The position numbers were made by a program, and so were the translations under genes. Source: Patescibacteria group bacterium (GTDB lineage: Bacteria > Patescibacteriota > Minisyncoccia > Phycocordibacterales > PALSA-1337). Taken from it: a stretch of DNA of 64,000 bases. The stretch lies in NCBI GenBank assembly GCA_038061795.1, contig JBBTYL010000003.1, forward strand, positions 41 to 64,040. Direction: 5' to 3'. Within the stretch, counting starts at the first letter, position 1, and each line of letters starts with the position of its first letter. Positions 1-64,000 of the stretch are shown here, piece by piece. The notes beneath the pieces are model-generated. The model worked only from the letters and a program-made list of their open reading frames with translations. It was not told where the DNA came from and searched no databases.

Positions 1-16
1 TATATCATTAGTTTAA

Positions 17-48
17 CAAAAAGAAAAGGACCGATGCGAGACCGGCCC
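17..48 (-). terminator. Rho-independent terminator downstream of small ORF 72..167
   Basis: Minus strand GGGCCG-N9-CGGUCC hairpin (28..48) followed directly by UUUUCUUUUUGUU. Confidence 0.45.
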
Positions 49-71
49 ATTTTCCTTATTTCGAAACACGC

Positions 72-167
72 CTATGGCTTTCCGTAATGGAACCCATCGT
101 CGTCCTCGTAGCCTGCAGGAATGTAGCGAATAACGAACCAATTCCAAAGGAATCCGAGTGCTTTCAT
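72..167 (-). CDS. Small hypothetical protein, 31 aa (MKALGFLWNWFVIRYIPAGYEDDDGFHYGKP)
   Basis: ATG at 167 with GGGAGGA 5 nt upstream, a rare strong SD in this window. TAG stop at 72..74. Own terminator downstream. Below the ORF-track size cutoff. Confidence 0.35.
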   Translation of the reverse strand: MKALGFLWNWFVIRYIPAGYEDDDGFHYGKP

Positions 168-213
168 GGCTGTCCTCCCAGGTTGACCGAATTTACTGAC
201 ACGAGTGCTAACT

Positions 214-231
214 GGAGTATAATTATACTCC
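214..231. promoter_or_regulatory. Perfect 18-bp palindrome GGAGTATAATTATACTCC carrying a TATAAT on each strand
   Basis: Read directly. The minus-strand TATAAT (222..227) lies about 50 nt upstream of small ORF 72..167. The site is just downstream of rpsI. Confidence 0.35.
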
Positions 232-275
232 TATACAAAAAAGAAAACCCCTTGTGGGAGTATTCTTTTTGTGTC

Positions 276-686
276 TTATCGCTTTGACCACTGAGGAGAC
301 TTTCGGGCTTTCTTGAGACCGAACTTTCGGCGCTCCTTTGCTCGTGGATCTCGCTTGAGGAGGCCAGCCTTCTTAAGCCTGCCTCGAAGCTCTTTGTCCC
401 ACTCGATAAGGGCTCTTGCGCAGCCATGCCGCATAGCATCTGCCTGTCCGCTGATTCCTCCGCCACTTACTACCACAGTTACCTTGAATTTCGTTTCAGA
501 AAGCTTTGACTCTGTGAAGGATTCGACTGCCGACATCTGAAGCTCTTTTGTTGGGAAATACGTCTCAAGGCTCTTGCCGTTAATGTCGTATGATTGCTTG
601 GAAGCAGGCATAATGCGCACTCGAGCAGAAGCCGTCTTTCGTCGTCCGATTGCCTCTATGTATTTTTCTGATTTGATAGTAGACAT
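276..686 (-). CDS. rpsI: 30S ribosomal protein S9
   Basis: C-terminus GGGISGQADAMRHGCARAL...RDPRAKERRKFGLKKARKSPQWSKR is the S9 signature. Follows rplM as in the conserved operon. Confidence 0.95.
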   Translation of the reverse strand: MSTIKSEKYIEAIGRRKTASARVRIMPASKQSYDINGKSLETYFPTKELQMSAVESFTESKLSETKFKVTVVVSGGGISGQADAMRHGCARALIEWDKELRGRLKKAGLLKRDPRAKERRKFGLKKARKSPQWSKR

Positions 687-690
687 GGTG

Positions 691-1035
691 TTATTCGGTA
701 ATGGTTAAATTCTTCATCATCTGCTTACGAAGGCTGTTAGATGGAAGCATTCGATATACGGCCCTCTCAAAAACCTCCTTCGTCCCTTTTCGAGCGATAA
801 GGGCTGAAAGCTTTTCTGTATAAATTCCGCCTCGAAAGCCTGTGAAAGTCACATACTCCTTATCATCAAGCTTCTTGACATCAAAAGCCGCCTTGTTCGT
901 GTTTATGATCTTGACCTGAACGCCGGAAACCTTATTCCTAACGAATGAAGTCGTTCGCTTGCCCATCAGGAAGCTTGCTGCCTCGCTTGCAACCCGTCCT
1001 AGCTTCTTATTTTGTGCGTCTATTGTGTGTATCAT
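691..1035 (-). CDS. rplM: 50S ribosomal protein L13 (short form, 114 aa)
   Basis: IDAQNKKLGRVASEAASFLMGK... is an L13 N-terminal motif. rplM-rpsI gene pair. Confidence 0.92.
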   Translation of the reverse strand: MIHTIDAQNKKLGRVASEAASFLMGKRTTSFVRNKVSGVQVKIINTNKAAFDVKKLDDKEYVTFTGFRGGIYTEKLSALIARKGTKEVFERAVYRMLPSNSLRKQMMKNLTITE

Positions 1036-1040
1036 GTTAA

Positions 1041-1391
1041 TTATACAAATTCAATCATGGCCATCGGCGCAGCGTCAAGCTCACGGCGGGCAATCTTAAT
1101 AATTCGCGTATATCCGCCTTTTCTATCTTTGTATTTAGGCGCAATGACATCGAAAAGCTCTTTGACTTCCTTAACACCGCCTATTTTTGAGACAATAAGC
1201 CGTCTGGATGCCAAGGATCCTGACTTTGCCTTTGTGACAAGCTTCTCGACATAAGGCCGAAGCTCCTTTGCCTTCGGCAAGGTCGTCGTGATCCTGCTTT
1301 CATTGATTAGGTTCCGAGCAAGAGAACGCATCAAAGCATTTCTTTGGTCTTTTTCTCGTCCGAATTTTCTTGTTGATGAATGATGTCTCAT
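1041..1391 (-). CDS. rplQ: 50S ribosomal protein L17
   Basis: MRHHSSTRKFGREKDQRNALMRSLARNLI... is a typical L17 start. Sits downstream of rpoA. Confidence 0.95.
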   Translation of the reverse strand: MRHHSSTRKFGREKDQRNALMRSLARNLINESRITTTLPKAKELRPYVEKLVTKAKSGSLASRRLIVSKIGGVKEVKELFDVIAPKYKDRKGGYTRIIKIARRELDAAPMAMIEFV

Positions 1392-1409
1392 GTTCTTATG
1401 TTAAATGGA

Positions 1410-2378
1410 TTACTTAAGGGTGATGTTGTACTGTGACAACACCTTTTTGATTTCTTGGATTCCTTTGCTTCCTAGGCCTTCGATATCGAGGATGTCGACT
1501 TCCTTCTTCCTGGCAAGGCCGCCAACCGTTCGGATATTCGCGCTTGTAAGGGCCTTAGTCGTTCGCGCAGACAAGCCGATGGCATCGATTCGCGTCTTGA
1601 GGAATTCTACGTCAAATTCCTGCTTCGCATCACTATCGGCTGAAGCAGCTGATTCTTCGTTTTTTTCCTCAACAATCGCCTCTTCTTCTTTGAAGCCGAC
1701 AATAGACTTAAGCTGCATGATCATAAGGGAAATCGAGTTCTCCAAAGCCTCTTTTGGCATAAGCGTCCCGTCTGTCTCGATAGAAATTCTCAATCGATTG
1801 AAATCTGTCCGGTCGCCGACTCGCATGTTTTCAACCTCGTAGTTAGCCTTCTTGATTGGCGTGAATGTCGCATCGATTGAAATCGTTCCGATATCGACTC
1901 GATCCTTCGTAATAATTTCCTTTGCTACATATCCGAGGCCTTTCTCAACCGTAATTTCAACATCGAGATCAGAACCTTTATCCGTAAGAGTGGCAATAAG
2001 AAGCTCTGGGTTGAGTATCTCAACCTGGCCTGGGCATTCTATATCCTTTGCAGTCACAGTCTTCACGCCCTTTGCCTTGAGAGTGATTGTTTGCGGTTCA
2101 TCGCCAATAAGCTTGATTCGGAGTTTTTTGAAATTGAGAAGAAGCGTTATAACATCCTCCTTTACTCCATTCAGAGAAGAAAATTCATGCTCAACGCCCT
2201 TGATTTTCACTTTTGTAACCGCTGAACCAGGGAGTGATGAAAGGATAATCCTTCGAAGAGAATTTCCAAGAGTATGTCCGTAGCCAGGATAAAGGCCGTC
2301 GATTTCATAAATGCCGCTGAATCCCTCCTCACGGATTATTTTCGGTTTTGATGGAACGATAATTGAATGATTTGACAT
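1410..2378 (-). CDS. rpoA: DNA-directed RNA polymerase subunit alpha
   Basis: N-terminal domain GYGHTLGNSLRRILLSS motif and a C-terminal alpha-CTD (LSARTTKALTSANIRTVGGL). Position rpsD-rpoA-rplQ. Confidence 0.95.
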   Translation of the reverse strand: MSNHSIIVPSKPKIIREEGFSGIYEIDGLYPGYGHTLGNSLRRIILSSLPGSAVTKVKIKGVEHEFSSLNGVKEDVITLLLNFKKLRIKLIGDEPQTITLKAKGVKTVTAKDIECPGQVEILNPELLIATLTDKGSDLDVEITVEKGLGYVAKEIITKDRVDIGTISIDATFTPIKKANYEVENMRVGDRTDFNRLRISIETDGTLMPKEALENSISLMIMQLKSIVGFKEEEAIVEEKNEESAASADSDAKQEFDVEFLKTRIDAIGLSARTTKALTSANIRTVGGLARKKEVDILDIEGLGSKGIQEIKKVLSQYNITLK

Positions 2379-2403
2379 ATTTTTATTATTAAAATATTAA
2401 ATT

Positions 2404-3018
2404 TTATCGGCTATAAAATTCCAAAACCGCCCCCACATTAAACATCAGCTCAGAGTGAAGGATATTCGGGTTTCCATCGACTTTGACCTCCTTTTTATCA
2501 AAATTAAGCTTGAGCCATGCTGGAATCTTGATGGCCTTCAATCGTTCATCAAGCGCTGAGAAAAGAGCTTTTTTCTTGCTGCCTTCTCGTATGCCGATAA
2601 CATCCCCTACTTTCACATGATATGAAGGAATGGTGATGATCTTGCCATTGACTGTGAGATGACCGTGAGATGTCATCTGTCTGGCTGCCTGTCGCGTCGT
2701 AGCATAACCGGCTCGGAGAGCTACGTTATCTAGACGTGACTCCAGAAGCCCAGTAAGAATATCGGCAGTATTTCCCCTCTTTTCTGTCGCCTTTTGCACA
2801 TAGTTCGTAAACTGCTTGCTAGTAATTCCGTAGCTGTATCGAGCTTTCTGCTTCTCTATCATTCCAAGTCCGAAATCGCTTTTAGCGCGGGGCTTCTTGC
2901 CCATGCCCCTTCCGACGGATTTTTGCTCTGAACGCACAGCAAATTTCTGGGTCTGAGTCTTCTCAAAGATGTTTGCCCCGAGTCGTCGCGCTATTTTGTA
3001 TTTTGGTCCGATAATCAT
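2404..3018 (-). CDS. rpsD: 30S ribosomal protein S4
   Basis: GPKYKIARRLG start, S4 RNA-binding domain (RLDNVALRAGYATTRQAARQ), operon context. Confidence 0.95.
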   Translation of the reverse strand: MIIGPKYKIARRLGANIFEKTQTQKFAVRSEQKSVGRGMGKKPRAKSDFGLGMIEKQKARYSYGITSKQFTNYVQKATEKRGNTADILTGLLESRLDNVALRAGYATTRQAARQMTSHGHLTVNGKIITIPSYHVKVGDVIGIREGSKKKALFSALDERLKAIKIPAWLKLNFDKKEVKVDGNPNILHSELMFNVGAVLEFYSR

Positions 3019-3046
3019 ATTATTTATTAAAATTAATGAGCCTGCA

Positions 3047-3475
3047 TTATACTCGTCGAGGCTTCTTTGGCTGCGGACCGTTGAATGGCACAGGAGTCTC
3101 GTCCTTGATAGAGGAAATCACTGCTCCTTTAGAAATAAAGCCTCGAATCGCTGACTCTCGTCCTGATCCGACGCCTTTCACTACTACTCTTATTTCCTTG
3201 AGGCCAAGGAGGGCTGCCTTTGATGCAAGGGTCTCGCCGACCTTCGCTGCTGCAAAAGGAGTCCCTTTTTTTGCACCCTTGAATCCAAGGCTTCCGCTCG
3301 ATGACCACATGATCGCATTTCCGTCATTGTCAGTAAGGAGAACCTTGGTATTATTATAAGTTGACTGGACGTAAAGCACGCCTGAATCAAGGCGCTTTTT
3401 AGAAGCAGATGGCTGCTTTGCAGCGCCCTCCTTCTTTGTCTCCCCTTCAGTTGTAACAATTCTTTTTTTTCCCAT
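3047..3475 (-). CDS. rpsK: 30S ribosomal protein S11
   Basis: GVLYVQSTYNNTKVLLTDNDGNAI...GFKGAKKGTPFAA are S11 motifs. Confidence 0.95.
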   Translation of the reverse strand: MGKKRIVTTEGETKKEGAAKQPSASKKRLDSGVLYVQSTYNNTKVLLTDNDGNAIMWSSSGSLGFKGAKKGTPFAAAKVGETLASKAALLGLKEIRVVVKGVGSGRESAIRGFISKGAVISSIKDETPVPFNGPQPKKPRRV

Positions 3476-3478
3476 AAA

Positions 3479-3859
3479 TTATTTCTTTTCTTCCTTCTTT
3501 CGTCCTGAACCCATCGTCTTTCTGGTGTTTCCACGCACCGTTCGAGAATTTGTTTTGGTCCGTTGGCCTCTCACTGGAAGGCGTCGTGCGTGGCGCGTGC
3601 CTCTGTATGTCTTGATATCCTTGTGTCTCTTAATGTTTGACGCAACCTCACGCTTGAGATCGCCTTCGATTCTGAATGACTCAATGATCTTTCGAACTTC
3701 ATTCTCCTGATCGACCGTGAGATCCTTGGCTGCGAGCGCTGGATCAATTTTTGCTTTTTTCAAAATAAAGAGCGCTCGGGATCGTCCTACTCCATAAAGC
3801 GCCGTGAGTGAAATCTCAAGTCTTTTAGCATCCGGAATTGTAATACCTAATATTCGCAT
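3479..3859 (-). CDS. rpsM: 30S ribosomal protein S13
   Basis: MRILGITIPDAKRLEISLTALYGVG...YRGTRHARRLPVRGQRTKTNSRT. Confidence 0.95.
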   Translation of the reverse strand: MRILGITIPDAKRLEISLTALYGVGRSRALFILKKAKIDPALAAKDLTVDQENEVRKIIESFRIEGDLKREVASNIKRHKDIKTYRGTRHARRLPVRGQRTKTNSRTVRGNTRKTMGSGRKKEEKK

Positions 3860-3872
3860 AATATTTTTTTAA

Positions 3873-3989
3873 TTATCCCTGTCGCTGTTTATGGCGAGGA
3901 TTAGCTTGGCAAATGACATAAACGCAGCCCTTTCGTCGGACTACTTTGCACTTCGGGCAGATTTTCTTGACTGATGCTTTGACCTTCAT
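3873..3989 (-). CDS. rpmJ: 50S ribosomal protein L36 (38 aa)
   Basis: Hand translation gives [38 protein letters not shown]. Lies between infA and rpsM. Missed by the ORF track because of its size. Confidence 0.9.
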
Positions 3990-4008
3990 TCGATATTAAA
4001 ATTTATTG

Positions 4009-4245
4009 TTAAAGTCTTTTTGTAATCCTAGCCCTCCCTCCGTATGGATCTAGGGTAAGCTCTACCTTGTCACCGATCAGTATCCTGATGTGGTGCATCC
4101 TCATCTTCCCTGCCAAGTACGCAAGCACGACTTCCTCCTCTCCATCAATCCTCACTCTAAACAAAGTATCTGGCAGAGCTTCGGTAACTATACCGTACGC
4201 CGTAGCTTTTTTTTGCTCTTGAGTATTTTTTGTGTTGGAATCCAT
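4009..4245 (-). CDS. infA: Translation initiation factor IF-1
   Basis: S1-like core GIVTEALPDTLFRVRIDGEEEVVLAYLAGKMRMHHIRILIGDKVELTLDPY. Start set at the internal MDSNTK; the ORF track extends to 4281. Confidence 0.88.
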   Translation of the reverse strand: MDSNTKNTQEQKKATAYGIVTEALPDTLFRVRIDGEEEVVLAYLAGKMRMHHIRILIGDKVELTLDPYGGRARITKRL

Positions 4246-4329
4246 CAAAATTTTCGCGTTTAGCCATACTATCAGAAGCACTAGATAAAAGTCAAGTACC
4301 GCGTCAATACCTAGTATCGAAAAATAATC

Positions 4330-5637
4330 TTATTCGGCTTTATATTCCAGTATAATCTTTTCCGCTGAGTTTGGAAAGGACCTCATCCAGAATGGCGTAA
4401 TTAGAGCGTAAGCATTGCTTATAGCCGTATATTTGCCAAATACGGCGTTGCTTGCCTTAAGATCGATGCCTTTAAGCTCATCCTTTAGTTTAGATTCAGA
4501 AAATGTTCCAGTTATTGAAATCGGGCCACTTAGCGTGAATATCATCGGCGTGCCTTTCTTAATTGAAAAATCCTTTGCATTTGAAACTTTGAAATTCAAA
4601 TTAGCATCCCCGCCAACAATATACGTATCTGATGGGAATTTTTGAATCTCTCTGCCAGCTATGAACTTTATAAGCGCATCGGCCTTGAAGATTGCAGCGT
4701 ACGCAGTTCCCTTCACGATGATATCAGCGGAAGTATTTTCTTTCATTACTGGCTCTAGATTCGTATATTCAATCGTGTATGCGCTATCGTAAAGTATGAA
4801 TCCACTAGGAACGGCGGCTTTCAGCTTTGCTAGCAGCTGCTCCCTAAGGGCTCCCTGCAGTGCTGTAACTGCAGCTTTCTGCGCGTCGGGGACTATGATC
4901 ATTTTGTTTCCAGAAAATCCACTGGTAATGTCTGTTTTTAGGCGAGCATAAAAACCGTCATATTTCGGCGTGCCCTTATAACCGACGATTTTGTAATCGC
5001 CTTTAAGGTCAGCGATGGACGCATTGTAGTTTGCACCAGCCTGATCAGCAACTATAGCAACTTCTATGCTGCCTGGAGACGTTTTTTTTCCGGGAACGCT
5101 GATTGTGACAGTCGTGCGGTATATAAGGCCGTCAGGATTGGATAATCGCGTTCCTGCCACCAAAGTCTGGGCAGTACTGCTGAAATTATTGTAAATTACG
5201 GCTGTGCCTTTTGCCTTTGTCTGAACTGCTGGACCGCTTGTTGCAGGTATGACCTGATGCGCCTCATCGGAAACGCTTACGACCTCATATCCAAGCTCAG
5301 TTCCTGATGCATTTTTCTTTGCGGTAAACGTCCCATTCACATCAAAGTCAGTAACCTTGGGTGTTATAGTGACGACAGCTTTTGAATATGAAAGTGAAAG
5401 AGCAATGCCGATTACGGCTATGCAGACAAAGACAATAAAAAAACTGAGAACATATTTCCCCGTACTCCTCTTCCTTTTTGGAAGCTCCTCATCTCGATCA
5501 GCACGAGCGGCTGACCTAACCGTGGTTTTTCGGCGCGAAGTTTTCACAGGAGCATCCACTTCGTGTTCGATTGGAATATTCCTGATTGAACGTCTTCCAG
5601 TTGGAACGATATCTTGTACGACTTTTTTTGAAGGCAT
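4330..5637 (-). CDS. Hypothetical bitopic membrane protein (basic cytoplasmic N-terminus, one TM, large extracytoplasmic domain)
   Basis: 435-aa ORF. TM segment YVLSFFIVFVCIAVIGIALSLSY follows an R/K-rich head. No family recognised. Confidence 0.55.
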   Translation of the reverse strand: MPSKKVVQDIVPTGRRSIRNIPIEHEVDAPVKTSRRKTTVRSAARADRDEELPKRKRSTGKYVLSFFIVFVCIAVIGIALSLSYSKAVVTITPKVTDFDVNGTFTAKKNASGTELGYEVVSVSDEAHQVIPATSGPAVQTKAKGTAVIYNNFSSTAQTLVAGTRLSNPDGLIYRTTVTISVPGKKTSPGSIEVAIVADQAGANYNASIADLKGDYKIVGYKGTPKYDGFYARLKTDITSGFSGNKMIIVPDAQKAAVTALQGALREQLLAKLKAAVPSGFILYDSAYTIEYTNLEPVMKENTSADIIVKGTAYAAIFKADALIKFIAGREIQKFPSDTYIVGGDANLNFKVSNAKDFSIKKGTPMIFTLSGPISITGTFSESKLKDELKGIDLKASNAVFGKYTAISNAYALITPFWMRSFPNSAEKIILEYKAE

Positions 5638-5654
5638 AAATCTGTTTGCAAAAA

Positions 5655-6773
5655 TTATAACACAGTTCCAAGTGCAAGAGTATACATCTGCATCATAGTG
5701 CTCTGTGAAGAACCTTTTTCAAATGTTATCTTGCCAGGCTTTGAAACAGAATCATATGGAATAATGCTCAAGCTCAGGTCAGGTCGAAAAAGCAAGGCGT
5801 CCTTAAAGAGATCGAAGTGGCTGTGGGCCGCAAGATAGACGGTGCGAGGAATGCTTGTGCTGTCGAATTTAGAAACGAAGGACTTGATGCATGAATCCGC
5901 CCATTCCTGAAGGAGCGGCGTGACGGCTTTTTGAACTGATGATTTTTCAGCTTCGCTCAGCTTATCGCCTTGATAGAGAGAAAGGAGCGAGTCGCTTGAT
6001 TCTATGCCTTGGTTTGTAAGGCTGGCGATTTTTCGCTGCAACGCAGAAATACCGAAGGGAAAGGACGCTAGATGTCTGCAAAGATTGTTTTTGACTATGA
6101 CCACATCGGTCAATTCGCCGTGCACATGAATATAGATATATTCATGCTTGTCGTCCAGTATTTCACGAAGAGCTGCATATTGCATAAGAAGCGCGGAATT
6201 ATGCGTAAAGCTTCGAATATCAAGCCTGCCTTGAACGACTGAGTGCAATTTCGAAAGAAAACTCGTCGATGCGAACGATGTCGCCAATGAAAGCTCGAGC
6301 ATATGCGCTCTTTTCGAATCGAAATATGCGGTTGTGTAGCCGTTGAGCTTAATCTCGAAGATTTTCTGCTCAACAGCTTGTGCATCCTCGCCCATATCCT
6401 GCTTTAATTCACCCTTTATAAGATCAGCCAGCACGCCAGAATCAATCGCCGTTTCTTTCTTGTAATCGATTTTTATCGTCTTCAGCTGTGAGCTTATCCA
6501 AGGTGATGACAGTATGTAATGGATTTCTGAAACCCTCGGAGCGTCCTTGGCAAGATGCTCAATGACTTCTGACACAAGTTTTAGTACTCTTTTCATCAGG
6601 TGAGACCCGTTAGCGATGTGCGTCTTGCTTGGAATTGATCTAGTGACTACGGATAGTATATGCGCGGAACCGTCTATATCCCGAGAAACAAGCGCTCCAC
6701 GAACAAGCCCGCTTTGGATATCAAGAATGATGCTTTGCCTCCCCTCTTTAGTATGAGAAAAAAACGGGAACAT
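5655..6773 (-). CDS. Actin-fold ATPase-like protein (FtsA/PilM-like), tentative
   Basis: N-terminal SIILDIQSGLVRGALV resembles the phosphate-1 motif of FtsA/PilM. 372 aa. Tightly followed by the bitopic membrane protein. Confidence 0.4.
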   Translation of the reverse strand: MFPFFSHTKEGRQSIILDIQSGLVRGALVSRDIDGSAHILSVVTRSIPSKTHIANGSHLMKRVLKLVSEVIEHLAKDAPRVSEIHYILSSPWISSQLKTIKIDYKKETAIDSGVLADLIKGELKQDMGEDAQAVEQKIFEIKLNGYTTAYFDSKRAHMLELSLATSFASTSFLSKLHSVVQGRLDIRSFTHNSALLMQYAALREILDDKHEYIYIHVHGELTDVVIVKNNLCRHLASFPFGISALQRKIASLTNQGIESSDSLLSLYQGDKLSEAEKSSVQKAVTPLLQEWADSCIKSFVSKFDSTSIPRTVYLAAHSHFDLFKDALLFRPDLSLSIIPYDSVSKPGKITFEKGSSQSTMMQMYTLALGTVL

Positions 6774-6798
6774 GATGAAAACATTATATCATGCTTTT

Positions 6799-8607
6799 TT
6801 ATTGTAAAATCGCTTTTATCCTTCGCACGCCCTGAGACGATGCTTCTTCTTTTTGTATCTTGAATGTTCCGAGCTCTGAAGTGTTCTTTACATGAGGTCC
6901 TCCGCAGAATTCTTTTGAATATGCTGACTCAAGCGAATCACCGATATAGTAAATGGAGATCTCGTCGCCGTATTTTTCTCCGAAGAAGTGACGTGCCCCA
7001 GTTTTTTCAGCTTCTGCTCTTGGCAGAGTAATGTTCTGTACAGGCAAAGCTTTGCTAATTTTATCGTTCACAATGACCTCAACTTTCTTTTTTTGCTCAT
7101 CGGTCATTTTTTGTCCATATGAGAAATCGAATCGCAATCGCTCTGGTGTGATGTTGGATCCCTTCTGATCAGCACCTTCACCGAGCACATCATGGAGCGC
7201 TTGATGAAGAAGATGTGTTGCCGTATGATATTTGATTACTTGAGGATCATTTGCATCGGCAAGGCCGCCTTTGAACTTTTGTTCTGCGCCAGATCGAGAG
7301 AGGGATTGGTGCTTCTTGAATTCTGCTTCATAGCCAGCGATATCGATGACAAGATTCTTTTCTTTTGCAAGCTCTTTTGTTACATCAATTGGAAGTCCAT
7401 AAGATGAAAACAACATGAAAGCATCTGCTCCAGAAATTGAGCCTGATTTTGCAAGACGTTCAAACTCTTTGATTCCATGAGCAAGGGCTGTGGCAAATTT
7501 ATTGGCTTCCTCAATCAACACTTTCTTAATATGATCCTTTTTTTCTGTAAGTTCTGGATACGCTTGAGCGTATGTGTCAGCAATCGTATCCACAAAAACA
7601 CTTATTCTTTTTTCATCAAGCATCTTATCAGTCGTGCTTATGATTGCTCGTCGAATGAGACGTCGAAGGATATATCCACGGTCTGTGTTTGAGGGAATTA
7701 CTCCATCTGCAATGAGAAATGTGCCTGCACGAAGATGATCAGCGATAATTCTCTTGTTCCGAATTGTCTGATCAGGATTCTTCATGAGGCTCATCACTGG
7801 CTTGAACAGATCCGTATCATAAATATTATCAACGCCCTGAAGCGTCATTGTTAGCCGCTCAAGTCCTGCTCCTGTATCCACAGAAGGCTTTGGCAAAGTG
7901 CCAATTATTTTTCCATCCTTCTTTTCATACTGCATGAATACGTCGTTCCAGACCTCCACGACATCTCGTGCATTATCAGCTTGAAGGAACTCTTCATGAG
8001 TTATGCCTTTGCCTCCGAATTTTCCTGCAATATCATAATACATCTCTGTATCAGGACCGCAGGGACCGTTCTCACCGGCTTCCCACCAGTTCATTGAAGC
8101 AGGCATGTAAAAAATCCTGTTTCCATCGATACTATTTTTCTTGAAAATCTCTCTCCAGATATCTGCAGCCTCATCATCCTTCGACGCATTTGCATCGCCT
8201 TCGAAAACCGTTATATAAAGCTGTGAAGGATTGAGCCCAAGCCCCTCCTCTTTATCAGTCAAAAATTCATAGCTCCAATTGATTGCTTCTTTTTTAAAGT
8301 AATTTCCGAGCGACCAATTGCCGAGCATTTCGAAAAATGTGGCATGAGTCTTGTCTCCAATGTCATCAATATCGACTGTTCGAAGACATTTTTGAGAGTC
8401 TACGAGACGAGTCCCCTGCGGATGAGGCTTTCCGAGCAGATACGGAACAAGAGGCTGCATACCTGCAGTATTAAAAAGTGTTGCATTCGTAACCCCCTTT
8501 TCATCCGGAGTCACAAGAGAAGCTGAAGGAATGATTGCGTGCCCTCTTTTCTCAAAGAAAGCAAGAAATTTCGAGCGAATTTCTGATGAGGTCATCTGGA
8601 GATTCAT
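6799..8607 (-). CDS. alaS: Alanine--tRNA ligase, short form lacking the C-Ala/DHHA1 region
   Basis: SEIRSKFLAFFEKRGHAIIPSASLV start, the editing-domain HxxxH (HTATHLLHQALH) and CGGPHV. The protein ends about 30 aa after the editing domain (602 aa). Confidence 0.92.
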   Translation of the reverse strand: MNLQMTSSEIRSKFLAFFEKRGHAIIPSASLVTPDEKGVTNATLFNTAGMQPLVPYLLGKPHPQGTRLVDSQKCLRTVDIDDIGDKTHATFFEMLGNWSLGNYFKKEAINWSYEFLTDKEEGLGLNPSQLYITVFEGDANASKDDEAADIWREIFKKNSIDGNRIFYMPASMNWWEAGENGPCGPDTEMYYDIAGKFGGKGITHEEFLQADNARDVVEVWNDVFMQYEKKDGKIIGTLPKPSVDTGAGLERLTMTLQGVDNIYDTDLFKPVMSLMKNPDQTIRNKRIIADHLRAGTFLIADGVIPSNTDRGYILRRLIRRAIISTTDKMLDEKRISVFVDTIADTYAQAYPELTEKKDHIKKVLIEEANKFATALAHGIKEFERLAKSGSISGADAFMLFSSYGLPIDVTKELAKEKNLVIDIAGYEAEFKKHQSLSRSGAEQKFKGGLADANDPQVIKYHTATHLLHQALHDVLGEGADQKGSNITPERLRFDFSYGQKMTDEQKKKVEVIVNDKISKALPVQNITLPRAEAEKTGARHFFGEKYGDEISIYYIGDSLESAYSKEFCGGPHVKNTSELGTFKIQKEEASSQGVRRIKAILQ

Positions 8608-8640
8608 GGAGGTGAGTTTAGCATATTATAAGTATTTTTT

Positions 8641-8685
8641 AAAATAAAAAAGCGACGTCGCAGGATTAATCCTATTACGCCGCTT
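8641..8685 (-). terminator. Rho-independent terminator of the 9182..8703 two-gene cassette
   Basis: Minus strand AAGCGGCGU...ACGUCGCUU 9-bp stem (one G-U) enclosing the AGGAUUAAUCCU palindrome, then UUUUAUUUU. Confidence 0.5.
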
Positions 8686-8702
8686 AAGTTGTGTGACCAT
8701 GC

Positions 8703-9014
8703 TTAGTGGGAGTGCCGGCGCTGAATGTGTAAGAGCCGTTCGCAGATCCCCGTTGCAATTCCAGGAACATCACAGACCGACACACCCTCCCGAACAGTTT
8801 CGGGTTGGTGACTGATAAGGATGACGACGTCATTTGTCTCAGTTGCTGTGTTCGCAAAATCAATGTCGTCAGTGACAACAACCGATGTGACGAGTTCCTT
8901 TGAGGGTCCTGTATATCCCTTACACCACCTGACGATTCCATGAGCCACCTGCTCAAGGATAGTCTGTAAATGTCGCAGATTACTTGTTAGATGCGTCTGG
9001 GTTACGATATTCAT
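8703..9014 (-). CDS. Hypothetical protein (103 aa), visibly more G+C-rich than flanks
   Basis: ORF with its own promoter and terminator. No family recognised. Confidence 0.45.
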   Translation of the reverse strand: MNIVTQTHLTSNLRHLQTILEQVAHGIVRWCKGYTGPSKELVTSVVVTDDIDFANTATETNDVVILISHQPETVREGVSVCDVPGIATGICERLLHIQRRHSH

Positions 9015-9074
9015 ACTATTGCTGAATGGTTTGGTTCAGGTACCTGGCCCTTTCTTAGCCGACCTGTTGGTTTG

Positions 9075-9182
9075 TTAGTATCCGTACTTTGCCATTCCGT
9101 GGACAGCCAAGAGTGTTACTCCAGCTATGACCACAAAAAGAATTGGTAAAAGAATCCATCCGTGCTTTCGTGTTGTGTTCAT
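9075..9182 (-). CDS. Small single-TM protein, 35 aa (MNTTRKHGWILLPILFVVIAGVTLLAVHGMAKYGY)
   Basis: Hand-translated ATG..TAA ORF downstream of promoter 9235..9263 and upstream of 8703..9014. Confidence 0.3.
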   Translation of the reverse strand: MNTTRKHGWILLPILFVVIAGVTLLAVHGMAKYGY

Positions 9183-9234
9183 GCGATAAGTGGTTGTGGT
9201 TTATGTAAAGAACAATTTGAAATCCGTCGCTATT

Positions 9235-9263
9235 TATATATCATAAAATGGCTTTAAAGTCAA
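9235..9263 (-). promoter_or_regulatory. Sigma70-type promoter TTGACT-N17-TATATA
   Basis: Minus strand -35 at 9258..9263 and -10 at 9235..9240, with an exact 17-nt spacer. Overlaps the end of the upstream peptidase gene. Confidence 0.45.
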
Positions 9264-9265
9264 TA

Positions 9266-11071
9266 CTATTTCAAACTCTTAAGCCACTCTTTATATTTCA
9301 CCTCCATCTCCTCAAAGCTCTTCTTGTTGTCCGCAATCTTCTGCTTCCCGTGTACGAGCGCTATTTTTGCATTTAATTTCACTGGCTTTATGTAAAGTGG
9401 CACTTTATTGAGTCGAGAAATTTTCTTTCGTGCACCTGAAAGGATTTCATCTACCGAACGCGTGACCTGCTTTATGTAAGTTTCAGCACTTCTTGGCTTC
9501 CCTGTTGCCATCTTTATAAATTCTCCAGAAGTGTAGAGCGATCCGTGCTTCCAGACTTTAGTCATTTCCTTTCCGACATTCGGGTTATCAACGATATATC
9601 CGTATTTTTTAAGAAAGTATTCACGCCATTGCGCCACCCCGAGTTCCGCAAGGCCATAGCCATGATAGTAAGCTGAGCTTTCCCAAGAATAAATATGCGG
9701 AACATTCAAAATAGAAATGGAATCCTCGGATTTATCAGAATACTTTCTATAAACTTCCTTTGCAGTCTCAAGAATGAACTCTCGGGTCAGATTTTTGCAT
9801 TCATAAATAGCTCGCTCAAAATTCATCACAAACATGATGCTCATCATGTCGAGCGGCAAAAGTGGATGCACAGCCCGGATCTTCCTCTCAAAGAGATCAA
9901 ACGGATATGGATCGCCGTCCTTGTTTTTTGCGTAGCGCATTTTCCACTCTATGCTGCTTGAGATAGAATCCATGAACATGCTCTGTGTCTCCGACCAAGA
10001 AACCGTCGACGGCGGGTACTCTGTATTGAGGCAGACGTCTTTTTGAATTGAATTGAGCCTGTCTGCTGCATGGCCGGCCTCATGAAAGACCGTATGAATC
10101 TCCCGCATACCTGAGCCAAGCTGACCAAGAACAGTATTTGAAGTGAAATTTGCTGAACCCGGCAGTATTTTTCCTTTCTCGTCGTATCGAACAAGGGTTG
10201 GGTAATGACAAAAACCATTATCCCATTTTCCCTTGCGATCGAGCAGGTCCATCCTCAGTTCCCCGCCTCGGAAGTCAACGCCAAGCGCGGAAAAGGATCT
10301 GCCCCAGCGCAGAAGCGAATCCTTGAATGGGAAATACGGGTCCTCCTCCCTTGTAAAATCACCAGTCATCATATAGCCGAAATTCCAAGGCTTTCTCAAT
10401 CCCGGTTTTTCTTTTTCAAGTTCCTTGATATTGCCGAAGGCGTATTTGGTCTTTTCATATATTTGATCGAAAATCTCGAAAAGCTCATTTTTTGTCATTC
10501 CTTCATCAAGATGAATCTTGTAGTCATAAAAATCCTCATAGCCAAGGACCTGGGCATATTCATTCCTGCATTTTATTATCTCAACGAAGTCATCGAGCGT
10601 GTCCAGAGGCAGTTTCTCAAGCGCTTCAAAGCAGGCCTTGCGAGTGGCTTCATCAGGATTCGTGCGCATCATAGCTCGCATCCTGTTGCGGGATGCTTCA
10701 ACAAAGCTTCCGATTTTCGGATCAATGTAGCCCTCCTTTCGCGTGCTATGAACTTTCAGCACTTTCTCTTCAAGTTCAGCAACTTTTGCGCGGATAGGCA
10801 CCGCATAATCTGGAACCTGATAAAGACCGAAAAACCTGCTCCAGACCTGCAGTCTTTTCTTTTCGACGCCTTTTGCTTTCTTAATTGCTGTCTCAACCAC
10901 TGCTTTCAATTTTTTATTCGATCTGAAGGCACTTCTCTTTGCCTCAGCGTCATTCATTTTCTTGCCATCTTCCACAATTCCCATTCTCAAGTCCCAAAAA
11001 GCATTTTCAAAAGCAGCATGGAGGCGGGCGTAATCAGAATTCAATTTTTCCAAAAGCTGCTTAGAGGACAT
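9266..11071 (-). CDS. M3-family oligoendopeptidase (PepF-like)
   Basis: 601 aa with the zinc motif in TVFHEAGHAADR (HExxH). Length and architecture are typical of M3B. Confidence 0.85.
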   Translation of the reverse strand: MSSKQLLEKLNSDYARLHAAFENAFWDLRMGIVEDGKKMNDAEAKRSAFRSNKKLKAVVETAIKKAKGVEKKRLQVWSRFFGLYQVPDYAVPIRAKVAELEEKVLKVHSTRKEGYIDPKIGSFVEASRNRMRAMMRTNPDEATRKACFEALEKLPLDTLDDFVEIIKCRNEYAQVLGYEDFYDYKIHLDEGMTKNELFEIFDQIYEKTKYAFGNIKELEKEKPGLRKPWNFGYMMTGDFTREEDPYFPFKDSLLRWGRSFSALGVDFRGGELRMDLLDRKGKWDNGFCHYPTLVRYDEKGKILPGSANFTSNTVLGQLGSGMREIHTVFHEAGHAADRLNSIQKDVCLNTEYPPSTVSWSETQSMFMDSISSSIEWKMRYAKNKDGDPYPFDLFERKIRAVHPLLPLDMMSIMFVMNFERAIYECKNLTREFILETAKEVYRKYSDKSEDSISILNVPHIYSWESSAYYHGYGLAELGVAQWREYFLKKYGYIVDNPNVGKEMTKVWKHGSLYTSGEFIKMATGKPRSAETYIKQVTRSVDEILSGARKKISRLNKVPLYIKPVKLNAKIALVHGKQKIADNKKSFEEMEVKYKEWLKSLK

Positions 11072-12287
11072 ATTGGCCGTTCTTATATACCACCTTCGTG
11101 CTGCCGTCTTTCATATATGCAGTCACGGTTCGGGGCGCTGTAGAAACAATATCGGTGTGTACTGACGAGTCATTGTAACCAAGCCTCTCCCAGTCTTTCT
11201 TTGAAAGCTTGCTTGGGTCGCTGTTATAGCAATCATGATATGCATTACCAAGAGCAATGTGTGTATTTCCATGTGTACCACCGACATTCTCATCAAAAAG
11301 AGTTTCGGCCATGAATTTTGTAATGCGAGAAAATCTTTTGTCGGTCAAAGAAAATTCGCCAACCTTATCAGCATTTTCCGTGGCGATCATTTCCTTAAGA
11401 ACCTTTTCATTCTTCGTTGCAGAACTCTTTATAACTCTTCCATTCTTAAATTCAAGTCTGACATCATCAATAAGATTTCCATAGCGATAGAGCGGCTGAT
11501 TGAATTTTATCCAGCCTTCCGTACCTCTCCAATCTGGCGAAGTGAAGAGTTCAAAACTCGGAATATTACGTCCAGAACCCCCCATCCAGCTTCTTTTCTC
11601 GCCATGTTTGATCCAAAGATCAGCATCTGGCCCTTCTATATGGAATTTATCGACATCAAGCGCATTAAATTTTAGTCGGTAGGCTTCGAGCTTCTTGTAC
11701 AGAGCCTTCCAGGTTCCGATCGGATCCTTCTTATCAAGGTAGCAGGCTTTGATGATCTGGTCCCAGTACTCTTCAAGAGTCATACCAGCCTCCTTTGCCA
11801 TTGCAGGAGTTCCATAAAGTCCGAGAGTCCAAGTAAATTTGCCAGCATTCTCCTTTTTATTTCGCCATTCCATGTATGGCTTCATGGTCTTGCCGCGCTG
11901 CATGAGCTTCTTTGGTTCAATACCCTTGAGAGCATGCTTATTCGTCTCACTAATTATAAAGATGGAATGATCAATCTCGTCTATAAGGCCCTTAAGATGC
12001 TTTGACGGAAAGAATGAGAGCTGTTCCTCTTGCGCATTATCAAAAAAATCCCTATCGACATTGTATTCCTCATCGTTGCTTGGATAGTAGGTGCTGATGA
12101 CATGTCCTCCTGATTTCCATACGGCTTTTCTAAGCTCAAGAAAAAGCGGCTTTGAATATTCTTCAGCGATGATATTCACCACCTCACCCTTCTTGATTCC
12201 CTTTCCGCTATTTAAAGCAAAATTAACAAGCACTTTTGCGTACTTTTCTAGAATTTTCTGCGATGGCTTGTAATCACTTTTTTTCAT
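11061..12287 (-). CDS. M29-family aminopeptidase (AmpS/PepS-like)
   Basis: N-terminus ILEKYAKVLVNFALNSGKGIKKGEVVNI and C-terminal GGTHGNTHIALG / HTDIV motifs typical of thermophilic metalloprotease M29. Confidence 0.85.
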   Translation of the reverse strand: MKKSDYKPSQKILEKYAKVLVNFALNSGKGIKKGEVVNIIAEEYSKPLFLELRKAVWKSGGHVISTYYPSNDEEYNVDRDFFDNAQEEQLSFFPSKHLKGLIDEIDHSIFIISETNKHALKGIEPKKLMQRGKTMKPYMEWRNKKENAGKFTWTLGLYGTPAMAKEAGMTLEEYWDQIIKACYLDKKDPIGTWKALYKKLEAYRLKFNALDVDKFHIEGPDADLWIKHGEKRSWMGGSGRNIPSFELFTSPDWRGTEGWIKFNQPLYRYGNLIDDVRLEFKNGRVIKSSATKNEKVLKEMIATENADKVGEFSLTDKRFSRITKFMAETLFDENVGGTHGNTHIALGNAYHDCYNSDPSKLSKKDWERLGYNDSSVHTDIVSTAPRTVTAYMKDGSTKVVYKNGQYVL

Positions 12288-12973
12288 TATTTTTGTCCTG
12301 GCCTTTTCAATATGAAATCAATTTCTGGGGTCGGTCCGGCGATGTGTTCAATGATTTTCTCAGCAGCATATTCCGGCGCCATGAAATCACTGAATTCTGC
12401 TGGCGCCTTCTCGTCAAACAAATGCGTCTTGATTCCTCCAGGATATATTCCCACAACCTTGATTCCAGTTCCTTTTAACTCCTCTCTGATTGAATCAGTG
12501 AAACCTCGTACTGCCCATTTGCTTGCTGAATACATAGCTGAATTAGGACGTCCCGTGAGCGCAGAACTAGATACGATATTTACCAATACACCGAATCCTT
12601 GATTTTTAAAATAAGGCAGCACGGCGCGAGTTGCATTTACTGTCCCGAAAAGATTCACTTCGACGACCCTATGCGCCTGTTCCATATTGATCTCCCCAAT
12701 CGGCGCGTGCGGAAGCCAGATGCCAGCATTATTTATGAAAATATCGATCTTTCCGAATTTTGAGATGGATTTTTCAACAAGGCTAGTCATATCAGCTTCT
12801 TTGGTGACATCACCAACGACAGCAAATGCGCCGATTTGTTTTCCAAGTGCTTCAAGTTCTGTCTTATCGCGCGCAGAGACGACGACCTTCGCACCCTTAG
12901 CAATAAGTGCTTCCGCCAATGACTTTCCGAGTCCTCGGCTTGCTCCTGTAATGACGATTACTTTAATTTCCAT
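12287..12973 (-). CDS. Short-chain dehydrogenase/reductase (SDR) family oxidoreductase
   Basis: TGASRGLGKSLAEAL Rossmann motif, NNAG, and YSASKWAV catalytic YxxxK. Confidence 0.88.
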   Translation of the reverse strand: MEIKVIVITGASRGLGKSLAEALIAKGAKVVVSARDKTELEALGKQIGAFAVVGDVTKEADMTSLVEKSISKFGKIDIFINNAGIWLPHAPIGEINMEQAHRVVEVNLFGTVNATRAVLPYFKNQGFGVLVNIVSSSALTGRPNSAMYSASKWAVRGFTDSIREELKGTGIKVVGIYPGGIKTHLFDEKAPAEFSDFMAPEYAAEKIIEHIAGPTPEIDFILKRPGQK

Positions 12974-13559
12974 ATTTTTCTAAAATTTTAAAATCATTCT
13001 TCAAGGTCGTTATCTGATTACGATTGTATAGTGCCACACAAGGATGATACAAAGCAACTATTTCAATCGAACCGTATGAGGCATGCGCTTTGTATGCCTT
13101 ACCATGAGCCTTTCCTATGGGTTCCAGCTCAAGACCAAGTCCGAATTTCTCCATAATATAACCTAGAGCGTAACGTCCAAGGGTCGCTATGACCTCTGGC
13201 TGAAGAATCTCTATCTGGCGATCCAAAAACCCCCCGTAAGCCTCAATTTCTTCAGGCAATGGGTCCCTGTTCTCTGGCGGTCGGTCTTTTACTATATTTG
13301 TGACATATACGTCCTTGCGGTCAATGCCAGCGCTTGTCAAAAGTTCATCAAGCACCTTTCCAGCAGCGCCGCAAAACGGCCTTCCCGTCAAAGCCTCATT
13401 CTTTCCCGGAGCCTCACCGACGAACATTATCCGAGCATTATGGCTGCCCTCTCCGATGACTGGCAGGTATTTGTTTTTTGTACGGTATTTATAGAGAGGC
13501 GACGTCGAAAGCGCTAGAACCTCGTCCTTGATTTTCTTCAGCTCACCGGTTCTAGTCAT
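12963..13559 (-). CDS. Uracil-DNA glycosylase, family 4
   Basis: GEGSHNARIMFVGEAPGKNEALTGRPFCGAAGKVLDELL is the family 4 motif. Start set at the internal MTRTGELKK; the ORF track extends to 13706 across the upstream gene. Confidence 0.82.
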   Translation of the reverse strand: MTRTGELKKIKDEVLALSTSPLYKYRTKNKYLPVIGEGSHNARIMFVGEAPGKNEALTGRPFCGAAGKVLDELLTSAGIDRKDVYVTNIVKDRPPENRDPLPEEIEAYGGFLDRQIEILQPEVIATLGRYALGYIMEKFGLGLELEPIGKAHGKAYKAHASYGSIEIVALYHPCVALYNRNQITTLKNDFKILEKYGN

Positions 13560-14073
13560 AGAGATGGATATTGTCGTTGTCTTTGAGTGCCCTTCGCGAC
13601 AATTCCTTCGGCAGATATTCAATCCTGATTTTCGTATTTTTCTTGCAATAATCGTGTTCCCATCGTGAGCCGAACGATGATTCCCACCCGTAGATGAAAT
13701 GAACAACCGCTATTCTTCCGGAGGAGAAAAGCGGTTTATAAAAATTCTCAAGGATCGGTATGCAATGAATCTCATTCGGGTTCATTTTCTGCCACATTTG
13801 GCATAGACTATCCATCTTCTTCTGAAATGGAATCTGGCTGAATATGTTGTAGCCTTCATCCTTCGACAGTATCTCGATTATCTTTTCAAAGACATAAAGG
13901 TTACCAGGAACAGTCCCCACTCCGCCAGTCGAAATTGGCCCAGAAACCATGTGGATATCTCCTTCAATTTTTGAAATGACTCTCAGGGCGACTCGCGCAA
14001 GCTCATCAAAAGTCTGAGCTCTTGAGAGGGCTTGTTCGTCTTCGGTCGCCCAATGCAGGTAATGAATGCTCAT
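13552..14073 (-). CDS. Hypothetical protein, possibly nucleoside 2-deoxyribosyltransferase-like (DUF4406-like)
   Basis: 173 aa. VSGPISTGG resembles the (I/V)xGPMxG start of that fold. The assignment is weak. Confidence 0.35.
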   Translation of the reverse strand: MSIHYLHWATEDEQALSRAQTFDELARVALRVISKIEGDIHMVSGPISTGGVGTVPGNLYVFEKIIEILSKDEGYNIFSQIPFQKKMDSLCQMWQKMNPNEIHCIPILENFYKPLFSSGRIAVVHFIYGWESSFGSRWEHDYCKKNTKIRIEYLPKELSRRALKDNDNIHLYD

Positions 14074-14095
14074 AGTGCCTCCATTATAGAATTAT

Positions 14096-14938
14096 CTAGT
14101 TGATTCCGCAAACGCCGCGAATTTCAGAAATCACCTCCTCGCTTTCAGTCGGCTTCATTCCGATTTCCCTAAGAAAATTTGGCTGCTTGTAAATATCGGT
14201 ACATAGTACGACACCTTTCGACAAAAGGGCCTTTTTGTGGGCATTGGACAGCGAAACGAGGCAGGTGAAAGGATGCAGGCGGAGTTCCTCGATGATGTCC
14301 TGCAAATTGCCTTTGTGCGGGTAGTTCCACCCGAGCATTTTGACACCCTGGCACTCGCCGTAACGGATAGCTTGATCAGTGAATTTCGTATTCGTAATGA
14401 GCCAGCCTTCATCGAGCTTGCGGACAACGCCGCCATAATTGAACATGTTGCCGCGCAGATCATCGAAACGGGCTTTTATGTATAGAGCGACCTTGAGATC
14501 AGATTTCATCCCGAGTTCGTTGTGAAATTTCGCTTCAACCATCATTAGCTTGTCCTTGTTCCAAGCGACGACATCCACTTCATGCGCCACGCAGACGCCA
14601 AGCACCGTCTGATCGGTGAGAGTCTCATATCCCCATGCTTGGAATATGCGAGAGATGTATTTTTCAAAGGGAAACCCATCAGGGCCAAGCTCTGAAAGAG
14701 CTCGGCGAAGCGAATACTTGACCGCTATCGGCATGGAGTGCTTGCGGAGAAGCTTGAATGCTCGCGAATATATCTCGCTGGTTGGCATCCCATCGTACAT
14801 TTCCCTGCTGACATGATCAATCACGTCCTCGATGATCTGTTCGCTTCCGCCAGCGTTTTTTAGGGATTCCACGAGCTTGCTTTCCTCGAAAAGCTCTTTT
14901 GAGCCATCTGCCTTGGTGATGGTTATGAGATGATTCAT
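14096..14938 (-). CDS. ATP-cone domain fused to an Mrr-like PD-(D/E)xK restriction-endonuclease domain
   Basis: N-terminal ITITKADGSKELFEESKLVESLKNAG...SEIYSRAF is an ATP-cone. AHEVDVVAW...MVEAKF is a D...ExK nuclease core. Start codon shares an ATGA overlap with the mnmA stop. Confidence 0.7.
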   Translation of the reverse strand: MNHLITITKADGSKELFEESKLVESLKNAGGSEQIIEDVIDHVSREMYDGMPTSEIYSRAFKLLRKHSMPIAVKYSLRRALSELGPDGFPFEKYISRIFQAWGYETLTDQTVLGVCVAHEVDVVAWNKDKLMMVEAKFHNELGMKSDLKVALYIKARFDDLRGNMFNYGGVVRKLDEGWLITNTKFTDQAIRYGECQGVKMLGWNYPHKGNLQDIIEELRLHPFTCLVSLSNAHKKALLSKGVVLCTDIYKQPNFLREIGMKPTESEEVISEIRGVCGIN

Positions 14939-15990
14939 GCAGACAGTATACCACCACCAAGACATGCTTCGCCATCGTATACGACAAGCGATTGCCCCGC
15001 TGAAAGAGTATATTGTGGTTTTACGAATTCAACTGTTTTTTGGTCAGTGAATTTAACTTCCTGAAGTTCCTCTCTGTATCGAGAGCGGGCAAGCAAAATT
15101 TTGTTCAAAGGCACGCTTCCCTGATTCCAATTTATATCTGAAAGCGTGGTTTTTTTGATTCCGTTCGGCAAACTCCCCTCAGTTGTTTTGTTTGCAACAG
15201 TAATTGCGTTTTTTTCAAGATTTTTCGCGATTACATAATACGGTTGATCGTGGGAAGACTTTTTTGTAATCGTAAATCCGTGTCTTTCTCCAATGGTAAA
15301 AAAGAAGGCCCCATCGTGCTCACCTATGACATTCCCATTTTCATCAAGCACATCGCCCCTTTTTGGCTCAATGTAATGAGAAAGAAAATCTTTGATATCA
15401 ATCTTCCCGATGAAGCAAAGCCCTTGACTGTCTTTTTTGTCAGCATTTGGCAATTTAAACTTTTTTGCGTGCTTTCGCACTTCAGGTTTCTCGATGTTTC
15501 CCACGGGAAAAAGCGTCTTCGAGAGCTGGTCCTTGGTAAGTGTCCAGAGAAAGTACGACTGGTCCTTGTTCTTGTCATCTCCAGCTACAAGCTTTCCGGC
15601 CTTGATTTGAGCGTAATGCCCAGTAGCAACAAAATCAGCGCCCTGTTTCATTGCCCAATTGAAAAACCCGCCAAACTTCACGTAACGGTTGCACATCACA
15701 TCGGGATTCGGTGTCCTGCCGGACTTGTATTCTCTGATCATGTAATCTACGACGCCTTCCTTATATTCTTTTTCAAGATCAAGAGTCTCAAAAGGAATCT
15801 CGAGCTTGGCTGCCACGCGCATGGCGTCCAGGCGATCTTCTTTCCATGTGCACGTTATCCAGTCAGGCTGCCAAACCTTGATGAACACTCCCACGACTTC
15901 ATAACCCGCTTTTTTTAGCAACGCAGCAGAAACAGAGCTATCTACTCCGCCAGACATTCCGACATAGACTTTTTTCCTGATTCCCGACAT
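14935..15990 (-). CDS. mnmA: tRNA 2-thiouridine(34) synthase
   Basis: VYVGMSGGVDSSVSAALL PP-loop, SQGLCFIG, 351 aa. Confidence 0.93.
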   Translation of the reverse strand: MSGIRKKVYVGMSGGVDSSVSAALLKKAGYEVVGVFIKVWQPDWITCTWKEDRLDAMRVAAKLEIPFETLDLEKEYKEGVVDYMIREYKSGRTPNPDVMCNRYVKFGGFFNWAMKQGADFVATGHYAQIKAGKLVAGDDKNKDQSYFLWTLTKDQLSKTLFPVGNIEKPEVRKHAKKFKLPNADKKDSQGLCFIGKIDIKDFLSHYIEPKRGDVLDENGNVIGEHDGAFFFTIGERHGFTITKKSSHDQPYYVIAKNLEKNAITVANKTTEGSLPNGIKKTTLSDINWNQGSVPLNKILLARSRYREELQEVKFTDQKTVEFVKPQYTLSAGQSLVVYDGEACLGGGILSA

Positions 15991-16016
15991 GACTCGAGTA
16001 TAGGCTACCAGCGCTT

Positions 16017-16985
16017 TTATTTCAAATACGTGTTCTTGTTTGCAAGATGCCCATCGAACGTCGAGGCATACCGCATAACGCCGTCATTGCCGGTAAGATA
16101 GAACCAGTATGGAGTTTCGATCGGCGTTACGGTATCGAGGATTGTCGCCAAGCTTGGATTAGATATCGGGGCGATAGGCAGGCCCTTATTCGTATACGTA
16201 TTGTAAGGTGAATCGACCCTCAAATCATCAAGCGTAAATCCGCCTGCCTTGCCAGTCGTATAATAGAATGGCGCGTCGACTTGCAGTGCCATGCCCTTCG
16301 CAAGCCTTTTCCAAAGAATTCCGGAGATGATCCTCCTCGATTCATCGGCATATGCCTCCTTTTCGACTAGAGAAGCCATTACGACAATTTCGCCAAGGGG
16401 CCTTTTGAAAGCGATTATCTCTTTTTCAATGGTCGTAACCTTATCGTTGAAATTCTCTCTCATTGTACGGATAATCTCTTCAGGTTTGGCGTTTGCCAAA
16501 AAATAATAGGTGTCTGGGTAAAGATAGCCTTCATAATCATGTGCGAGCGAGACGAAGCGCGGAGCATTGAAATCAGAAAGGCTTCTAAGAAAAATATAAG
16601 CCATATCATACACATTCGTGCCCTCAGGGATGACGATGCGGATCTTCGGCTGTCCTTGATGCCCTTTTGCCATCCTGTAGGCAATCCTGAATAGATTCTG
16701 TTTTTCGGTGAACCTATAATCGCCTGCAAATATTCCGCGATTCTTGGAAAGGATTATTGACAAAGCCTTGAAAAAAAATTTGGACGATATGGCTTGCTCG
16801 CCATAAAGATTATTCGCGACTGATGATATCGTATCGCCCTTCTGAACATGAATATCGAATCTTTGGGTTGGAAAGTTTTTTGGCGGCTGCGAAATGACGA
16901 TAAGCGCTAGAGTACAAAGCGCCAGGATGATGAAGCTGACATTTTTCTTCCAGTGCTTGGAGAATGATTTGTTGAAGTATCGCAT
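16017..16985 (-). CDS. mltG: Endolytic murein transglycosylase MltG (YceG-like)
   Basis: N-terminal TM, EGYLYPDTYYF and SLVEKEA motifs typical of YceG/MltG. Confidence 0.88.
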   Translation of the reverse strand: MRYFNKSFSKHWKKNVSFIILALCTLALIVISQPPKNFPTQRFDIHVQKGDTISSVANNLYGEQAISSKFFFKALSIILSKNRGIFAGDYRFTEKQNLFRIAYRMAKGHQGQPKIRIVIPEGTNVYDMAYIFLRSLSDFNAPRFVSLAHDYEGYLYPDTYYFLANAKPEEIIRTMRENFNDKVTTIEKEIIAFKRPLGEIVVMASLVEKEAYADESRRIISGILWKRLAKGMALQVDAPFYYTTGKAGGFTLDDLRVDSPYNTYTNKGLPIAPISNPSLATILDTVTPIETPYWFYLTGNDGVMRYASTFDGHLANKNTYLK

Positions 16986-16987
16986 GG

Positions 16988-18298
16988 CTAGATCGGAAGG
17001 TTTGATGGTGCCTGGCTTCTCTTGGATGTGATGCGTGGAAGATTCGGCGTCTGTGCGACTTGACCAGGCAAATGATAAATCGTCGCAAGCTCTTCAACGT
17101 TGAGCACTATTGGCTTGCCTATCTCCGGCTTGTAAAAAAACGATCTTCTTTTGAAAGCCTCGAGGCCTTTTCTTTTTTCCCTTCTCTTGCGTATTCCCTT
17201 GAAATCCTGCCAAGGGTAATCAAAGCCGTCAAGCCAGTTGGTTACGCTGAAGCTGTTGAGATGGGGCGAGGCGAAGGCGCGAAGAAGCGAGCGCTGTGCG
17301 GATATGTTGGTTCCATCGAAAAAATCCTTCTTGCCCATATAGATAGATCTCAACCCCACATCGAAAGCGACCTTTGAGATGCTCCTTTCCAAAGCATAGA
17401 TTCTCTCCTGCTGGCCCTTCGTCGGGTTGGGGAACTTGGCCGTTGATGGATCGCTGCCCGGAGGCATCGCTTCTTTTCGAATTTTTTCAATCTCTTTCTT
17501 TGCTTGTTCCTTCCATCGATCATCCTTGCCAAACCATGTTCCTAGCTTCCTTTGTTCCTTCTTATGAGCCTTGATGATGACCTGGAACCAGCACTGTTGG
17601 TTTGCTCCGATCGAGCCCATGAATTCGATGACAGAGTTCAGCGGATCAACCTTGTTTTCTTCATCGACAATTTCTCTTTCTAGACCATAATCGACATACG
17701 TTTTGATTGGATAAGGGTCATGCGTGCCAAGCTCATAGTCAATGACATAAAGATCCATCTCCTTCGGATCGTAATGAACAGATCTCGCATAATCAGGAAT
17801 TTCGTGCATCTCTATGTTCGGATACTGCGCATAAAGAGCGCTCTCAATGAGATTTCTGTATCTCTTCTGGGTGTAAATTATGAATTTCACCTTGCCTTCT
17901 ATGGAAACTATCTCGAATGAAAAATGTGCTCGGAGCTTGCCGTCCCACCAGCGGTCGATGAAGGTGGTTTCTCCTCCCGTCTGGCGAAGCGACATAAAAA
18001 ATGTCTCCATGGCCAAGGGCGATTTCGTTATTTCCTGCGGAAGCCTGATATCAAGCAATATCCACTCAAGCTTATAAATGAAACGAGATCGGACATATAG
18101 AAGCCACGTTCTCCAAAACGTATACATTAGAAAAAGAGGAAACCAGAAAAACGATGAGGCTAGAATGAAGGCAAACACGTCGCCGAACAGCTCTAGGTAC
18201 TCCATGCCAAGCTGTGGAGCAAAAAAGATGACACAAAGGGCTGGAATGATTATGGCGCTAAGCCAGAGCGGCGAATATATTACGACTTTTTCAAACAT
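16988..18298 (-). CDS. Hypothetical polytopic membrane protein with a large soluble C-terminal domain
   Basis: 436-aa ORF with 2-3 N-terminal TM helices. No family recognised. Confidence 0.55.
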   Translation of the reverse strand: MFEKVVIYSPLWLSAIIIPALCVIFFAPQLGMEYLELFGDVFAFILASSFFWFPLFLMYTFWRTWLLYVRSRFIYKLEWILLDIRLPQEITKSPLAMETFFMSLRQTGGETTFIDRWWDGKLRAHFSFEIVSIEGKVKFIIYTQKRYRNLIESALYAQYPNIEMHEIPDYARSVHYDPKEMDLYVIDYELGTHDPYPIKTYVDYGLEREIVDEENKVDPLNSVIEFMGSIGANQQCWFQVIIKAHKKEQRKLGTWFGKDDRWKEQAKKEIEKIRKEAMPPGSDPSTAKFPNPTKGQQERIYALERSISKVAFDVGLRSIYMGKKDFFDGTNISAQRSLLRAFASPHLNSFSVTNWLDGFDYPWQDFKGIRKRREKRKGLEAFKRRSFFYKPEIGKPIVLNVEELATIYHLPGQVAQTPNLPRITSKRSQAPSNLPI

Positions 18299-18327
18299 AT
18301 GCCGCTAATTATAGCATATGAATTCTC

Positions 18328-19374
18328 TTATGCCGCTACATTTGATTCTATGATGTCGTACTTGCCATCCTTTGTCTTCCTGAAATATTTCTGGTTTTGG
18401 AGGTTTACCATGATCGTGTTTTCCTTGACGTATCGTTCCTTGAGAACCTTTTCAATGATATCTTCCTTTGCAAGCGGGCCATTTTTCGCAATTATGCTCT
18501 TGATAACATCCTTCACGACCCCCGACATGTAGCCCCATTCTCTGAGAGCGTAAAGTCCTCGTCCTACAAGTACAAAACGCTTATCCTTGATGAGCTCATT
18601 GTGCGTAGTCGCGACATGGGCTTTCTTTTTGAACACCTGAGTAATCTGTTTCGCGACCTCCTTGAAATGGATTGGCGAACCGTGCTTTCTGATAACAAGG
18701 AATGCGTAATCTCGCATGCCCTTTGTCTTCACATTCGGAGAGTGAGCAACGCCCCATTCGCCGATTGCGTTCTTGCCAAGGGATTTTGAAAGTGAGAGCC
18801 AGCGCTTCATGATTTCCTGATTCTTGTACTTTTCAGAAACAAGCTCAAGGTGGCTTAGGAATTTATTTATGATTTCAGATTCCGGCAAAAGATCGTCATC
18901 AGAAAGGCCATCGTAAAGCTTTCGAAGAGAATCCTCAACCTGCTTCGCAAGCTCCTCATTTACATGCCATCGATGCTTGAATTCATCATCCTCCTTTCGC
19001 TTCTTGAAAATGTCCCCGATAACAAGTATGAAATGGATGTTGTTCTGGAGAGACTTATCCTTAGCTACATGGCCAAGAAAATCGTCTTCTACGACGATGC
19101 CTCCGAGGCTGTGAAGCAAATCTTCAAGCTCGCCGAAAGCTGCCTTCTCAGACTTATAGGCATCAGACTTCCTGATGTTAGCAAGCGCATAATTCTCGAT
19201 TTGGCGGACCCTCTCGCGAGTGATGCCGTACAGCTTTCCGATTGCATCAAGCGTCATTTTTTCAGTATCCTTTCCAAGCCCGTATCTCTTGACTAGCACT
19301 TCGCGAGCACGATCAGGCAGAGCTGAGAGGAGGCGTTTCGTTGTCTGTTTTGGTTTGAATTGCACGGTAGCCAT
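18328..19374 (-). CDS. DNA-binding protein with an N-terminal sigma-70 region-4-like HTH and a C-terminal HARE-HTH-like domain
   Basis: LPDRAREVLVKRYGLGKDTEKMTLDAIGKLYGITRERVRQIENYALANIRK looks like region 4.2. The C-terminus HFKEVAKQI...FVLVGRGLYALREWGY resembles the delta-subunit/HARE-HTH fold. Confidence 0.55.
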   Translation of the reverse strand: MATVQFKPKQTTKRLLSALPDRAREVLVKRYGLGKDTEKMTLDAIGKLYGITRERVRQIENYALANIRKSDAYKSEKAAFGELEDLLHSLGGIVVEDDFLGHVAKDKSLQNNIHFILVIGDIFKKRKEDDEFKHRWHVNEELAKQVEDSLRKLYDGLSDDDLLPESEIINKFLSHLELVSEKYKNQEIMKRWLSLSKSLGKNAIGEWGVAHSPNVKTKGMRDYAFLVIRKHGSPIHFKEVAKQITQVFKKKAHVATTHNELIKDKRFVLVGRGLYALREWGYMSGVVKDVIKSIIAKNGPLAKEDIIEKVLKERYVKENTIMVNLQNQKYFRKTKDGKYDIIESNVAA

Positions 19375-19447
19375 ACAATGTTTGTTATTTGTGTATACTG
19401 ATACTACATTACCATTAATATAATGTCAATAGAATGGCCGAATGAAG

Positions 19448-22285
19448 CTATTGCACCACGATATTGATGAGCTTATTTTTGACGACAATCACTTTTTTAA
19501 TGACGGCGCCCTTGGTCCATTTCGCTATTTCAGGCTTATCTAAAGCCATTTTTTGGATAGTAGCATCATCAGTATCAGCTGCGCATTCTAGCGTTCCCCT
19601 CATTTTGCCATTCACTTGAATCGTCATCGTCACGGTTGATTCTGTCAGCTTTTTCGGATCAAATGTTGGCCAGACGCTCGCATGCACTGATGCCTTATTT
19701 CCTAGAATTGCCCAAAGCTCCTCGGCAACATGCGGTGCGAATGGGGCCAGAAGCTGAACAAGTATCTCATAGTGAGCTTTTGAAATTCTTTCTTCTTTCT
19801 CAAGATCATTCACTGCGATCATCATCGCGCTGATTGCAGTATTGAATTTCATATCCTCGATATCCGAAGAGACTTTTTTAATGGTTTTGTGGATGATCGT
19901 CTCGATTCTTTCGTTACCACCCTGTCCAACCTTTTCTTGAAGTTTCCATACGCGCTCAATGAACCTTCGTGACCCAGCAATCGTGTTCGTATCCCACGCA
20001 ATAGCCTGATCGAAAGGGCCCATGAACATCTCGTGGATGCGGAGAGCATCCGCCCCGATAGTCTTTATGATGTTGTCTGGATTGATGACATTGCCTTTCG
20101 ATTTTGACATCTTCTCTCCGCCTTCGGCAAGTATGAGGCCGTGCGAGGTGCGCTTCTTGTATGGCTCGCTTGTCGGAACAAGTCCAAGGTCAAAAAGAAA
20201 TTTGTGCCAAAAGCGAGAATAAAGGAGGTGGAGGGTCGTGTGCTCCATTCCCCCGTTATACCAATCGACAGGAGTCCAGTATTTGAGATTTTTAGGGTCG
20301 GCAAAGGCCTTCCTGTTCTTCGGATCAGCGTAACGGAGATAATACCAGCTTGAACCAGCCCAGTTCGGCATGGTATCGGTCTCCCTCTTTGCGGGACTCT
20401 TGCAGGCTGGACATTTCGTATTGACCCATTTTTCAATCGAGGCGAGCGGACTTTCTCCTGTCTCTGTAGGCGCATAATTCTTCACTTTTGGAAGCTCGAC
20501 TGGCAATTGCTCCTCTGGCACGGGAACTATTCCGCACTTTGCACAATGAACTACTGGTATCGGTTCTCCCCAGTATCTTTGACGGGAGAATATCCAGTCG
20601 CGGAGCTTGAATTTGGTGACCCATTGTCCGCCTGCGAATGCAGTGATTTCTTTTTTAGCTGATTCAGAGTCCTTGCCGTTGAATTGGGCGGAGTTAATCA
20701 TGAGTCCTGGCTCGACTGAAGCCCAGTTATCATTCATCAATCTATGCATCCAAATATCAAGCTCACCACATTGCATGGTATCCTTCCGAATATCCTTTTG
20801 ATCAAGCCACACGAGTTCATGAATTTCATTCTCTTCGGCTGAAATTTCATTGCGTTCTTCGTTTTCCAATTCAAAATACGCAACATTAAAATACGCAATT
20901 CTGTTTACATCCTTGTGGGCAGCGAAAAATTCACTCCTGACTTTTCCGCCGAGCACCTTTATAAATTTAAGATTCTTATAGCCTGTCTCTTCAAGCGCTT
21001 CTCTTTTTGCGGCCTCTACAACATCTTCATTGCCCTCTACTCCACCAACAATAAATGTGGTCCATGGCTGCTTCTTCCACTTCAAACAAAGTATTTTCTG
21101 ATTTTTTGGGTCTCGAATAATTACTTGGACCGCATTCCTTTCTATTACCTCCTTTCCAGGCCTGTGCGGATTCGTCTTATCAGTTCTCAATGGCATCACG
21201 ACATCCTTTACTCCCAACCCGTATTTCTTCGCAAAGTCCCAATCCCTTTCATCATGCGCAGGCACCGCCATCACCGCTCCAGTTCCATAATCGGCAAGCA
21301 CGTAGTCTGCAATCCAAATCGGAACCTCCTCGTTGTTTACAGGATTGATTGCCTTGATGCCTTTGAGTTCGACCCCGGTTTTAGCAGCTTTTGCATTTGT
21401 TCTCTCTTCCTCGTCCTTTTCTCTGACAGCCTTTATGTATTGTGCAACCTCGATCGTATTGTCAGCATGGCTGATGAATTCATCGACAAAGGCATGTTCA
21501 GGGGCGAGAACCACATAAGTGACGCCGAAAAGAGTATCCGGCCGCGTCGTAAACACTTTTATTTTCTTATCGCTGCCCTTGATCGGAAATTCTATTTCCG
21601 CTCCTTCGCTTTTTCCAATCCAATTCCTCTGCTGAATCTTTATCTTTTCAAGGAAATCAGTCTCGTCCAGATCCTTATCGAGCCTGTCTGCATATTTCGT
21701 GATGGCAAGCATCCACTGCTCTTTCTCTTTTTGCTCAACTTTCGTCCCACAACGCTCGCAGCAGCCATCTACGACCTCTTCGTTGGCGAGGCCGATCATG
21801 TCCTTCGGACACCAGTTTATCGTAAGCTTTTTTTTGTATGCCAGGCCTTTTTTCAAGAACTGCAAAAAGATCCACTGCGTCCATCTGTAGTATTTCGGAT
21901 CAGTCGTATTTATTTCCCTGGACCAATCGAAAGAAAATCCGAGGGCCTTGAGCTGGCGTCGGAACGTATCAGTATTGTTCTTTGTCACGATTGAAGGCTG
22001 AATGCCGGTCTTGATAGCATAATTCTCTGTAGGAAGCCCGAAAGCATCCCAGCCGATCGGATAGAGAACGTTATAGCCTTCTCTGCGTCGCTTGCGGGAA
22101 ATGATGTCCATAGCAGTATTGCTGCGGATATGTCCGACATGTAGACCGTCACCGGATGGGTATGGAAATTCGATGAGAGTGAAGAACTTCTTTTTCTTAG
22201 GATCTTCCTTGACTTTGTTCGGCTTCTTGGACTCCCAAGCCTTCTGCCATTTTTTCTCGATCCTGTCGTGGTCGTACGGGTTCAT
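19448..22285 (-). CDS. leuS: Leucine--tRNA ligase with a Nudix domain inserted in the CP1 editing domain
   Basis: HVGH and KMSKS class I motifs. CP1 motifs TTRPDTLFG and GTGAVMAVPAHDERDWDFAKKYGL. A perfect Nudix box GGVEGNEDVVEAAKREALEETGY at residues 414-436. Confidence 0.95.
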   Translation of the reverse strand: MNPYDHDRIEKKWQKAWESKKPNKVKEDPKKKKFFTLIEFPYPSGDGLHVGHIRSNTAMDIISRKRRREGYNVLYPIGWDAFGLPTENYAIKTGIQPSIVTKNNTDTFRRQLKALGFSFDWSREINTTDPKYYRWTQWIFLQFLKKGLAYKKKLTINWCPKDMIGLANEEVVDGCCERCGTKVEQKEKEQWMLAITKYADRLDKDLDETDFLEKIKIQQRNWIGKSEGAEIEFPIKGSDKKIKVFTTRPDTLFGVTYVVLAPEHAFVDEFISHADNTIEVAQYIKAVREKDEEERTNAKAAKTGVELKGIKAINPVNNEEVPIWIADYVLADYGTGAVMAVPAHDERDWDFAKKYGLGVKDVVMPLRTDKTNPHRPGKEVIERNAVQVIIRDPKNQKILCLKWKKQPWTTFIVGGVEGNEDVVEAAKREALEETGYKNLKFIKVLGGKVRSEFFAAHKDVNRIAYFNVAYFELENEERNEISAEENEIHELVWLDQKDIRKDTMQCGELDIWMHRLMNDNWASVEPGLMINSAQFNGKDSESAKKEITAFAGGQWVTKFKLRDWIFSRQRYWGEPIPVVHCAKCGIVPVPEEQLPVELPKVKNYAPTETGESPLASIEKWVNTKCPACKSPAKRETDTMPNWAGSSWYYLRYADPKNRKAFADPKNLKYWTPVDWYNGGMEHTTLHLLYSRFWHKFLFDLGLVPTSEPYKKRTSHGLILAEGGEKMSKSKGNVINPDNIIKTIGADALRIHEMFMGPFDQAIAWDTNTIAGSRRFIERVWKLQEKVGQGGNERIETIIHKTIKKVSSDIEDMKFNTAISAMMIAVNDLEKEERISKAHYEILVQLLAPFAPHVAEELWAILGNKASVHASVWPTFDPKKLTESTVTMTIQVNGKMRGTLECAADTDDATIQKMALDKPEIAKWTKGAVIKKVIVVKNKLINIVVQ

Positions 22286-22304
22286 AAGTAGTGAGTATCA
22301 TATA

Positions 22305-22335
22305 ACAAAAAACCCGCCTCGTGAAGACAGCGGGT
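22305..22335 (-). terminator. Rho-independent terminator between small ORF 22355..22549 and leuS
   Basis: Minus strand ACCCGC-N12-GCGGGU hairpin followed by UUUUUUG. Confidence 0.55.
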
Positions 22336-22354
22336 CTGAAGGAAATCATGGCAA

Positions 22355-22549
22355 CTATGCCTTTTTCCAAAAGAAAATCGAAGCAAAGACTACCAACGCG
22401 CATGCCCAGAGCCAAATCTTGTTACAGGTCCTTCTCTCCACTGTCAGGGTGGTAAGAAAAAGTACTCCCAAAAACACGATCAAGCCCAAGCAGAGGTAGA
22501 ATGCCTTTGTGCTTGTTGTTAACACCGCAAGGAACAGGGGTATATTCAT
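22355..22549 (-). CDS. Small membrane protein (64 aa, two predicted TM helices)
   Basis: Hydrophobic ORF with a TATAAT about 50 nt upstream and terminator 22305..22335 just downstream. Confidence 0.45.
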   Translation of the reverse strand: MNIPLFLAVLTTSTKAFYLCLGLIVFLGVLFLTTLTVERRTCNKIWLWACALVVFASIFFWKKA

Positions 22550-22606
22550 AGAGGGATTGGAGGGATTTTGTTGGTTAAAATTTAACTTACACTATCGGTA
22601 TTATAG

Positions 22607-22645
22607 CACAAAAGCAAAGCCCTGTCCATCGCTGTGGCAGGGCTT
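22607..22645 (-). terminator. Rho-independent terminator after small ORF 22666..22818
   Basis: Minus strand AAGCCCUG-N13-CAGGGCUU 8-bp stem followed by UGCUUUUGUG. Confidence 0.45.
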
Positions 22646-22665
22646 CGTTGAGGACTGTTTCCCGA

Positions 22666-22818
22666 TCAATACGACATTGAGGAGTAAGCGTAAGCAGCCC
22701 AAAACAGGAATGCAATGAGCCCAAGGAGCATGGTTACTCCTATGATAATCATGATTCTCAGTTTTTTGAGCGGTATACTCCCAGTCCGAATCCGGTTAGG
22801 AAGAACGTAGTTTCTCAT
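22666..22818 (-). CDS. Small single-TM protein, 50 aa (MRNYVLPNRIRTGSIPLKKLRIMIIIGVTMLLGLIAFLFWAAYAYSSMSY)
   Basis: Hand-translated ATG..TGA ORF followed 20 nt later by a terminator hairpin. Confidence 0.4.
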   Translation of the reverse strand: MRNYVLPNRIRTGSIPLKKLRIMIIIGVTMLLGLIAFLFWAAYAYSSMSY

Positions 22819-22857
22819 AGCTGCACTAATTTAAGCACTATTTAAAAATAATGCAAA

Positions 22858-23955
22858 TTAGATCTTAAACTCCATAACATCACCGTCCTTCACGATATAC
22901 TCCTTCCCTTCCGTCCTTAGAAGTCCCTTTTCTCGCGCAGCTCCAAATGATCCTGCCTCAATCAATTTATCCCATTCGATAACTTCGGCTCGAATGAATT
23001 TTTCTTCAAAATCTCCATGAATGGCTGTTCCTGCCTTCGGTGCCGTCCAGCCCCGTCCAATAGTCCATGCTCGAGTTTCCTTTTCGCCGGTTGTGAAGTA
23101 AGTAATCAAATTCAAAAGCTCATAGCCCTTTTTAATAAGGTTATCGATGCCGTCATCTTTTGCCCCGAGACCCTCTCGCAACTCTTTTTTATCTTTATCA
23201 TCGATGTCCTTGAGCTCGTGCTCGATACCAGCATCGACAATCACCCATTTCGCCCTGTTTTCATTGAAAAAATTAATAAGTGCCCTGTAGCGGTCGTCAT
23301 TCATCTCATCAAGATTCTTTCCTCCAGCTTTTTTGTTCAGGATATACATGAAGGGTTTTGATGTAAGCAGGTGCAAAGATTTCAAGAAAGGGGCCTCGAA
23401 TTCATCTGGAATAACAGTAGACGCAAGCTTGCCTGCATCGAGAGTAACTTTGATTTTTTCGACAAGGCCATTTTCTATTATTGCTTCTTTTTTACCAGCT
23501 TTAACTTCCTTGTTGAGATTTGCGAAGCGCTTCGTAACTGTCTGGAGATCTGCAAGTATGAGCTCAAGGTTAATAACCTCAATGTCCTTAAGTGGATTTA
23601 TCTTTCCATCAACATGAATGATATTGTCGTCCTCGAAGATTCGTACGACTTCAGCAATTGCATCTGTCTCGCGGATATTGGTAAGGAATTGGTTTCCAAG
23701 ACCTTCCCCATCAGATGCTCCTTTCACAAGTCCTGCGATATCGACGAATTCTACGACTGCTGGGACAGTCTTCTGCGTCTTCGAAAAGTCAGCAAGCTTG
23801 TGGAGACGCTCATCAGGAACGGCCACAACGCCGACCGAAGGATCTATAGTAGCGAATGGATAGTTGGCTACAAGAACGCTTTTTTTAGTAAGAGCGTTAA
23901 ATAGGGTGGACTTGCCGACATTCGGTAGACCCACGATTCCGATGGATAATGACAT
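22858..23955 (-). CDS. ychF: Redox-regulated ribosome-binding ATPase YchF
   Basis: IGIVGLPNVGKSTLFNALT P-loop and a C-terminal TGS-like end (EGKEYIVKDGDVMEFKI). 365 aa. Confidence 0.94.
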   Translation of the reverse strand: MSLSIGIVGLPNVGKSTLFNALTKKSVLVANYPFATIDPSVGVVAVPDERLHKLADFSKTQKTVPAVVEFVDIAGLVKGASDGEGLGNQFLTNIRETDAIAEVVRIFEDDNIIHVDGKINPLKDIEVINLELILADLQTVTKRFANLNKEVKAGKKEAIIENGLVEKIKVTLDAGKLASTVIPDEFEAPFLKSLHLLTSKPFMYILNKKAGGKNLDEMNDDRYRALINFFNENRAKWVIVDAGIEHELKDIDDKDKKELREGLGAKDDGIDNLIKKGYELLNLITYFTTGEKETRAWTIGRGWTAPKAGTAIHGDFEEKFIRAEVIEWDKLIEAGSFGAAREKGLLRTEGKEYIVKDGDVMEFKI

Positions 23956-23962
23956 AGGGATG

Positions 23963-23991
23963 ATTCTATGCTAATCTGTGCAGGAAATCAA
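23963..23991 (-). promoter_or_regulatory. ychF promoter TTGATT-N17-TAGAAT, with the ATG 7 nt after the -10 (leaderless geometry)
   Basis: -35 at 23986..23991, -10 at 23963..23968, ATG at 23955. All read directly. Confidence 0.6.
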
Positions 23992-24024
23992 TTTTTGCTC
24001 CCCTTCCACCCATGCCTTTTACCC

Positions 24025-24147
24025 ATGAGAATCATAGTATTTCTGATCGCGCTTCCTGAGGTGATCTGGTCAGTTCCCTGCCTTGGTCTCTCCTTCACTT
24101 ATTTCAGTCACCATCTTAAGCGGATGGCAGCCAAAAAGAAAAAATAA
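24025..24147 (+). CDS. Possible small membrane peptide, 40 aa (MRIIVFLIALPEVIWSVPCLGLSFTYFSHHLKRMAAKKKK)
   Basis: Hand-translated ORF in an otherwise unassigned 740-nt gap. Hydrophobic core with a lysine tail. An imperfect hairpin follows. Confidence 0.22.
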   Translation: MRIIVFLIALPEVIWSVPCLGLSFTYFSHHLKRMAAKKKK

Positions 24148-24205
24148 TTAGAATCAATTTCCAGAAGAGCGGCCGTCGGTCGTTCTTTCTTTTGGCTATC
24201 TCATT

Positions 24206-24230
24206 CTAAATGCAAGTCACTTGCATTTAG
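24206..24230. repeat. Perfect 12-1-12 palindrome CTAAATGCAAGT-C-ACTTGCATTTAG (copy 1)
   Basis: Read directly. Operator-like or hairpin-forming. Confidence 0.7.
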
Positions 24231-24259
24231 GTCACACAGAAATATGGATATATCTAAAT

Positions 24260-24284
24260 CTAGATGCAACTGACTTGCATTTAG
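24260..24284. repeat. Degenerate copy (22/25 identical) of the 24206 palindrome
   Basis: CTAGATGCAACTGACTTGCATTTAG, 54 nt downstream of copy 1. 10 of 12 arm positions pair. Confidence 0.65.
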
Positions 24285-24391
24285 CAAAAAGTGACTAAAT
24301 AAAGATCTGAACTCTATGACACCACCATCTTCAAAATTTGACTAAAGTTAATAATAATGATACTGTTAAATTCAGAAAGGTGGTGAATTAT

Positions 24392-24538
24392 ATGGGCAAT
24401 GGAGCCTATTGGTGGGTAGCTCTGGATAATGCCAGACACCCCGAGAGATACAGTGACCCGATCTATCAAGCTCTTCTGGTGATTGCATTCATTTGCTTTG
24501 TCGTCGGTTGTATCAAGCTCAAGAAATCGGAATCCTGA
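24392..24538 (+). CDS. Small membrane protein, 48 aa (MGNGAYWWVALDNARHPERYSDPIYQALLVIAFICFVVGCIKLKKSES)
   Basis: ATG preceded by AAAGGTGGTGA (strong SD, 6-nt spacing). C-terminal TM. A weak hairpin at 24546..24574 follows. The ORF track starts it at 24338. Confidence 0.4.
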   Translation: MGNGAYWWVALDNARHPERYSDPIYQALLVIAFICFVVGCIKLKKSES

Positions 24539-24634
24539 ATCTTTCAAGACCCTGCGATAGCATCAAGGGGTCTTATCATTTACCTAAATCTTAAACTCTA
24601 TCGCACCACCATCCTTCTTATATTTAAAAGTAAG

Positions 24635-24665
24635 GTGCCCCGTTGACTCTTCATCAACAGGGCAC
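24635..24665 (-). terminator. Hairpin downstream of gene 24696..24992 (12-bp stem, 1 mismatch)
   Basis: GUGCCCUGUUGA-N7-UCAACGGGGCAC on the minus strand, followed by CUUACUUUUAAAU. Confidence 0.4.
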
Positions 24666-24695
24666 GTGTGGTACTACGTCCAATGGGACGTAAAA

Positions 24696-24992
24696 TCAAA
24701 TATTTTGGGTGGGATCCAACCAGTCGTAAGGAACGCCGAGGTGCCTCCAACGGGAGGGGACGATCAGTAGGGGTGTCTCGACTAATCCATCAGTGTAAAA
24801 GCTGAGAAACTCGCAATCACGCTGCGGAATAATCATGAGCTGCCCTGAATCCGAAATGCGGTCAGGAAATTGGCTGGCGATCATTGCATCTTTCACCGGG
24901 CACCAATCGTACTCATTTTTTGCGAATCGTTTGATTGAAATCGCTAAATAGAGTCCTGCGCAAAGCAATAAAGCAAAGAACATGGTTATCAT
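24696..24992 (-). CDS. Hypothetical membrane-anchored protein (98 aa)
   Basis: N-terminal TM MITMFFALLLCAGLYLAISI. -10-like TAGAGT (25000..25005) exactly 7 nt upstream of the ATG. Confidence 0.5.
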   Translation of the reverse strand: MITMFFALLLCAGLYLAISIKRFAKNEYDWCPVKDAMIASQFPDRISDSGQLMIIPQRDCEFLSFYTDGLVETPLLIVPSRWRHLGVPYDWLDPTQNI

Positions 24993-25036
24993 AAGCTGTA
25001 CTCTATGCTACACCTCTTTATTTTATGAGTAAAGTC

Positions 25037-25264
25037 CTATTTCCCCATCACTTTCTTAAGTTCATCTTGATGCTTGAGCATCACGGCATTCATTGCGTCT
25101 TGCTGCGCCATTCCTCCCTTGATCTTTTCCTGCGCTTCCTCAGCAATTTTCATAAAGAAATCTGGATTCTTTTCTATCATTGCAAAAATCTGATCCTGTT
25201 GCTCTTGCGGAACATTCTTCATTTGCTTCTTCAGCATCGTTTTAAGTAAAAAGTTTTGAAACAT
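25037..25264 (-). CDS. Hypothetical Met/Gln/Lys-rich small protein (75 aa)
   Basis: ORF immediately downstream of zwf. Start moved to the internal MFQNFLL so that it no longer overlaps zwf by 77 nt. Confidence 0.4.
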   Translation of the reverse strand: MFQNFLLKTMLKKQMKNVPQEQQDQIFAMIEKNPDFFMKIAEEAQEKIKGGMAQQDAMNAVMLKHQDELKKVMGK

Positions 25265-25274
25265 AGCCAAAAGA

Positions 25275-26666
25275 TTATAGCACATCCTGTGCGCCATTTC
25301 TGTAGATGGTGAGCGGCACGACATTCCATGAAGAAAGGACTGAAGTGACATACTTCCAAGCGCTTGTAACTTCCTCAGTGCTCGTAAAAAGCGTCTGGTC
25401 TCCGATTATTGCGTCATAAAGCACTCTTTCATAGGCATCTGGCAGGATAGCAAGCGAAGCAGAATCGCTGTACCTGAACTTGAGAAGCTTCGATTCAACA
25501 TCCATTGTGAATCCAGGAGTCTTAACCCAGAAACGGACTTTTATGCCCTCGTCGGGCTGAATCCTGAATGTTAAGATATTCTGTCTTTCCTCATCTTTCT
25601 CGTTTTTAAAATAGATATCGATTTCTGTTTTTGTTTCAGCGAGCGACTTTCCGCTTTCGAGATAGAAAGGAACGTTTTTCCAGCGGGCGCTGTTGATATA
25701 TGACTCTATCCTGAAATAGGTTTCGGTTTGAGTATATTCCTTTACCCCTCCTTCAAACTTATAGCCCTCGTATTGCCCTCGCACCACTCGAGAAGCAATA
25801 TTTTTTGCTGTCATGGGCTGCATACGGTTGAGTACTTTTGCGCGTTCGCTGCGGATGGTGGCAGCGTCGGTCGATGCTGGAGGCTCCATTGCAATCAGCG
25901 CAAGCATTTGAAGCATATGATTCTGTCCGACATCCTTGAGAGCTCCTATGCCGTCGTAAAAAACGCCGCGGCCTTCCATTCCGATCTTCTCAAGCAGTTT
26001 AATATGGACCTTGTCTACATATTTTCGATTCCAGAGCGGTTCAAAAAGAGAGTTTGAGAATCGAAAAGCAAGGATATTCTGCAAAGCTTCTTTTGCAAGG
26101 TAATGATCGATTCGAAAAACTTGATTCTCATCGAAAAGCTCTCCAAGCTTCTTGTCGAGCTTCTTTGCCATCTCGCTGTCATTTCCAAACGGCTTTTCAA
26201 CGAGAATTCGCGTCCATCCCTCATCTCCACCGCAAGGAATAGTCAGTCCGGAGTTTGAAAGATGCTGGAAAATTGATTCGTAAAGAGATGGCGGGATAGA
26301 GAGGTGGAACAATTTGTTCGAGCATTGGTGGAAGGTGTCATCGATGTTCTTCAGTCTTTGCGCAAGCTGCGCATATGAGGAAGATGCATCGAAATTGCCC
26401 TGCTCATAATACATATGATCAATGAAGTGCTTCACCTCCTCTTCCTGATACTGGCCGGGCTTGATATTCATGTTCTCACGCACGTAAACTCGGAAATCCT
26501 CGCGGGTGAATGGCTTTCGGGAAAAACCTACGATCGCAAACTTACTCGGAAGCTGTTTTTTAACATACAGATTCAACAAAGCAGGAAGGAGCTTCCTTCC
26601 TGCTAAGTCTCCGGTAATGCCGAAGATAATGAATATTGTTGGTGTGGCTGTAGTTACTCCGTTCAT
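25275..26666 (-). CDS. zwf: Glucose-6-phosphate 1-dehydrogenase
   Basis: IFGITGDLAGRKLLPALLNLY NADP-binding motif and the RIDHYLAKE active-site motif. Confidence 0.92.
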   Translation of the reverse strand: MNGVTTATPTIFIIFGITGDLAGRKLLPALLNLYVKKQLPSKFAIVGFSRKPFTREDFRVYVRENMNIKPGQYQEEEVKHFIDHMYYEQGNFDASSSYAQLAQRLKNIDDTFHQCSNKLFHLSIPPSLYESIFQHLSNSGLTIPCGGDEGWTRILVEKPFGNDSEMAKKLDKKLGELFDENQVFRIDHYLAKEALQNILAFRFSNSLFEPLWNRKYVDKVHIKLLEKIGMEGRGVFYDGIGALKDVGQNHMLQMLALIAMEPPASTDAATIRSERAKVLNRMQPMTAKNIASRVVRGQYEGYKFEGGVKEYTQTETYFRIESYINSARWKNVPFYLESGKSLAETKTEIDIYFKNEKDEERQNILTFRIQPDEGIKVRFWVKTPGFTMDVESKLLKFRYSDSASLAILPDAYERVLYDAIIGDQTLFTSTEEVTSAWKYVTSVLSSWNVVPLTIYRNGAQDVL

Positions 26667-26691
26667 GAGTACCTATGATACCACAATTGGT

Positions 26692-28686
26692 TTAGATGAT
26701 GAATGCGACGATAAGAAGCGCAACGATGTTGAGAATCTTGATCATCGGATTGATGGCTGGACCAGCAGTATCCTTGTAAGGGTCTCCAACTGTGTCTCCA
26801 GTAACTGCTGCTTTGTGTGCATCGCTTCCCTTTCCTCCATGATTTCCCTGTTCAATATGCTTCTTTGCATTGTCCCATGCACCTCCTCCAGATGTCATTG
26901 AGATCGCTACGAAGAGTCCTGTGACGATCGAACCAACGAGAAGCCCTCCGAGGGCGACTGGGCCAAGAACAAATCCTACAAGGATAGGAGCAAGAACCGG
27001 AATAAGGGCAGGAATGATCATCTGCTTGATAGCCGCTGATGTAACAATATCAACGCATCGCGCATAGTCAGGCTTTGCAGTTCCTGCCATAATTCCAGGT
27101 ATTTCTCGGAACTGTCGGCGAACTTCATCAACAACCTGTCCCGCTGCCTTTCCAACTGACTCCATCGAAAGAGCCGCGAAATAGTACGGGAGCAGTCCTC
27201 CGATGAATAGACCGACAATGACCAAAGGATCTCCGAGCTCAAATAACAAACCATGAGTTTCCTGTGTGTATGATGCGAAGAGAACGAGAGCAGCAAATCC
27301 TGCTGAACCGATAGCATATCCCTTTGTAACTGCCTTCGTCGTATTTCCGACTGCATCAAGGGGATCGGTGATGTCTCGAATTTCCTGTGGAAGATGCGAC
27401 ATTTCTGCAATGCCTCCAGCGTTATCAGTAATAGGTCCGAATGCATCGATAGCGACGATAACGCCTGCCATTGAAAGCATGCTCATGGCTGCGATAGCAA
27501 TACCGTAAAGACCAGCAAAGTAATGCGTAAGAAGGATTCCAGCAACAATCGTGATCAATGGCCAAGCTGTCGACTTCATTGAGATCGCAAGTCCCTGGAT
27601 GATATTCGTTCCATGACCTGAATTTGAAGCATGGGCGATAGACTGAACTGGCTTGTACTTCGTAGATGTGTAGTATTCCGTAATAAGTACAAGTGCTGCT
27701 GTTACGAGAAGACCGACAATTGCACATCCGAAGAGATCCATGACTTCATATCGGCCATTAGCTGACATCATGATTCGAGTTACGAAATAAAATGCGATTG
27801 CCGAAAGAACTCCAGCCACAGCAAGGCCTTTGTACATAGCACCCATGATGTTGTTTGACTTTCCAAGCTTCACGAACCAGGTTCCGATGATGGATGCGAA
27901 AATCGCGACTCCGCCGAGTACAAGAGGATAAACGACAGCGCTTTCCATCGCTGAGCCAGCTTCGCCAAAGGTAACAACTGCAAGCATCATGGCTGCGATA
28001 GTCGTAACTGCGTATGTTTCAAAAAGGTCAGCTGCCATACCTGCGCAGTCTCCGACGTTGTCTCCAACGTTGTCAGCAATAACTCCTGGGTTTCGTGGAT
28101 CATCTTCTGGAATTCCTGCTTCAACCTTTCCTACGAGATCAGTTCCCACGTCAGCTGCCTTTGTGAAAATACCTCCTCCAAGTCTAGCGAATACTGAGAT
28201 AAGGCTTGAACCGAATGCAAGTCCGATAAGAGCTGGCACGTCCTGAGTAAGACCATAAAATCCTGCGACACCGAGAAGCGCGAGACCAACAACGAGAAGT
28301 CCAGTGACAGCGCCACCATTGAAGGCAAGCTTGAGAGCTGCACCGAGACCATTTCGAGCTGCTTCAGCTGTTCGCACATTCGCTCGTACTGATACGTTCA
28401 TCCCTATATATCCTGCGAGTGCAGAAAATACTGCACCAATCAAAAATCCGAAAGCTGTCTTTATGCCAAGAGTTGGCCAAAGGACGATAAAGAGGACGGC
28501 TGCGATGATTCCGATAGTCTTGTACTGTCGGTTCAAATAAGCCTTCGCTCCCTGTTGGATGGCAAGAGCGATTTCCTGCATCTTTTCGTTGCCTGCTGGC
28601 TTCTTTAGGATTGATTTTATTAAAAAGATACCGTATCCGATCGCTACCAATGAGCTTACTATCGCAAATATAACTGAAGCATTCAT
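26692..28686 (-). CDS. hppA: Membrane-bound proton/sodium-translocating pyrophosphatase
   Basis: 664 aa, polytopic. [18 protein letters not shown] and [21 protein letters not shown] signature motifs. Confidence 0.95.
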
Positions 28687-28762
28687 AATAAATGATTAAT
28701 TAACGTATTATTTATAATTTAACAATACGAAGGATAATAACATATTTCTGAAATTTGGCTAG

Positions 28763-28787
28763 CAAAAACCGCCCTTTGAAGGCGGTT
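28763..28787 (-). terminator. Rho-independent terminator after 28811..29539
   Basis: Minus strand AACCGCC-UUCAAAG-GGCGGUU followed by UUUUGC. Confidence 0.55.
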
Positions 28788-28810
28788 GAAGCTATAAAAA
28801 TGAAAGGGTG

Positions 28811-29539
28811 TTAATAGAACTCAACAATCACTGCTCCACCTGCAGAGCCACCGAAGTCTAGATATGGTCCTGAAAAATTCAGATCGCCACCTATCCCATT
28901 ACCGTCAGAAGTATAATAGCCGTTATATGATCCATTTGTAGCATTGATTTCAATGGATCCAAGTGTAAACTTTGACTGACTTGCGGGCCTACTAGTTCTA
29001 CCTATGTGAATCTGTGCGACATCACCGGGACTAACTGAAATAATCTTTTGGGCTACACCTCCATAACCAGTAGATATCACACCGCCTTGAGGTGTACCTT
29101 GACTCCAAGCTGCACCGATTACAGTAACCTTCGCAAAACTTGCTCCGTTTGGAACAATCCATGAATCATCACTAGTTGTGTTAAATAAGACAATCCCTGA
29201 TGCCCGTGACATTTGAGATGGCAGTGATTTCCATCCAACTTTTCCATCTGAATTAATTGCTGTAAGAACCTGATCTGGAATTACAGGGCTTGGATCAGCA
29301 TTTCGCACTGTAAGATCCGGCGTAATAACCGACATGAGCGTCAGTAGGCCGGTCTTGAGCTGCGAATACGGCACAATGCCTACATCATTTCCGCCAATCG
29401 TGACTGGAGCATCAGCGTTACAGTCTGGAGGAGCGCATTTCGGTCCAGTAAACGTAGCGGCCACTGCGTAACCCATACCGACGGTCAGCACGAGTCCCAG
29501 TATGATTGCCTTTATATTATTTTTCATATTTGTTTTCAT
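28811..29539 (-). CDS. Secreted hypothetical protein (signal peptide, Gly-rich C-terminus)
   Basis: MKTNMKNNIKAIILGLVLTVGMGYAVAA signal-like N-terminus. No family recognised. Confidence 0.55.
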   Translation of the reverse strand: MKTNMKNNIKAIILGLVLTVGMGYAVAATFTGPKCAPPDCNADAPVTIGGNDVGIVPYSQLKTGLLTLMSVITPDLTVRNADPSPVIPDQVLTAINSDGKVGWKSLPSQMSRASGIVLFNTTSDDSWIVPNGASFAKVTVIGAAWSQGTPQGGVISTGYGGVAQKIISVSPGDVAQIHIGRTSRPASQSKFTLGSIEINATNGSYNGYYTSDGNGIGGDLNFSGPYLDFGGSAGGAVIVEFY

Positions 29540-29540
29540 A

Positions 29541-29852
29541 TTATATTTCCTGCTGTCCTCTTATTTTTTTAATATCACTGAATGCCCTTTCTTTCTGCTG
29601 CTGACTGATCGGAGGCGCTGTCGATATCTGGTCTTTTATCTCCTCAAAAGCCTGCTGCTTTTGCGTGTTCAGGATTTCGGCATTTGAATCATTAGAAGAT
29701 CCAGTGTTGATCTGTGACGGCAAAATCATCGTGAAATAGACAGTGAAGCCCGCCGCGAGGACGCAGACTAGTATAAAAAGGAGGACATGTATCTGCTTGT
29801 TGTGATGAAGAACTGGAATGTTAAGAGGCTCGCTTTGATTCTGGTTGTCCAT
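29541..29852 (-). CDS. Membrane-anchored hypothetical protein (103 aa)
   Basis: Single TM IHVLLFILVCVLAAGFTVYFTMIL. Its stop lies 1 nt before the start of 28811..29539. Confidence 0.5.
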   Translation of the reverse strand: MDNQNQSEPLNIPVLHHNKQIHVLLFILVCVLAAGFTVYFTMILPSQINTGSSNDSNAEILNTQKQQAFEEIKDQISTAPPISQQQKERAFSDIKKIRGQQEI

Positions 29853-29914
29853 GTTGCTTATAAGTATAGCATCATATTATTTTTAGCTGGTAAAGATGCG
29901 GTGTGGATAAGTTC

Positions 29915-29953
29915 ATAAAAGAAAATCGCGCCGGATGCCGTATCCGAGCGCGA
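29915..29953 (-). terminator. Rho-independent terminator after 29962..30819
   Basis: Minus strand UCGCGCUCGGAU-N5-AUCCGGCGCGA extended hairpin followed by UUUUCUUUU. Confidence 0.6.
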
Positions 29954-29961
29954 AATCTGAA

Positions 29962-30819
29962 TTACCACAGTCTGCTGAAGCCGACAAGCGTAGAGCCATT
30001 TTTGCTCAGCTGCTCGCCGATGAAAAGGAAGCCATTTTTCCCTATCTTTCTTTCGAGGCGAATAACACCAACGCTCACTGTCCCGTATTCAGCACTTTCC
30101 TCTGTTGGCGTGTAAGCGAAAGTTGTATCAAGCGACCATCTCTTATCTAGAGGTACCGAGACAAGAAACTTCACCTGAAAAGATTCCAACTTGCGGTAGT
30201 AGCACCGCGCATTGATGAAAGCCAATTCCCGCTTATTCCTCCGTACCTGGGTACTGAAGAAAAAGTAAGGGCTCGCGGCGGGGCGAAGACCGTAATCATA
30301 CCCAGAACCTCTCCTTAAACTTTCTAGCCAGCTTTCTTTCGAAGGCTGGAATGCGAGTGAGTTCTTATCAAGCGACTCTTCCGCGGTGCCATTGATGGTA
30401 TTGCGGACAAAAATGCTTGTGAGTTTATTGGCCCTATCCGAGAAAAATACACCGAGACCATCCATGCTATTTTCGTAGAGTCCACGAAAGAAGAAGTATC
30501 CAGCCGATTCCTCACCTATTTGTCGCCCTGCATCAGCAAAGGAATCAGTCATGATGTCCTCGCCAATGGAGTTGATTTGCTCACCACTGAAGGCAAATGG
30601 ATCTGGATAGAGCCTTAGGGTAAGGTCCTGCATAAAGTTCTGATGCCCATGCTCTCCAGCATACGTCACAAGTCTCTCAAAAAAATCTTCTGGAGTACCT
30701 GTAATTTTAGAAATGTAGAGTGTGTTCGTATTTACTACTACGTTAGTTTCCTGGGCAAAAGAATCAAGACCACCCAGATAAACAAGAAAAAAGAAACCGA
30801 AAAAGGGTCTGGTTTTCAT
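29962..30819 (-). CDS. Secreted protein with outer-membrane beta-barrel-like features (tentative)
   Basis: Signal peptide MKTRPFFGFFFLVYLGGLDSFAQE. The C-terminal third shows alternating hydrophobic strands and ends ...TLVGFSRLW (aromatic terminal residue). The ORF track starts it at 30867. Confidence 0.45.
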   Translation of the reverse strand: MKTRPFFGFFFLVYLGGLDSFAQETNVVVNTNTLYISKITGTPEDFFERLVTYAGEHGHQNFMQDLTLRLYPDPFAFSGEQINSIGEDIMTDSFADAGRQIGEESAGYFFFRGLYENSMDGLGVFFSDRANKLTSIFVRNTINGTAEESLDKNSLAFQPSKESWLESLRRGSGYDYGLRPAASPYFFFSTQVRRNKRELAFINARCYYRKLESFQVKFLVSVPLDKRWSLDTTFAYTPTEESAEYGTVSVGVIRLERKIGKNGFLFIGEQLSKNGSTLVGFSRLW

Positions 30820-30900
30820 GATTGCGGGGTTGGGGTTGGTTTGACTTACGATGAACTGAAAACTCACACAAGCATACTCTTAAAATGCCACTATGCAAGC

Positions 30901-31467
30901 TTAGTATTTTCGTATCACGCCTTTGACCACTGCTGCAATTCTCATGTCGTTTTCAGGATAAATTGGTCCGTATTTCTTGTTTGCAGGTTGCAAATAGAAA
31001 GTGTTCCCTTTTTTCTTAAAATACTTCATTGTCCATCCTCCATCAACTTCAGCAATGACAATATCATTCTCTTTTGGATCATCAGTTCGCTCGGCTATAA
31101 CTAGATCTCCTTCATTTATTCCAGCCTCGATCATTGAATCCCCTTTTACTTTCAAAAGAAAAGATGCTGGCCTGTTTTTAATCAAATAGTTATCGAGATT
31201 GAGCGTATCGAGAGCCTCCTCTTCTGCAACAGTCGGGATGCCGGCTTCGACAAGTCCCAAAAGCTTAACTTCCTGAAAAAGATTCTTCGGGGTAAGCCTT
31301 CCTGATTCATCTTTATCGACAAAGCCAGCATCAATGAGCTTATTGATGACCTTGTAGACTGCATTCTTGGACTTGAAACCGAGAAGCTTCATGATTTCCG
31401 CGTATGTCGGCATCCTCTTCTGCCGTTCATAAAATGCAAATATTTTGTTCTTGTAGGTTTCTATCAT
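30901..31467 (-). CDS. lexA: LexA repressor (S24 peptidase)
   Basis: Winged-HTH N-terminus (PTYAEIMKLLGFKSKNAVYKVINKLIDAGFV) and the S24 domain VKGDSMIEAGINEGDLVI...MKYFKK. Confidence 0.9.
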   Translation of the reverse strand: MIETYKNKIFAFYERQKRMPTYAEIMKLLGFKSKNAVYKVINKLIDAGFVDKDESGRLTPKNLFQEVKLLGLVEAGIPTVAEEEALDTLNLDNYLIKNRPASFLLKVKGDSMIEAGINEGDLVIAERTDDPKENDIVIAEVDGGWTMKYFKKKGNTFYLQPANKKYGPIYPENDMRIAAVVKGVIRKY

Positions 31468-31476
31468 TATTGAGTA

Positions 31477-31686
31477 TTATAATACGAAGCTCGCAAGAAC
31501 GTGAGACATCCTTCTGAGCACGCTTGTTCGTGGCCGGCAGTTCGTTATGTAAAACTGCGACGCAAGAAACTTATGCCTTCGCGCTTCAGCCTTGTACGGA
31601 AGGCCCTTTATGATCTTGAGATCAATGACTTCATTCAGCTTCTTGATTTCCTTCCTAATGGTGATTTTTTGAAAAAATGTGCTCAT
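31477..31686 (-). CDS. Hypothetical 69-aa basic protein, first gene of the lexA operon
   Basis: ORF ends 10 nt before lexA and lies directly downstream of the LexA-box promoter. Confidence 0.45.
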   Translation of the reverse strand: MSTFFQKITIRKEIKKLNEVIDLKIIKGLPYKAEARRHKFLASQFYITNCRPRTSVLRRMSHVLASFVL

Positions 31687-31734
31687 AACTTTTTATTGAT
31701 TAATGTTGCAATGCAACGTTTCTGTTATGTATAT

Positions 31735-31763
31735 AGTATAAGTGAACAATCGTTCACCTGCAA
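31735..31763 (-). promoter_or_regulatory. Promoter TTGCAG-N17-TATACT of the lexA operon
   Basis: -35 at 31758..31763 and -10 at 31735..31740, with a 17-nt spacer that contains the LexA box. Confidence 0.6.
31742..31757. promoter_or_regulatory. LexA operator (Cheo-box type GAAC-N4-GTTC) within the perfect palindrome GTGAACAATCGTTCAC
   Basis: GAACAATCGTTC at 31744..31755 matches the Gram-positive-type SOS box. It lies inside the promoter spacer upstream of lexA. Confidence 0.7.
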
Positions 31764-31879
31764 GGGGGGACTGGGGATAACTCAAATTGGAAAGGAAAAA
31801 CTGGCTGATGCCAGTCTTTTCTTTCGTGGTAGACTTCAGTATTGAAAATGTAAACCAAGTTATAAGAGAACTTGAATAC

Positions 31880-32458
31880 CTAGAAAGTATTTTGTAACGC
31901 CTTAACAGTTTCAACTAATTTTTCTGGTTCTGCTACACTTACATTAAATGTAGTTAGTAGTGGGAACACATCGTTTACATTTCCTAAATGATCACGGTAC
32001 TGTAGCGGTGTATTAAATTCAAAACATACTGCTCTAGGAACGTTTACGAGGAAAAGCTCGAATGGGAAACGGCCAATTGATGTTCTCTTAGGATTTTCCG
32101 TAACATAAACATTTTTAATATTAGAAATTTGAAAATAAAACTGAAATTTCACACGACCAAAAGCCATATAAAAGTTTTCTGGAACTTCTTTGTAAAGTCC
32201 CTTATACCACAATTTATCACCGAGCGAAATTATCCTGCCATCCTTGGTTACCGTGACTTTTCTTGAAAAGCCCCTGAAATAAATTACTACGAATAATATA
32301 TAAAATAGATAGAATGCAATTGCAAGGTAGGTCATTTCACTTCCTATAAGTGTACTCATGAGCAAAAGAGCTGGCACACTCACAACAATTATCCATATTA
32401 GGATAAACTTCTGGGACTTTGAAAGCGCGTTCCTAAAGTTGATATTGTGTATGGACAT
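31880..32458 (-). CDS. Hypothetical membrane protein (2 N-terminal TM helices plus a soluble domain), AT-rich
   Basis: 192-aa ORF. No family recognised. Confidence 0.5.
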   Translation of the reverse strand: MSIHNINFRNALSKSQKFILIWIIVVSVPALLLMSTLIGSEMTYLAIAFYLFYILFVVIYFRGFSRKVTVTKDGRIISLGDKLWYKGLYKEVPENFYMAFGRVKFQFYFQISNIKNVYVTENPKRTSIGRFPFELFLVNVPRAVCFEFNTPLQYRDHLGNVNDVFPLLTTFNVSVAEPEKLVETVKALQNTF

Positions 32459-32619
32459 GTATCTTTATTTATTTTAATACTATAACACACAAACATTAAT
32501 CTGTGGACTTCAATATTCCATTATGGAACCAATTCGCTAAGGAATGCGAGAGATTGAAGCTTATATTGAAAGCAGATAAGGCCATATTGTAAATTACCCC
32601 ACAGCTACACCCACTATAA

Positions 32620-33291
32620 TTATTTCGAGAAAAGCGTCTTTTCAGGCGGCTTAATGAACTTCCTCATTTCAACATCAGAGAAAACTCTTTGAACGTCAGT
32701 CTTATTGAACATCATCATGAGTGGCTTCGTTGATTTTTCTGGGTTGCTGGCATCGGGAATAGAGAACCCTATATATTCAACCTTCTTTTTCATTCTATTT
32801 CTAACCCAATCTATCGCTGGCACGAGATCGGAGTCAGAGCTGACAACAATGGCAGTGTCATATTTATTATCAAAAGCTCCTACCAATAAATCTGTTGCGA
32901 TTTTTACATCTATACCCTTTTCTCTCATTCTTTCGGTATGTATCTTTTCTATGCCTATTTTCTTGAGCTTTTTATACTCAAGAACACGATTATCGACAAC
33001 CAGTTCCTCAATTCTCGTTCTTAACTTGCTTGTCTTTATATCCCAGCCACACTTTTTAAGAATGGTAAAAAGCTTCGTCTGTTTCGACATCAGTTCTTTG
33101 CTAAGCAGATCACCTTCTTTCTCGCGAATGGTGCCTTTATAAAACCTTTTTGAATTTTCACTGGCAGTACGACCATCAATAAGAAGACTAGCAAAAGCCT
33201 CAAAATCAAAATCATTCTCTTTGATGCCAAGCTTCTTTACCACCAAGTGATAAAAATTGCCACCATCTATGTATACAGTAATCCTTTCCAT
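32620..33291 (-). CDS. NYN-domain (LabA/DUF88-like) putative ribonuclease
   Basis: ITVYIDGGNFYH ... DTAIVVSSDSDLVPAIDWV are NYN/LabA motifs. Start set at MERITVY; the ORF track extends to 33327. Confidence 0.85.
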   Translation of the reverse strand: MERITVYIDGGNFYHLVVKKLGIKENDFDFEAFASLLIDGRTASENSKRFYKGTIREKEGDLLSKELMSKQTKLFTILKKCGWDIKTSKLRTRIEELVVDNRVLEYKKLKKIGIEKIHTERMREKGIDVKIATDLLVGAFDNKYDTAIVVSSDSDLVPAIDWVRNRMKKKVEYIGFSIPDASNPEKSTKPLMMMFNKTDVQRVFSDVEMRKFIKPPEKTLFSK

Positions 33292-33307
33292 GGTTTCCAT
33301 TATAACC

Positions 33308-33346
33308 CCAAAAAGAAACCCGCACACTCTTTGCAGAGGCGCGGGT
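33308..33346 (-). terminator. GNRA-capped hairpin plus U-tract between promoter 33360..33388 and the NYN gene (terminator or attenuator)
   Basis: Minus strand ACCCGCGCCUCU-GCAA-AGAGUGUGCGGGU (12 bp, one bulge) followed by UUCUUUUUGG. Confidence 0.55.
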
Positions 33347-33359
33347 GACTTATGCGCAT

Positions 33360-33388
33360 ACTATACAGGAATATCCCACAAAAATCAA
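33360..33388 (-). promoter_or_regulatory. Promoter TTGATT-N17-TATAGT
   Basis: -35 at 33383..33388 and -10 at 33360..33365, with an exact 17-nt spacer. Same -35 hexamer as the ychF promoter. Confidence 0.5.
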
Positions 33389-33560
33389 CTGTGGAAAAGT
33401 GCGAACAGCTGGAGGATAAAACTTGAGACATTACAGACTCGGTCACGGGTTCTCGCCTGTTGGCTCACCCTGCGACCCGAGAAAAGGTATCCCACACCCT
33501 TTCTCCCTTCGCCTTCGCTCAGTCCGGCTTTCTCGTCCAAGTGAAGTCACTAGGCATAGA
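33389..33560 (-). ncRNA. Candidate structured RNA of unknown class (G+C-rich, purine-rich on the minus strand)
   Basis: No credible ORF. Nested helices by eye (CUCGGGUC...GACCGAG, GAGAAAGG...CCUUUUCUC, ACUUGGAC...GUCUCAAGU). Lies directly after tRNA-Ala. Strand and ends are uncertain. Confidence 0.25.
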
Positions 33561-33589
33561 AAAAAGAGTGACAGGTGTCACTCTTTTTT
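33560..33589. terminator. Bidirectional terminator AAAAAAGAGUGAC-N4-GUCACUCUUUUUU downstream of tRNA-Ala
   Basis: Perfect 8-bp stem flanked by an A6 run and a T6 run. Confidence 0.65.
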
Positions 33590-33596
33590 CATGCTG

Positions 33597-33669
33597 TGGA
33601 CCCTACAGGACTCGAACCTGCCACCCCCTCATTGCAAATGAGGTGCTCTACCAGATGAGCTAAGGGCCC
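33597..33669 (-). tRNA. tRNA-Ala (anticodon UGC), CCA not encoded
   Basis: Hand-folded cloverleaf, 73 nt. Anticodon loop UUUGCAA, G3:U70 alanine identity pair, GGTTCGAGTCC T-arm. Confidence 0.93.
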
Positions 33670-33679
33670 AGTGGAAAAT

Positions 33680-33707
33680 ATTCTACCCTATTTCTTGTTA
33701 ATTGCAA
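33680..33707 (-). promoter_or_regulatory. tRNA-Ala promoter TTGCAA-N16-TAGAAT
   Basis: -35 at 33702..33707 (inside the ddl 3' end) and -10 at 33680..33685. The tRNA 5' end lies 10 nt after the -10. Confidence 0.5.
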
Positions 33708-34656
33708 GCTGGACGATATGATCAAGAAAATGCTCAAGCGAAGCGCCGACTGAGTGAAGCGCCTTTGGAATAAGAGACTCTTCAGTGAGTCCTGGCAGCG
33801 TATTAGTCTCGAGGATAAAGATGCCTCGCTTCGGATGGATCATGAAATCGGAGCGCGAATAGTGGCGGAGTCCGAGAGCCTGATGTGCCTGCTTTGCCAT
33901 CTGCTCCAATTCCCTCTTTTGAGTCTCTGTAAAATTACCAGGAACAATCTCATCCGACAATCCGCCATACTTCGCTTCAAAGTCAAAAAACCTGTCTCCA
34001 TGAGGACGTATTTCAATCGGCGGTAAAGCATAGAGATCATGGTCACGATAACCATCGACAACTCCGACAGTTGCCTCAATCCCATCAATAAATTCTTCGA
34101 TCAAAACGGAGTTGCTGTGTTCGAAAGCTTGCCTAATTGCTTCTTCCAATTCAGGAAAGCCCCTTACTATCTTCACCCCGACCGATGATCCGCTTGAAGT
34201 CGGCTTCACAATGACCGGCAAAGGAAATTTTTGAAACGCCTTATGAGCTTCGACGCTGATGTTCTGAAGAGATTCAAGCAGCAATGACTGCGGAGTTTTC
34301 ATGTTCTCCTTTTTGTAGACATTCTTTGAAAGCTGCTTGTTCATTCCGATAGCTGAAGCAAAAGAACCTGAGCCAGTAAAGGGAATCCCGTGTGTCTCAA
34401 GCGTATGCTGAACCTTCCCATCCTCGCCGTAGTGGCCGTGGAGCGCATTGAAAATAACATCAAAATGATTGAGTGCGACATGGGGCTTTATAGGAAGGCC
34501 GTGCATATGCCAAACGCCTTTCTTGTCTATAAGGATATCCCTCACGCTATATTTATCTGTGGGGAGATGATTCAAAACCGTTGCGCCAGTTTTCAGCGAA
34601 ACTTCATACTCGTTGCTTGGTCCTCCCCGAAGGACCCCGACGCGGGTTTTGTGCAT
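33688..34656 (-). CDS. ddl: D-alanine--D-alanine ligase
   Basis: VGVLRGGPSNEYEVSLKTG start and ATP-grasp motifs. Start set at MHKTRVG (ATG at 34656), 7 nt after TATAAT 34664..34669. The ORF-track N-terminal extension to 34878 runs through a terminator. Confidence 0.9.
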   Translation of the reverse strand: MHKTRVGVLRGGPSNEYEVSLKTGATVLNHLPTDKYSVRDILIDKKGVWHMHGLPIKPHVALNHFDVIFNALHGHYGEDGKVQHTLETHGIPFTGSGSFASAIGMNKQLSKNVYKKENMKTPQSLLLESLQNISVEAHKAFQKFPLPVIVKPTSSGSSVGVKIVRGFPELEEAIRQAFEHSNSVLIEEFIDGIEATVGVVDGYRDHDLYALPPIEIRPHGDRFFDFEAKYGGLSDEIVPGNFTETQKRELEQMAKQAHQALGLRHYSRSDFMIHPKRGIFILETNTLPGLTEESLIPKALHSVGASLEHFLDHIVQLAINKK

Positions 34657-34674
34657 ATGAATCATTATACTATG

Positions 34675-34795
34675 GAAAAAATAAACGTGCCGACAAGGTT
34701 TCCCCTGCCGGCACGAATTCACATGCTCCGAGTAAAAGCTCTCGGAGCGACTTTGAACCACTGGGTAAACAAAGAACGATTTCACGTGTGGGCTA
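34675..34795 (-). ncRNA. Candidate small RNA 2 (about 120 nt), delimited by a promoter and a terminator
   Basis: Downstream of promoter 34802..34829. Internal hairpin CUCCGAG-N8-CUCGGAG. Ends in the 12-bp GAAA-capped hairpin 34687..34714 plus GUUUAUUUUUU. No ORF. Confidence 0.4.
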
Positions 34796-34801
34796 GAATA
34801 A

Positions 34802-34829
34802 TTTATATCACACCACGGCAATTTTGCAA
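34802..34829 (-). promoter_or_regulatory. Promoter TTGCAA-N16-TATAAA with an extended-10 TG
   Basis: -35 at 34824..34829 and -10 at 34802..34807. TGA immediately precedes the -10. Confidence 0.5.
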
Positions 34830-34953
34830 ATAAAAACGCTGCAGGATCGGGCGAACGGAGGAACCGTTTACCGACCAATCCTGCAACGGGAATGTTTCCA
34901 AGGCCTTAGTGGATGGACGCCACGACAACCCTTAGAGGAAACAAAATTCAACT
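34828..34953 (-). ncRNA. Candidate small RNA 1 (about 125 nt), delimited by a promoter and a terminator
   Basis: Downstream of promoter 34961..34989. Helices GUUUCC...GGAAAC and GUGG...CCAC. The 3' extended hairpin 34837..34888 has an 11-bp basal stem followed by UUUUUAUUU. No ORF. Confidence 0.4.
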
Positions 34954-34960
34954 AGGTAAT

Positions 34961-34989
34961 ATTATACCACCTTTTCAACTACTTTGCAA
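34961..34989 (-). promoter_or_regulatory. Near-consensus promoter TTGCAA-N17-TATAAT overlapping the uvrC stop
   Basis: -35 at 34984..34989 and -10 at 34961..34966. The transcript start is not an AUG. Confidence 0.6.
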
Positions 34990-36202
34990 CTCTTTTCAGG
35001 AAGGCTCTATTTCTAAGCCTTTTATGATACGCGATTGCAAATCGATGCGACTCGCTATTGGCAAGCAGAATGTCCTTACCATGCACCTCAAACATCTTTT
35101 CATCACCAAGAAAATGGTCTGGTTTGTGTGCTTCATTCTTTACAATAGAAACAATCGGAATGTTTTTAACAATTTCCTTTGCTACATTCAATTGGCCCAT
35201 CCCTCCATCGATAGCGATAAGATCTGGGAGCTTCCATTCTGGATGATTGAAACGGCGAGTAAGGATTTCATTCAATGCGGCAGTGTCATTATTCGCATCC
35301 TTTGATATTTTAAATTTTTTGTACTGAGATTTTTGCGCTTCGCCATTTATAACAACTGTCATGACGCCAACAGTATCCTTTCCTGACATGTGAGCAATAT
35401 CGTATGCTTCGATCCGAAAACCCTCAATATTTTCTATTGCTTCTACTGATTTAATCAGCGACACATCCTGAATATGATTCAAAGCATAAAGCGTGTTGCG
35501 CACTTTTTGAGCTTTTTCGAATTCCTGTACTGCCACATGCTCATTCATCTCTTTTTCAAGCGTTTTTATGAGCTGACCTTTTTTCCCTTCAAAAAAGAGG
35601 ACAAGATTTCGGATTGTTTTCTGATAGTCCTTCTTCGCTTCGGGCGAATCTGTATCCGGAGAAAGACCGAGAGACCGGTAAAAAGCCTCCTGATGCCTGA
35701 GTGTTGCTTTGGCATCACGAAATGGGAAAATCTTACGTACGATCTTGAGTGCATCACGAAGAAGTGTGCCTTGTGGGTATGGTCCAAACTGATACTTAAT
35801 CTTGAAGCCGAGTTTTTCTTCATCGAGCTTCTCAAGTGTACGCCCTCGGGCGATGATTATGCGAGGAAATTCTTCGTCGCTGATAATGAGATAGTTGTAG
35901 CTTTTATTGTCTTTTTCCTTCGTATTGAAATACGGCAGATGCTTCTTGATTTCATTTGATTCAAGAATGATCGCTTCAAGAACTGAATCAGTCTGCATGT
36001 GTTCGATGGTAGAAGCCTTTGTGACCATGTCCACAAGCAGTGGACCACGAGTGGCAATAAGGTCATTGCTGAAATAGCTACGCACGCGATCATAGAGCGA
36101 GGTTGCTCGTCCGATATAGAGGATATTTCCTTGAGAATCCTTAAAAAAATAAACTCCAGGAGCCTCTGGTAAGGATAGTTTTTTGAAGTCTTGACTAATC
36201 AT
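34979..36202 (-). CDS. uvrC: Excinuclease ABC subunit C, short form lacking the C-terminal (HhH)2 domain
   Basis: GIY-YIG (PGVYFFKDSQGNILYIGRATSLYDRVRSYF), the UvrBC-interaction region and the RNase H-like endonuclease (IEAYDIAHMSGKDTVG). Start at MISQDF, 7 nt after the -10 TACACT. Confidence 0.88.
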   Translation of the reverse strand: MISQDFKKLSLPEAPGVYFFKDSQGNILYIGRATSLYDRVRSYFSNDLIATRGPLLVDMVTKASTIEHMQTDSVLEAIILESNEIKKHLPYFNTKEKDNKSYNYLIISDEEFPRIIIARGRTLEKLDEEKLGFKIKYQFGPYPQGTLLRDALKIVRKIFPFRDAKATLRHQEAFYRSLGLSPDTDSPEAKKDYQKTIRNLVLFFEGKKGQLIKTLEKEMNEHVAVQEFEKAQKVRNTLYALNHIQDVSLIKSVEAIENIEGFRIEAYDIAHMSGKDTVGVMTVVINGEAQKSQYKKFKISKDANNDTAALNEILTRRFNHPEWKLPDLIAIDGGMGQLNVAKEIVKNIPIVSIVKNEAHKPDHFLGDEKMFEVHGKDILLANSESHRFAIAYHKRLRNRAFLKRVAK

Positions 36203-36209
36203 TAATATG

Positions 36210-36238
36210 AGTGTACAGTATATTTCGAATAAGTTCAA
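36210..36238 (-). promoter_or_regulatory. uvrC promoter TTGAAC-N17-TACACT, with the ATG 7 nt after the -10
   Basis: -35 at 36233..36238, -10 at 36210..36215, ATG at 36202. Confidence 0.55.
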
Positions 36239-36266
36239 CTGCAGCTAACCCTGAGAGGACCTTAAC

Positions 36267-36713
36267 ATGACCCTAACATATTTGACGAAACGATTCTTAC
36301 GGTGGCTAATCAATCTGGATGCCATTAATAAACCTATGCCAGATCTGCTACCCAGCGACCGCCCTCTCATTGCAGGCGGTGCTGCTGTAGTCTTTACCAG
36401 TATATGTTATCTGATGCACTGGATCGGATATGGCGCTACGGCGCTCATCTGTTTGGTATTGTTGATCGTGTTACTCTGGACACATGTCAAACGGGCAGTG
36501 AGCATTATTTACTGGTCATGGTTTATCTGGAACCTGATTGGATGGTTCAACGCCTACGGTGCGTTCGGACCTGATGCCCCAACATTCTTTAAGCCAGCAA
36601 TACTGGCCTTAGCCGGACCCATTTACATCCTTTGCGTCATTGCCATTAACATATATCGGTGGCGATGCAGGGAAAAGGATGAGGACAGGTTGTCATTGTC
36701 CTCACACCAATGA
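36267..36713 (+). CDS. Hypothetical 4-TM membrane protein (148 aa), plus strand, visibly G+C-richer
   Basis: ATG preceded by AGAGGA with 7-nt spacing. Followed by terminator 36732..36767. Confidence 0.6.
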   Translation: MTLTYLTKRFLRWLINLDAINKPMPDLLPSDRPLIAGGAAVVFTSICYLMHWIGYGATALICLVLLIVLLWTHVKRAVSIIYWSWFIWNLIGWFNAYGAFGPDAPTFFKPAILALAGPIYILCVIAINIYRWRCREKDEDRLSLSSHQ

Positions 36714-36731
36714 AATCACTTTTTCACAGAC

Positions 36732-36767
36732 GCGCCTCTTATGTATGATGAGGCGCTGTTTTTTATT
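36732..36767 (+). terminator. Rho-independent terminator of 36267..36713
   Basis: GCGCCUC-N11-GAGGCGC followed by UGUUUUUUAUU. Confidence 0.65.
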
Positions 36768-36774
36768 CTAAATA

Positions 36775-39375
36775 TTATTTCTCCAAAGCTCTCTTCAAAT
36801 ACTGACCGGTATATGACTTTTCATTCCGTGCAACGTCTTCCGGAGTTCCCTTTGCGACGATTTTTCCCCCTCGCGCGCCTCCATCCGGGCCGATGTCGAT
36901 AATGTAATCGGCGGATTTGATGAGATCGAGGTTATGTTCGATGACGACGACAGTATTCCCTTTTTCAACAAGTCTCTGAAGTATTTCAATGAGCTTTCGC
37001 ACATCTTCGTAGTGAAGCCCGACTGTCGGTTCGTCCAAAAGATAGATGGTCTTCTGCAAATGAGCACGATAAAGCTCCGAGGAAATCTTCACTCGCTGCG
37101 CTTCCCCGCCGGAAAGCGTCGTTGCGGACTGTCCGAGCTGGAGGTAGCCGAGGCCCACCTCCTGAAGCGTGCTGAGACGATCTGAAACTGCAGGAATATC
37201 CTCGAAGAATTTCAATCCTTCCTCGACAGTCATTTGCAAAATATCATAAACGTTTTTTCCCTTGTATTTGATATCAAGCGTCTCCTTCATGAATCTTTTG
37301 CCATTGCAAACTTCACAAGGAACATAAACAGTCGGCAAGAAGTGCATCTCGACAGCAATTTCCCCGTTGCCCTGGCATGCCTCACAACGTCCGCCTTTGA
37401 CATTGAAAGAAAACCGTCCTGGTCCCCAGCCGTGAGCGCGGGCCTCTGCAGACGCAGCAAAGAGGTCTCGGATATGCGTCCACGCGCCCGTATAAGTGAC
37501 TGGATTCGATCGAGGCGTTCGTCCAATAGCTGACTGGTCAATAAGGATGGTTCGACCGAGGTATTCGCTGCCAGCAAAGCTCGTGCAATTGTAAACCTGA
37601 GCCGTTCGGTGTCGAAATTCAAGTCGAGCCTGCAAGTTTTTGTGAAGAATCTCATACATGAATGAAGATTTTCCTGATCCGGATACTCCAGTGATCACGT
37701 TAAGGCAGCCGAGAGGAATTTCAGCATTCATATCATTTATATTGAAAATATTTCCGCCCTTTACAACAATCTTTCCTTTCGGCTCGCGGCGAGTCTCTGG
37801 AACCTCGACTTTCTTTTCTCCCCGAAGGTACGAAAGCGTAAGGGAACCGGAAACATTCTTCTTCGCCGTAAGAAGCTCATCAAGATAGCCAGAAACGACG
37901 ACCCCACCTCCATGAACACCTGCACCAGGTCCGATATCGATAATATAATCAGACGCAAACATCGTATCCTCATCGTGCTCAACGACAATAATTGTATTTC
38001 CTAGATCACGAAGGCTCGTCAGGGTCTTGATGAGGCGATCATTATCTCTCTGGTGAAGGCCTATAGTCGGCTCATCAAGCACATAAAGTGCCCCTACAAG
38101 GCCAGAACCGAGCTGCGAAGCAAGGCGGATGCGCTGCGCTTCCCCTCCAGAAAGCGTGTGGGCGCGTCGATCAAGGGTCAGATATTCTATGCCGACATTT
38201 ATCATGAATTGCAGACGCGATTCGATTTCCTTAAGAATGACTTTTGCAATCTCTTTTTCTGTTTCGGTCAGCTTTATTTCATCAAAAAAGATTTCCGCCT
38301 GTTCAATCGACATCGAAGTCACATCAACGATGTTCTTATCATTAATTCTTACATGCAGGGCCTCGTCACGGAGACGCGCACCCTTGCAGGCCTGACAGTC
38401 CTCATTGCTAAAAAATTCCTTTGTGCCAAGCCCATTGCAGGTGGTGCAGGCTCCATACGGAGAATTGAAAGAGAACAGACGGGGTTCAATCTCTGGATAT
38501 GAAAAACCGTCGTACGGGCACATGAACTTTACTGACATGAGCTTTTCTTCATCCGGAAACTCAATTTTAATAAGTCCTTGGGCCTCCTCGATCGCTTTTT
38601 CAAGGGCCTCTGAAAGACGTTCCTTGGCATTATCACGCTGCTTGTTATTGTCCTTGAGATTATTCTTGAATTCGCTCAGAAAAAGCTCATCGACAAGCAC
38701 ATCAATGTCATGCTTCTTATTCTTATCAAGGATGATCTGCTCTCGAAGACGCATGACCTTTCCATCAATCTTCACCCTGTCATATCCCTTTCCGAGAAGA
38801 TCATAAAGAAGCTGGTAGTATTCGCCTTTTCGTCCGACGACAATCGGCGCATAGACTTTTACCTTCTGATCGCTGACCTCGACGCCCATGACGGTCTTTT
38901 CTGTTTTTTTCTCTGGCTTATTGTGAGTCGTCACCTGTCTGATGATGGTTTCAAGAATTTCTTCTTTTGAAATTCGATGGATTTCGCGTCCGCATGTCAG
39001 GCAGTGTGGCTTACCAACGCGGGCAAAAAGAATTCTAAGGTAGTCGTAAATTTCCGTAATCGTCGCTACGGTCGATCGAGGATTGTTTGATCGGGACTTT
39101 TGGTCAATTGAAATCGCAGGAGAAAGACCGATGATCTCATCGACATCAGGCTTCTGCATCTGACGAAGGAACTGGCGCGCGTATGAAGAAAGGGATTCGA
39201 CATAGCGGCGCTGCCCCTCAGCAAAGATCGTATCGAAAGCAAGCGATGACTTTCCAGACCCAGAAAGGCCGGTAATGGCCACTATCTTGTTGCGTGGCAT
39301 TTCGACCGTAATATTCTTGAGATTGTGAGTGCGAGCTCCCCGGACAATGATTTTTTCATCTGTCTTTTTAACCAT
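36775..39375 (-). CDS. uvrA: Excinuclease ABC subunit A
   Basis: Two ABC ATPase modules ([26 protein letters not shown] twice) and zinc-finger cysteines. 866 aa. Confidence 0.95.
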
Positions 39376-39418
39376 AAATATTGATGGTTAACTATATCAG
39401 GATATGGGGATTAGGCAA

Positions 39419-40216
39419 CTATTTTTTTATGAGAGCGTCGATCTCGCGGATAATCTCATCGAGAGAAACAGCTGCCTTTACTACGAATTTATTGGCTCCG
39501 AGCAGTTTTGCTTTTTCTATATCTCCCTGCTTGCTGAGGTTTGAAAGCATGATCACTGGGATTTTCCTCAATCTATCCTCGCCCTTTATCTTTTGCAAAA
39601 CTTCGAATCCGCTCATTTCCGGAAGAATGATGTCTAGGATTATGATATCTGGTATTTCTGCCGCCAGTAATGCGAAAGCTTCCTTGCCGTTGATCGCCTT
39701 GAGGAGCTTGTAGCCGGTCGCTTCAATCTTTTTTGAAAGGATGGTGCTCAGAAGCTTGTCATCCTCGACCCAAAGGACTTTCTTGCCTGTTCCATGTAAT
39801 TGATCCTTCACGACAGGTGCAACCGTATCTATAGAATATTCGCGTCCAAGCGCCTTCTCTATCTTTTCAATCACTTCTCTGGGCTCGACGTGTGTCTTTA
39901 TAATGAAGTCCTTCATCATCGGCGTTGAAGGCAGCTTATTCATCTGTATCGGCATTCCTGAATTTGAGACGACTATAACGGGTATCTTTGTAATTTCACG
40001 GTCAAAGCTCTTTTGAATGAGGACCTCGTAGCCGTTAAGGACTGGGAGGTTCGTATCGATAAGCGCAAGATCAGGCTTGAATGACTTCATCTTCCCTAGC
40101 GCATCCTTGCCGTTCGTAACGCTGTCAGTGCCATAGCCAAGCTCCTTGAGCTGCTGCATAAGGAGAGCTGAGAGATTCCTGTCTCCAAGGGCAATGAGAA
40201 TCTTTTCTTTGTTCAT
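39419..40216 (-). CDS. Tandem-receiver (REC-REC) response regulator without an output domain
   Basis: Two CheY-like modules. The second has a canonical VEDD...D...K pattern (VLWVEDDKLL, IILDIILPEMSG). The first has GD instead of DD at the acidic pocket. Confidence 0.8.
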   Translation of the reverse strand: MNKEKILIALGDRNLSALLMQQLKELGYGTDSVTNGKDALGKMKSFKPDLALIDTNLPVLNGYEVLIQKSFDREITKIPVIVVSNSGMPIQMNKLPSTPMMKDFIIKTHVEPREVIEKIEKALGREYSIDTVAPVVKDQLHGTGKKVLWVEDDKLLSTILSKKIEATGYKLLKAINGKEAFALLAAEIPDIIILDIILPEMSGFEVLQKIKGEDRLRKIPVIMLSNLSKQGDIEKAKLLGANKFVVKAAVSLDEIIREIDALIKK

Positions 40217-40243
40217 GGGGTAATTGTAGCATTAATTTAAACC

Positions 40244-42262
40244 TCACAATAGCTCCATTCTTTTCTTCAATGCAAGTAGCTCGTCCCTAAGCAATGCCGC
40301 AGTCTCGAAATCAAGCACTTTCACAGCCTCATTCATTTCCTCTTCCTTTATCTTCATGAGCTTCTTCGGATCCTTATTGAAAAGTTCCTCGTCAATTTTC
40401 ATCATTTCGGAAACGGTCTTATCATGCTCGCTCTTCAATTGGTCCGTGATGTCCTGAATTTTCTTGATAATAGTTTTGGGAGTGATTCCATGTTTCGTAT
40501 TGTAATCTGTCTGGATTTTTCTTCGGCGGGCAGTCTCGTTTATTGCATAATTGAGCGCATCATTCATGACGTCAGCATAAAGAATCACGCGGCCATTCAC
40601 GTTTCGAGCTGCGCGGCCGATGATTTGGATCAATGAAGTTTCAGATCGCAAAAAACCGGCTTTGTCGGCATCAAGAATGCCGATCAAGGAAACCTCTGGT
40701 AGGTCCAAGCCTTCTCGTAGCAAATTGACCCCGACAAGAACATCAAATTTTCCTCTTCGAAACTCGGTTAAAATAGTGATGCGATCAATTGTTTTGATAT
40801 CGCTGTGCAAATATTCTGATTTGATTCCTTTTTCCTTCAGAAATTCGCTCAAGTCCTCTGCCATTTTTTTTGTTAAAGTCGTTGCGATTGCTCGCTCTCC
40901 CCTTTTAATAACTTTTTCAGCCTCAGAAATGAAATCGAAGATCTGACCGACATAAGTTCCTTTTTCTGCAACCGGATTAACATCTATAACTGGATCGATA
41001 AGGCCCGTAGGACGAATGACTTGCTCCACAACCTGCTCGCTGTGTTCCTTTTCAAATTTTCCTGGAGTTGCAGTCGTGTAGATGACTTGACCGACAGCCT
41101 TTTCGAACTCCTCAAACTTCATCGGTCGATTGTCTTTTGCAGATGGAAGACGAAAACCAAAATCAACAAGCGTTTCCTTTCGTGAAGCATCACCCGCATA
41201 CATTCCGCCGAGCTGCGGCACAGTAACATGGGATTCATCGATAACAGTGAGGAAATCAGGGGTGCCGTCAGCTTTATGCGGGAAATAAGCGAGCAAGGAA
41301 TCCGGAGCCTCCCCCGCTTTCTTTCCAGAAAAGTGTCGCGAATAGTTCTCGATACCATTACAATACCCGACCTCCTTTATGAGAGCAAGGTCATACTTCA
41401 CGCGACGCTTCAATCGTTCAGCCTCGAGCATTTTTCCAGCCTTTTCTAGCTCCTTCAGTCGCTGTTCAAGCTCTGCCTTGATGGTTTCAAATGCCCTTTT
41501 TGATTGCTCATCAGTGCTGATGAAATGTTTTGCAGGAAAAAGAAAAACGGTCTCATGAGTCGCCCGCACTGCCATCGTCACTGGATCAAGTTCGATGATA
41601 TTTGAAATGACGCTTCCGTCGTACTCAATCCTATAAACCGTCCTGTCGCTCACGGGCATAATCTCTATCATGTTTCCAAGCGCACGGAACTGCCCTGCAT
41701 TGAGGTCAGAAGTTGTCCTTTCAAAATGGACACCGATAAGCTTGCGGATAAGCTCTGCGCGAGAAAGATCCATTCCCTTTTCCAACTTCAAATTTACTTT
41801 TTCATATTCTTCTGGGCTTCCCAATCCGTAAATGCAAGAGACTGATGCAACTATGATTACATCCTTACGCGTTAAAAGAGCCTGCGTCGATGCGTGGCGA
41901 AGGCGATCGATTTCCTCGTTGATCATGGCTTCCTTCTCTATATATGTGTCCGTAACCGGCATATAGGCTTCCGGCTGATAGTAGTCGTAATATGAGACGA
42001 AATAGTGCACTGCGTTATTTGGAAAGAATTCTCGGTACTCTTGCGCAAGCTGAGCTGCGAGAGTCTTGTTATGGGCAATGACGAGTGTCGGCTTGCCATA
42101 GTTCGCAATGACATTTGCCATAGTAAAAGTCTTGCCAGAGCCAGTAACGCCGAAAAGCGTCTGTTTTCGCAGACCTTTTTTTAGGCCGCTGGTAAGGCCT
42201 TCTATCGCCTTTGGCTGGTCGCCCGCTGGCGTCATGGTTTGTGAGAGGTTGAAGGTGGGCAT
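40244..42262 (-). CDS. uvrB: Excinuclease ABC subunit B
   Basis: GDQPKAIEGL, GVTGSGKTFT Walker A, DESH box and a C-terminal UVR domain (AALLRDELLALKK). Start set at MPTFNL; the ORF track extends to 42340. Confidence 0.94.
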   Translation of the reverse strand: MPTFNLSQTMTPAGDQPKAIEGLTSGLKKGLRKQTLFGVTGSGKTFTMANVIANYGKPTLVIAHNKTLAAQLAQEYREFFPNNAVHYFVSYYDYYQPEAYMPVTDTYIEKEAMINEEIDRLRHASTQALLTRKDVIIVASVSCIYGLGSPEEYEKVNLKLEKGMDLSRAELIRKLIGVHFERTTSDLNAGQFRALGNMIEIMPVSDRTVYRIEYDGSVISNIIELDPVTMAVRATHETVFLFPAKHFISTDEQSKRAFETIKAELEQRLKELEKAGKMLEAERLKRRVKYDLALIKEVGYCNGIENYSRHFSGKKAGEAPDSLLAYFPHKADGTPDFLTVIDESHVTVPQLGGMYAGDASRKETLVDFGFRLPSAKDNRPMKFEEFEKAVGQVIYTTATPGKFEKEHSEQVVEQVIRPTGLIDPVIDVNPVAEKGTYVGQIFDFISEAEKVIKRGERAIATTLTKKMAEDLSEFLKEKGIKSEYLHSDIKTIDRITILTEFRRGKFDVLVGVNLLREGLDLPEVSLIGILDADKAGFLRSETSLIQIIGRAARNVNGRVILYADVMNDALNYAINETARRRKIQTDYNTKHGITPKTIIKKIQDITDQLKSEHDKTVSEMMKIDEELFNKDPKKLMKIKEEEMNEAVKVLDFETAALLRDELLALKKRMELL

Positions 42263-42282
42263 AAAATAATTTACAATATACC

Positions 42283-42483
42283 ATGAAAGGCACAGAAAGA
42301 CATACGAATATGAAAAAAACCGTAATTGAGATTCCGCCATCTTCTTGGAAACGCGGTGGGCAACAACCTCGGAAGAGCTTCAAACATGACGGAGAGGCTC
42401 AGGAAACAGGACGACGCCCAAAATCCTCGTGCAACACGAAAAAGGAGGGCTCCAAAAGGGATGACCCCCTCGAGCTCCTTTGA
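42283..42483 (+). other. Plus-strand transcription unit of unknown nature: a 66-aa highly basic ORF or a structured RNA
   Basis: Promoter-like TTGAAG-N17-TACAAT (42249..42277) 5 nt before the ATG. Purine-rich, strongly self-complementary sequence. Dedicated terminator at 42508..42541. Confidence 0.3.
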
Positions 42484-42507
42484 AAAGGATTATAACTAGG
42501 TTATCGG

Positions 42508-42541
42508 GCCGCTGGCATCAACCAGCGGCTTATCTTTATTT
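42508..42541 (+). terminator. Plus-strand rho-independent terminator
   Basis: GCCGCUGG-N6-CCAGCGGC followed by UUAUCUUUAUUU. The minus-strand reading has no U-tract. Confidence 0.6.
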
Positions 42542-43534
42542 CTTTCGCAAGAGGACTTTTTGCACTGCTTTCTTTATATCCTTCTCGCCCATTCCATAGT
42601 GTTCAAGAAGTTCATCGGGCGTTCCTGATTGGCCAAATTTATTCTTTACGCCAATAAATTCTATCGGTACTGGAAAATGCTGTGCTAGACATTCCGCAAC
42701 AGCTGATCCCATTCCTCCAGCAATCTGATGTTCTTCGACTGTGACTATTGCTCCCGCCTCATGCGCAAGCTTCCAGACGGCGTCTTCATCGAGCGGCTTG
42801 ATCGTCGCTAAATTCAAGACCTTTACGCGCTTCCCTTCCTTTTCCAATTCTTGTGCAACTTTCAACGCTTTATAAACAAGAGCTCCTGTGGCAATAATTC
42901 CAATTTCTGCTTTGCCTGATTTAGGTTCAAACAATACTTGAGCTTTCCCAATTTCGAAAGGAGTTTCTTCGGTCGTAATGACTGGCGTTTTCTCACGCGC
43001 AAGACGTATATATGTTGGAAATTTTGTCTTGGCACAGGCGATCGTTGCTTTTTTCGCTTCTATGGAATCGCATGGCGAAATGACGACCATGTTCGGAATC
43101 ACTCTCGTTATAGCGAGATCCTCGATAGCCTGATGTGTTCCTCCATCTGGTCCTACGGAGATGCCCGCATGAGAACCAGCGATCTTTACCGGTCGATCAT
43201 TATAGCAAATCGTCGTTCGGATCTGTTCCCAATTACGTCCAGGGCTGAACATCGCATATGAAGTAATGAAAGGGATCTTGCTCATAGCTGCCATTCCCGA
43301 AGCGACACTTGCAAGATTCTGTTCTGCAACGCCCATTTCGATGAATCGCTCTGGAAATTTATTCTTAAAAAGATGCATTTGGGTAGATTCCGTAAGATCA
43401 GCACAAAGTCCGACAACGTTTTTATCTAACTCTCCCGCCTTCAAGAGGCCCTCGCCGAAACCTTTGCGGATGGGAACTTGTTCAACATCGATCTCGAGCA
43501 GCTTTGGGTTGAGTTTTTGGGAGAGGCTTATCAT
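42536..43534 (-). CDS. Transketolase, C-terminal (pyrimidine-binding plus C-terminal domain) subunit
   Basis: FIEMGVAEQNLASVASGMA..., SHAGISVGPDGGTHQAIEDLA. 332 aa, typical of split transketolases. Confidence 0.9.
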   Translation of the reverse strand: MISLSQKLNPKLLEIDVEQVPIRKGFGEGLLKAGELDKNVVGLCADLTESTQMHLFKNKFPERFIEMGVAEQNLASVASGMAAMSKIPFITSYAMFSPGRNWEQIRTTICYNDRPVKIAGSHAGISVGPDGGTHQAIEDLAITRVIPNMVVISPCDSIEAKKATIACAKTKFPTYIRLAREKTPVITTEETPFEIGKAQVLFEPKSGKAEIGIIATGALVYKALKVAQELEKEGKRVKVLNLATIKPLDEDAVWKLAHEAGAIVTVEEHQIAGGMGSAVAECLAQHFPVPIEFIGVKNKFGQSGTPDELLEHYGMGEKDIKKAVQKVLLRKK

Positions 43535-43537
43535 ATT

Positions 43538-43804
43538 TTAAAGCATAGATAGGTTCACAAACGCTATGATGATGGAAAAGGCAATCAAGGTTCCTCCCTC
43601 GATCCTCCTCATGGAATAATCTTTATTTGTCTGCTTGTAGTTGTAACTTGAATCCTTATTGAAAATGAGGACAAGACCGAGCCCTAGGCTGACAAAAAGA
43701 ATCAGATAGAACCAGAACGAGGTCACATCCTTTATTATGAAAAGATAGATTGCGTTTGCAAGAAAGCCTAATTTAAGTGCAATTTCAAAGTATTTCATAT
43801 GCAC
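43538..43804 (-). CDS. Small 3-TM membrane protein (88 aa)
   Basis: Hydrophobic ORF whose stop lies 3 nt before the start of the tkt C-terminal subunit. Confidence 0.45.
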   Translation of the reverse strand: MHMKYFEIALKLGFLANAIYLFIIKDVTSFWFYLILFVSLGLGLVLIFNKDSSYNYKQTNKDYSMRRIEGGTLIAFSIIIAFVNLSML

Positions 43805-43835
43805 TTAATTATAACCTATATTCGCACAAAACAAG

Positions 43836-44117
43836 CTATATGACGGTGAGTTTCAATCCAAGACCTGAAGTGACTTTTTGAAGAAATGACAAAGTAGGGT
43901 TCGTGCGTCCAGATTCAAAGCGCGCAAGAGCTGACTGGGCAATGCCGAGTTTTTGGGCCAATTGCCTTTGGGTAAGTTTTTTCTCAATCCGTGCCTTGAC
44001 GAGAGCATTATAAATCTTGAATTCGAGCTCTAGGCTATCATAAGTTTTCTTATTCTCCGGGTCCTTAAGAAATTCTTCCATGAATTCTTTATGCGTTGTC
44101 ATTTTATTTGTTTTCAT
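43836..44117 (-). CDS. XRE-family HTH antitoxin (HigA-like)
   Basis: KKLTQRQLAQKLGIAQSALARFESGRTNPTLSFLQKV is a Cro/C1 HTH. Immediately downstream of the Gp49-like toxin gene. Confidence 0.8.
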   Translation of the reverse strand: MKTNKMTTHKEFMEEFLKDPENKKTYDSLELEFKIYNALVKARIEKKLTQRQLAQKLGIAQSALARFESGRTNPTLSFLQKVTSGLGLKLTVI

Positions 44118-44143
44118 GTTGGTATGATAACATATATGTTATA

Positions 44144-44464
44144 TTAAGCAAGCTTATTAATTTCTTTTTGAACTCTTCTGGCATACTTGATATCCTTCAC
44201 ATCTATCTTCCAAGCTTTTTTGATAAAGCCATGAATAATGCACACTTTGCCGTTATGAAAAATATACAGTATCCTAACTTTTTTCTTTCCGAGTGTCCTT
44301 AATTCAAATAATCCTCCGCCTAGGCTTTTAGAATCAGGCATACCAATCAAATTTCCATATTCTTCAAGCAAACCTATTGTCTTTCTTGTTCGAGATGCTG
44401 AAATAGCATCAAGACTTCTTATAAATCCTTTTACTTTTTCATTATAGTAAATAACTTCCATCAC
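44144..44464 (-). CDS. Type II toxin, phage Gp49-like / HigB-RelE superfamily
   Basis: GGGLFELRTLGKKKVRILYIFHNGKVCIIHGFIKKAWKI pattern typical of Gp49/DUF891 toxins. Toxin-first order as in higBA. Confidence 0.72.
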   Translation of the reverse strand: MMEVIYYNEKVKGFIRSLDAISASRTRKTIGLLEEYGNLIGMPDSKSLGGGLFELRTLGKKKVRILYIFHNGKVCIIHGFIKKAWKIDVKDIKYARRVQKEINKLA

Positions 44465-44567
44465 CCAACTCTAGCAGAGCCAGATGAAGAAAAACCTAAG
44501 AAGTTCTAAAATCCTGATAAATTTTTGATTGAGCGATAAGAACTAGTAAGCGTCTAGATACCCTATT

Positions 44568-44870
44568 CTATAAGCTTCTATTCCTATTCTTAATTTTTCC
44601 GTAGAAATAACCTACAAGCACGCCTATACCAATGTAAACTAGTAAAATAATTACAAAGGCAATAATAAGTCCTAGAAAACCTGCTGCAGAATGGCCGAGC
44701 AAACTTAAATGAAATCCGGAGTATTTTCCAAGAAGATTAAGTGCATCAAGCGGGAAAATTGTAAGATCGTATCTTATGACGAAAGGGGGGATATACAATA
44801 CTGCAATAATTAAATATATTATTGTAAATACAATTCCTCCCTTCAACCAATATCTTTTTGTGTTTTGCAT
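44568..44870 (-). CDS. Small 3-TM membrane protein (100 aa)
   Basis: Hydrophobic ORF starting 9 nt after the stop of the tkt N-terminal subunit. Confidence 0.45.
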   Translation of the reverse strand: MQNTKRYWLKGGIVFTIIYLIIAVLYIPPFVIRYDLTIFPLDALNLLGKYSGFHLSLLGHSAAGFLGLIIAFVIILLVYIGIGVLVGYFYGKIKNRNRSL

Positions 44871-44879
44871 ATAATTTAA

Positions 44880-45734
44880 TTATACTTTAATTCCTAACGC
44901 CTTCCTCGCAATACTTATCTCTTCCGGCGTCCCTGGCGGCTTGCCGTGCCATTCGAACATGCGCTCGAAAGCTGGAATTCCTTTCGAAGAAATCGTATTC
45001 GCGATAATGACTGACGGCTTGTCGAAAACTGCAAGCGCCTGGGTATACGCTTGATCAATTGCCCTAAAACTATGCCCGTCTATCTCCTGCACATGCCAGT
45101 TGAAAGCGGCCCACTTCGCTCCAAGCGGGTCCAAAGGCATGATGTCTTCGGTAAATCCATCGATCTGGATGTTATTCCTATCAACAAAAACCGCCACATT
45201 CTGTAATTTTTCCTTTCCTGCAAGCATGATTGCCTCCCAATTCTGCCCTTCATCAAGCTCTCCGTCTCCGACAAGACAAATGAACTGCTTTCCTGAAGTT
45301 TTTTCAAAATCAATGCGTTCTGCGAGCGCCATTCCGACGAGTTGCGACAAACCAGAGCCAAGGGGACCTGAAGAATTCTCCAGCGCAGGCAAATATTCCC
45401 GGTGAGGATGTCCCTGAAGCTTGCTGCCGAATTTTCGTAGAGTTTTCAGCTCTGAAAGAGGAAAATATCCCGCATGCGCCATAGTCGCGTAAAGGACTGG
45501 GCAAATATGTCCATTGGAAAGAACGAGGCGGTCCCGGTATTCCCAGTCGGGCTTCTTCGGATCATGTTTGAGCGCATGGAAATACAGATATGTGAAAATA
45601 TCAGCCATATCAAGTGGTCCGGCAGTATGGCCGGACTTGGCTTCTATGAGCATCTCGATAATCGACTGCCTTATAGCATGCGCTTTTTCAAAAAGGAATT
45701 GGGCTTTTTCGTCTGTGAGAGGTTGAAGGGCCAT
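44880..45734 (-). CDS. Transketolase, N-terminal (thiamine-diphosphate-binding) subunit
   Basis: SGHTAGPLDMADIFTYLYF, RDRLVLSNGHICPVLYA, GDGELDEGQNWEA. Start set at MALQPL. Confidence 0.9.
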   Translation of the reverse strand: MALQPLTDEKAQFLFEKAHAIRQSIIEMLIEAKSGHTAGPLDMADIFTYLYFHALKHDPKKPDWEYRDRLVLSNGHICPVLYATMAHAGYFPLSELKTLRKFGSKLQGHPHREYLPALENSSGPLGSGLSQLVGMALAERIDFEKTSGKQFICLVGDGELDEGQNWEAIMLAGKEKLQNVAVFVDRNNIQIDGFTEDIMPLDPLGAKWAAFNWHVQEIDGHSFRAIDQAYTQALAVFDKPSVIIANTISSKGIPAFERMFEWHGKPPGTPEEISIARKALGIKV

Positions 45735-45755
45735 GATTACCCTTAAGTATATCAC

Positions 45756-46421
45756 CTATATCGCCTGAAAATCAGCGTAAGTATCCACAATGTTCTCTGA
45801 ATTGAAGATCGCTGACCCGACAACCAACCTATCGGCGCCTGCATGCTTCAGGAGAGGAGCTGTTTCAAGAGAAACTCCCCCATCAATCTGGACCTTAAGC
45901 TCTGGAAACATCGCTTTGACTTCTTTTACCTTATCAATAGTTCCTGGTTCGAATTTCTGTCCTTGAAAACCTGCTTTTCGAATTCCCATTACCTGTACAA
46001 ACTGAATTTTATCCACATATTTATTTAAATCTTCTACGTTTGCCGCCTGACCAATAGCAACTCCAATTTCCACGAGACCTTTAAGGACGTCTAGAACCGG
46101 TGTGAGGTCCTTTGAACTCTCGAGATGTAGAACTACTCTTTCAGCACCAGCTGAAAGCCACTTGCGAGCATCGTCGACGGTAGGATTATCGATCATGAGA
46201 TCAAATTCATAGTTTATCTGCTCCCATTCTGGCATTCCTCGTTCTTCGCGAAGAATCGACTCGAAATTCTCATCCTGCTTCCAATAAGGCCAGGTAATGC
46301 TCGGCACGAACTTGCCATCGCAAATATCTATTTGAACGAGCGGGGAAAGGCCTGTGATCAATTCAATATTTTCTTCAATTTCTCTGAAATTCTTCGGCAG
46401 TATTGCAGGTATGATCTCCAT
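45756..46421 (-). CDS. Ribulose-phosphate 3-epimerase-like TIM-barrel protein
   Basis: IIPAILPKNF...VQIDICDGKFVPSITWP parallels the Rpe motif PSILsaDf...hvDvMDGhFVPN. Sits between rpiB and tkt. Start set at MEIIPAIL (alternative 46454). Confidence 0.62.
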   Translation of the reverse strand: MEIIPAILPKNFREIEENIELITGLSPLVQIDICDGKFVPSITWPYWKQDENFESILREERGMPEWEQINYEFDLMIDNPTVDDARKWLSAGAERVVLHLESSKDLTPVLDVLKGLVEIGVAIGQAANVEDLNKYVDKIQFVQVMGIRKAGFQGQKFEPGTIDKVKEVKAMFPELKVQIDGGVSLETAPLLKHAGADRLVVGSAIFNSENIVDTYADFQAI

Positions 46422-46437
46422 ATGTTTGTTTGATTGG

Positions 46438-46887
46438 CTATTGGATATTATCAAGCATTTCTATCCTTTTTACATGACGCTCCTCGTGGGTGAAGGGCGT
46501 GGCTATCCAAAGACGAACAGCTTCCTGAGCTTCCTTCTCTTTTACAAAATCAGCGCCAATAGAAAGAACATTCGCATCATTGTGCTCACGAGAAAGCCTT
46601 ACGATTTCCATGCTTCCACCATAGTAAACATCAGCCCGCACACCTGGAAAACGATTGCAAATAATCGCTTCTCCCTGACCTGATCTCCCAAAAACGATTG
46701 CTTTCGTGTTTTCTGGATCATCTACGATCTTCATAGCGACTGGCAGCATGATTTCTGGGTAATTATCAGCGGGGTCGAAAGCGCGAGCTCCCATGTCTTC
46801 TATTTGAAACCCTTCAGCGATAAGAAAGTCCTTTATGTTGTTCTTGAGTCCGAATCCGGCATGGTCTGCGGCAAGTAATATCTTCAT
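46438..46887 (-). CDS. rpiB: Ribose-5-phosphate isomerase B
   Basis: MKILLAADHAGFGLKNNIKDFL start and the size (149 aa) are typical of RpiB/LacAB. Confidence 0.9.
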   Translation of the reverse strand: MKILLAADHAGFGLKNNIKDFLIAEGFQIEDMGARAFDPADNYPEIMLPVAMKIVDDPENTKAIVFGRSGQGEAIICNRFPGVRADVYYGGSMEIVRLSREHNDANVLSIGADFVKEKEAQEAVRLWIATPFTHEERHVKRIEMLDNIQ

Positions 46888-46891
46888 AAGT

Positions 46892-47203
46892 TTATGCGCT
46901 TATTGTAGCATCTTTTATTCCCAAATGTCTCTTTATGAGATCGAGGTCACTTTTTACCCCGCCAAATTCAGCATCAATCTTATCGAATCTGTCATCGATT
47001 TTATCGAATCTTTCATACACACGATCAAAATTACCCATCATAGCTTCGGTCATGTAATCAAACTTCTTATCAACTTCATTGAATCTTCGATCGATTTTTG
47101 AAAAGTTTTCATCAGTAATAATAAAACCGTTCTCTGAAGTTTTCCTCAGGGAATCAAAATCAGCTTTGGTAACAAATGGAGAATTGTAGGATTCTTGCAT
47201 CAT
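46892..47203 (-). CDS. Hypothetical coiled-coil protein with internal (R/K)FDKID-type repeats
   Basis: FSKIDRRFNEVDKKFDYM / FDRVYERFDKIDDRFDKIDAEF repeats seen in translation. Confidence 0.45.
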   Translation of the reverse strand: MMQESYNSPFVTKADFDSLRKTSENGFIITDENFSKIDRRFNEVDKKFDYMTEAMMGNFDRVYERFDKIDDRFDKIDAEFGGVKSDLDLIKRHLGIKDATISA

Positions 47204-47325
47204 AGATTAATTATTAAGTAATAATATCACATGATACAGAAGCGAAATGAAGAATTAATGAAGATTTAGGTTTTTCGACAGTTCAACAATAAATCTTGAC
47301 AAAATGTCCAGCGGGAAGAGTGTAA

Positions 47326-47877
47326 TTATGCTTTATAAAAATCTACTTCCTCATAATAATATGACTGTTCAATACCCTTCATAAAAACATCGCGATCATC
47401 GATTTTATCAGTTAGAGCTGCATGTAAAAGCTCGCGAATTTCGAGGTCGTTCACTGGGCTTCGCTGCATAGCATTCAAATAATCCGCTTTATCAATCTTC
47501 GCCCAATCAATGCATCGCTTGAGGTTTTTTTTAAAAATCAAATCCAACCAGATTCTCATACTACGTCCATTGCCTTCCATAAACGGATGAGCTATATTCA
47601 TTTCCACATATTTCGCTATAATTTCCTCAAAAGTGCTTTCTGGCATAATGCTGATGCTTTTGAGACTTTCACTCAAATATAAACAAGAGGCGAATCTAAA
47701 TCCCCCCTTGCTCATGTCTTTCGTGCGGATCTGACCGGCAAAATCATAAAGTCCTTTGAACAGATATTCATGAACCTGTTGCAGGCCTTTGACCGTGCCC
47801 ACCTCGAAACTTTCAATTTCTTGGCTGCCAAACAGTTTTTTTGCGCGTTCCTTGCTGATTGCATCGACGTTTTGCAT
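47326..47877 (-). CDS. Fic-domain protein (putative AMPylase)
   Basis: Canonical Fic motif [12 protein letters not shown]. 183 aa. The C-terminal SYYYEE resembles, imperfectly, the class III inhibitory motif (S/T)xxxE(G/N). Confidence 0.88.
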
Positions 47878-47947
47878 GTACCTATTATACCATAACTTTT
47901 GGCTAATTCCAAAAAAGTTTTAGCGATAGAAACCCAAAAAATTTAAA

Positions 47948-48946
47948 TTATCGAGTAAGCTTCCCCGCCTCAATCACATGCCTCACCAGCGTATGCGTAT
48001 ACCCCATCTCATTGTCATACCACGCCAAAACCTTCACGAGATTTCCTCCAACCACCTTCGTAAACGCAAGATCCGCAATAGACGCATGCGGATTTCCCTT
48101 TATGTCTGAAGACACGAGGTTTTCTTCTGTAACCGTAAATATTCCCTTCCAGCGTGCATCCTCTGCTGCTGCCTTTTTCAAAATTGAATTCACTTCTTCA
48201 ACTGAAGTATTCTTCTTCGCAATGAACGTAACATCGACTATAGAGCCTGCCACGACTGGAACTCGGATCGAAATGCCATCAAAAAGCCCTTCAAACTGCG
48301 TCATGACCTTCGCAACGGCGATTGCAGCACCTGTCGTAGAAGGGACAATATTTTGCGCCGCTGCTCGGCCTTCTCGCATATCCTTCTTCGCTGGACCATC
48401 AACAATAGACTGGCTGGCTGTATAAGCATGAACGGTATTGAGAACTGCTTTCTCAATGCCGATAGCATCGTCGAGAATTGCAAGCAACGGGCTTCCGGCA
48501 TTCGTCGTGCAAGAAGCATTTGAAGAAATTTCGCAAGTAGAAAGCTTGTCTTCATTAATTCCCATAAGGACAGTCGCACCGCGAATGACTGACATCGAGT
48601 CATCCTTGATTGGGGCAGAAACAACCACCCTCTTTGCACCTGCAACAATATGAGCCTGCGCTTTGTCGCTTGAGGTGAAAAGACCTGTTGATTCAACAAC
48701 GATATCAATCTCGAGCTTCGCCCAAGGCAGCTTTGTCGGGTCCTTCTCGCTCAAGTACTCTACGCCATCAAGCGTAAGGTCACTCATTCCATAGACAGAG
48801 TCATATTTTAAAAGATATTTGATGTTATCGACGGAAGCAAGGTCGTTTACGGCTACGATTTCGATTTCTGGATTCTTTTTTGCTACTTTATAAAATGCAC
48901 GTCCGATGCGGCCGAAACCGTTGATGGCGACTCGTATTTTTTTCAT
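47948..48946 (-). CDS. gap: Glyceraldehyde-3-phosphate dehydrogenase (type I)
   Basis: KIRVAINGFGRIGR and the SNASCTTN catalytic cysteine motif. Confidence 0.95.
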   Translation of the reverse strand: MKKIRVAINGFGRIGRAFYKVAKKNPEIEIVAVNDLASVDNIKYLLKYDSVYGMSDLTLDGVEYLSEKDPTKLPWAKLEIDIVVESTGLFTSSDKAQAHIVAGAKRVVVSAPIKDDSMSVIRGATVLMGINEDKLSTCEISSNASCTTNAGSPLLAILDDAIGIEKAVLNTVHAYTASQSIVDGPAKKDMREGRAAAQNIVPSTTGAAIAVAKVMTQFEGLFDGISIRVPVVAGSIVDVTFIAKKNTSVEEVNSILKKAAAEDARWKGIFTVTEENLVSSDIKGNPHASIADLAFTKVVGGNLVKVLAWYDNEMGYTHTLVRHVIEAGKLTR

Positions 48947-48964
48947 ATCATTATTATATCATGA

Positions 48965-50002
48965 CTAATTTGCTTGAACATTTTTACATAATTTCTTCAC
49001 AAGCCCTGGTCCGACATATATGAGGCTCGTGATAAGCTGAACCAAATCCGCTCCGGCAGTGAATTTCTCCTGCGCAGTCTCAATGCTCGACACCCCGCCC
49101 ACGCCGATTATGGTGAATCTGTTGCCGTAAAGCTCTTTAGTCTTATAGATGAGCTCTGTTGAAAGGTGTGTGCAGGGTTTCCCGCTTGTTCCACCGCTAT
49201 ATTCTCTTGGCGCCTCGCCCCTCACATCAAGCTTGCTGTAATCTTTATTTAAATTCCCAATCACAATGCCATGAAAGCCACTCCTGTCTATTATCTGAAG
49301 CAATGAATCAAAATGATCCCATGGGATATTAATCGGCATCTTGACATATACAGGCTTAACGCATGGGATTTTCTTAAGCGCATCTAGAAGCTTAGGCAGA
49401 AGCTCAGGATTTATAAAAGACTCGCCTCCAAAGGAGTTCGGGCAGGAAATGTTGATCGTATAGTAGTCTCCGACATTCTCTTCATTAAGCCGTCTGAAGG
49501 AATAGCAGTAGTCTTCAATGCCTGCTTCGATGGAAGCCGATTTATCATCATTGGTCCGAGCAATGCTGACGCCCACCACAAAACCGTTCACTTTCCTATT
49601 CTTTTTAATTCTCTCGATAATTGCATCGACTCCGTCGTTCATCAGCCCTTTATTTACAAGGATGCTTTTTGACTTGGGCAAACGAGTGAGGTGCGGTTTG
49701 GGATTTCCAACACAAGGCCGTGCCGTAACAGATCCGACCTCTTCGCCGGCAAGTCCAATCGAATTCAGGATATTCGTAAGGCGTGCGTTATAGTCGAATC
49801 CTGCAGATAAAAGAAAAGGCGTTCTGTATGTAATTCCATCTACCGTTTTTGATATATCTTTCCCTCGATATCCGTAAGGCAGACTCACAATCCATCTTCC
49901 AAGCCAGGACTTTCCCATGAATTCACCGAACCAAACCATAAAATCGTGTACGGATTCCGGATTGAACTTGAAAAAAATAGGTTTTAGTATGTATTTATAC
50001 AC
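48965..50002 (-). CDS. pyrD: Dihydroorotate dehydrogenase, class 2-like
   Basis: N-terminal extension MYKYILKPIFFKFNPESVHDF parallels E. coli PyrD. GFDYNA, NISCPN and GGVSS motifs. Confidence 0.82.
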   Translation of the reverse strand: MYKYILKPIFFKFNPESVHDFMVWFGEFMGKSWLGRWIVSLPYGYRGKDISKTVDGITYRTPFLLSAGFDYNARLTNILNSIGLAGEEVGSVTARPCVGNPKPHLTRLPKSKSILVNKGLMNDGVDAIIERIKKNRKVNGFVVGVSIARTNDDKSASIEAGIEDYCYSFRRLNEENVGDYYTINISCPNSFGGESFINPELLPKLLDALKKIPCVKPVYVKMPINIPWDHFDSLLQIIDRSGFHGIVIGNLNKDYSKLDVRGEAPREYSGGTSGKPCTHLSTELIYKTKELYGNRFTIIGVGGVSSIETAQEKFTAGADLVQLITSLIYVGPGLVKKLCKNVQAN

Positions 50003-50032
50003 TGTGGTGTTTTGTATTATAATACGTATAGC

Positions 50033-50605
50033 ATGGAAAATCTAACTGATGCCCAGCTTATTGCCCTTTATGCGGAAGGCAACCACAAGGCCTTTGATGG
50101 CCTTATCAATCGCCATAGCCAGGCGATTTATCGTTTCACGCTCAAGTTGCTTGGCAATTCTGATGAAGCACGTGATGCGACACAGGAGGCATTCATTAAG
50201 GCCTGGAAGCATATTGATAGATTCGACACTAGCAAGAACTTCAAAACCTGGATTTTTTCAATAGCGAAAAATGGCGCGATTGACAAGTTAAGAAAAAATA
50301 AATCAGTGAATTTTTCTTCGCTTGATGATGAAAAGAACATCTTTGACGCGAATATCCCTGATGATCAGCTTCTCCCAAATGAGATATTCGAGCGAAATGA
50401 GAATATCGAAATAATCAAAAATGCGCTTGGATCAATTCCCTTCGACCAGAAAACTGTGATCCTGCTCCATAACGGCGAAGAAATGACTTTCGAAGAAATT
50501 TCCGAGGTCCTGAGCAAGCCCATGAATACCGTTAAAAGCCAGTATCGCCGCGCTCTCATTTCTCTTAGGAAATATATCGAAAGCCAGAATGCACCAAAAC
50601 CATAA
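50033..50605 (+). CDS. ECF-type RNA polymerase sigma factor
   Basis: Region 2 (HSQAIYRFTLKLLGNSDEARDATQEAFIKAWKHIDRFD) and region 4 (MTFEEISEVLSKPMNTVKSQYRRAL). TATAAT at 50018..50023. Confidence 0.88.
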   Translation: MENLTDAQLIALYAEGNHKAFDGLINRHSQAIYRFTLKLLGNSDEARDATQEAFIKAWKHIDRFDTSKNFKTWIFSIAKNGAIDKLRKNKSVNFSSLDDEKNIFDANIPDDQLLPNEIFERNENIEIIKNALGSIPFDQKTVILLHNGEEMTFEEISEVLSKPMNTVKSQYRRALISLRKYIESQNAPKP

Positions 50606-50624
50606 CTTCAAACGTACTACCTGT

Positions 50625-50996
50625 ATGATCAAAGATTATAACCAAACATTGCCTGGGCTCGAACAGGACACCATAAGCAAGATCCAAAGTATTCGGAAGC
50701 ACAGGATATTCATGCGCCAAACCGGCTACGGACTTCTTTCATTGGGATCATTTGCTGGAATCATAGCTTCAGGAATATATGTAAAGGATATTCTTCTGAC
50801 TTCTGGCTCTTTTGAATATTTCTCACTGTTGTTTTCTGATGTGAAAACCCTTGCGTATTGGAAGGAGTTGTCGCTTTCAATGGCTGAATCATTGCCATTT
50901 CTTGGATTGGCGATGCTTTGTGGCATAGGAGCGCTTTTCCTTTGGTCTGCAATGAGAACTACGCAGCTTCAATTATTCAAAAAAGCATTAATTTAA
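50625..50996 (+). CDS. Putative anti-sigma factor-like membrane protein
   Basis: Position directly after the ECF sigma gene. Two TM helices. No sequence motif recognised. Confidence 0.4.
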   Translation: MIKDYNQTLPGLEQDTISKIQSIRKHRIFMRQTGYGLLSLGSFAGIIASGIYVKDILLTSGSFEYFSLLFSDVKTLAYWKELSLSMAESLPFLGLAMLCGIGALFLWSAMRTTQLQLFKKALI

Positions 50997-51005
50997 AAAA
51001 ATAAC

Positions 51006-51488
51006 ATGGAAACAAAACCGGGGCGACTAGGAAAAATGAATGCGGCCATCATCGGAATCATAGGACTAGCAGTCGTATTTGCAATCTTTCAGGCGGGCGT
51101 CTTCGTGGGATTCAGTAAGGCATCTTTCCTCTTCAGAGGAGGAGATAATTTTTACCGAGCATTTGAGGATGGCCCAGGGCGAATGGGCGGAAAGATGATG
51201 TTTCGTGATGAATTTTCTGGCGGTCACGGTGCCATTGGTAAAATCATAAAGATAAATCTCCCGACACTTGTGGTTCTTGGACCGGATAACATTGAAAAAA
51301 TCATCCTGACAAACGACAGTACAGAGGTGCGACAATTTCGAGATGCATCTTCTCTCGATAAGCTTTCAATAGATCAGCACATCGCTGTTCTTGGCGCGCC
51401 AAACGATGATGGTCAGGTAGTAGCGAAATTCATCAGGATAATCCCCGCGCCGCCAGCTGCCGGCTCAATCTCGACTAATCCTCAATAA
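51006..51488 (+). CDS. Membrane-anchored hypothetical protein (160 aa)
   Basis: N-terminal TM AAIIGIIGLAVVFAIFQAGVFVGF. Within the sigma/efflux operon. Confidence 0.5.
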   Translation: METKPGRLGKMNAAIIGIIGLAVVFAIFQAGVFVGFSKASFLFRGGDNFYRAFEDGPGRMGGKMMFRDEFSGGHGAIGKIIKINLPTLVVLGPDNIEKIILTNDSTEVRQFRDASSLDKLSIDQHIAVLGAPNDDGQVVAKFIRIIPAPPAAGSISTNPQ

Positions 51489-51490
51489 TC

Positions 51491-53110
51491 ATGAAAAAAA
51501 TAAAGCACTTCATTAAAACGAGGAAGATTTTAAGCATGCTTATACTGCTCGGGCTCATTGGCGCAGGCTACTGGATTTATGCAAAGTCAACCTCAACTGC
51601 TGGTGAAATGACATATATTACAGCAAAGGCAAAGCTTGGCGATGTAGTCACGAATATCACTGGGACAGGCCAAGTTTCCGCTTCAAGCCAGGTCGAAATA
51701 AAAAGCAAAGCTTCGGGCGATCTTACCTACCTCAATACAGCTGCAAATGGAACAATGATAAAGAAAGGAACGCTCATTGCACAAGTTGATACGCGAGACG
51801 CTGCAATAACTCTTGAAAGCGCTAAGATTGCCTACGAAAAAGCGGTCAAGCCGGCTGACGCTGCTGACATCATTGATGCCGAAAACGCCGTGACGGATGC
51901 TGTGCTAAGTAACCAAAAATCTTATGAGGAAGGATTCAACACGCTCGTCGCGACATTTCTTGATTTGCCTGAGATAGTGAATGGCTTGAATTCCGTTATA
52001 TATTCTCGCGATGGGTATTTGCAGACTGAAAAAGTCAGATCAGTCGGGCAAGTCGCTCTTGCTTACAGGGAAAAAACTGTACTTGGCTACGATAAAGCCA
52101 GTGCCGCCTATGACGACCTTCTGACCGAATTTAAAAATATCTCAAGAACGAGCGCCACGTCTACAATCGAATCATTTACCGGAAAAACTTATTTGCTTGT
52201 AAAAGATATTTCTGAAGCGCTTAAAAACGCCCAAAATGCTGTCGAGTACATAAAAACGCAAAATGATAATGAGAATGCCGAGACTCCGATTACAGACATT
52301 GCAACATGGACATCAACAGCCAATTCTGATCTTACAAGCCTACTTTCATCAAAAACATCCATGATCAGTACAATGCAAGATATTGCTAAGGCAAAAGCTG
52401 ATCTTGCAGACTTGAAAGACGGTCTCGACAGCCTTGACCTTCGATCTCAGCAGCTCTCCCTTCTTCAGAAACAAAATGATTATCAGGACTATTTCATTCG
52501 CGCTCCTTTCGACGGGCTGTTGGCAAAACTTTCTGTAAAGCCGACTGATTCCGTAAGCTCTGGAACAGCGATCGGTACTATCGTTTCAAGCCAAAAGCTT
52601 ACAAGCATCACGCTCAATGAAATCGATGTTTCAAAAGTGCATGTCGGACAGAAGGCGAAGCTGACTTTTGATGCGATCGATGACCTCATCATTGATGGAA
52701 CGGTTACTGCTGTCGATCTTATCGGAACAGTATCTCAGGGTGTTGTAAATTATAACGTCGAAATCGTGTTAGACACCCAAGATGACCGCATTAAGTCTGG
52801 AATGAGCGTCAGTGCTTCGGTCATTGTTGAATCAAAAGAGAATGTTCTGACCGTGCCAAACAGCGCAATCAAAACTCAAGGCAATCTTACATATGTTGAA
52901 GCTGGAAATCCTCCTCATAGGATTCCTGTTAAGGTCGGACTCTCAAACGACACAGTTACTGAAATAATCTCTGGACTCAACGCAGGTGATGAAATAATCA
53001 CAAGAACCGTTGCAGGAACTGCAGCAAAAACTACAGCTGCGGCGGCTCCAAGCCTCTTCGGCGGCGGTACGCGAACGAATTCTGGCAATGCCGTGCGTAT
53101 AAATAGATAA
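51491..53110 (+). CDS. HlyD/MacA-family periplasmic adaptor (membrane fusion) protein
   Basis: N-terminal TM, long coiled-coil hairpin region, and a beta-barrel C-terminal part (VHVGQKAKLTFDAI...GTVTAVD). Precedes the MacB-type ABC genes. Confidence 0.78.
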   Translation: MKKIKHFIKTRKILSMLILLGLIGAGYWIYAKSTSTAGEMTYITAKAKLGDVVTNITGTGQVSASSQVEIKSKASGDLTYLNTAANGTMIKKGTLIAQVDTRDAAITLESAKIAYEKAVKPADAADIIDAENAVTDAVLSNQKSYEEGFNTLVATFLDLPEIVNGLNSVIYSRDGYLQTEKVRSVGQVALAYREKTVLGYDKASAAYDDLLTEFKNISRTSATSTIESFTGKTYLLVKDISEALKNAQNAVEYIKTQNDNENAETPITDIATWTSTANSDLTSLLSSKTSMISTMQDIAKAKADLADLKDGLDSLDLRSQQLSLLQKQNDYQDYFIRAPFDGLLAKLSVKPTDSVSSGTAIGTIVSSQKLTSITLNEIDVSKVHVGQKAKLTFDAIDDLIIDGTVTAVDLIGTVSQGVVNYNVEIVLDTQDDRIKSGMSVSASVIVESKENVLTVPNSAIKTQGNLTYVEAGNPPHRIPVKVGLSNDTVTEIISGLNAGDEIITRTVAGTAAKTTAAAAPSLFGGGTRTNSGNAVRINR

Positions 53111-53121
53111 ATCAAACCTAC

Positions 53122-53823
53122 ATGATCGAAGTAAGAAATGTTACAAAGACATATGAATCTGGCGCTACAAGCTTTCAAGCCCTCAAGGGTGTTAGCTTCG
53201 AGATCAAGGATGGCGAATTCGTCGCTATCATGGGACCTTCTGGTTCTGGAAAATCAACATTGATGCATATTCTTGGAGCCCTTGATACGCCCACGAGTGG
53301 GAAATATCTCCTCGACAACAAAGATGTTTCCAAAATGACCGATGATGCTTTGGCTGATATCAGGCGGGATAAAATCGGGTTCGTCTTTCAATCATTCAAC
53401 CTTCTCCCTCGTGCAAGCGTAATCAGAAATGTGAGTCTTCCCCTTGTCTATGACGGCATCAGGCATGAGGAAAGAGAAAGTCGTGCAAAAAAAGCCTTGC
53501 TTTCCGCTGGATTCGACGAAACACATTTTCATCATCTCTCAAACCAGCTTTCTGGCGGTCAGATACAGCGCGTCGCAATCGCGCGAGCTCTGGTCAATGA
53601 TCCCAAACTAATCCTGGCAGATGAACCGACTGGAAATCTTGATTCCAAAACTGGTGAAATCGTTCTTGGAACTTTCCAAAGACTTAATAAGGAATTCGGA
53701 AGAACCATTATCCTTATTACTCATGAGCATGACGTGGCAGAGCACGCAGATAGAATCATTCACATTAAGGATGGCTCGATCATTAGCGATTCAAAGTCCC
53801 ACAATAGGAGAATTATAAAATAA
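53122..53823 (+). CDS. MacB/LolD-type ABC transporter ATP-binding protein
   Basis: [10 protein letters not shown] Walker [16 protein letters not shown] signature, [12 protein letters not shown] Walker B. Confidence 0.93.
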
Positions 53824-53824
53824 C

Positions 53825-55048
53825 ATGACTACTCTAGACATATTTCAGGAAACGTACTCCGCTCTTTCATCAAACAAAGTGCGCTCTGGATTGACCATGC
53901 TTGGCATCGTCATCGGAATAAGCTCTGTTATCGCCATGGTTTCTATTGGGCAGGGCGCTCAGAGCTCCATCCAATCAAGCATCCAGTCCATCGGATCAAA
54001 CCTAATCACTGTTATGCCCGGAGTACAGAGAGGTCCTGGAGTCCAAATAAGCGGCGGTCAAGGATCTGCACGAAGCCTAGTCCAAGCTGATGCTGACGCA
54101 ATTTCAAAAGAGATATCGATCGCACAGGCGGTCTCACCAGAGCTTTCTGGCAGATACCAAATCGTCAGCAAAGGCAAAAATACGAATACCTCCGTCCTCG
54201 GCAGCACACCAAGCTATCCAACCGTCAGGAATGTTGAAATTGATGAAGGAAACTTCATTACGGAGCAGAATATGAAAAGCGCTTCGAAAGTCGTAGTGCT
54301 TGGACCAACGGCACGAGACAGTCTTTTCGGCGAGGGGGCAGAAGCAGTCGGACAAACAATCCGTATCAAGAACATCGAATTTAAGGTCATCGGCGTGACA
54401 AAAACAAAAGGAGGAAGCGGTTTTAGCAATCAGGACGATATAGTTTTCATTCCACTGACATCAGCACAAAGATACATTGTCGGTGATAATTACGTGACAT
54501 CTATCAGCATCCAGGCAAAAGACGCTGAGTCGATGACTCAACTCCAAGAAGATGTTACAAATCTTTTGCTTGATCGACACAACATAAAGGGCGCAACTCT
54601 TGCTGATTTCAGCATTTTTAATCAAGCTGATATAGTTGCTGCTGCGTCAAGCGTTACACAGACATTCACTATCCTGCTTGGGGCTGTTGCGGGTATTTCG
54701 CTTCTCGTTGGCGGAATTGGAATCATGAATATGATGCTCACGACAGTCACAGAAAGAACTCGAGAAATCGGTTTACGCAAAGCGATTGGGGCAAAAAGAA
54801 AAGATATAAATATCCAATTCCTTTCAGAAGCCATTGCTCTTACATTCATCGGGGGGCTCATCGGCGTCATTCTTGGCTGGGCAATCTCCTTCGGTATATC
54901 GTACTTCGGCATTCTACAAACAAGCGTTTCAACCGGATCAATTTTACTCGCCTTTGGGGTTTCAGCTTTTATTGGTATAGTATTTGGGTATTATCCGGCT
55001 CGGCGGGCATCAAAGCTTAACCCGATCGAAGCGCTGAGGTACGAATGA
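53825..55048 (+). CDS. MacB/FtsX-type ABC transporter permease
   Basis: MacB_PCD-like periplasmic domain between TM1 and TM2, and a C-terminal FtsX domain (GGIGIMNMMLTTVTERTREIGLRKAIGA). Confidence 0.9.
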   Translation: MTTLDIFQETYSALSSNKVRSGLTMLGIVIGISSVIAMVSIGQGAQSSIQSSIQSIGSNLITVMPGVQRGPGVQISGGQGSARSLVQADADAISKEISIAQAVSPELSGRYQIVSKGKNTNTSVLGSTPSYPTVRNVEIDEGNFITEQNMKSASKVVVLGPTARDSLFGEGAEAVGQTIRIKNIEFKVIGVTKTKGGSGFSNQDDIVFIPLTSAQRYIVGDNYVTSISIQAKDAESMTQLQEDVTNLLLDRHNIKGATLADFSIFNQADIVAAASSVTQTFTILLGAVAGISLLVGGIGIMNMMLTTVTERTREIGLRKAIGAKRKDINIQFLSEAIALTFIGGLIGVILGWAISFGISYFGILQTSVSTGSILLAFGVSAFIGIVFGYYPARRASKLNPIEALRYE

Positions 55049-55051
55049 CGC

Positions 55052-56263
55052 ATGAATAAAACAAAAATAGTAATCGTCGGCGGAGGCTTCGGAGGCATCT
55101 ATACGGCTAAAAATCTTGAGAAGTTTTTTGACTGTGAGACAGCTGAAATCACGCTTATAAATCCGTCAAACTACTTCCTTTTCACTCCTCTGCTTCATGA
55201 AGTCGCGACTGGCGGCCTATCTCCAGAAAGCATCGTCGAACCAATTCGCGAAGTTTTCCGCGGCGATTGCATAAAGTTCGTCGAGGACACTGTCGTGGAA
55301 ATAAAATCAGGAACCAAGGAAGTGATAACATCGCGGGTTACTTATTCGTATGATTATCTCGTCATTTCTGCGGGTGCAGAAACGAACTATTTCGGGACTC
55401 CAGGCGCAAAGGAAAATGCCTTTGCGCTTAAAAACCTTAGCGATGCGATTGCATTGCGTAATCATATCATCACGACCTGCGAGAAGGCAGTTCTTGAGAA
55501 GAACAAAAGCCTGTTAAGCTTCGCGATTGTCGGGGCTGGCGCGACTGGCGTAGAACTTGCTGCAGAGCTGATTGAGTACGTGCAGCATACCATCTGCTCA
55601 TACCACAGAGACTCGGGATTCGGAGAAGAGGATATAAAAGTTACTCTCATAACCGCAACGCCAGATGTAATTTCTCAATTCCCCATCAAGATGCGGGACA
55701 TTGCCCTCAAGGAACTTAACGCGCGAGGAATAGTGGTTACAGCAAATTCCATTGTAGCAAAAGTGGATCCTCACGCCATTACTTTCAAGGATGGGCAAAT
55801 ATTGAATGCTCATACGCTTATATGGGTTGCGGGAGTTACCCCATCACTTGCATCAATTAAAGGAGTTGATGTCGGTCCAAAGAAGCGGATTGAAGTAAAT
55901 GAATCATTACAAAGCCTAAAAAATCCTGAGATATTCGCTCTAGGAGATGCTTCTGGAGCATTCCCCATGCTTGCGCAAGTCGCTGTGCGGCAGGCAAAAG
56001 TAGTCGCAAACAATATTTCCGCCCTGGTTGCTGGAAAAAAGCTCTTAAATTTCTCATTCGATCAGAAAATCCTGCTTATTTCTCTAGGACAATGGTATGC
56101 AGCCGGGCATTTCTGGAAAATCACTCTTCGCGGACCTGTCATGTGGTGGATATGGAGAACCGTTTATCTTTTCAACTTCCTGTCATGGCGAAAAAAGATT
56201 GAAATAGTCGCGGAATGGACCATCAACCTTTTTTATCCGAGAGACATTACCCTTATCAAATAG
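55052..56263 (+). CDS. ndh: Type II NADH dehydrogenase (NDH-2) family flavoprotein
   Basis: KIVIVGGGFGGIYTAKNL and a second IVGAGATGVELAAEL dinucleotide fold. Starts 4 nt after the permease stop. Confidence 0.85.
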   Translation: MNKTKIVIVGGGFGGIYTAKNLEKFFDCETAEITLINPSNYFLFTPLLHEVATGGLSPESIVEPIREVFRGDCIKFVEDTVVEIKSGTKEVITSRVTYSYDYLVISAGAETNYFGTPGAKENAFALKNLSDAIALRNHIITTCEKAVLEKNKSLLSFAIVGAGATGVELAAELIEYVQHTICSYHRDSGFGEEDIKVTLITATPDVISQFPIKMRDIALKELNARGIVVTANSIVAKVDPHAITFKDGQILNAHTLIWVAGVTPSLASIKGVDVGPKKRIEVNESLQSLKNPEIFALGDASGAFPMLAQVAVRQAKVVANNISALVAGKKLLNFSFDQKILLISLGQWYAAGHFWKITLRGPVMWWIWRTVYLFNFLSWRKKIEIVAEWTINLFYPRDITLIK

Positions 56264-56265
56264 GC

Positions 56266-57828
56266 CTAGAAAAGATTTCTGAAGAAATTAAAAATCTTCT
56301 GGAAAAATCCTCCGGACGCATCAAGGGCGCTTGCTGTCTGTGTCTGTTGCGGTTCCTGAATTGCTGGAATTTCTGCTATTATGTTTTCTGGTTCAACAAA
56401 CCCGACCTCAATATTGCTTGGCGGTACGAACTCTTCATCATCAGATGACGACAAATTCCTCTTGTAGCTTTCGATTGCCGCAAGCTGCTCAGGGGTCAAA
56501 GCGAACGAAGACTTGCAATAGATTTCATTGATCTTTTTCTTTGTAGTGTATGACACGATTCCGGAAGCCGTCTGGAGACCCCATGGAAGCATGACATCTT
56601 CAATATACTTTGTCTGGAATGCCTTCACTGCATCAAGCGTGACCTGATCAAACACGCCGTCTATTGCGACATCGATTCCTTCAGAATTCAAAAGGAATGT
56701 CTGAAGCTTTGTGACCTCCGCTGGATCATTGCTGCTTTTTATATTGAGATAATCTTTTATATACGTGCAGCTTCCGATGTCAGAAAGTGCTGGCAGGCTG
56801 GTCGCTGATGACACGATGGTTGTCTTTCTAGAACTGCCAGTTGAACTACTTCCTGAACGCGTGTTCTGGCTTTCTGCGGCAATGATTTCATCGCCATTCG
56901 AACCCTGTCCGTCGGGATCTCCCTCAGGACCATTTGATCCTTGTCCGTTTGGAATTATGCCATCTCCTTCGTTGCCGTTACTTCCCTGACCATTCGGAAT
57001 GATTCCGTCACCCTCATCATTATCATTGCCACCCTGGCCATTAGGAATGATTCCTCCGCCCCCTTCATCGCCTTGTCCTCCGCCATTTGGGATATAGGTA
57101 ACATCATTATAGGTTAAAGTGCAGCTATATATTACTCCTGGCAAAGCTGTTCCTACACACCCTTCATATGAAATTGAATACGAAGCGTTTTCAGAGCCAG
57201 TTACATTGAATACTGAAGGATCAATCACGACATCAATAGAAGCTGTTGATCCGGGAAAAGATGCCTGTGAAGGATTTCCAGCGTCAATAGAGACAATGAA
57301 GTCAGAAGCAGAAGCGCCACCTGCATCGTCATTGATTACATTTGTAACTACGGAAATAGTTGAAGTTGCAACAACAAATGAATCGTCTGTTGCTTCTTCA
57401 TCTACACGGATTTTAATATCAAAGTATCCTGTCTCTCCACAAATAATTTCTCCGCAAACGAGAATGACCTTATATCGATCAGCAGGAACACTGGACATAT
57501 CGAAAGCTGTAATGATACGGGAAGTCGAACCTCCTACAACCATTGTAGACATCGTGCCACCAGAAGCTGGTGGCAAAGATTCTTGAGCTTCTGTTCTTAG
57601 AGACAATGACACTGACTCAGAAAAAGCATCGGATAAAGAAATCGTAAAAGCTTCATCAGTGTAATAAATTCCACCTTCCACTGGCGAATTAACTGTCACA
57701 AAAGCAGGTTCTATAGCAGCTTTTGCTGAAAAAGGAGCAATTCCTAAAAAGAGTCCCAAAATAAGCACCATTATCAGAGTCCTGCATGAAAAATTCTTCA
57801 TAAATTGATTTCGTTCGTTATTCTTCAT
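56266..57828 (-). CDS. Secreted repeat protein with a C-terminal peptidoglycan-binding (PG_binding_1-like) domain
   Basis: Signal peptide LIMVLILGLFLGIAPFSAKA. (G)IIPNGQGSNG.EGD tandem repeats. LQTFLLNSEGIDVAIDGVFDQVTLDAVKAFQ PG-binding motif. Start ambiguous (57801, 57828 or 57867). Confidence 0.68.
   Translation of the reverse strand: MKNNERNQFMKNFSCRTLIMVLILGLFLGIAPFSAKAAIEPAFVTVNSPVEGGIYYTDEAFTISLSDAFSESVSLSLRTEAQESLPPASGGTMSTMVVGGSTSRIITAFDMSSVPADRYKVILVCGEIICGETGYFDIKIRVDEEATDDSFVVATSTISVVTNVINDDAGGASASDFIVSIDAGNPSQASFPGSTASIDVVIDPSVFNVTGSENASYSISYEGCVGTALPGVIYSCTLTYNDVTYIPNGGGQGDEGGGGIIPNGQGGNDNDEGDGIIPNGQGSNGNEGDGIIPNGQGSNGPEGDPDGQGSNGDEIIAAESQNTRSGSSSTGSSRKTTIVSSATSLPALSDIGSCTYIKDYLNIKSSNDPAEVTKLQTFLLNSEGIDVAIDGVFDQVTLDAVKAFQTKYIEDVMLPWGLQTASGIVSYTTKKKINEIYCKSSFALTPEQLAAIESYKRNLSSSDDEEFVPPSNIEVGFVEPENIIAEIPAIQEPQQTQTASALDASGGFFQKIFNFFRNLF
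56884..57096 (-). repeat. In-frame tandem repeats (period about 48-51 nt) encoding IIPNGQG(S/G)N(G/D)x(E/D)GD
   Basis: Four to five copies are visible in both the translation and the DNA. Confidence 0.75.
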
Positions 57829-57838
57829 TAATGCTTGA

Positions 57839-57867
57839 TTCATATCACCTTTTAGGTAAAATGTCAA
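57839..57867 (-). promoter_or_regulatory. Promoter-like TTGACA-N17-TATGAA upstream of the repeat-protein gene
   Basis: Perfect -35 at 57862..57867 with a 17-nt spacer. The -10 is imperfect (last base A). Confidence 0.35.
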
Positions 57868-57925
57868 GCACTCAAAAAATTAAGGGTAAAGTGGGAAACA
57901 CTTCAATTATACACCATATTCCCTG

Positions 57926-58090
57926 CTATCTGCTCATTCTGAATCCCAGCCAGATTCCGCAGATGCCGCCGATTATGCTAAAAATGATTGAAGAAAATGA
58001 AAAATAACCAGCGCCCCAAAGAAGCGGAAGCAGGCTTCCCCCATACGATCCCACTATCATTCCTGTGTAAATCAGAGTTTTTGGCGACAT
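57926..58090 (-). CDS. Small 2-TM membrane protein, 54 aa (MSPKTLIYTGMIVGSYGGSLLPLLWGAGYFSFSSIIFSIIGGICGIWLGFRMSR)
   Basis: Hand-translated ATG..TAG ORF, Gly-rich TM helices. Below the ORF-track cutoff. Confidence 0.35.
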   Translation of the reverse strand: MSPKTLIYTGMIVGSYGGSLLPLLWGAGYFSFSSIIFSIIGGICGIWLGFRMSR

Positions 58091-58105
58091 GACAGTCAAT
58101 TGACA

Positions 58106-58636
58106 CTATTGAGGCCTAACGGAAAACGAAAAGCGATATTCGTCATCAGCAGTCTTGCGTGTTGAAACAGGATATGGAACGACCTGATCAAGCGTAATTG
58201 ATAAACTTTCGATTGCAATGGTCTGACCCTCTTCGATTTCTGCAGTCGAGGACCCAACATTTAGAGCGACTTTTGCCCTGCCGGATTGAATGCAGGTTAC
58301 GTCAGAAGGACAACGGCTGTCCTCTGTCACCGCCAATGCTATGAGTTCCATACCATTAAAGTCAAAAGGTTCATTTAGCCCGAGTGTCGCCTTGACCGTC
58401 GTCGAAGTCGCCGTAACGTCAGGACAGACGAATTCGCACTTCAGGCCAGTGCGTCCGACATATGAACCATCCGGGCACATCATCGCGTCCATAGTGCAAA
58501 TTACCGTTTCTGTCTCTTTGACTTCCTCAACTGGCACAACGTGCTCTGGCGCATTGTTCTTTATAAAGCTCTTGATCTTTGTAGCGACAGAAAGGCCGAT
58601 GATCAAAAGCAGAATTGTTATGAGAGGTTTTTGCAT
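58106..58636 (-). CDS. Secreted Cys-containing hypothetical protein (176 aa)
   Basis: Signal/TM MQKPLITILLLIIGLSVA. No family recognised. Confidence 0.5.
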   Translation of the reverse strand: MQKPLITILLLIIGLSVATKIKSFIKNNAPEHVVPVEEVKETETVICTMDAMMCPDGSYVGRTGLKCEFVCPDVTATSTTVKATLGLNEPFDFNGMELIALAVTEDSRCPSDVTCIQSGRAKVALNVGSSTAEIEEGQTIAIESLSITLDQVVPYPVSTRKTADDEYRFSFSVRPQ

Positions 58637-58675
58637 ATATCCGAATTATATAAAAAGATATCGGGTGCCGCAAGA

Positions 58676-58711
58676 GCAAATAAAACAAAGCCGCTGGGTA
58701 AGCAGCGGCTT
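58676..58711 (-). terminator. Rho-independent terminator after the dehydroquinase-like gene
   Basis: Minus strand AAGCCGCUG-N6-CAGCGGCUU followed by UGUUUUAUUUG. Confidence 0.6.
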
Positions 58712-58731
58712 GCATGAAAAAACCGATTGAT

Positions 58732-59487
58732 TCACATAACGCCTCGCAGTTTGAGATCCTCTCGAACGTCATGGTCGTCAATTAATTCGTAGATAGACAC
58801 CTGGCCGGCAGCGGTAGGATTAAGCCCTGGCACGTATCCATACGTCGCCCATGACCCGTCGCGGACGCATCGAAATCGTTCCCGCGTTGCAAGTTCTCCC
58901 ATCGGGAAAGCGATGAGAGGCGTGTTGCCGCCATAGCGCCGCAAAGCGTCTCTTACAAGCTTGCAGTCCCCTTCTTTGACCGCCTTACTGACGAACTTGA
59001 AGAAAGCGCAGAGCGGAAAAGTCTCGAATTCCCTCACGGCTTCTTCTGGCTGGTCAGGCGTACCCTAGAGACGATGATCTGAAATACCGATTTTTTTCCA
59101 AGAAAACGGCGGGGTTAAATTTCGATCAATCACCCACCGCGCCAGATCGACGGCCCAATCAACAAACACATTTGAAGATGGATTTGCAATCTTCATGACA
59201 ATCGGGTCAGGAAGCGAATTCCAAAATTTCCATTGATCTTCAGGGGTAATGACGCGCATTCCTCCCTGCGATTTAGGACGCAATGCAAGAATCATGGGCT
59301 TGTCTGAAAAAAGCCCGTACAGATGTGCATAGAGAAAACTGATAAGATCAGTATTCCGCATGCCATCTAGACGAATCTCCACTGATGTGGCCACGCACGT
59401 GCGCCAGTAAACGGAGATGAGTTTTGAACTTTCGGAAGGGCACATCGAGGCGATGACCCCGAAATAAGGAGTAGTGTTAATGAGCAT
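58732..59487 (-). pseudogene. Type I 3-dehydroquinate dehydratase-like gene interrupted by one in-frame TAG (59065..59067)
   Basis: SVEIRLDG, KPMILALRPKSQGG, ISDHRL*GTP, FFKFVSKA, LIAFPMGELATRERF and AAGQVSIYEL align by eye with AroD motifs. The two track ORFs are in the same frame, separated only by TAG. Confidence 0.6.
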
Positions 59488-59497
59488 AATACTCTAC

Positions 59498-59526
59498 TTT
59501 ATACAACTAACCTACTCTATAGTCAA
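59498..59526 (-). promoter_or_regulatory. Promoter TTGACT-N17-TATAAA upstream of the dehydroquinase-like gene
   Basis: -35 at 59521..59526 and -10 at 59498..59503. The ATG lies 10 nt after the -10. Confidence 0.5.
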
Positions 59527-59607
59527 CTTGACTACAAAAAGCATATTAAGTAAGACACCCCGCAGCTTGCACAGCCGCGGGGTGGTGAAATCGGTTGATG
59601 TCATGGT

Positions 59608-60381
59608 TTACTTCTTGGGGCTGGCTGTCAAAACGCGAAGGCGTTCGATACCGGCCCTGATGCAGACGGCCTCGGGACTCAAAGCTGTAACGTCACGCAA
59701 CTCCAGGACAACCTTGCCGACGGTTTGCTCAACGAGTTCGACCGACAGGCCAAACGCATCGGCAACGTCTTTGACATTCAACTTGGGGTTGGTCTGCAGA
59801 TACGAGTGAATGAGCAACGCGATCATCGGGTGGACTTCGCCGTTGCTGACGAACTTCAGAAGTTTCGGCTTCGGTGAGTCTGATGGTGAAGCTGGTGCCT
59901 GCACACCGCGTTTCTTGTACGGACGACGGGTCTTTTTCCCAATCTTCTTGGCGCGGACTGTGCGAGGTTTCTTGCCTGCAGGGTTTTCATCACCTGCACC
60001 ACTAGCACCCTCTTCATCCTTGAACTTGATGTCATCAACTTCGCCGAACTTCTTCACAACGGCAGCCAAGGTGGCGTCAGCCATCGCTTTGAAGTTCTTG
60101 CCGTAGTCCGAATCAGCTTCGTAAAACTCACGAGCAGAATCCGTCAAGAGATGCACATTTGCTGGGCTGCAATTGCCGAAATGTGGACACATGACTTTCT
60201 TGTCATACTCCAATTTATCAATGACAACAAATACGGCCACGCGACGGATGAACCCAACCATTTTGTTCTTGCCTCCGGCGACAATGTCTTCCTTGGTCGT
60301 GCCTGCTTCTTTTGCTGACTCGCTCTCGAGTGAAAAAGCAAAAATAAACTCGATGAGCTCGTTTAGTGTCTTTGTCTTCAT
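59608..60381 (-). CDS. Hypothetical protein with a central Lys/Arg/Pro-rich segment and a possible C-terminal HTH (257 aa), G+C-rich
   Basis: Long ORF followed by the hairpin 59556..59584. No family recognised. Confidence 0.5.
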   Translation of the reverse strand: MKTKTLNELIEFIFAFSLESESAKEAGTTKEDIVAGGKNKMVGFIRRVAVFVVIDKLEYDKKVMCPHFGNCSPANVHLLTDSAREFYEADSDYGKNFKAMADATLAAVVKKFGEVDDIKFKDEEGASGAGDENPAGKKPRTVRAKKIGKKTRRPYKKRGVQAPASPSDSPKPKLLKFVSNGEVHPMIALLIHSYLQTNPKLNVKDVADAFGLSVELVEQTVGKVVLELRDVTALSPEAVCIRAGIERLRVLTASPKK

Positions 60382-60418
60382 GTACTATCTTTTTCTTGGT
60401 TTACTGCGATTATGTTTC

Positions 60419-61132
60419 CTACACTTTCGGTATCTTAAAAAAGAAGGGTTGTTTTACTTTTGGAATTACCTTCTTCTCGGCCTGTCCATTTTTCACTGGT
60501 TCAGACCCCACTACCTCAACAACCGGAACAGCCGGCTGTGGAACGGGTGCGACTTCGTTGGAGTTTTCCTCCTTTTGTATTCTGCTGTAATTTTTACTGA
60601 ATATGAACTTATGGCTGTTGGTCCTTTGCTTTTTGGGAGCCTTAGGAAACGCCTCCTGTCCATCCTCATCCTCAAATGAAGGCGCCATGTCCGAAGCCCA
60701 ATTCAGATTGGGCAATTCGACTTTGATGCCATCAAGCGTTTCTCCAGTCCGATACCTTTTGGGATTAAACTGGATGATCTCAACATGGTCTGAAACCGGC
60801 ACACAACGAAGTGTCCAATTTCTTGAAAAACCAAAGCATTCGGAAAAGTTCATTGGCCCTTCCCGCGCTCCAAAGATGAGAGACGGTTTCATCGAACCGT
60901 ATTCGAATTCCTCCATGGTACCGTCGGCAGTATTGAGCGCAACGAGCCTGAATTGGACCGCGCGCTTGTAACTTCCGAGATAAAATGGGACTGTCCAGTA
61001 TTCAAGGAAAATCCTCAAGCCAGACAGCGGAATGCTTCCATCAAAGTACGGACTCTCGTGGGTCGTAACAACCGAAGTAACCTCAAGAACTGTTTTGCCA
61101 GCTCTCGAAGACAACGTATTTTTTGTTTTCAT
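60419..61132 (-). CDS. Hypothetical protein (237 aa from MKTKNTL), G+C-rich
   Basis: Long ORF. The track starts it at 61189. No family recognised. Confidence 0.45.
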   Translation of the reverse strand: MKTKNTLSSRAGKTVLEVTSVVTTHESPYFDGSIPLSGLRIFLEYWTVPFYLGSYKRAVQFRLVALNTADGTMEEFEYGSMKPSLIFGAREGPMNFSECFGFSRNWTLRCVPVSDHVEIIQFNPKRYRTGETLDGIKVELPNLNWASDMAPSFEDEDGQEAFPKAPKKQRTNSHKFIFSKNYSRIQKEENSNEVAPVPQPAVPVVEVVGSEPVKNGQAEKKVIPKVKQPFFFKIPKV

Positions 61133-61240
61133 GAGCTGATCTTTCTGTCCTTGCGGACGGTAAGGGGTTTGCTGGCGTAACGCTATCACACCCAGACTAG
61201 TTAGGTCAAACCGAAGTTTTCTGCAATATGCATAAAAATA

Positions 61241-61774
61241 CTAGAGCGGAATATTTGACTCTCCCTCGAAGTTTTGTACGACTTCACCGAACTGCATGCT
61301 TTGTGAATCAAAAAGAAGCCAGATACTTTTTCCAATTGTTGGAGGAGTTGTGAATGGATCAGTTGGTGCTCGATCAGCATAATTTACGACCACAATCTTT
61401 CCCTTGCCTTTTTCTGTAGTCTGAGGAGCTATGCGATCACCAAGAAATAGCGCCTGTCCTCCGACATATCCTCGTTCGGTGTTGAGGGCTGCTACGACAT
61501 AATAGAAAGTTCCGCTTCCTCCTTTATTTTGAGTAATCAGGAAAACAACATCATCACGACCGTCATTATCAAGATCAGTCTTCAATTCGTTTCCGAAATA
61601 TTTAGTTTCATTACCAAGCCTGACTCGCTCACCTTCAATGATGAATTCAGCGTCCTTGTAGTCCGCAGCCACATAACCCTGTTTCTGCTCATAGATATAG
61701 TCGTTGAATGCGAAAAAAGCTGCAGCAAGCAGGACAAGTGCCGAGAAAATGATTAAAAGTTTTTGGGCGTTCAT
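61241..61774 (-). CDS. Secreted hypothetical protein with an FG-GAP/VCBS-like DxDxDGxxD motif
   Basis: Signal peptide MNAQKLLIIFSALVLLAAAFFA. TDLDNDGRDDVVFL calcium-binding-type motif. Confidence 0.5.
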   Translation of the reverse strand: MNAQKLLIIFSALVLLAAAFFAFNDYIYEQKQGYVAADYKDAEFIIEGERVRLGNETKYFGNELKTDLDNDGRDDVVFLITQNKGGSGTFYYVVAALNTERGYVGGQALFLGDRIAPQTTEKGKGKIVVVNYADRAPTDPFTTPPTIGKSIWLLFDSQSMQFGEVVQNFEGESNIPL

Positions 61775-61843
61775 GTTTAAATTATAATTTGTTTGCTGGA
61801 CATATAGAACAAGGCTAAAACTTATTTTACGGAATGATTAATC

Positions 61844-62096
61844 TTAACTATGATGCTTTTTCAAGTCACCAATAAGTTTTTTGGTCTCTTCAATAAAATA
61901 TTCCCAATCAGTATCCAGTAATTCAATTACAAGTGAAACCGTTTCATCACTGTTCTCGGGTCTGGAACCATATGAGGTTAGACCATGTAAGGATATTGTA
62001 GCACTTTTACTTGGAGTGAATAGACCCGTCGTGGTCAGGATTAAAATGAGACAAACGAGACAGTTGCAAGCTATATGGTTGAATGGTGCCTTTCAT
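61844..62096 (-). pseudogene. Possible frameshifted gene remnant
   Basis: ATG-initiated frame (MKGTIQPYSLQLSRLSHFNPDHDGSIHSK*) stops after 29 codons. A second frame without a start codon continues to a protein-like C-terminus (...SDETVSLVIELLDTDWEYFIEETKKLIGDLKKHHS*). Confidence 0.2.
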
Positions 62097-62171
62097 GCGA
62101 TTAAGTATACAAAAAGGAATTAGGTGGACTAGATGAGTTAAAATTAAAAAAATATTATATTTTTTAAAGAA

Positions 62172-62663
62172 CTAAGGATCAGGCCAATCTAGTTTACCAA
62201 TGAAATTCGTCTGGACTCTAGAATTAGTAATGTTACCCTTTGCAAATGTAAAAAATACTCGGTGCTTAGAAATGTATTTTGAAGCAGAATTTTTGAACCA
62301 CACCTCAACACTGGCGGTATATTCGCCATCTGGGATGTTGTAAAATTCCACACTATTAGAGTAATAATGTCCAGGAATAATAACAACCGGTTCATTTAAA
62401 TAATTATTAATTATTGTGGCTTGTTCATCTAATTTAAGTTGACGCCTATAAATAAGAATGTTTTCTTTCCCTTGATTTACAATAAACATTTTACTTGTTT
62501 CAAAATAAAGAAAAATTGAGGGAGTCTGATTTAATTCAAGTAATTGTTGATTAATATTATTCTGAAACATTCCAATGTAAAATGCAGCCAATAAAGTTAA
62601 CGACAATAGTATAATTTCTAATTGATTATGATATATACCTAATTTATTCCAAAAATATTTCAT
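62172..62663 (-). CDS. Membrane-anchored hypothetical protein (163 aa), strongly AT-rich
   Basis: ORF with one TM (LEIILLSLTLLAAFYIGMF). Only 2 nt separate its ATG from the discriminator base of tRNA-Gln. Confidence 0.5.
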   Translation of the reverse strand: MKYFWNKLGIYHNQLEIILLSLTLLAAFYIGMFQNNINQQLLELNQTPSIFLYFETSKMFIVNQGKENILIYRRQLKLDEQATIINNYLNEPVVIIPGHYYSNSVEFYNIPDGEYTASVEVWFKNSASKYISKHRVFFTFAKGNITNSRVQTNFIGKLDWPDP

Positions 62664-62665
62664 TG

Positions 62666-62736
62666 CTGGGGGATAGGGACTCGAACCCCAATACTCAGGA
62701 CCAAAACCTGATGTCCTACCATTAGACGATCCCCCA
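62666..62736 (-). tRNA. tRNA-Gln (anticodon UUG), CCA not encoded
   Basis: Hand-folded 71-nt cloverleaf. U1:A72 and G73 as in bacterial tRNA-Gln. Anticodon loop UUUUGGU. GGTTCGAGTCC T-arm. Confidence 0.9.
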
Positions 62737-62905
62737 AAATTCCGTTATGCCCTTAACCCAGCCCGTAATCTTGCGATTTAGGTCTGAACTTGCCCTTATA
62801 GTAACCCGCAAAAGTCCAATATACAAGGTTCCAGTATTTTTTCTTTTTATTTTTCTTGAAGTAGACATGCTTGAAGAAAGCGCACTGATGGATTTTATAA
62901 TAAGG

Positions 62906-62937
62906 CAAGAAAAAAGAGACGAACCGAAGTCCGCCTC
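62906..62937 (-). terminator. UUCG-capped rho-independent terminator after the dehydrogenase gene
   Basis: Minus strand AGAGGCGGAC-UUCG-GUUCGUCUCU (two G-U pairs) followed by UUUUUC. Confidence 0.6.
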
Positions 62938-62959
62938 TTGAGATCACGATATGAAGTGA

Positions 62960-64000
62960 TCAAGATCCAATCTTTTGTAAAACCATATCTCCCATTCCGC
63001 TACAGCCGAGCACTTTTTTACACCCACGCTCGGCGATGTCGCCAGTGCGGTAGCCTTCGCTGAGCACAGCATGCACCGCTTTTTCAATTGCCACCGCTCC
63101 GTTTTCAGCACCAATGTGCCTCAAGAGCATCGCTCCAGTCAGAATACGGCCAAGCGGATTCGCCTTGTCCTGTCCTGCAAGCGTCGGAGCTGTGCCGGCA
63201 CCACTTTCGAACATTGCTTGCCTAGTGTGCGGATTAATCGAGGAGCTGTGCATAAGACCCATTCCTCCAACCATCTCAGCCGCGCCGTCGGAAAGGATGT
63301 CCCCGTGTTCGTTACCGCAGGCGATAACACCGCGAAGCCGTTCCGGATGGAACAACAACATGTTGGCGGAATCCACGAGCTGATGTGTAAGTGTAACGTC
63401 TGAGAATTCAGCATCATGAACTTCTTGTGCGATTTTCCGCCAAAACATATAGCGAGACATGACATTCGCCTTGTCCACCGATATGAGCGGCAGACCTTTA
63501 GCACGTGCGTAGGCGAATGCGTCACGGAAGTATGAAATGAGCGTCAAGCGTCTGTAGTACGCAATTTCTGTGATTATTGGCTCCGTTCCGTCCACATCTT
63601 TTTTGAACTTCAGGCCAATTTTGTAAGGAATATCGCTGTAGTCGAAAAGATGGAACAAATCCGTCAATCCGAAGTAACTGTCCTCAAGCAGGAAACGAAT
63701 GAAGACCATCTCAACCCCTCCATCCGGAATGAGTTCTGGCCGAAGCGGTGAGAGATGCGACAATTCCTTCATCAGTATCATGGGCCTGAAGTTGAGCAGA
63801 AGACCGAGATTCTTACGGATAGGCAGAAGCGCACGAGCTTCAGGCATCATTTCAGGATGTTTCTTGCCAATAGTCGTGTCCATTGCAGGGTCACCGACGC
63901 CACCGAAGAAGATCGTGCCAATCTTGAGTGCCGTCTCCATTGATTCAGCAGGCGTTGTATCACCGCTTACCTCAAAGGCTTTCCAGCCCATAGGGGTGTT
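62960..64000 (-). CDS. Isopropylmalate/isocitrate/tartrate dehydrogenase family protein (partial, N-terminus beyond the window)
   Basis: NEHGDILSDGAAEMVGGMGL and ESGAGTAPTLAGQDKANPLGRILTGAMLLRH match family motifs. The first residues in the window align to about position 50 of LeuB-type enzymes. Confidence 0.8.
   Translation of the reverse strand, partial: NTPMGWKAFEVSGDTTPAESMETALKIGTIFFGGVGDPAMDTTIGKKHPEMMPEARALLPIRKNLGLLLNFRPMILMKELSHLSPLRPELIPDGGVEMVFIRFLLEDSYFGLTDLFHLFDYSDIPYKIGLKFKKDVDGTEPIITEIAYYRRLTLISYFRDAFAYARAKGLPLISVDKANVMSRYMFWRKIAQEVHDAEFSDVTLTHQLVDSANMLLFHPERLRGVIACGNEHGDILSDGAAEMVGGMGLMHSSSINPHTRQAMFESGAGTAPTLAGQDKANPLGRILTGAMLLRHIGAENGAVAIEKAVHAVLSEGYRTGDIAERGCKKVLGCSGMGDMVLQKIGS

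Follow-up and report, generated by a model that had tools for sequence, protein, structure and literature searches.

A type I dehydroquinase-like gene of a groundwater Patescibacteria population as a probable recent nonsense pseudogene

Type I 3-dehydroquinate dehydratases (AroD), as described for Salmonella enterica (PDB 3m7w and 1qfe) and for Arabidopsis DHQ-SDH (2gpt), share a (beta/alpha)8 barrel fold and a length of ~250 aa, with Lys170 of the S. enterica enzyme forming the Schiff base and His143 serving as general acid/base. The catalytic roles assigned below to residues aligned with AroD are those that we take to be established enzyme knowledge. Patescibacteria mostly lack aromatic amino-acid synthesis, and their highly reduced genomes are usually thought to carry few pseudogenes. 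Here, we describe a stand-alone, dehydroquinase-like gene of a Patescibacteria lineage that is interrupted by one in-frame amber codon and that, with good probability, is a recent nonsense pseudogene.

Family membership, fold and active-site equivalents

Translation of 59487..58732 on the minus strand of the window (the whole stretch of 64,000 nucleotides that was analysed, from contig JBBTYL010000003.1) revealed a single frame of 251 codons, in which 140 codons are followed by TAG, another 110 codons and a TGA. The frame comprises the following elements.

59068..59487, minus strand: 140 codons 5' of the stop, holding the equivalents of Glu46, Arg48, Arg82 and His143, and strands beta1-beta5 as predicted by the model of orthologue P0003
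59074..59076, minus strand: codon of His138 (in ISDHRL), equivalent of the general acid/base His143 by HMM alignment to 3m7w
59065..59067, minus strand: in-frame amber codon TAG (codon 141), Glu in the orthologues and identical at the six loci from further assemblies (L001-L006)
58735..59064, minus strand: 110 open codons 3' of the stop, holding a conserved T-P motif and the equivalents of Lys170, Arg213 and Gln236
58996..58998, minus strand: codon of Lys164 (in FFKFV), equivalent of the Schiff-base Lys170 by alignment to 3m7w and 2gpt
58732..58734, minus strand: original stop codon TGA, read from the sequence

Both ORFs that a mechanical ORF finder had reported here (59065..59487 and 58732..59037) are parts of this one frame. 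Public annotation likewise lists two products: the 140-aa fragment matches exactly MEK7463915.1, 'hypothetical protein AAB610_02205' [Patescibacteria group bacterium], and the C-terminal fragment is deposited as MEK7463914.1, 'hypothetical protein AAB610_02200', which starts at a GTG and is 101 aa long.

The joined protein matched the Pfam family DHquinase_I (PF01487) with 36.1 bits (gathering cutoff 22.2; E 9.4e-9). This match is one stretch, running across the stop from residue 34 to 235 and covering positions 25-226 of the 230 in the profile, whereas the two fragments on their own, with 16.1 and 20.0 bits, stayed under the cutoff. The preliminary description had read the locus as one gene rather than two and had placed it by eye in the type I dehydroquinase family; the single frame and the Pfam match spanning the stop bear out both. 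Against the NCBIfam aroD equivalog TIGR01093, the protein scored 40.1 bits, compared with a cutoff of 139.3. Having passed the Pfam profile and failed the equivalog, it is therefore a distant member of the superfamily rather than a typical AroD.

An exhaustive HMMER search of 1.84 billion cluster representatives delineated a discrete subfamily of ~30 clusters (E 1e-62 to 1e-21), mostly 245-270 aa in length. Beyond these, a score gap precedes canonical AroD and AroD-AroE proteins, which reached at most 82 bits. The subfamily profile matched AroD sequences in the PDB with E ~1e-21; identity to the characterised type I enzymes is only ~20%. Unlike type I AroD, the subfamily consists of stand-alone genes, and the window copy is additionally interrupted by the stop. 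At two further subfamily loci (L013 and L014), the gene stands alone among genes for ComEC, RNase H, RecJ, HIT, PGK, TIM and pilin, a neighbourhood of the kind typical of Patescibacteria. No aro operon was found at the subfamily loci examined. A chorismate mutase gene lies ~7 kb from the subfamily gene at L014.

As for the fold, an AlphaFold2 model of orthologue P0003, which is 56% identical to the window protein, displayed an alternating beta/alpha barrel with a pLDDT of 94.9 and a pTM of 0.92. This model was built from a 25-member alignment; a two-sequence alignment gave a pLDDT of 43.7. In a Foldseek search of the PDB, the best 50 matches of the model were all type I dehydroquinases (E down to 6e-12; TM 0.61-0.73), stemming from S. 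enterica, S. typhi, C. difficile, S. aureus, A. aeolicus and Arabidopsis (DHQ-SDH) and including entries of the K170M and E86A mutants. The (beta/alpha)8 barrel of AroD is thus predicted on the orthologue rather than on the window protein itself.

We mapped individual residues by HMM profile alignment to S. enterica AroD (3m7w_A, which by count carries three extra N-terminal residues). His138 of the window protein aligned with His143, a position occupied by His in 24 of 25 subfamily members, and Lys164 with Lys170, which is nearly invariant across the subfamily. Alignment to 2gpt paired the same two residues with His214 and Lys241 (by count). Further equivalences comprise EIRLD with Glu46 and Arg48, LTLR with Arg82, SR with Arg213 and APGQ with Gln236, so that all of these residues are shared with type I AroD. 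In contrast to AroD, the position of Glu86 is occupied by Gln both in the window protein and in the subfamily consensus (Ser-Gln-Gly-Gly and Glu-Gln-Gly-Gly, respectively). Immediately before it, most members have Glu, the window protein has Ser and P0002 has Val. Glu86 is reportedly less critical than once thought, as a 2013 study in Protein Sci by Light and colleagues is said to have found.

The stop itself falls three codons past the His143 equivalent, and codon 141 aligned with His146 of the 'FHKTP' segment in S. enterica AroD. Earlier assertions that the catalytic His and Lys are kept, and that the TAG sits where E. coli AroD has FHKTP, are thereby confirmed and can be made precise: the stop aligns with the His of that segment. 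Residue 141 varies among subfamily members (E, N, K, D, T, A and others). A T-P motif is conserved (in 20 and 18 of 25 members). A product ending at the TAG would contain neither the Lys170 equivalent nor, according to the P0003 model, strands beta6-beta8. Since the stop precedes the Schiff-base lysine, such a 140-aa product cannot be a dehydroquinase.

Intact orthologues, gene order and transcription signals

Two homologues are intact and full-length: P0002 (253 aa) comes from a different Patescibacteria MAG, and P0003 (255 aa) from the Hainich samples that also contain the window population. The joined window protein is 56% identical to each of them along its entire length. A PF01487 match is precomputed for both. 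At the site of the TAG, both orthologues encode Glu, by GAG at locus L007 and by GAA at L008, the locus of P0003. The gene interrupted here is thus intact in two sibling species. A scan of a genome collection with the three close sequences returned only the genome that holds L007 (the locus recovered, L015, is L007 itself).

Downstream of the dehydroquinase-like gene, L008 displays the gene order of the window: a 176-aa gene, a large secreted peptidoglycan-binding protein, NDH-2 and MacB/FtsX, followed by an ABC ATPase, YknX, two small genes and a sigma factor. The syntenic proteins are 68-94% identical. Contigs of the window population and of L008 both occur in sample ERZ1292619, with coverages of 44x and 21x, respectively. 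Given this order shared with an intact orthologue, the gene is orthologous and was inherited within the lineage, i.e. it is ancestral.

The preliminary description had instead found the locus consistent with a horizontally acquired gene, based in part on a raised G+C content. The latter is real but mild: the gene has a G+C content of 0.501, compared with a mean of 0.439 (sd 0.042) for the 64 other genes of the window (z = 1.5; two of the others are higher). Both orthologues, too, exceed the G+C content of their own loci (0.509 vs 0.432 and 0.467 vs 0.425), and the raised value is therefore a family trait rather than a mark of recent transfer. Together with the synteny to an intact orthologue in a co-occurring sibling species and the Patescibacteria-like contexts of the subfamily loci examined, this argues against a recent transfer. 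In agreement with the same description, no other shikimate-pathway gene was annotated from ~6 kb onward in the window, that is, across nearly all of it, or in the 5.5 kb beyond its end.

Signals for transcription surround the gene on either side.

59521..59526, minus strand: -35 hexamer TTGACT, read directly, identical at L008 and L007
59498..59503, minus strand: -10 hexamer TATAAA, 17 nt from the -35 hexamer and 10 nt before the ATG
58678..58711, minus strand: intrinsic terminator, a 9-bp G+C-rich hairpin (58711..58688) with a T run, similar at L008
59556..59584, minus strand: terminator hairpin of the upstream 257-aa gene, from a terminator scan

Both orthologous loci read TTGACT-N17-TATAAC, placed 9 nt before the ATG, with differing spacer sequences. 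The promoter proposed earlier (TTGACT-N17-TATAAA) is therefore corroborated by its conservation at both loci while the spacer varies, as is the terminator by the hairpin and T run conserved at L008. A consensus scanner skipped this promoter, as it needs a T at position 6 of the -10 hexamer. From the short distance between the -10 hexamer and the ATG, and from the lack of a Shine-Dalgarno sequence, we infer that the mRNA would be leaderless or near-leaderless. With the terminator of the upstream gene ahead of it and a promoter and terminator of its own, the dehydroquinase-like gene forms a separate transcription unit.

Reproducibility of the stop and signs of decay

The 140-aa fragment is encoded on 11 contigs. 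They belong to several assemblies made from groundwater well H41 at Hainich, to a second assembly at NCBI and to two from Logan. Among six loci fetched from further assemblies, five were 100% identical over 1,020 bases around the gene. The sixth (L003) represents a strain with 99.68% identity over 9.7 kb, i.e. 0.32% diverged, and carries the same TAG and no difference at all inside the gene. The concordant assemblies come from ENA, NCBI and Logan and cover different samples and filter fractions, at contig coverages from 4x to 44x. Seven proteins could arise through a one-base reversion at codon 141 (E, Q, K, Y, W, S or L). None of them was present among ~15 billion public proteins, as judged by an exact-match look-up that is blind to an intact allele differing anywhere else; both fragments are present in the same collection. 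A word-indexed homologue search is not exhaustive for an intact allele, as its C-terminal 110-aa query missed identical fragments in the collection.

The mutant allele appears fixed in the sampled groundwater population. A sequencing error was already rated a lesser option in the preliminary description. Whether the TAG is put down to sequencing, to assembly or to a rare variant captured by chance, its occurrence in six other, independent assemblies, one of them from a slightly diverged strain, and the failure of the exact look-up to return a revertant among the public proteins leave such an explanation next to no probability; with seven concordant sequences, error is excluded for practical purposes.

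To look for relaxed constraint, branch lengths for three taxa were derived from pairwise amino-acid differences, with two flanking genes as controls.

Dehydroquinase-like gene: window 0.256, L007 0.186, L008 0.186
Flanking 176-aa gene: window 0.114, L007 0.103, L008 0.20
C-terminal part of the secreted protein: window 0.083, L007 0.167, L008 0.11

Across these three taxa and two controls, the window lineage evolved approximately two-fold faster in the dehydroquinase-like gene only, and the excess is found in both halves of the gene. We further counted unique changes at sites where both siblings match a residue that is present in 70% or more of 23 more distant members.

Window: 2 of 27 sites upstream of the stop, 4 of 29 downstream
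P0003: 1 of 26 sites upstream of the stop, 0 of 25 downstream
P0002: 0 of 25 sites upstream of the stop, 0 of 25 downstream

With few taxa and an uncertain tree, these figures are a weak sign that protein evolution may have been faster, or constraint relaxed, in the window lineage. Most of the window branch must predate the stop, because a fully neutral change of 0.25 per residue would have given several more stops.

The TAG is the only disabling mutation in the gene, whose promoter and terminator are conserved. How much this intactness tells can be gauged from the mutational target: 4.2% of the possible single substitutions in the gene create a stop, and the chance that a neutral copy still lacks a second one would be 50% at ~0.02 substitutions per site and 5% at ~0.1 (indels ignored). 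The two TAG-bearing strains, with 0 differences in the gene, have an overall divergence of 0.003. As this lies far below ~0.02, intactness is expected of a young pseudogene and is not evidence of function. Continued function would give the same picture, with no second lesion and a conserved promoter and terminator.

Competing explanations and what the interrupted gene means

A greedy selection of non-overlapping ORFs with a minimum of 90 codons gave 66 ORFs in the window; of these, 38 end in TAA, 20 in TAG and 8 in TGA. TAG terminates 19 of the 65 other genes (~30%), including conserved ones like that for leucyl-tRNA synthetase, and many of these have the next gene directly after; it is therefore a normal stop codon here. 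The only tRNAs in the window, or at other loci from this genome, are tRNA-Ala(UGC) and tRNA-Gln(UUG), and an Rfam scan of the window returned these two and nothing else; a suppressor tRNA with a CUA anticodon was found nowhere in these ~85 kb. We consider it hardly conceivable that the organism has reassigned TAG, be it through an alternative genetic code or pyrrolysine: besides the 19 genes that end on it, reading TAG as sense gave no more sensible gene map, and the annotated neighbourhoods hold no pyl genes. Stop-codon usage and ORF maps thus led us to reject an alternative code.

A standard code would still permit the amber codon to be read through, with the help of a suppressor tRNA whose gene lies elsewhere or through near-cognate decoding, such that some full-length 251-aa enzyme is made. 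Downstream, 110 codons remain open and include the equivalents of Lys170, Arg213 and Gln236, promoter and terminator are conserved, two strains have the allele in common, and the variability of position 141 implies that almost any inserted residue would be tolerated. General suppression, however, would be costly where TAG terminates ~30% of the genes of the window, no CUA-anticodon tRNA occurs in ~85 kb of the genome, and the stop context, CTC-TAG-G, revealed no obvious read-through signal on inspection. The intactness is fully expected for a young pseudogene as well, and evolution in the window lineage was somewhat faster. We therefore regard read-through as unlikely, in keeping with the lower rank it had been given at the outset, and as ranking below a pseudogene. 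Quite unlikely, too, is a broader proposal, in which the stand-alone subfamily (~30 clusters with Gln at the Glu86 position) may act outside the shikimate pathway and the window copy would be expressed at a low level via amber read-through. Our literature search found no paper discussing this subfamily in Patescibacteria. Very unlikely is a two-piece enzyme, in which the 140-aa N-terminal fragment and a 101-aa C-terminal fragment initiated at the GTG at 59037 would come together as a split (beta/alpha)8 barrel. In its favour, each fragment is an open frame that gene callers predict, and split TIM barrels can in principle reassemble. Yet the sequence upstream of that GTG (CCAGAAGAAGCC) contains nothing resembling a Shine-Dalgarno element, residues 142-150 with the conserved T-P motif would belong to neither fragment, and no neighbouring gene pair was found among the other subfamily members (32 sequences retrieved). 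Nothing positive supports either read-through or a two-piece enzyme. Short subfamily matches, P0021 (147 aa) among them, may be fragments cut off by the ends of their contigs.

The best explanation, which we hold to be very probable, is that a type I dehydroquinase-like gene of the Patescibacteria lineage has recently become a nonsense pseudogene, apparently fixed in the population. The preliminary description had likewise seen a gene caught early in decay, and the intact syntenic orthologues with Glu, together with a TAG that works as a stop here, make this its best explanation as well. Given GAG and GAA in the orthologues, the simplest history is one G-to-T change, which would have turned a Glu codon into TAG at codon 141. 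With TAG an ordinary stop in this organism, translation would end after 140 residues; the product would keep the His143 equivalent, lose the Lys170 equivalent and strands beta6-beta8, and hence have no dehydroquinase activity. Promoter, terminator and the downstream 110 codons would be intact only because there has been too little time for further damage. Both the loss of function and the recency of the event are what we infer. One disabling substitution, an otherwise intact frame with intact signals and a fixed allele are also the hallmarks of ordinary recent single-hit nonsense pseudogenes, and the weak sign of relaxed constraint is alike, too; except for the host, there is no distinctive difference. 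The finding is real but ordinary.

With respect to annotation, AAB610_02205 and AAB610_02200 represent one interrupted dehydroquinase-like gene and should be labelled as a pseudogene. For the organism, the locus provides a small, clean case of ongoing gene loss in a Patescibacteria genome that is reduced already, and the sibling population that co-occurs with it has an orthologue that is intact. This loss suggests that the gene is dispensable in the one population. More interesting than the stop is the role that a stand-alone, divergent type I dehydroquinase-like enzyme may play in bacteria of which most are devoid of aromatic amino-acid synthesis.

Annotation of the interrupted gene and its subfamily

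The dehydroquinase-like gene carrying the in-frame TAG (window 58732..59487, minus strand) is represented at NCBI by two separate 'hypothetical proteins' rather than by one pseudogene. For the part downstream of the stop, other gene callers return either a 56-aa fragment or no gene at all.

Dehydroquinase-like gene fragments in NCBI
Window 58732..59487, minus strand: MEK7463915.1 (AAB610_02205) and MEK7463914.1 (AAB610_02200)

The stand-alone dehydroquinase-like proteins form a discrete subfamily of ~30 sequence clusters (P0002-P0030, P0153-P0156), in which Lys170 and His143 (S. enterica AroD numbering) are conserved and the position of Glu86 is occupied by Gln. In member P0006, Tyr replaces the catalytic His; in P0030, the Lys is apparently absent. 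The subfamily loci examined, including those of two further members (L013 and L014), resemble Patescibacteria. In L014, a chorismate mutase lies ~7 kb from the dehydroquinase-like gene.

Other genes in the window

Inspecting the remainder of the window revealed a leucyl-tRNA synthetase (945 aa; 19448..22285, minus strand) with a NUDIX domain at residues 383-501 (PF00293; 55 bits, E 9.5e-15), inserted after the CP1 editing domain (220-370) and before the catalytic core resumes with its second half (554-758). Such an insertion is unusual for an aminoacyl-tRNA synthetase. Transketolase is encoded by two genes, N-terminal and C-terminal, at about 42536..45755 (minus strand; locus L011, 3642..6840); among the four small genes between the halves, a Gp49/HTH_3 pair resembles a toxin-antitoxin module. 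At 56266..57867 (minus strand), a secreted protein combines a peptidoglycan-binding domain with GIIPNGQG(S/G)N-type repeats. Its called length is 511 aa in two assemblies (L001, L004) and 501 aa in two others (L002 and L003, the latter from a slightly diverged strain), suggesting that repeat number may vary between strain assemblies.

Upstream side and promoter of the locus

We compared the region upstream of the gene (window 59608..61774, minus strand) with the sibling-species loci L008 (9103..9948) and L007 (2493..3347). Directly upstream, both siblings carry a rhodanese/UPF0176 gene whose Pfam domains mark it as TrhO-like, whereas the window has three genes of 257, 256 and 177 aa instead, without Pfam family. 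The L008 counterpart of the 177-aa gene is 83% identical and lies ~3 kb further upstream. Given these differing neighbors and the displaced counterpart, gene order indicates that the locus is rearranged on one side.

The promoter, TTGACT-N17-TATAA(A/C), is kept before the gene in all three species.

Conserved promoter of the dehydroquinase-like gene
Window 59488..59530, minus strand
L008 9960..10000
L007 3358..3398

Its end lies only 9-10 nt upstream of the ATG in the three species, and there is no Shine-Dalgarno sequence. This spacing and the missing Shine-Dalgarno sequence imply that transcripts of the dehydroquinase-like family in the window lineage would be leaderless.

Follow-up and report, generated by a model that had tools for sequence, protein, structure and literature searches.

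The window, by which is meant the whole 64-kb stretch of DNA that was analysed, carries a pair of adjacent genes, here called A and B, that most likely encode a lineage-specific and probably autoregulated DNA-binding regulator or nucleoid protein together with a partner. The full form of this reading, in which A-B is a vertically inherited bicistronic operon of a small clade of uncultured Patescibacteria, B is a DNA-binding protein with two HTH domains, A is its beta-rich partner and the operon regulates itself, is one to which we assign about an even chance. Conservation across four lineages (the source, L001, L002-5 and L006/7) extends to gene order, position, promoter region and terminator, the terminator of L006 being a different hairpin. 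Under the proposed mechanism B would act as a sequence-specific DNA-binding regulator or as a nucleoid-associated protein and would target its own promoter, where a 24-bp element specific to the operon, its near-palindrome lying at the transcription start, is the candidate operator; a leader hairpin that may occlude the RBS and the AUG would additionally gate translation of A. The positions of these features are collected in Table 1.

Table 1. Features of the A-B locus, numbered by position in the window.
Feature	Position	Strand	Description
Gene A	60419..61132	minus	237 aa from ATG; from the ORF list and orthologues
Gene A globular domain	60728..61132	minus	aa 1-135; conserved, beta-rich; from orthologue alignments
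Gene B	59608..60381	minus	257 aa; ORF
B N-terminal domain	60016..60381	minus	aa 1-122; predicted all-helical, DnaA-domain-IV-like HTH (AF2, Foldseek)
B linker	59854..60015	minus	aa 123-176; predicted disordered; K/R/P-rich core aa 135-175, pI 11.9
B C-terminal domain	59608..59853	minus	aa 177-257, stop codon included; putative HTH, winged-helix-like by sequence, and terminal helix
-35-like hexamer TTGACC	61204..61209	minus	read from the sequence; 16 nt upstream of TGT-GATAGC
24-nt element GTGTGATAGCGTTACGCCAGCAAA	61168..61191	minus	extended -10-like TGn+GATAGC, then near-palindrome; candidate operator
Leader/translation-initiation hairpin	61081..61156	minus	two tiers; predicted to pair SD-like AAGGA and AUG of gene A
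A-B spacer	60382..60418	minus	37 nt, no terminator
Intrinsic terminator	59556..59584	minus	12-bp G+C-rich stem, T-containing tail

The two consecutive genes are present on the minus strand as the preliminary description had claimed, and both ORFs are real genes under purifying selection, with dN/dS values of 0.17-0.26 for gene A and of 0.13-0.26 for the pair overall. Same-codon conservation is high in codons 1-20 of A, and in the comparison with L001 it is equal or higher in codons 41-70. An alternative GTG start of gene A at 61189 was rejected in favour of the ATG at 61132, because in L001 a TAA interrupts the frame of the 57-nt extension, whose conservation is that of DNA and not of codons. 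The MKTK(N/T)L start that had been seen in both proteins is indeed shared in the source genome, but it is a coincidence, since orthologues of B begin MNKGQL or MNTKNL; the candidate reading of A and B as paralogues was likewise dismissed, the two proteins having no mutual similarity and the MKTK start not being conserved. The synonymous divergence of A and B lies below that of their flanks and B is mosaic (its C-terminal domain shares 93-97% nucleotide identity with L001), a combination that shows some recombination between lineages.

Both proteins are near-ORFans, with no relatives beyond a small clade of uncultured Patescibacteria. Searches of Pfam, PHROGs, NCBIfam, PADLOC and PDB sequences with A, B and their orthologues gave no significant match, in agreement with the earlier statement that the proteins belong to no recognisable family, and the sole family-search match is a sub-threshold HTH_24 in the C-terminus of B. 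A word-index search of 5.8 billion sequences returned just 4-5 protein clusters, all from uncultured Patescibacteria, and an exhaustive HMM search of 1.8e9 representatives added only P0007 and P0008, so that the narrow distribution first suspected is borne out at this scale. Neither A nor B was found in GTDB representative genomes. The family is restricted to a handful of groundwater lineages.

As read from the DNA, A and B would form a co-transcribed bicistronic operon, having a common promoter region, a short spacer, a terminator at the end, and an order and spacing that are kept in four lineages. The putative -35 hexamer, so called from its resemblance to the consensus, stands at the same distance in L001, L002 and L006; a simple promoter scan had missed this promoter because of its poor -10. 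Downstream of the hexamer lies the 24-nt element, in which a near-palindrome, TAGCGT-T-ACGCCA (TAGCGTTACGCCA), surrounds the likely transcription start. Its core, TAGCGTTACGCCAG, does not vary among the four lineages, not even in L006, with its proteins at just 37-39% identity, and the full 24-mer has a single mismatch in each of L001 and L002 and is matched exactly in L006. Every locus that bears gene A has exactly one such element, some 40-55 nt upstream of the ATG of A, and within the window, which was the sequence scanned, the element is present as a single copy at up to 3 mismatches. It could be merely the promoter together with the initial transcribed sequence. A sigma-54 or ECF-type promoter was considered on inspection and set aside, as the spacing does not fit. 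The leader hairpin has a predicted minimum free energy of -26.4 kcal/mol and a z-score of -4.5 against dinucleotide shuffles (0 of 200), and the same architecture is predicted for L001 (z -3.8), L002 (z -4.8) and L006 (z -2.9), with covariation amounting to one compensatory change, CAGCUC/GAGCUG to CAGUUC/GAACUG. No Rfam family matches the leader. The terminator is conserved in L001 and L002, and L006 has a T-run after its different hairpin. With an operon-specific site conserved at its promoter and start of transcription, and with a predicted hairpin over the SD and AUG, A-B is similar to autoregulated HTH operons that possess an RBS-masking leader.

B is probably a DNA-binding protein with two HTH domains, and at the level of the predicted fold it is composed of two HTH-type modules with a basic disordered linker between them. 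The fold assignment comes from a single AF2 model with three sequences in its alignment, the pLDDT of the five models running from 64 down to 45; the model contains two small helical domains only, with pLDDT values of 66-86 in the N-terminal domain, below 50 for aa 123-175 and about 70 in the C-terminal domain. In a Foldseek search of the PDB, the top eight structures aligning to the N-terminal domain are all DnaA domain IV (PDB ranks 1-8, 10 and 24, with unrelated low-probability matches interspersed), and the top matches in PDB and BFVD are DnaA domain IV at probabilities of 0.9-1.0, the Foldseek E-values being weak (0.002-0.7). Residues ~8-112 are thus predicted to adopt the same helical HTH fold as DnaA domain IV (PF08299; 1J1V, 3PVP, 1L8Q), with target-normalised TM-scores of 0.76 against 3pvp (rmsd 2.8 A) and 0.71 against 1j1v. 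Alignment of B with a 13-sequence DnaA-IV profile by hhalign is collinear, with a marginal P of 0.018 and a score of 17.7 against 11.0 +/- 2.1 for shuffled controls, and the isolated N-terminal domain has no Pfam match at E<=10, PF08299 Bac_DnaA_C included. This likeness was unforeseen in the preliminary description.

The N-terminal module accordingly appears, at fold level, to be a DnaA-domain-IV (TrpR-like) fold minus the base-contacting residues of DnaA. In the hhalign register R399, D433, H434, T435 and H439 of DnaA correspond to K38, S72, P73, A74 and L78 of B, and only the basic character of R399 is kept among these five; B also shares the signature-loop FG with DnaA and has a basic residue where DnaA has R407. 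In place of the DnaA signature RDHTTV, B has an invariant CxPxNV, part of a longer invariant motif, YDKxxxCPxFGxCxPxNV. B lacks the AAA+ region (Walker A/B) and the other domains of DnaA, with no match to Bac_DnaA, AAA or another Pfam or NCBIfam family above threshold in its 257 aa, and its counterpart of domain IV is acidic, with a basic linker and then a second HTH behind it. The acidity had been noted at the outset and amounts to a pI of 5.0, which is unusual for a DNA-binding HTH. The histone-like linker described in the same place holds 15 K/R in 41 residues, and its basic character is kept in B orthologues. Small, ATPase-free phage DnaA C-terminal proteins such as gp62 of Sulfitobacter phage phiGT1 and gp63 of Aurantimonas phage AmM-1 have the same fold as is predicted for the N-terminal domain of B. 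A tblastn search with E. coli DnaA-IV retrieves them and does not retrieve B, which differs from them in its chromosomal and syntenic location and in its fusion to another HTH. A literature search on stand-alone DnaA-IV proteins gave nothing usable.

The C-terminal HTH, first proposed as a possibility, agrees with the weak Pfam signal: HTH_24 (PF13412) consistently matches B and its close orthologues P0002 and P0003 with 15-19 bits and E 0.0009-0.017, and the isolated C-terminal domain of B with 19 bits and E 0.0011, all below the cut-off of 21.9 bits. The last 80 residues match this model, one of Lrp/AsnC- and MarR-type winged-helix regulators, over the H2-H3 region, and the tail of the Foldseek matches holds weak hits to Lrp/AsnC, MarR, IscR and Z-alpha proteins, LrpA, PH1519 and IscR being among the structures. 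Unlike those regulators, B has no ligand-binding (RAM or other) domain, its HTH is C-terminal behind a long basic linker, and the wing is absent from the model. The predicted architecture, in which a basic linker connects a DnaA-IV-like HTH to a winged-helix-like one, has not been described before.

Protein A would consist of a novel beta-rich domain and a disordered tail that closes with a conserved C-terminal peptide, and may serve as the partner or modulator of B. Orthologue alignments reveal invariant residues (EYW, FR.V, EE.E.G, C.G..R.W and F.P.RY). After the domain the tail is acidic and then, as the preliminary description stated, rich in Pro, Val and Lys; it is disordered and ends in a conserved PF(F/L)FxIPKV. 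The AF2 model of A has a pLDDT of 37 and is unusable, and its Foldseek matches to thioesterases and C2 domains, at an rmsd of 12-14 A, were discarded as meaningless. In P0008 (L012) an A-domain is fused to a helical region of 365 aa, which fits an A-domain working together with helical partner domains. By eye the C-terminus of P0008 resembles the N-terminal domain of B (NVH.L...DSD), and a ParB-like stretch is visible; P0008 might be a Rosetta-stone fusion of A and B, a lead to which hhalign, Pfam and PDB lend no support, hhalign finding no B-like domain in it.

As Patescibacteria have not been cultured and their genomes abound in lineage-specific genes, next to nothing is known of their regulatory and chromatin proteins. 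The A-B locus is a compact and well-delimited candidate for such a function, a single operon that comes with one leader hairpin and one conserved, unique DNA element, and with a domain in A that has no detectable relatives outside the clade. Its reach is small, covering a handful of groundwater lineages, and there is no pointer to a new mechanism.

Other functions have been weighed against an autoregulated DNA-binding operon. Stand-alone DnaA-C-terminal proteins are frequent in phages, the best BFVD matches of B are phage 'DnaA C-terminal' proteins of 100-190 aa, and a winged-helix-like C-terminal domain such as that of B recalls the winged helices of plasmid Rep and ORC proteins, all of which would suit the domesticated remnant of a replication-initiation or origin-binding module of a mobile element. 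We regard such an origin as unlikely, given that IMG/VR and 50,697 phage records contain no relatives of A or B, that the operon and its surroundings are free of iterons and repeats, that no integrase, helicase or loader gene is nearby, that the phage proteins retain FGGRDHTTV where B has FGNCSPANV, and that the chromosomal synteny is stable. It is likewise unlikely that B is a replication or nucleoid regulator which, under the control of A, employs its DnaA-IV-like domain to compete or organise at DnaA boxes or oriC. The predicted fold of B, the opening TGTGATA of the 24-nt element, which bears a loose resemblance to a DnaA box in reverse complement, TGTGGATAA, and a basic linker of the type found in non-specific DNA binders speak for this role; against it, the residues with which E. 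coli DnaA reads its box (D433, H434, T435 and H439) correspond to S, P, A and L of B, the N-terminal domain is acidic, and the window shows no enrichment of DnaA boxes (17 against 12.7 +/- 3.6 expected), with none near the operon. The window has no GC-skew switch, and it is therefore not at oriC. A toxin-antitoxin or anti-phage defence pair, in which B would be the HTH antitoxin or regulator and A the effector, is quite improbable: two genes in one operon, an HTH protein, possible autoregulation and other TA-like genes in the window (Gp49-like at 44144..44464, Fic at 47326..47877) would be in keeping with it, but PADLOC has no defence family at E<=1 for the five A/B family members tested, both proteins exceed the typical size of TA components, synteny is strictly vertical without patchiness, and A shows no recognisable catalytic motif. 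The boldest proposal, to be treated as a long shot, is that of a new chromosome-associated module of ultra-small (CPR) bacteria, in which B, with a DnaA-IV-derived HTH, a second winged helix, a histone-like linker and possibly redox sensitivity (the invariant CPxFGxC pair, C65 and C71), would control replication initiation or nucleoid architecture and would itself be governed by a partner with a hitherto unseen beta-fold and by the structured leader RNA.

The preliminary description had instead grouped the pair with the neighbouring aroD-like gene in an islet of about 2.5 kb and suggested that it could be imported DNA with a DNA-binding or nucleoid-associated function; a recently imported islet of this kind we now hold to be very improbable. 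The functional part of it stands in so far as DNA binding by B is plausible from the C-terminal HTH signal, the basic linker and the DnaA-IV-like fold; the imported origin does not. The reported G+C-richness holds for the A-B interval (49.1% against 44.2% for the window) and for gene B (51.3%, z 1.7; GC3 59.7%, z 2.0), and gene A does not stand out (46.8%, z 0.65). Among windows of its size the interval reaches the 99th percentile for G+C, its tetranucleotide z is ~1.9 (rank 10 of 157), tRNA-Gln does lie 1.5 kb away, the surrounding genes are variable, and the lowered synonymous divergence and mosaic structure described above could also be read in favour of import. However, G+C is raised in every A-B orthologue relative to backgrounds of 41-42%, and the excess thus appears to be a property of the genes and not the mark of a recent arrival. 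The order tRNA-Gln ... A-B ... NDH2/MacB is the same in all four lineages, down to 37% identity; in the three other lineages A-B, at 37-75% protein identity, likewise lies between the genes for the secreted proteins of 177 and 176 aa. In L001, L002-5 and L006/7 the pair occupies the same site, as it does in seven independent assemblies of the source population, which show neither an empty site nor strain polymorphism. Flanking or bounding repeats and mobility genes are lacking in and around the operon, as are viral relatives in the collections searched. The aroD-like gene is interrupted, as had been seen, being one reading frame with a single in-frame TAG, but it does not belong to the unit: it stands where relatives carry MamF_MmsF and rhodanese, as a separate replacement, and like the other neighbouring genes it varies between lineages where A-B is constant. 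A-B is an old, vertically inherited operon and not imported DNA. As a separate observation, the actual compositional islet of this region is a low-G+C insert beside tRNA-Gln.

The best-supported reading of A-B is that of a vertically inherited, clade-specific operon in which B functions as a regulator or nucleoid-type protein that binds DNA and A, of unassigned fold, is its partner; it would comprise an HTH regulator of unusual architecture and an orphan partner. The two genes, annotated by NCBI as hypothetical proteins AAB610_02215 (A) and AAB610_02210 (B), lie in the genome of an uncultured Patescibacteria, and seven independent Hainich H41 groundwater assemblies contain the same locus. Their surroundings are ordinary chromosome, with neighbours that include GAPDH, dihydroorotate dehydrogenase, an ECF sigma factor, a MacAB-like exporter, NDH-2, isocitrate/isopropylmalate dehydrogenase and several secreted or envelope proteins. 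Both genes are under purifying selection, as dN/dS values of 0.13-0.26 indicate, and both are near-ORFans: a word-index search of 5.8 billion proteins returned, for each gene, the query and only two or three relatives, an exhaustive profile search with A of 1.84 billion cluster representatives added only the distant A-domain proteins P0007 (200 aa) and P0008 (495 aa), and neither gene is present among GTDB species representatives (n=185,579). Lineage-specific genes such as these are common in this phylum.

Positions of the features discussed (window coordinates unless a locus is named)
Feature	Position	Strand	Remarks
Gene A	60419..61132	minus	237 aa
Gene B	59608..60381	minus	257 aa; 37 nt after A
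TTGACC	61204..61209	minus	upstream of A; TGT-GATAGC follows after 16 nt
24-nt element GTGTGATAGCGTTACGCCAGCAAA	61168..61191	minus	begins at TGT-GATAGC
Two-tier hairpin (predicted)	61081..61156	minus	leader and first 17 codons of A
Terminator	59556..59584	minus	G+C-rich hairpin, T-containing tail
aroD-like gene	58732-59487	minus	single 251-codon frame; one in-frame TAG at 59065-59067
tRNA-Gln	62665-62736
Insert	61800-62664		~865 bp
ORF in insert	62172..62663		163 aa; 29% G+C
Low-G+C small genes	31880-33327, 44144-44870, 46892-47203, 47326-47877		32-38% G+C
Gp49-like (HigB-type) gene	44144..44464
Fic/DOC gene	47326..47877
P0008	L012 6001-7488		Hainich H41 contig; different Patescibacteria genome from same aquifer

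The start of A is placed at ATG 61132, because an extension by 19 codons to the GTG at 61189, the upper limit in the preliminary description, meets an in-frame TAA in L001 and is conserved at the DNA level without codon wobble. Both proteins do begin MKTK(N/T)L in the window, as had been noticed; since orthologues of B begin MNKGQL or MNTKNL and a comparison of A with B found no similarity, this common start is ascribed to chance.

Across the window and the related loci L001, L002-L005 and L006/L007, which together make up four lineages, the 24-nt element upstream of A is near-invariant (one base differs in L001 and one in L002, and L006 matches at 24/24), and it is kept in L006 although the L006 proteins are only 37-39% identical. 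All four lineages share the core TAGCGTTACGCCAG unchanged, and within the element lies the near-palindrome TAGCGT-T-ACGCCA. Each locus bearing gene A has exactly one copy at a constant position, and in the 64 kb covered by the genomic scan it is single-copy even when three mismatches are allowed. Invariant, specific to this operon and situated at the promoter and the likely start of transcription, it is a candidate operator of B. In the predicted leader hairpin both the SD-like AAGGA and the AUG of A are base-paired, and the hairpin may provide additional translational control of A. Relative to dinucleotide shuffles it has a z of -4.5 (window), -3.8 (L001), -4.8 (L002) and -2.9 (L006), with one compensatory change (C-G to U-A) between the window and L006; A shows high same-codon conservation in codons 1-20, equalled or exceeded in codons 41-70 against L001. 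A search of Rfam with the hairpin found no family. The terminator is kept in L001 and L002, and a different hairpin occupies the same place in L006.

Protein A consists of a strongly conserved, predicted beta-rich N-terminal domain of about 130 residues, with the invariant motifs EYW, FR.V, EE.E.G, C.G..R.W and F.P.RY, and of a tail that is acidic and then Pro/Val/Lys-rich, ending in PF(F/L)FxIPKV in the three closer lineages. Its predicted model is unusable, and sequence and structure searches found no matches. P0008 carries the A domain at its N-terminus, followed by a 365-aa helical C-terminal region in which neither a known family nor significant similarity to B was detected. P0008 is flanked by Pol IV and a DNA methyltransferase/restriction pair, and no B gene was found near it at its locus.

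The preliminary description, whose observations are upheld, had suggested that A-B, together with the interrupted aroD-like gene, could be an imported islet; that interpretation does not hold up, and a recent import of the pair is less likely than vertical inheritance. The pair recurs side by side and in the same order in L001 (68-75% protein identity to the window), L002-L005 (61-67%) and L006/L007 (37-39%), and the flanks are syntenic in all lineages, the common order being tRNA-Gln, a 177-aa secreted protein, A-B, a 176-aa secreted protein, a PG-binding protein, NDH-2, MacB and an ABC component. Intervening genes vary: PAP2 stands upstream of A in L001 and L002-L004, and downstream of B the relatives have MamF_MmsF and then rhodanese (directly in L001 and L002), a place that the aroD-like gene occupies in the window. 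In favour of import, the A-B interval has 49.1% G+C versus 44.2% for the window (99th percentile among equal-sized windows) and a tetranucleotide distance z of 1.9 (rank 10/157). Gene by gene, B is high (51.3% G+C; GC3 59.7%, z 2.0) and A (46.8%, z 0.65) is no outlier. Elevated composition is, however, read as an intrinsic property of the pair: A and B have 46-51% G+C in every lineage against local backgrounds of 41-42%, with GC3 raised mainly in B across the window, L001, L002 and L006. Because the syntenic position is common to all lineages, G+C is raised everywhere and no bounding repeats were found, the conclusion is that A-B are ancestral to the clade. In the window, L001, L002 and L006 the pS of A and B (0.44-0.65) is below that of flanking genes (0.70-0.76), which with the raised G+C and GC3 is suggestive of selection on codons or at the nucleotide level, or of biased gene conversion. 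B is moreover an intragenic mosaic against L001, with 88-97% nucleotide identity over codons ~95-247 (about 59640-60100) and 55-62% in its N-terminal half; with the low pS this points to inter-lineage recombination, synonymous-site constraint, or both, and a chimeric L001 assembly or metagenome contig could be another cause of the mosaic.

The earlier guess of DNA binding is backed and sharpened by a predicted DnaA-IV-like fold, the basic linker and a sub-threshold HTH_24 match in B. Its acidic N-terminal part (pI 5.0) and basic linker (15 K/R in a 41-residue core, pI 11.9) are as first described, and AlphaFold2, run on a shallow alignment of three sequences, models the N-terminal domain as helical with moderate confidence (pLDDT 66-86), aa 123-175 as a disordered linker and the C-terminal domain likewise as helical (pLDDT about 70). 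Of the structures retrieved by Foldseek from the PDB, the best eight that align to the N-terminal domain all represent DnaA domain IV (1l8q, 3pvp, 2hcb, 8btg, 1j1v and 3r8f; target-normalised TM-score <=0.76, rmsd about 2.8 A, probability 0.85-1.0); they stand at ranks 1-8, 10 and 24, interspersed with unrelated low-probability matches. In sequence the relation is marginal, yet the alignment runs collinearly through the entire domain: comparison by hhalign with a DnaA-IV profile of 13 sequences gave P 0.018 and score 17.7, with 200 column-shuffled controls at 11.0 +/- 2.1 (max 19.1). The C-terminal domain matches HTH_24 just under threshold in the window protein and in the close orthologues P0002 and P0003. 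B is probably best described as two HTH-type modules with a basic tether, a reading tempered by the acidic N-terminal domain, the shallow model alignment and the sub-threshold HTH_24. The same likeness might suggest a competitor for DnaA boxes, which is less likely; in the hhalign register the box-reading residues of DnaA, RDHTTV..H, are not kept and become CSPANV..L. B is not a member of the DnaA family. Among predicted viral structures the best matches to the N-terminal domain are phage 'DnaA C-terminal' proteins, as might be expected of a domesticated replication module of a mobile element; searches of IMG/VR and of 50,697 phage records found no relatives of A or B, and this origin too is considered less likely than a vertically inherited operon. 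So is a TA or defence pair. B has an invariant motif of its own, YDKxxxCPxFGxCxPxNV, with two invariant cysteines. This pair, C65/C71 (CPxFGxC, about 60169-60189), is invariant in all four lineages, falls within the HTH turn of the DnaA-IV-like domain and might serve as a redox site or a metal site.

Elsewhere in the window, the TAG of the aroD-like gene lies within ISDHRL*GTP, which resembles a conserved type I dehydroquinase His motif; the gene is split (140-aa ORF call) in 7/7 independent assemblies, so the TAG is not a sequencing error. The strongest compositional anomaly (36% G+C, tetranucleotide z 4.0) is the insert set precisely at the tRNA-Gln 3' end, with a CCAGCA repeat at its bounds and an ORF of no family; L006 is without it, and there tRNA-Gln directly adjoins the homologue of the 177-aa gene. 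The low-G+C small genes, among them the Gp49-like and Fic/DOC genes, are likely accessory or toxin-antitoxin genes.
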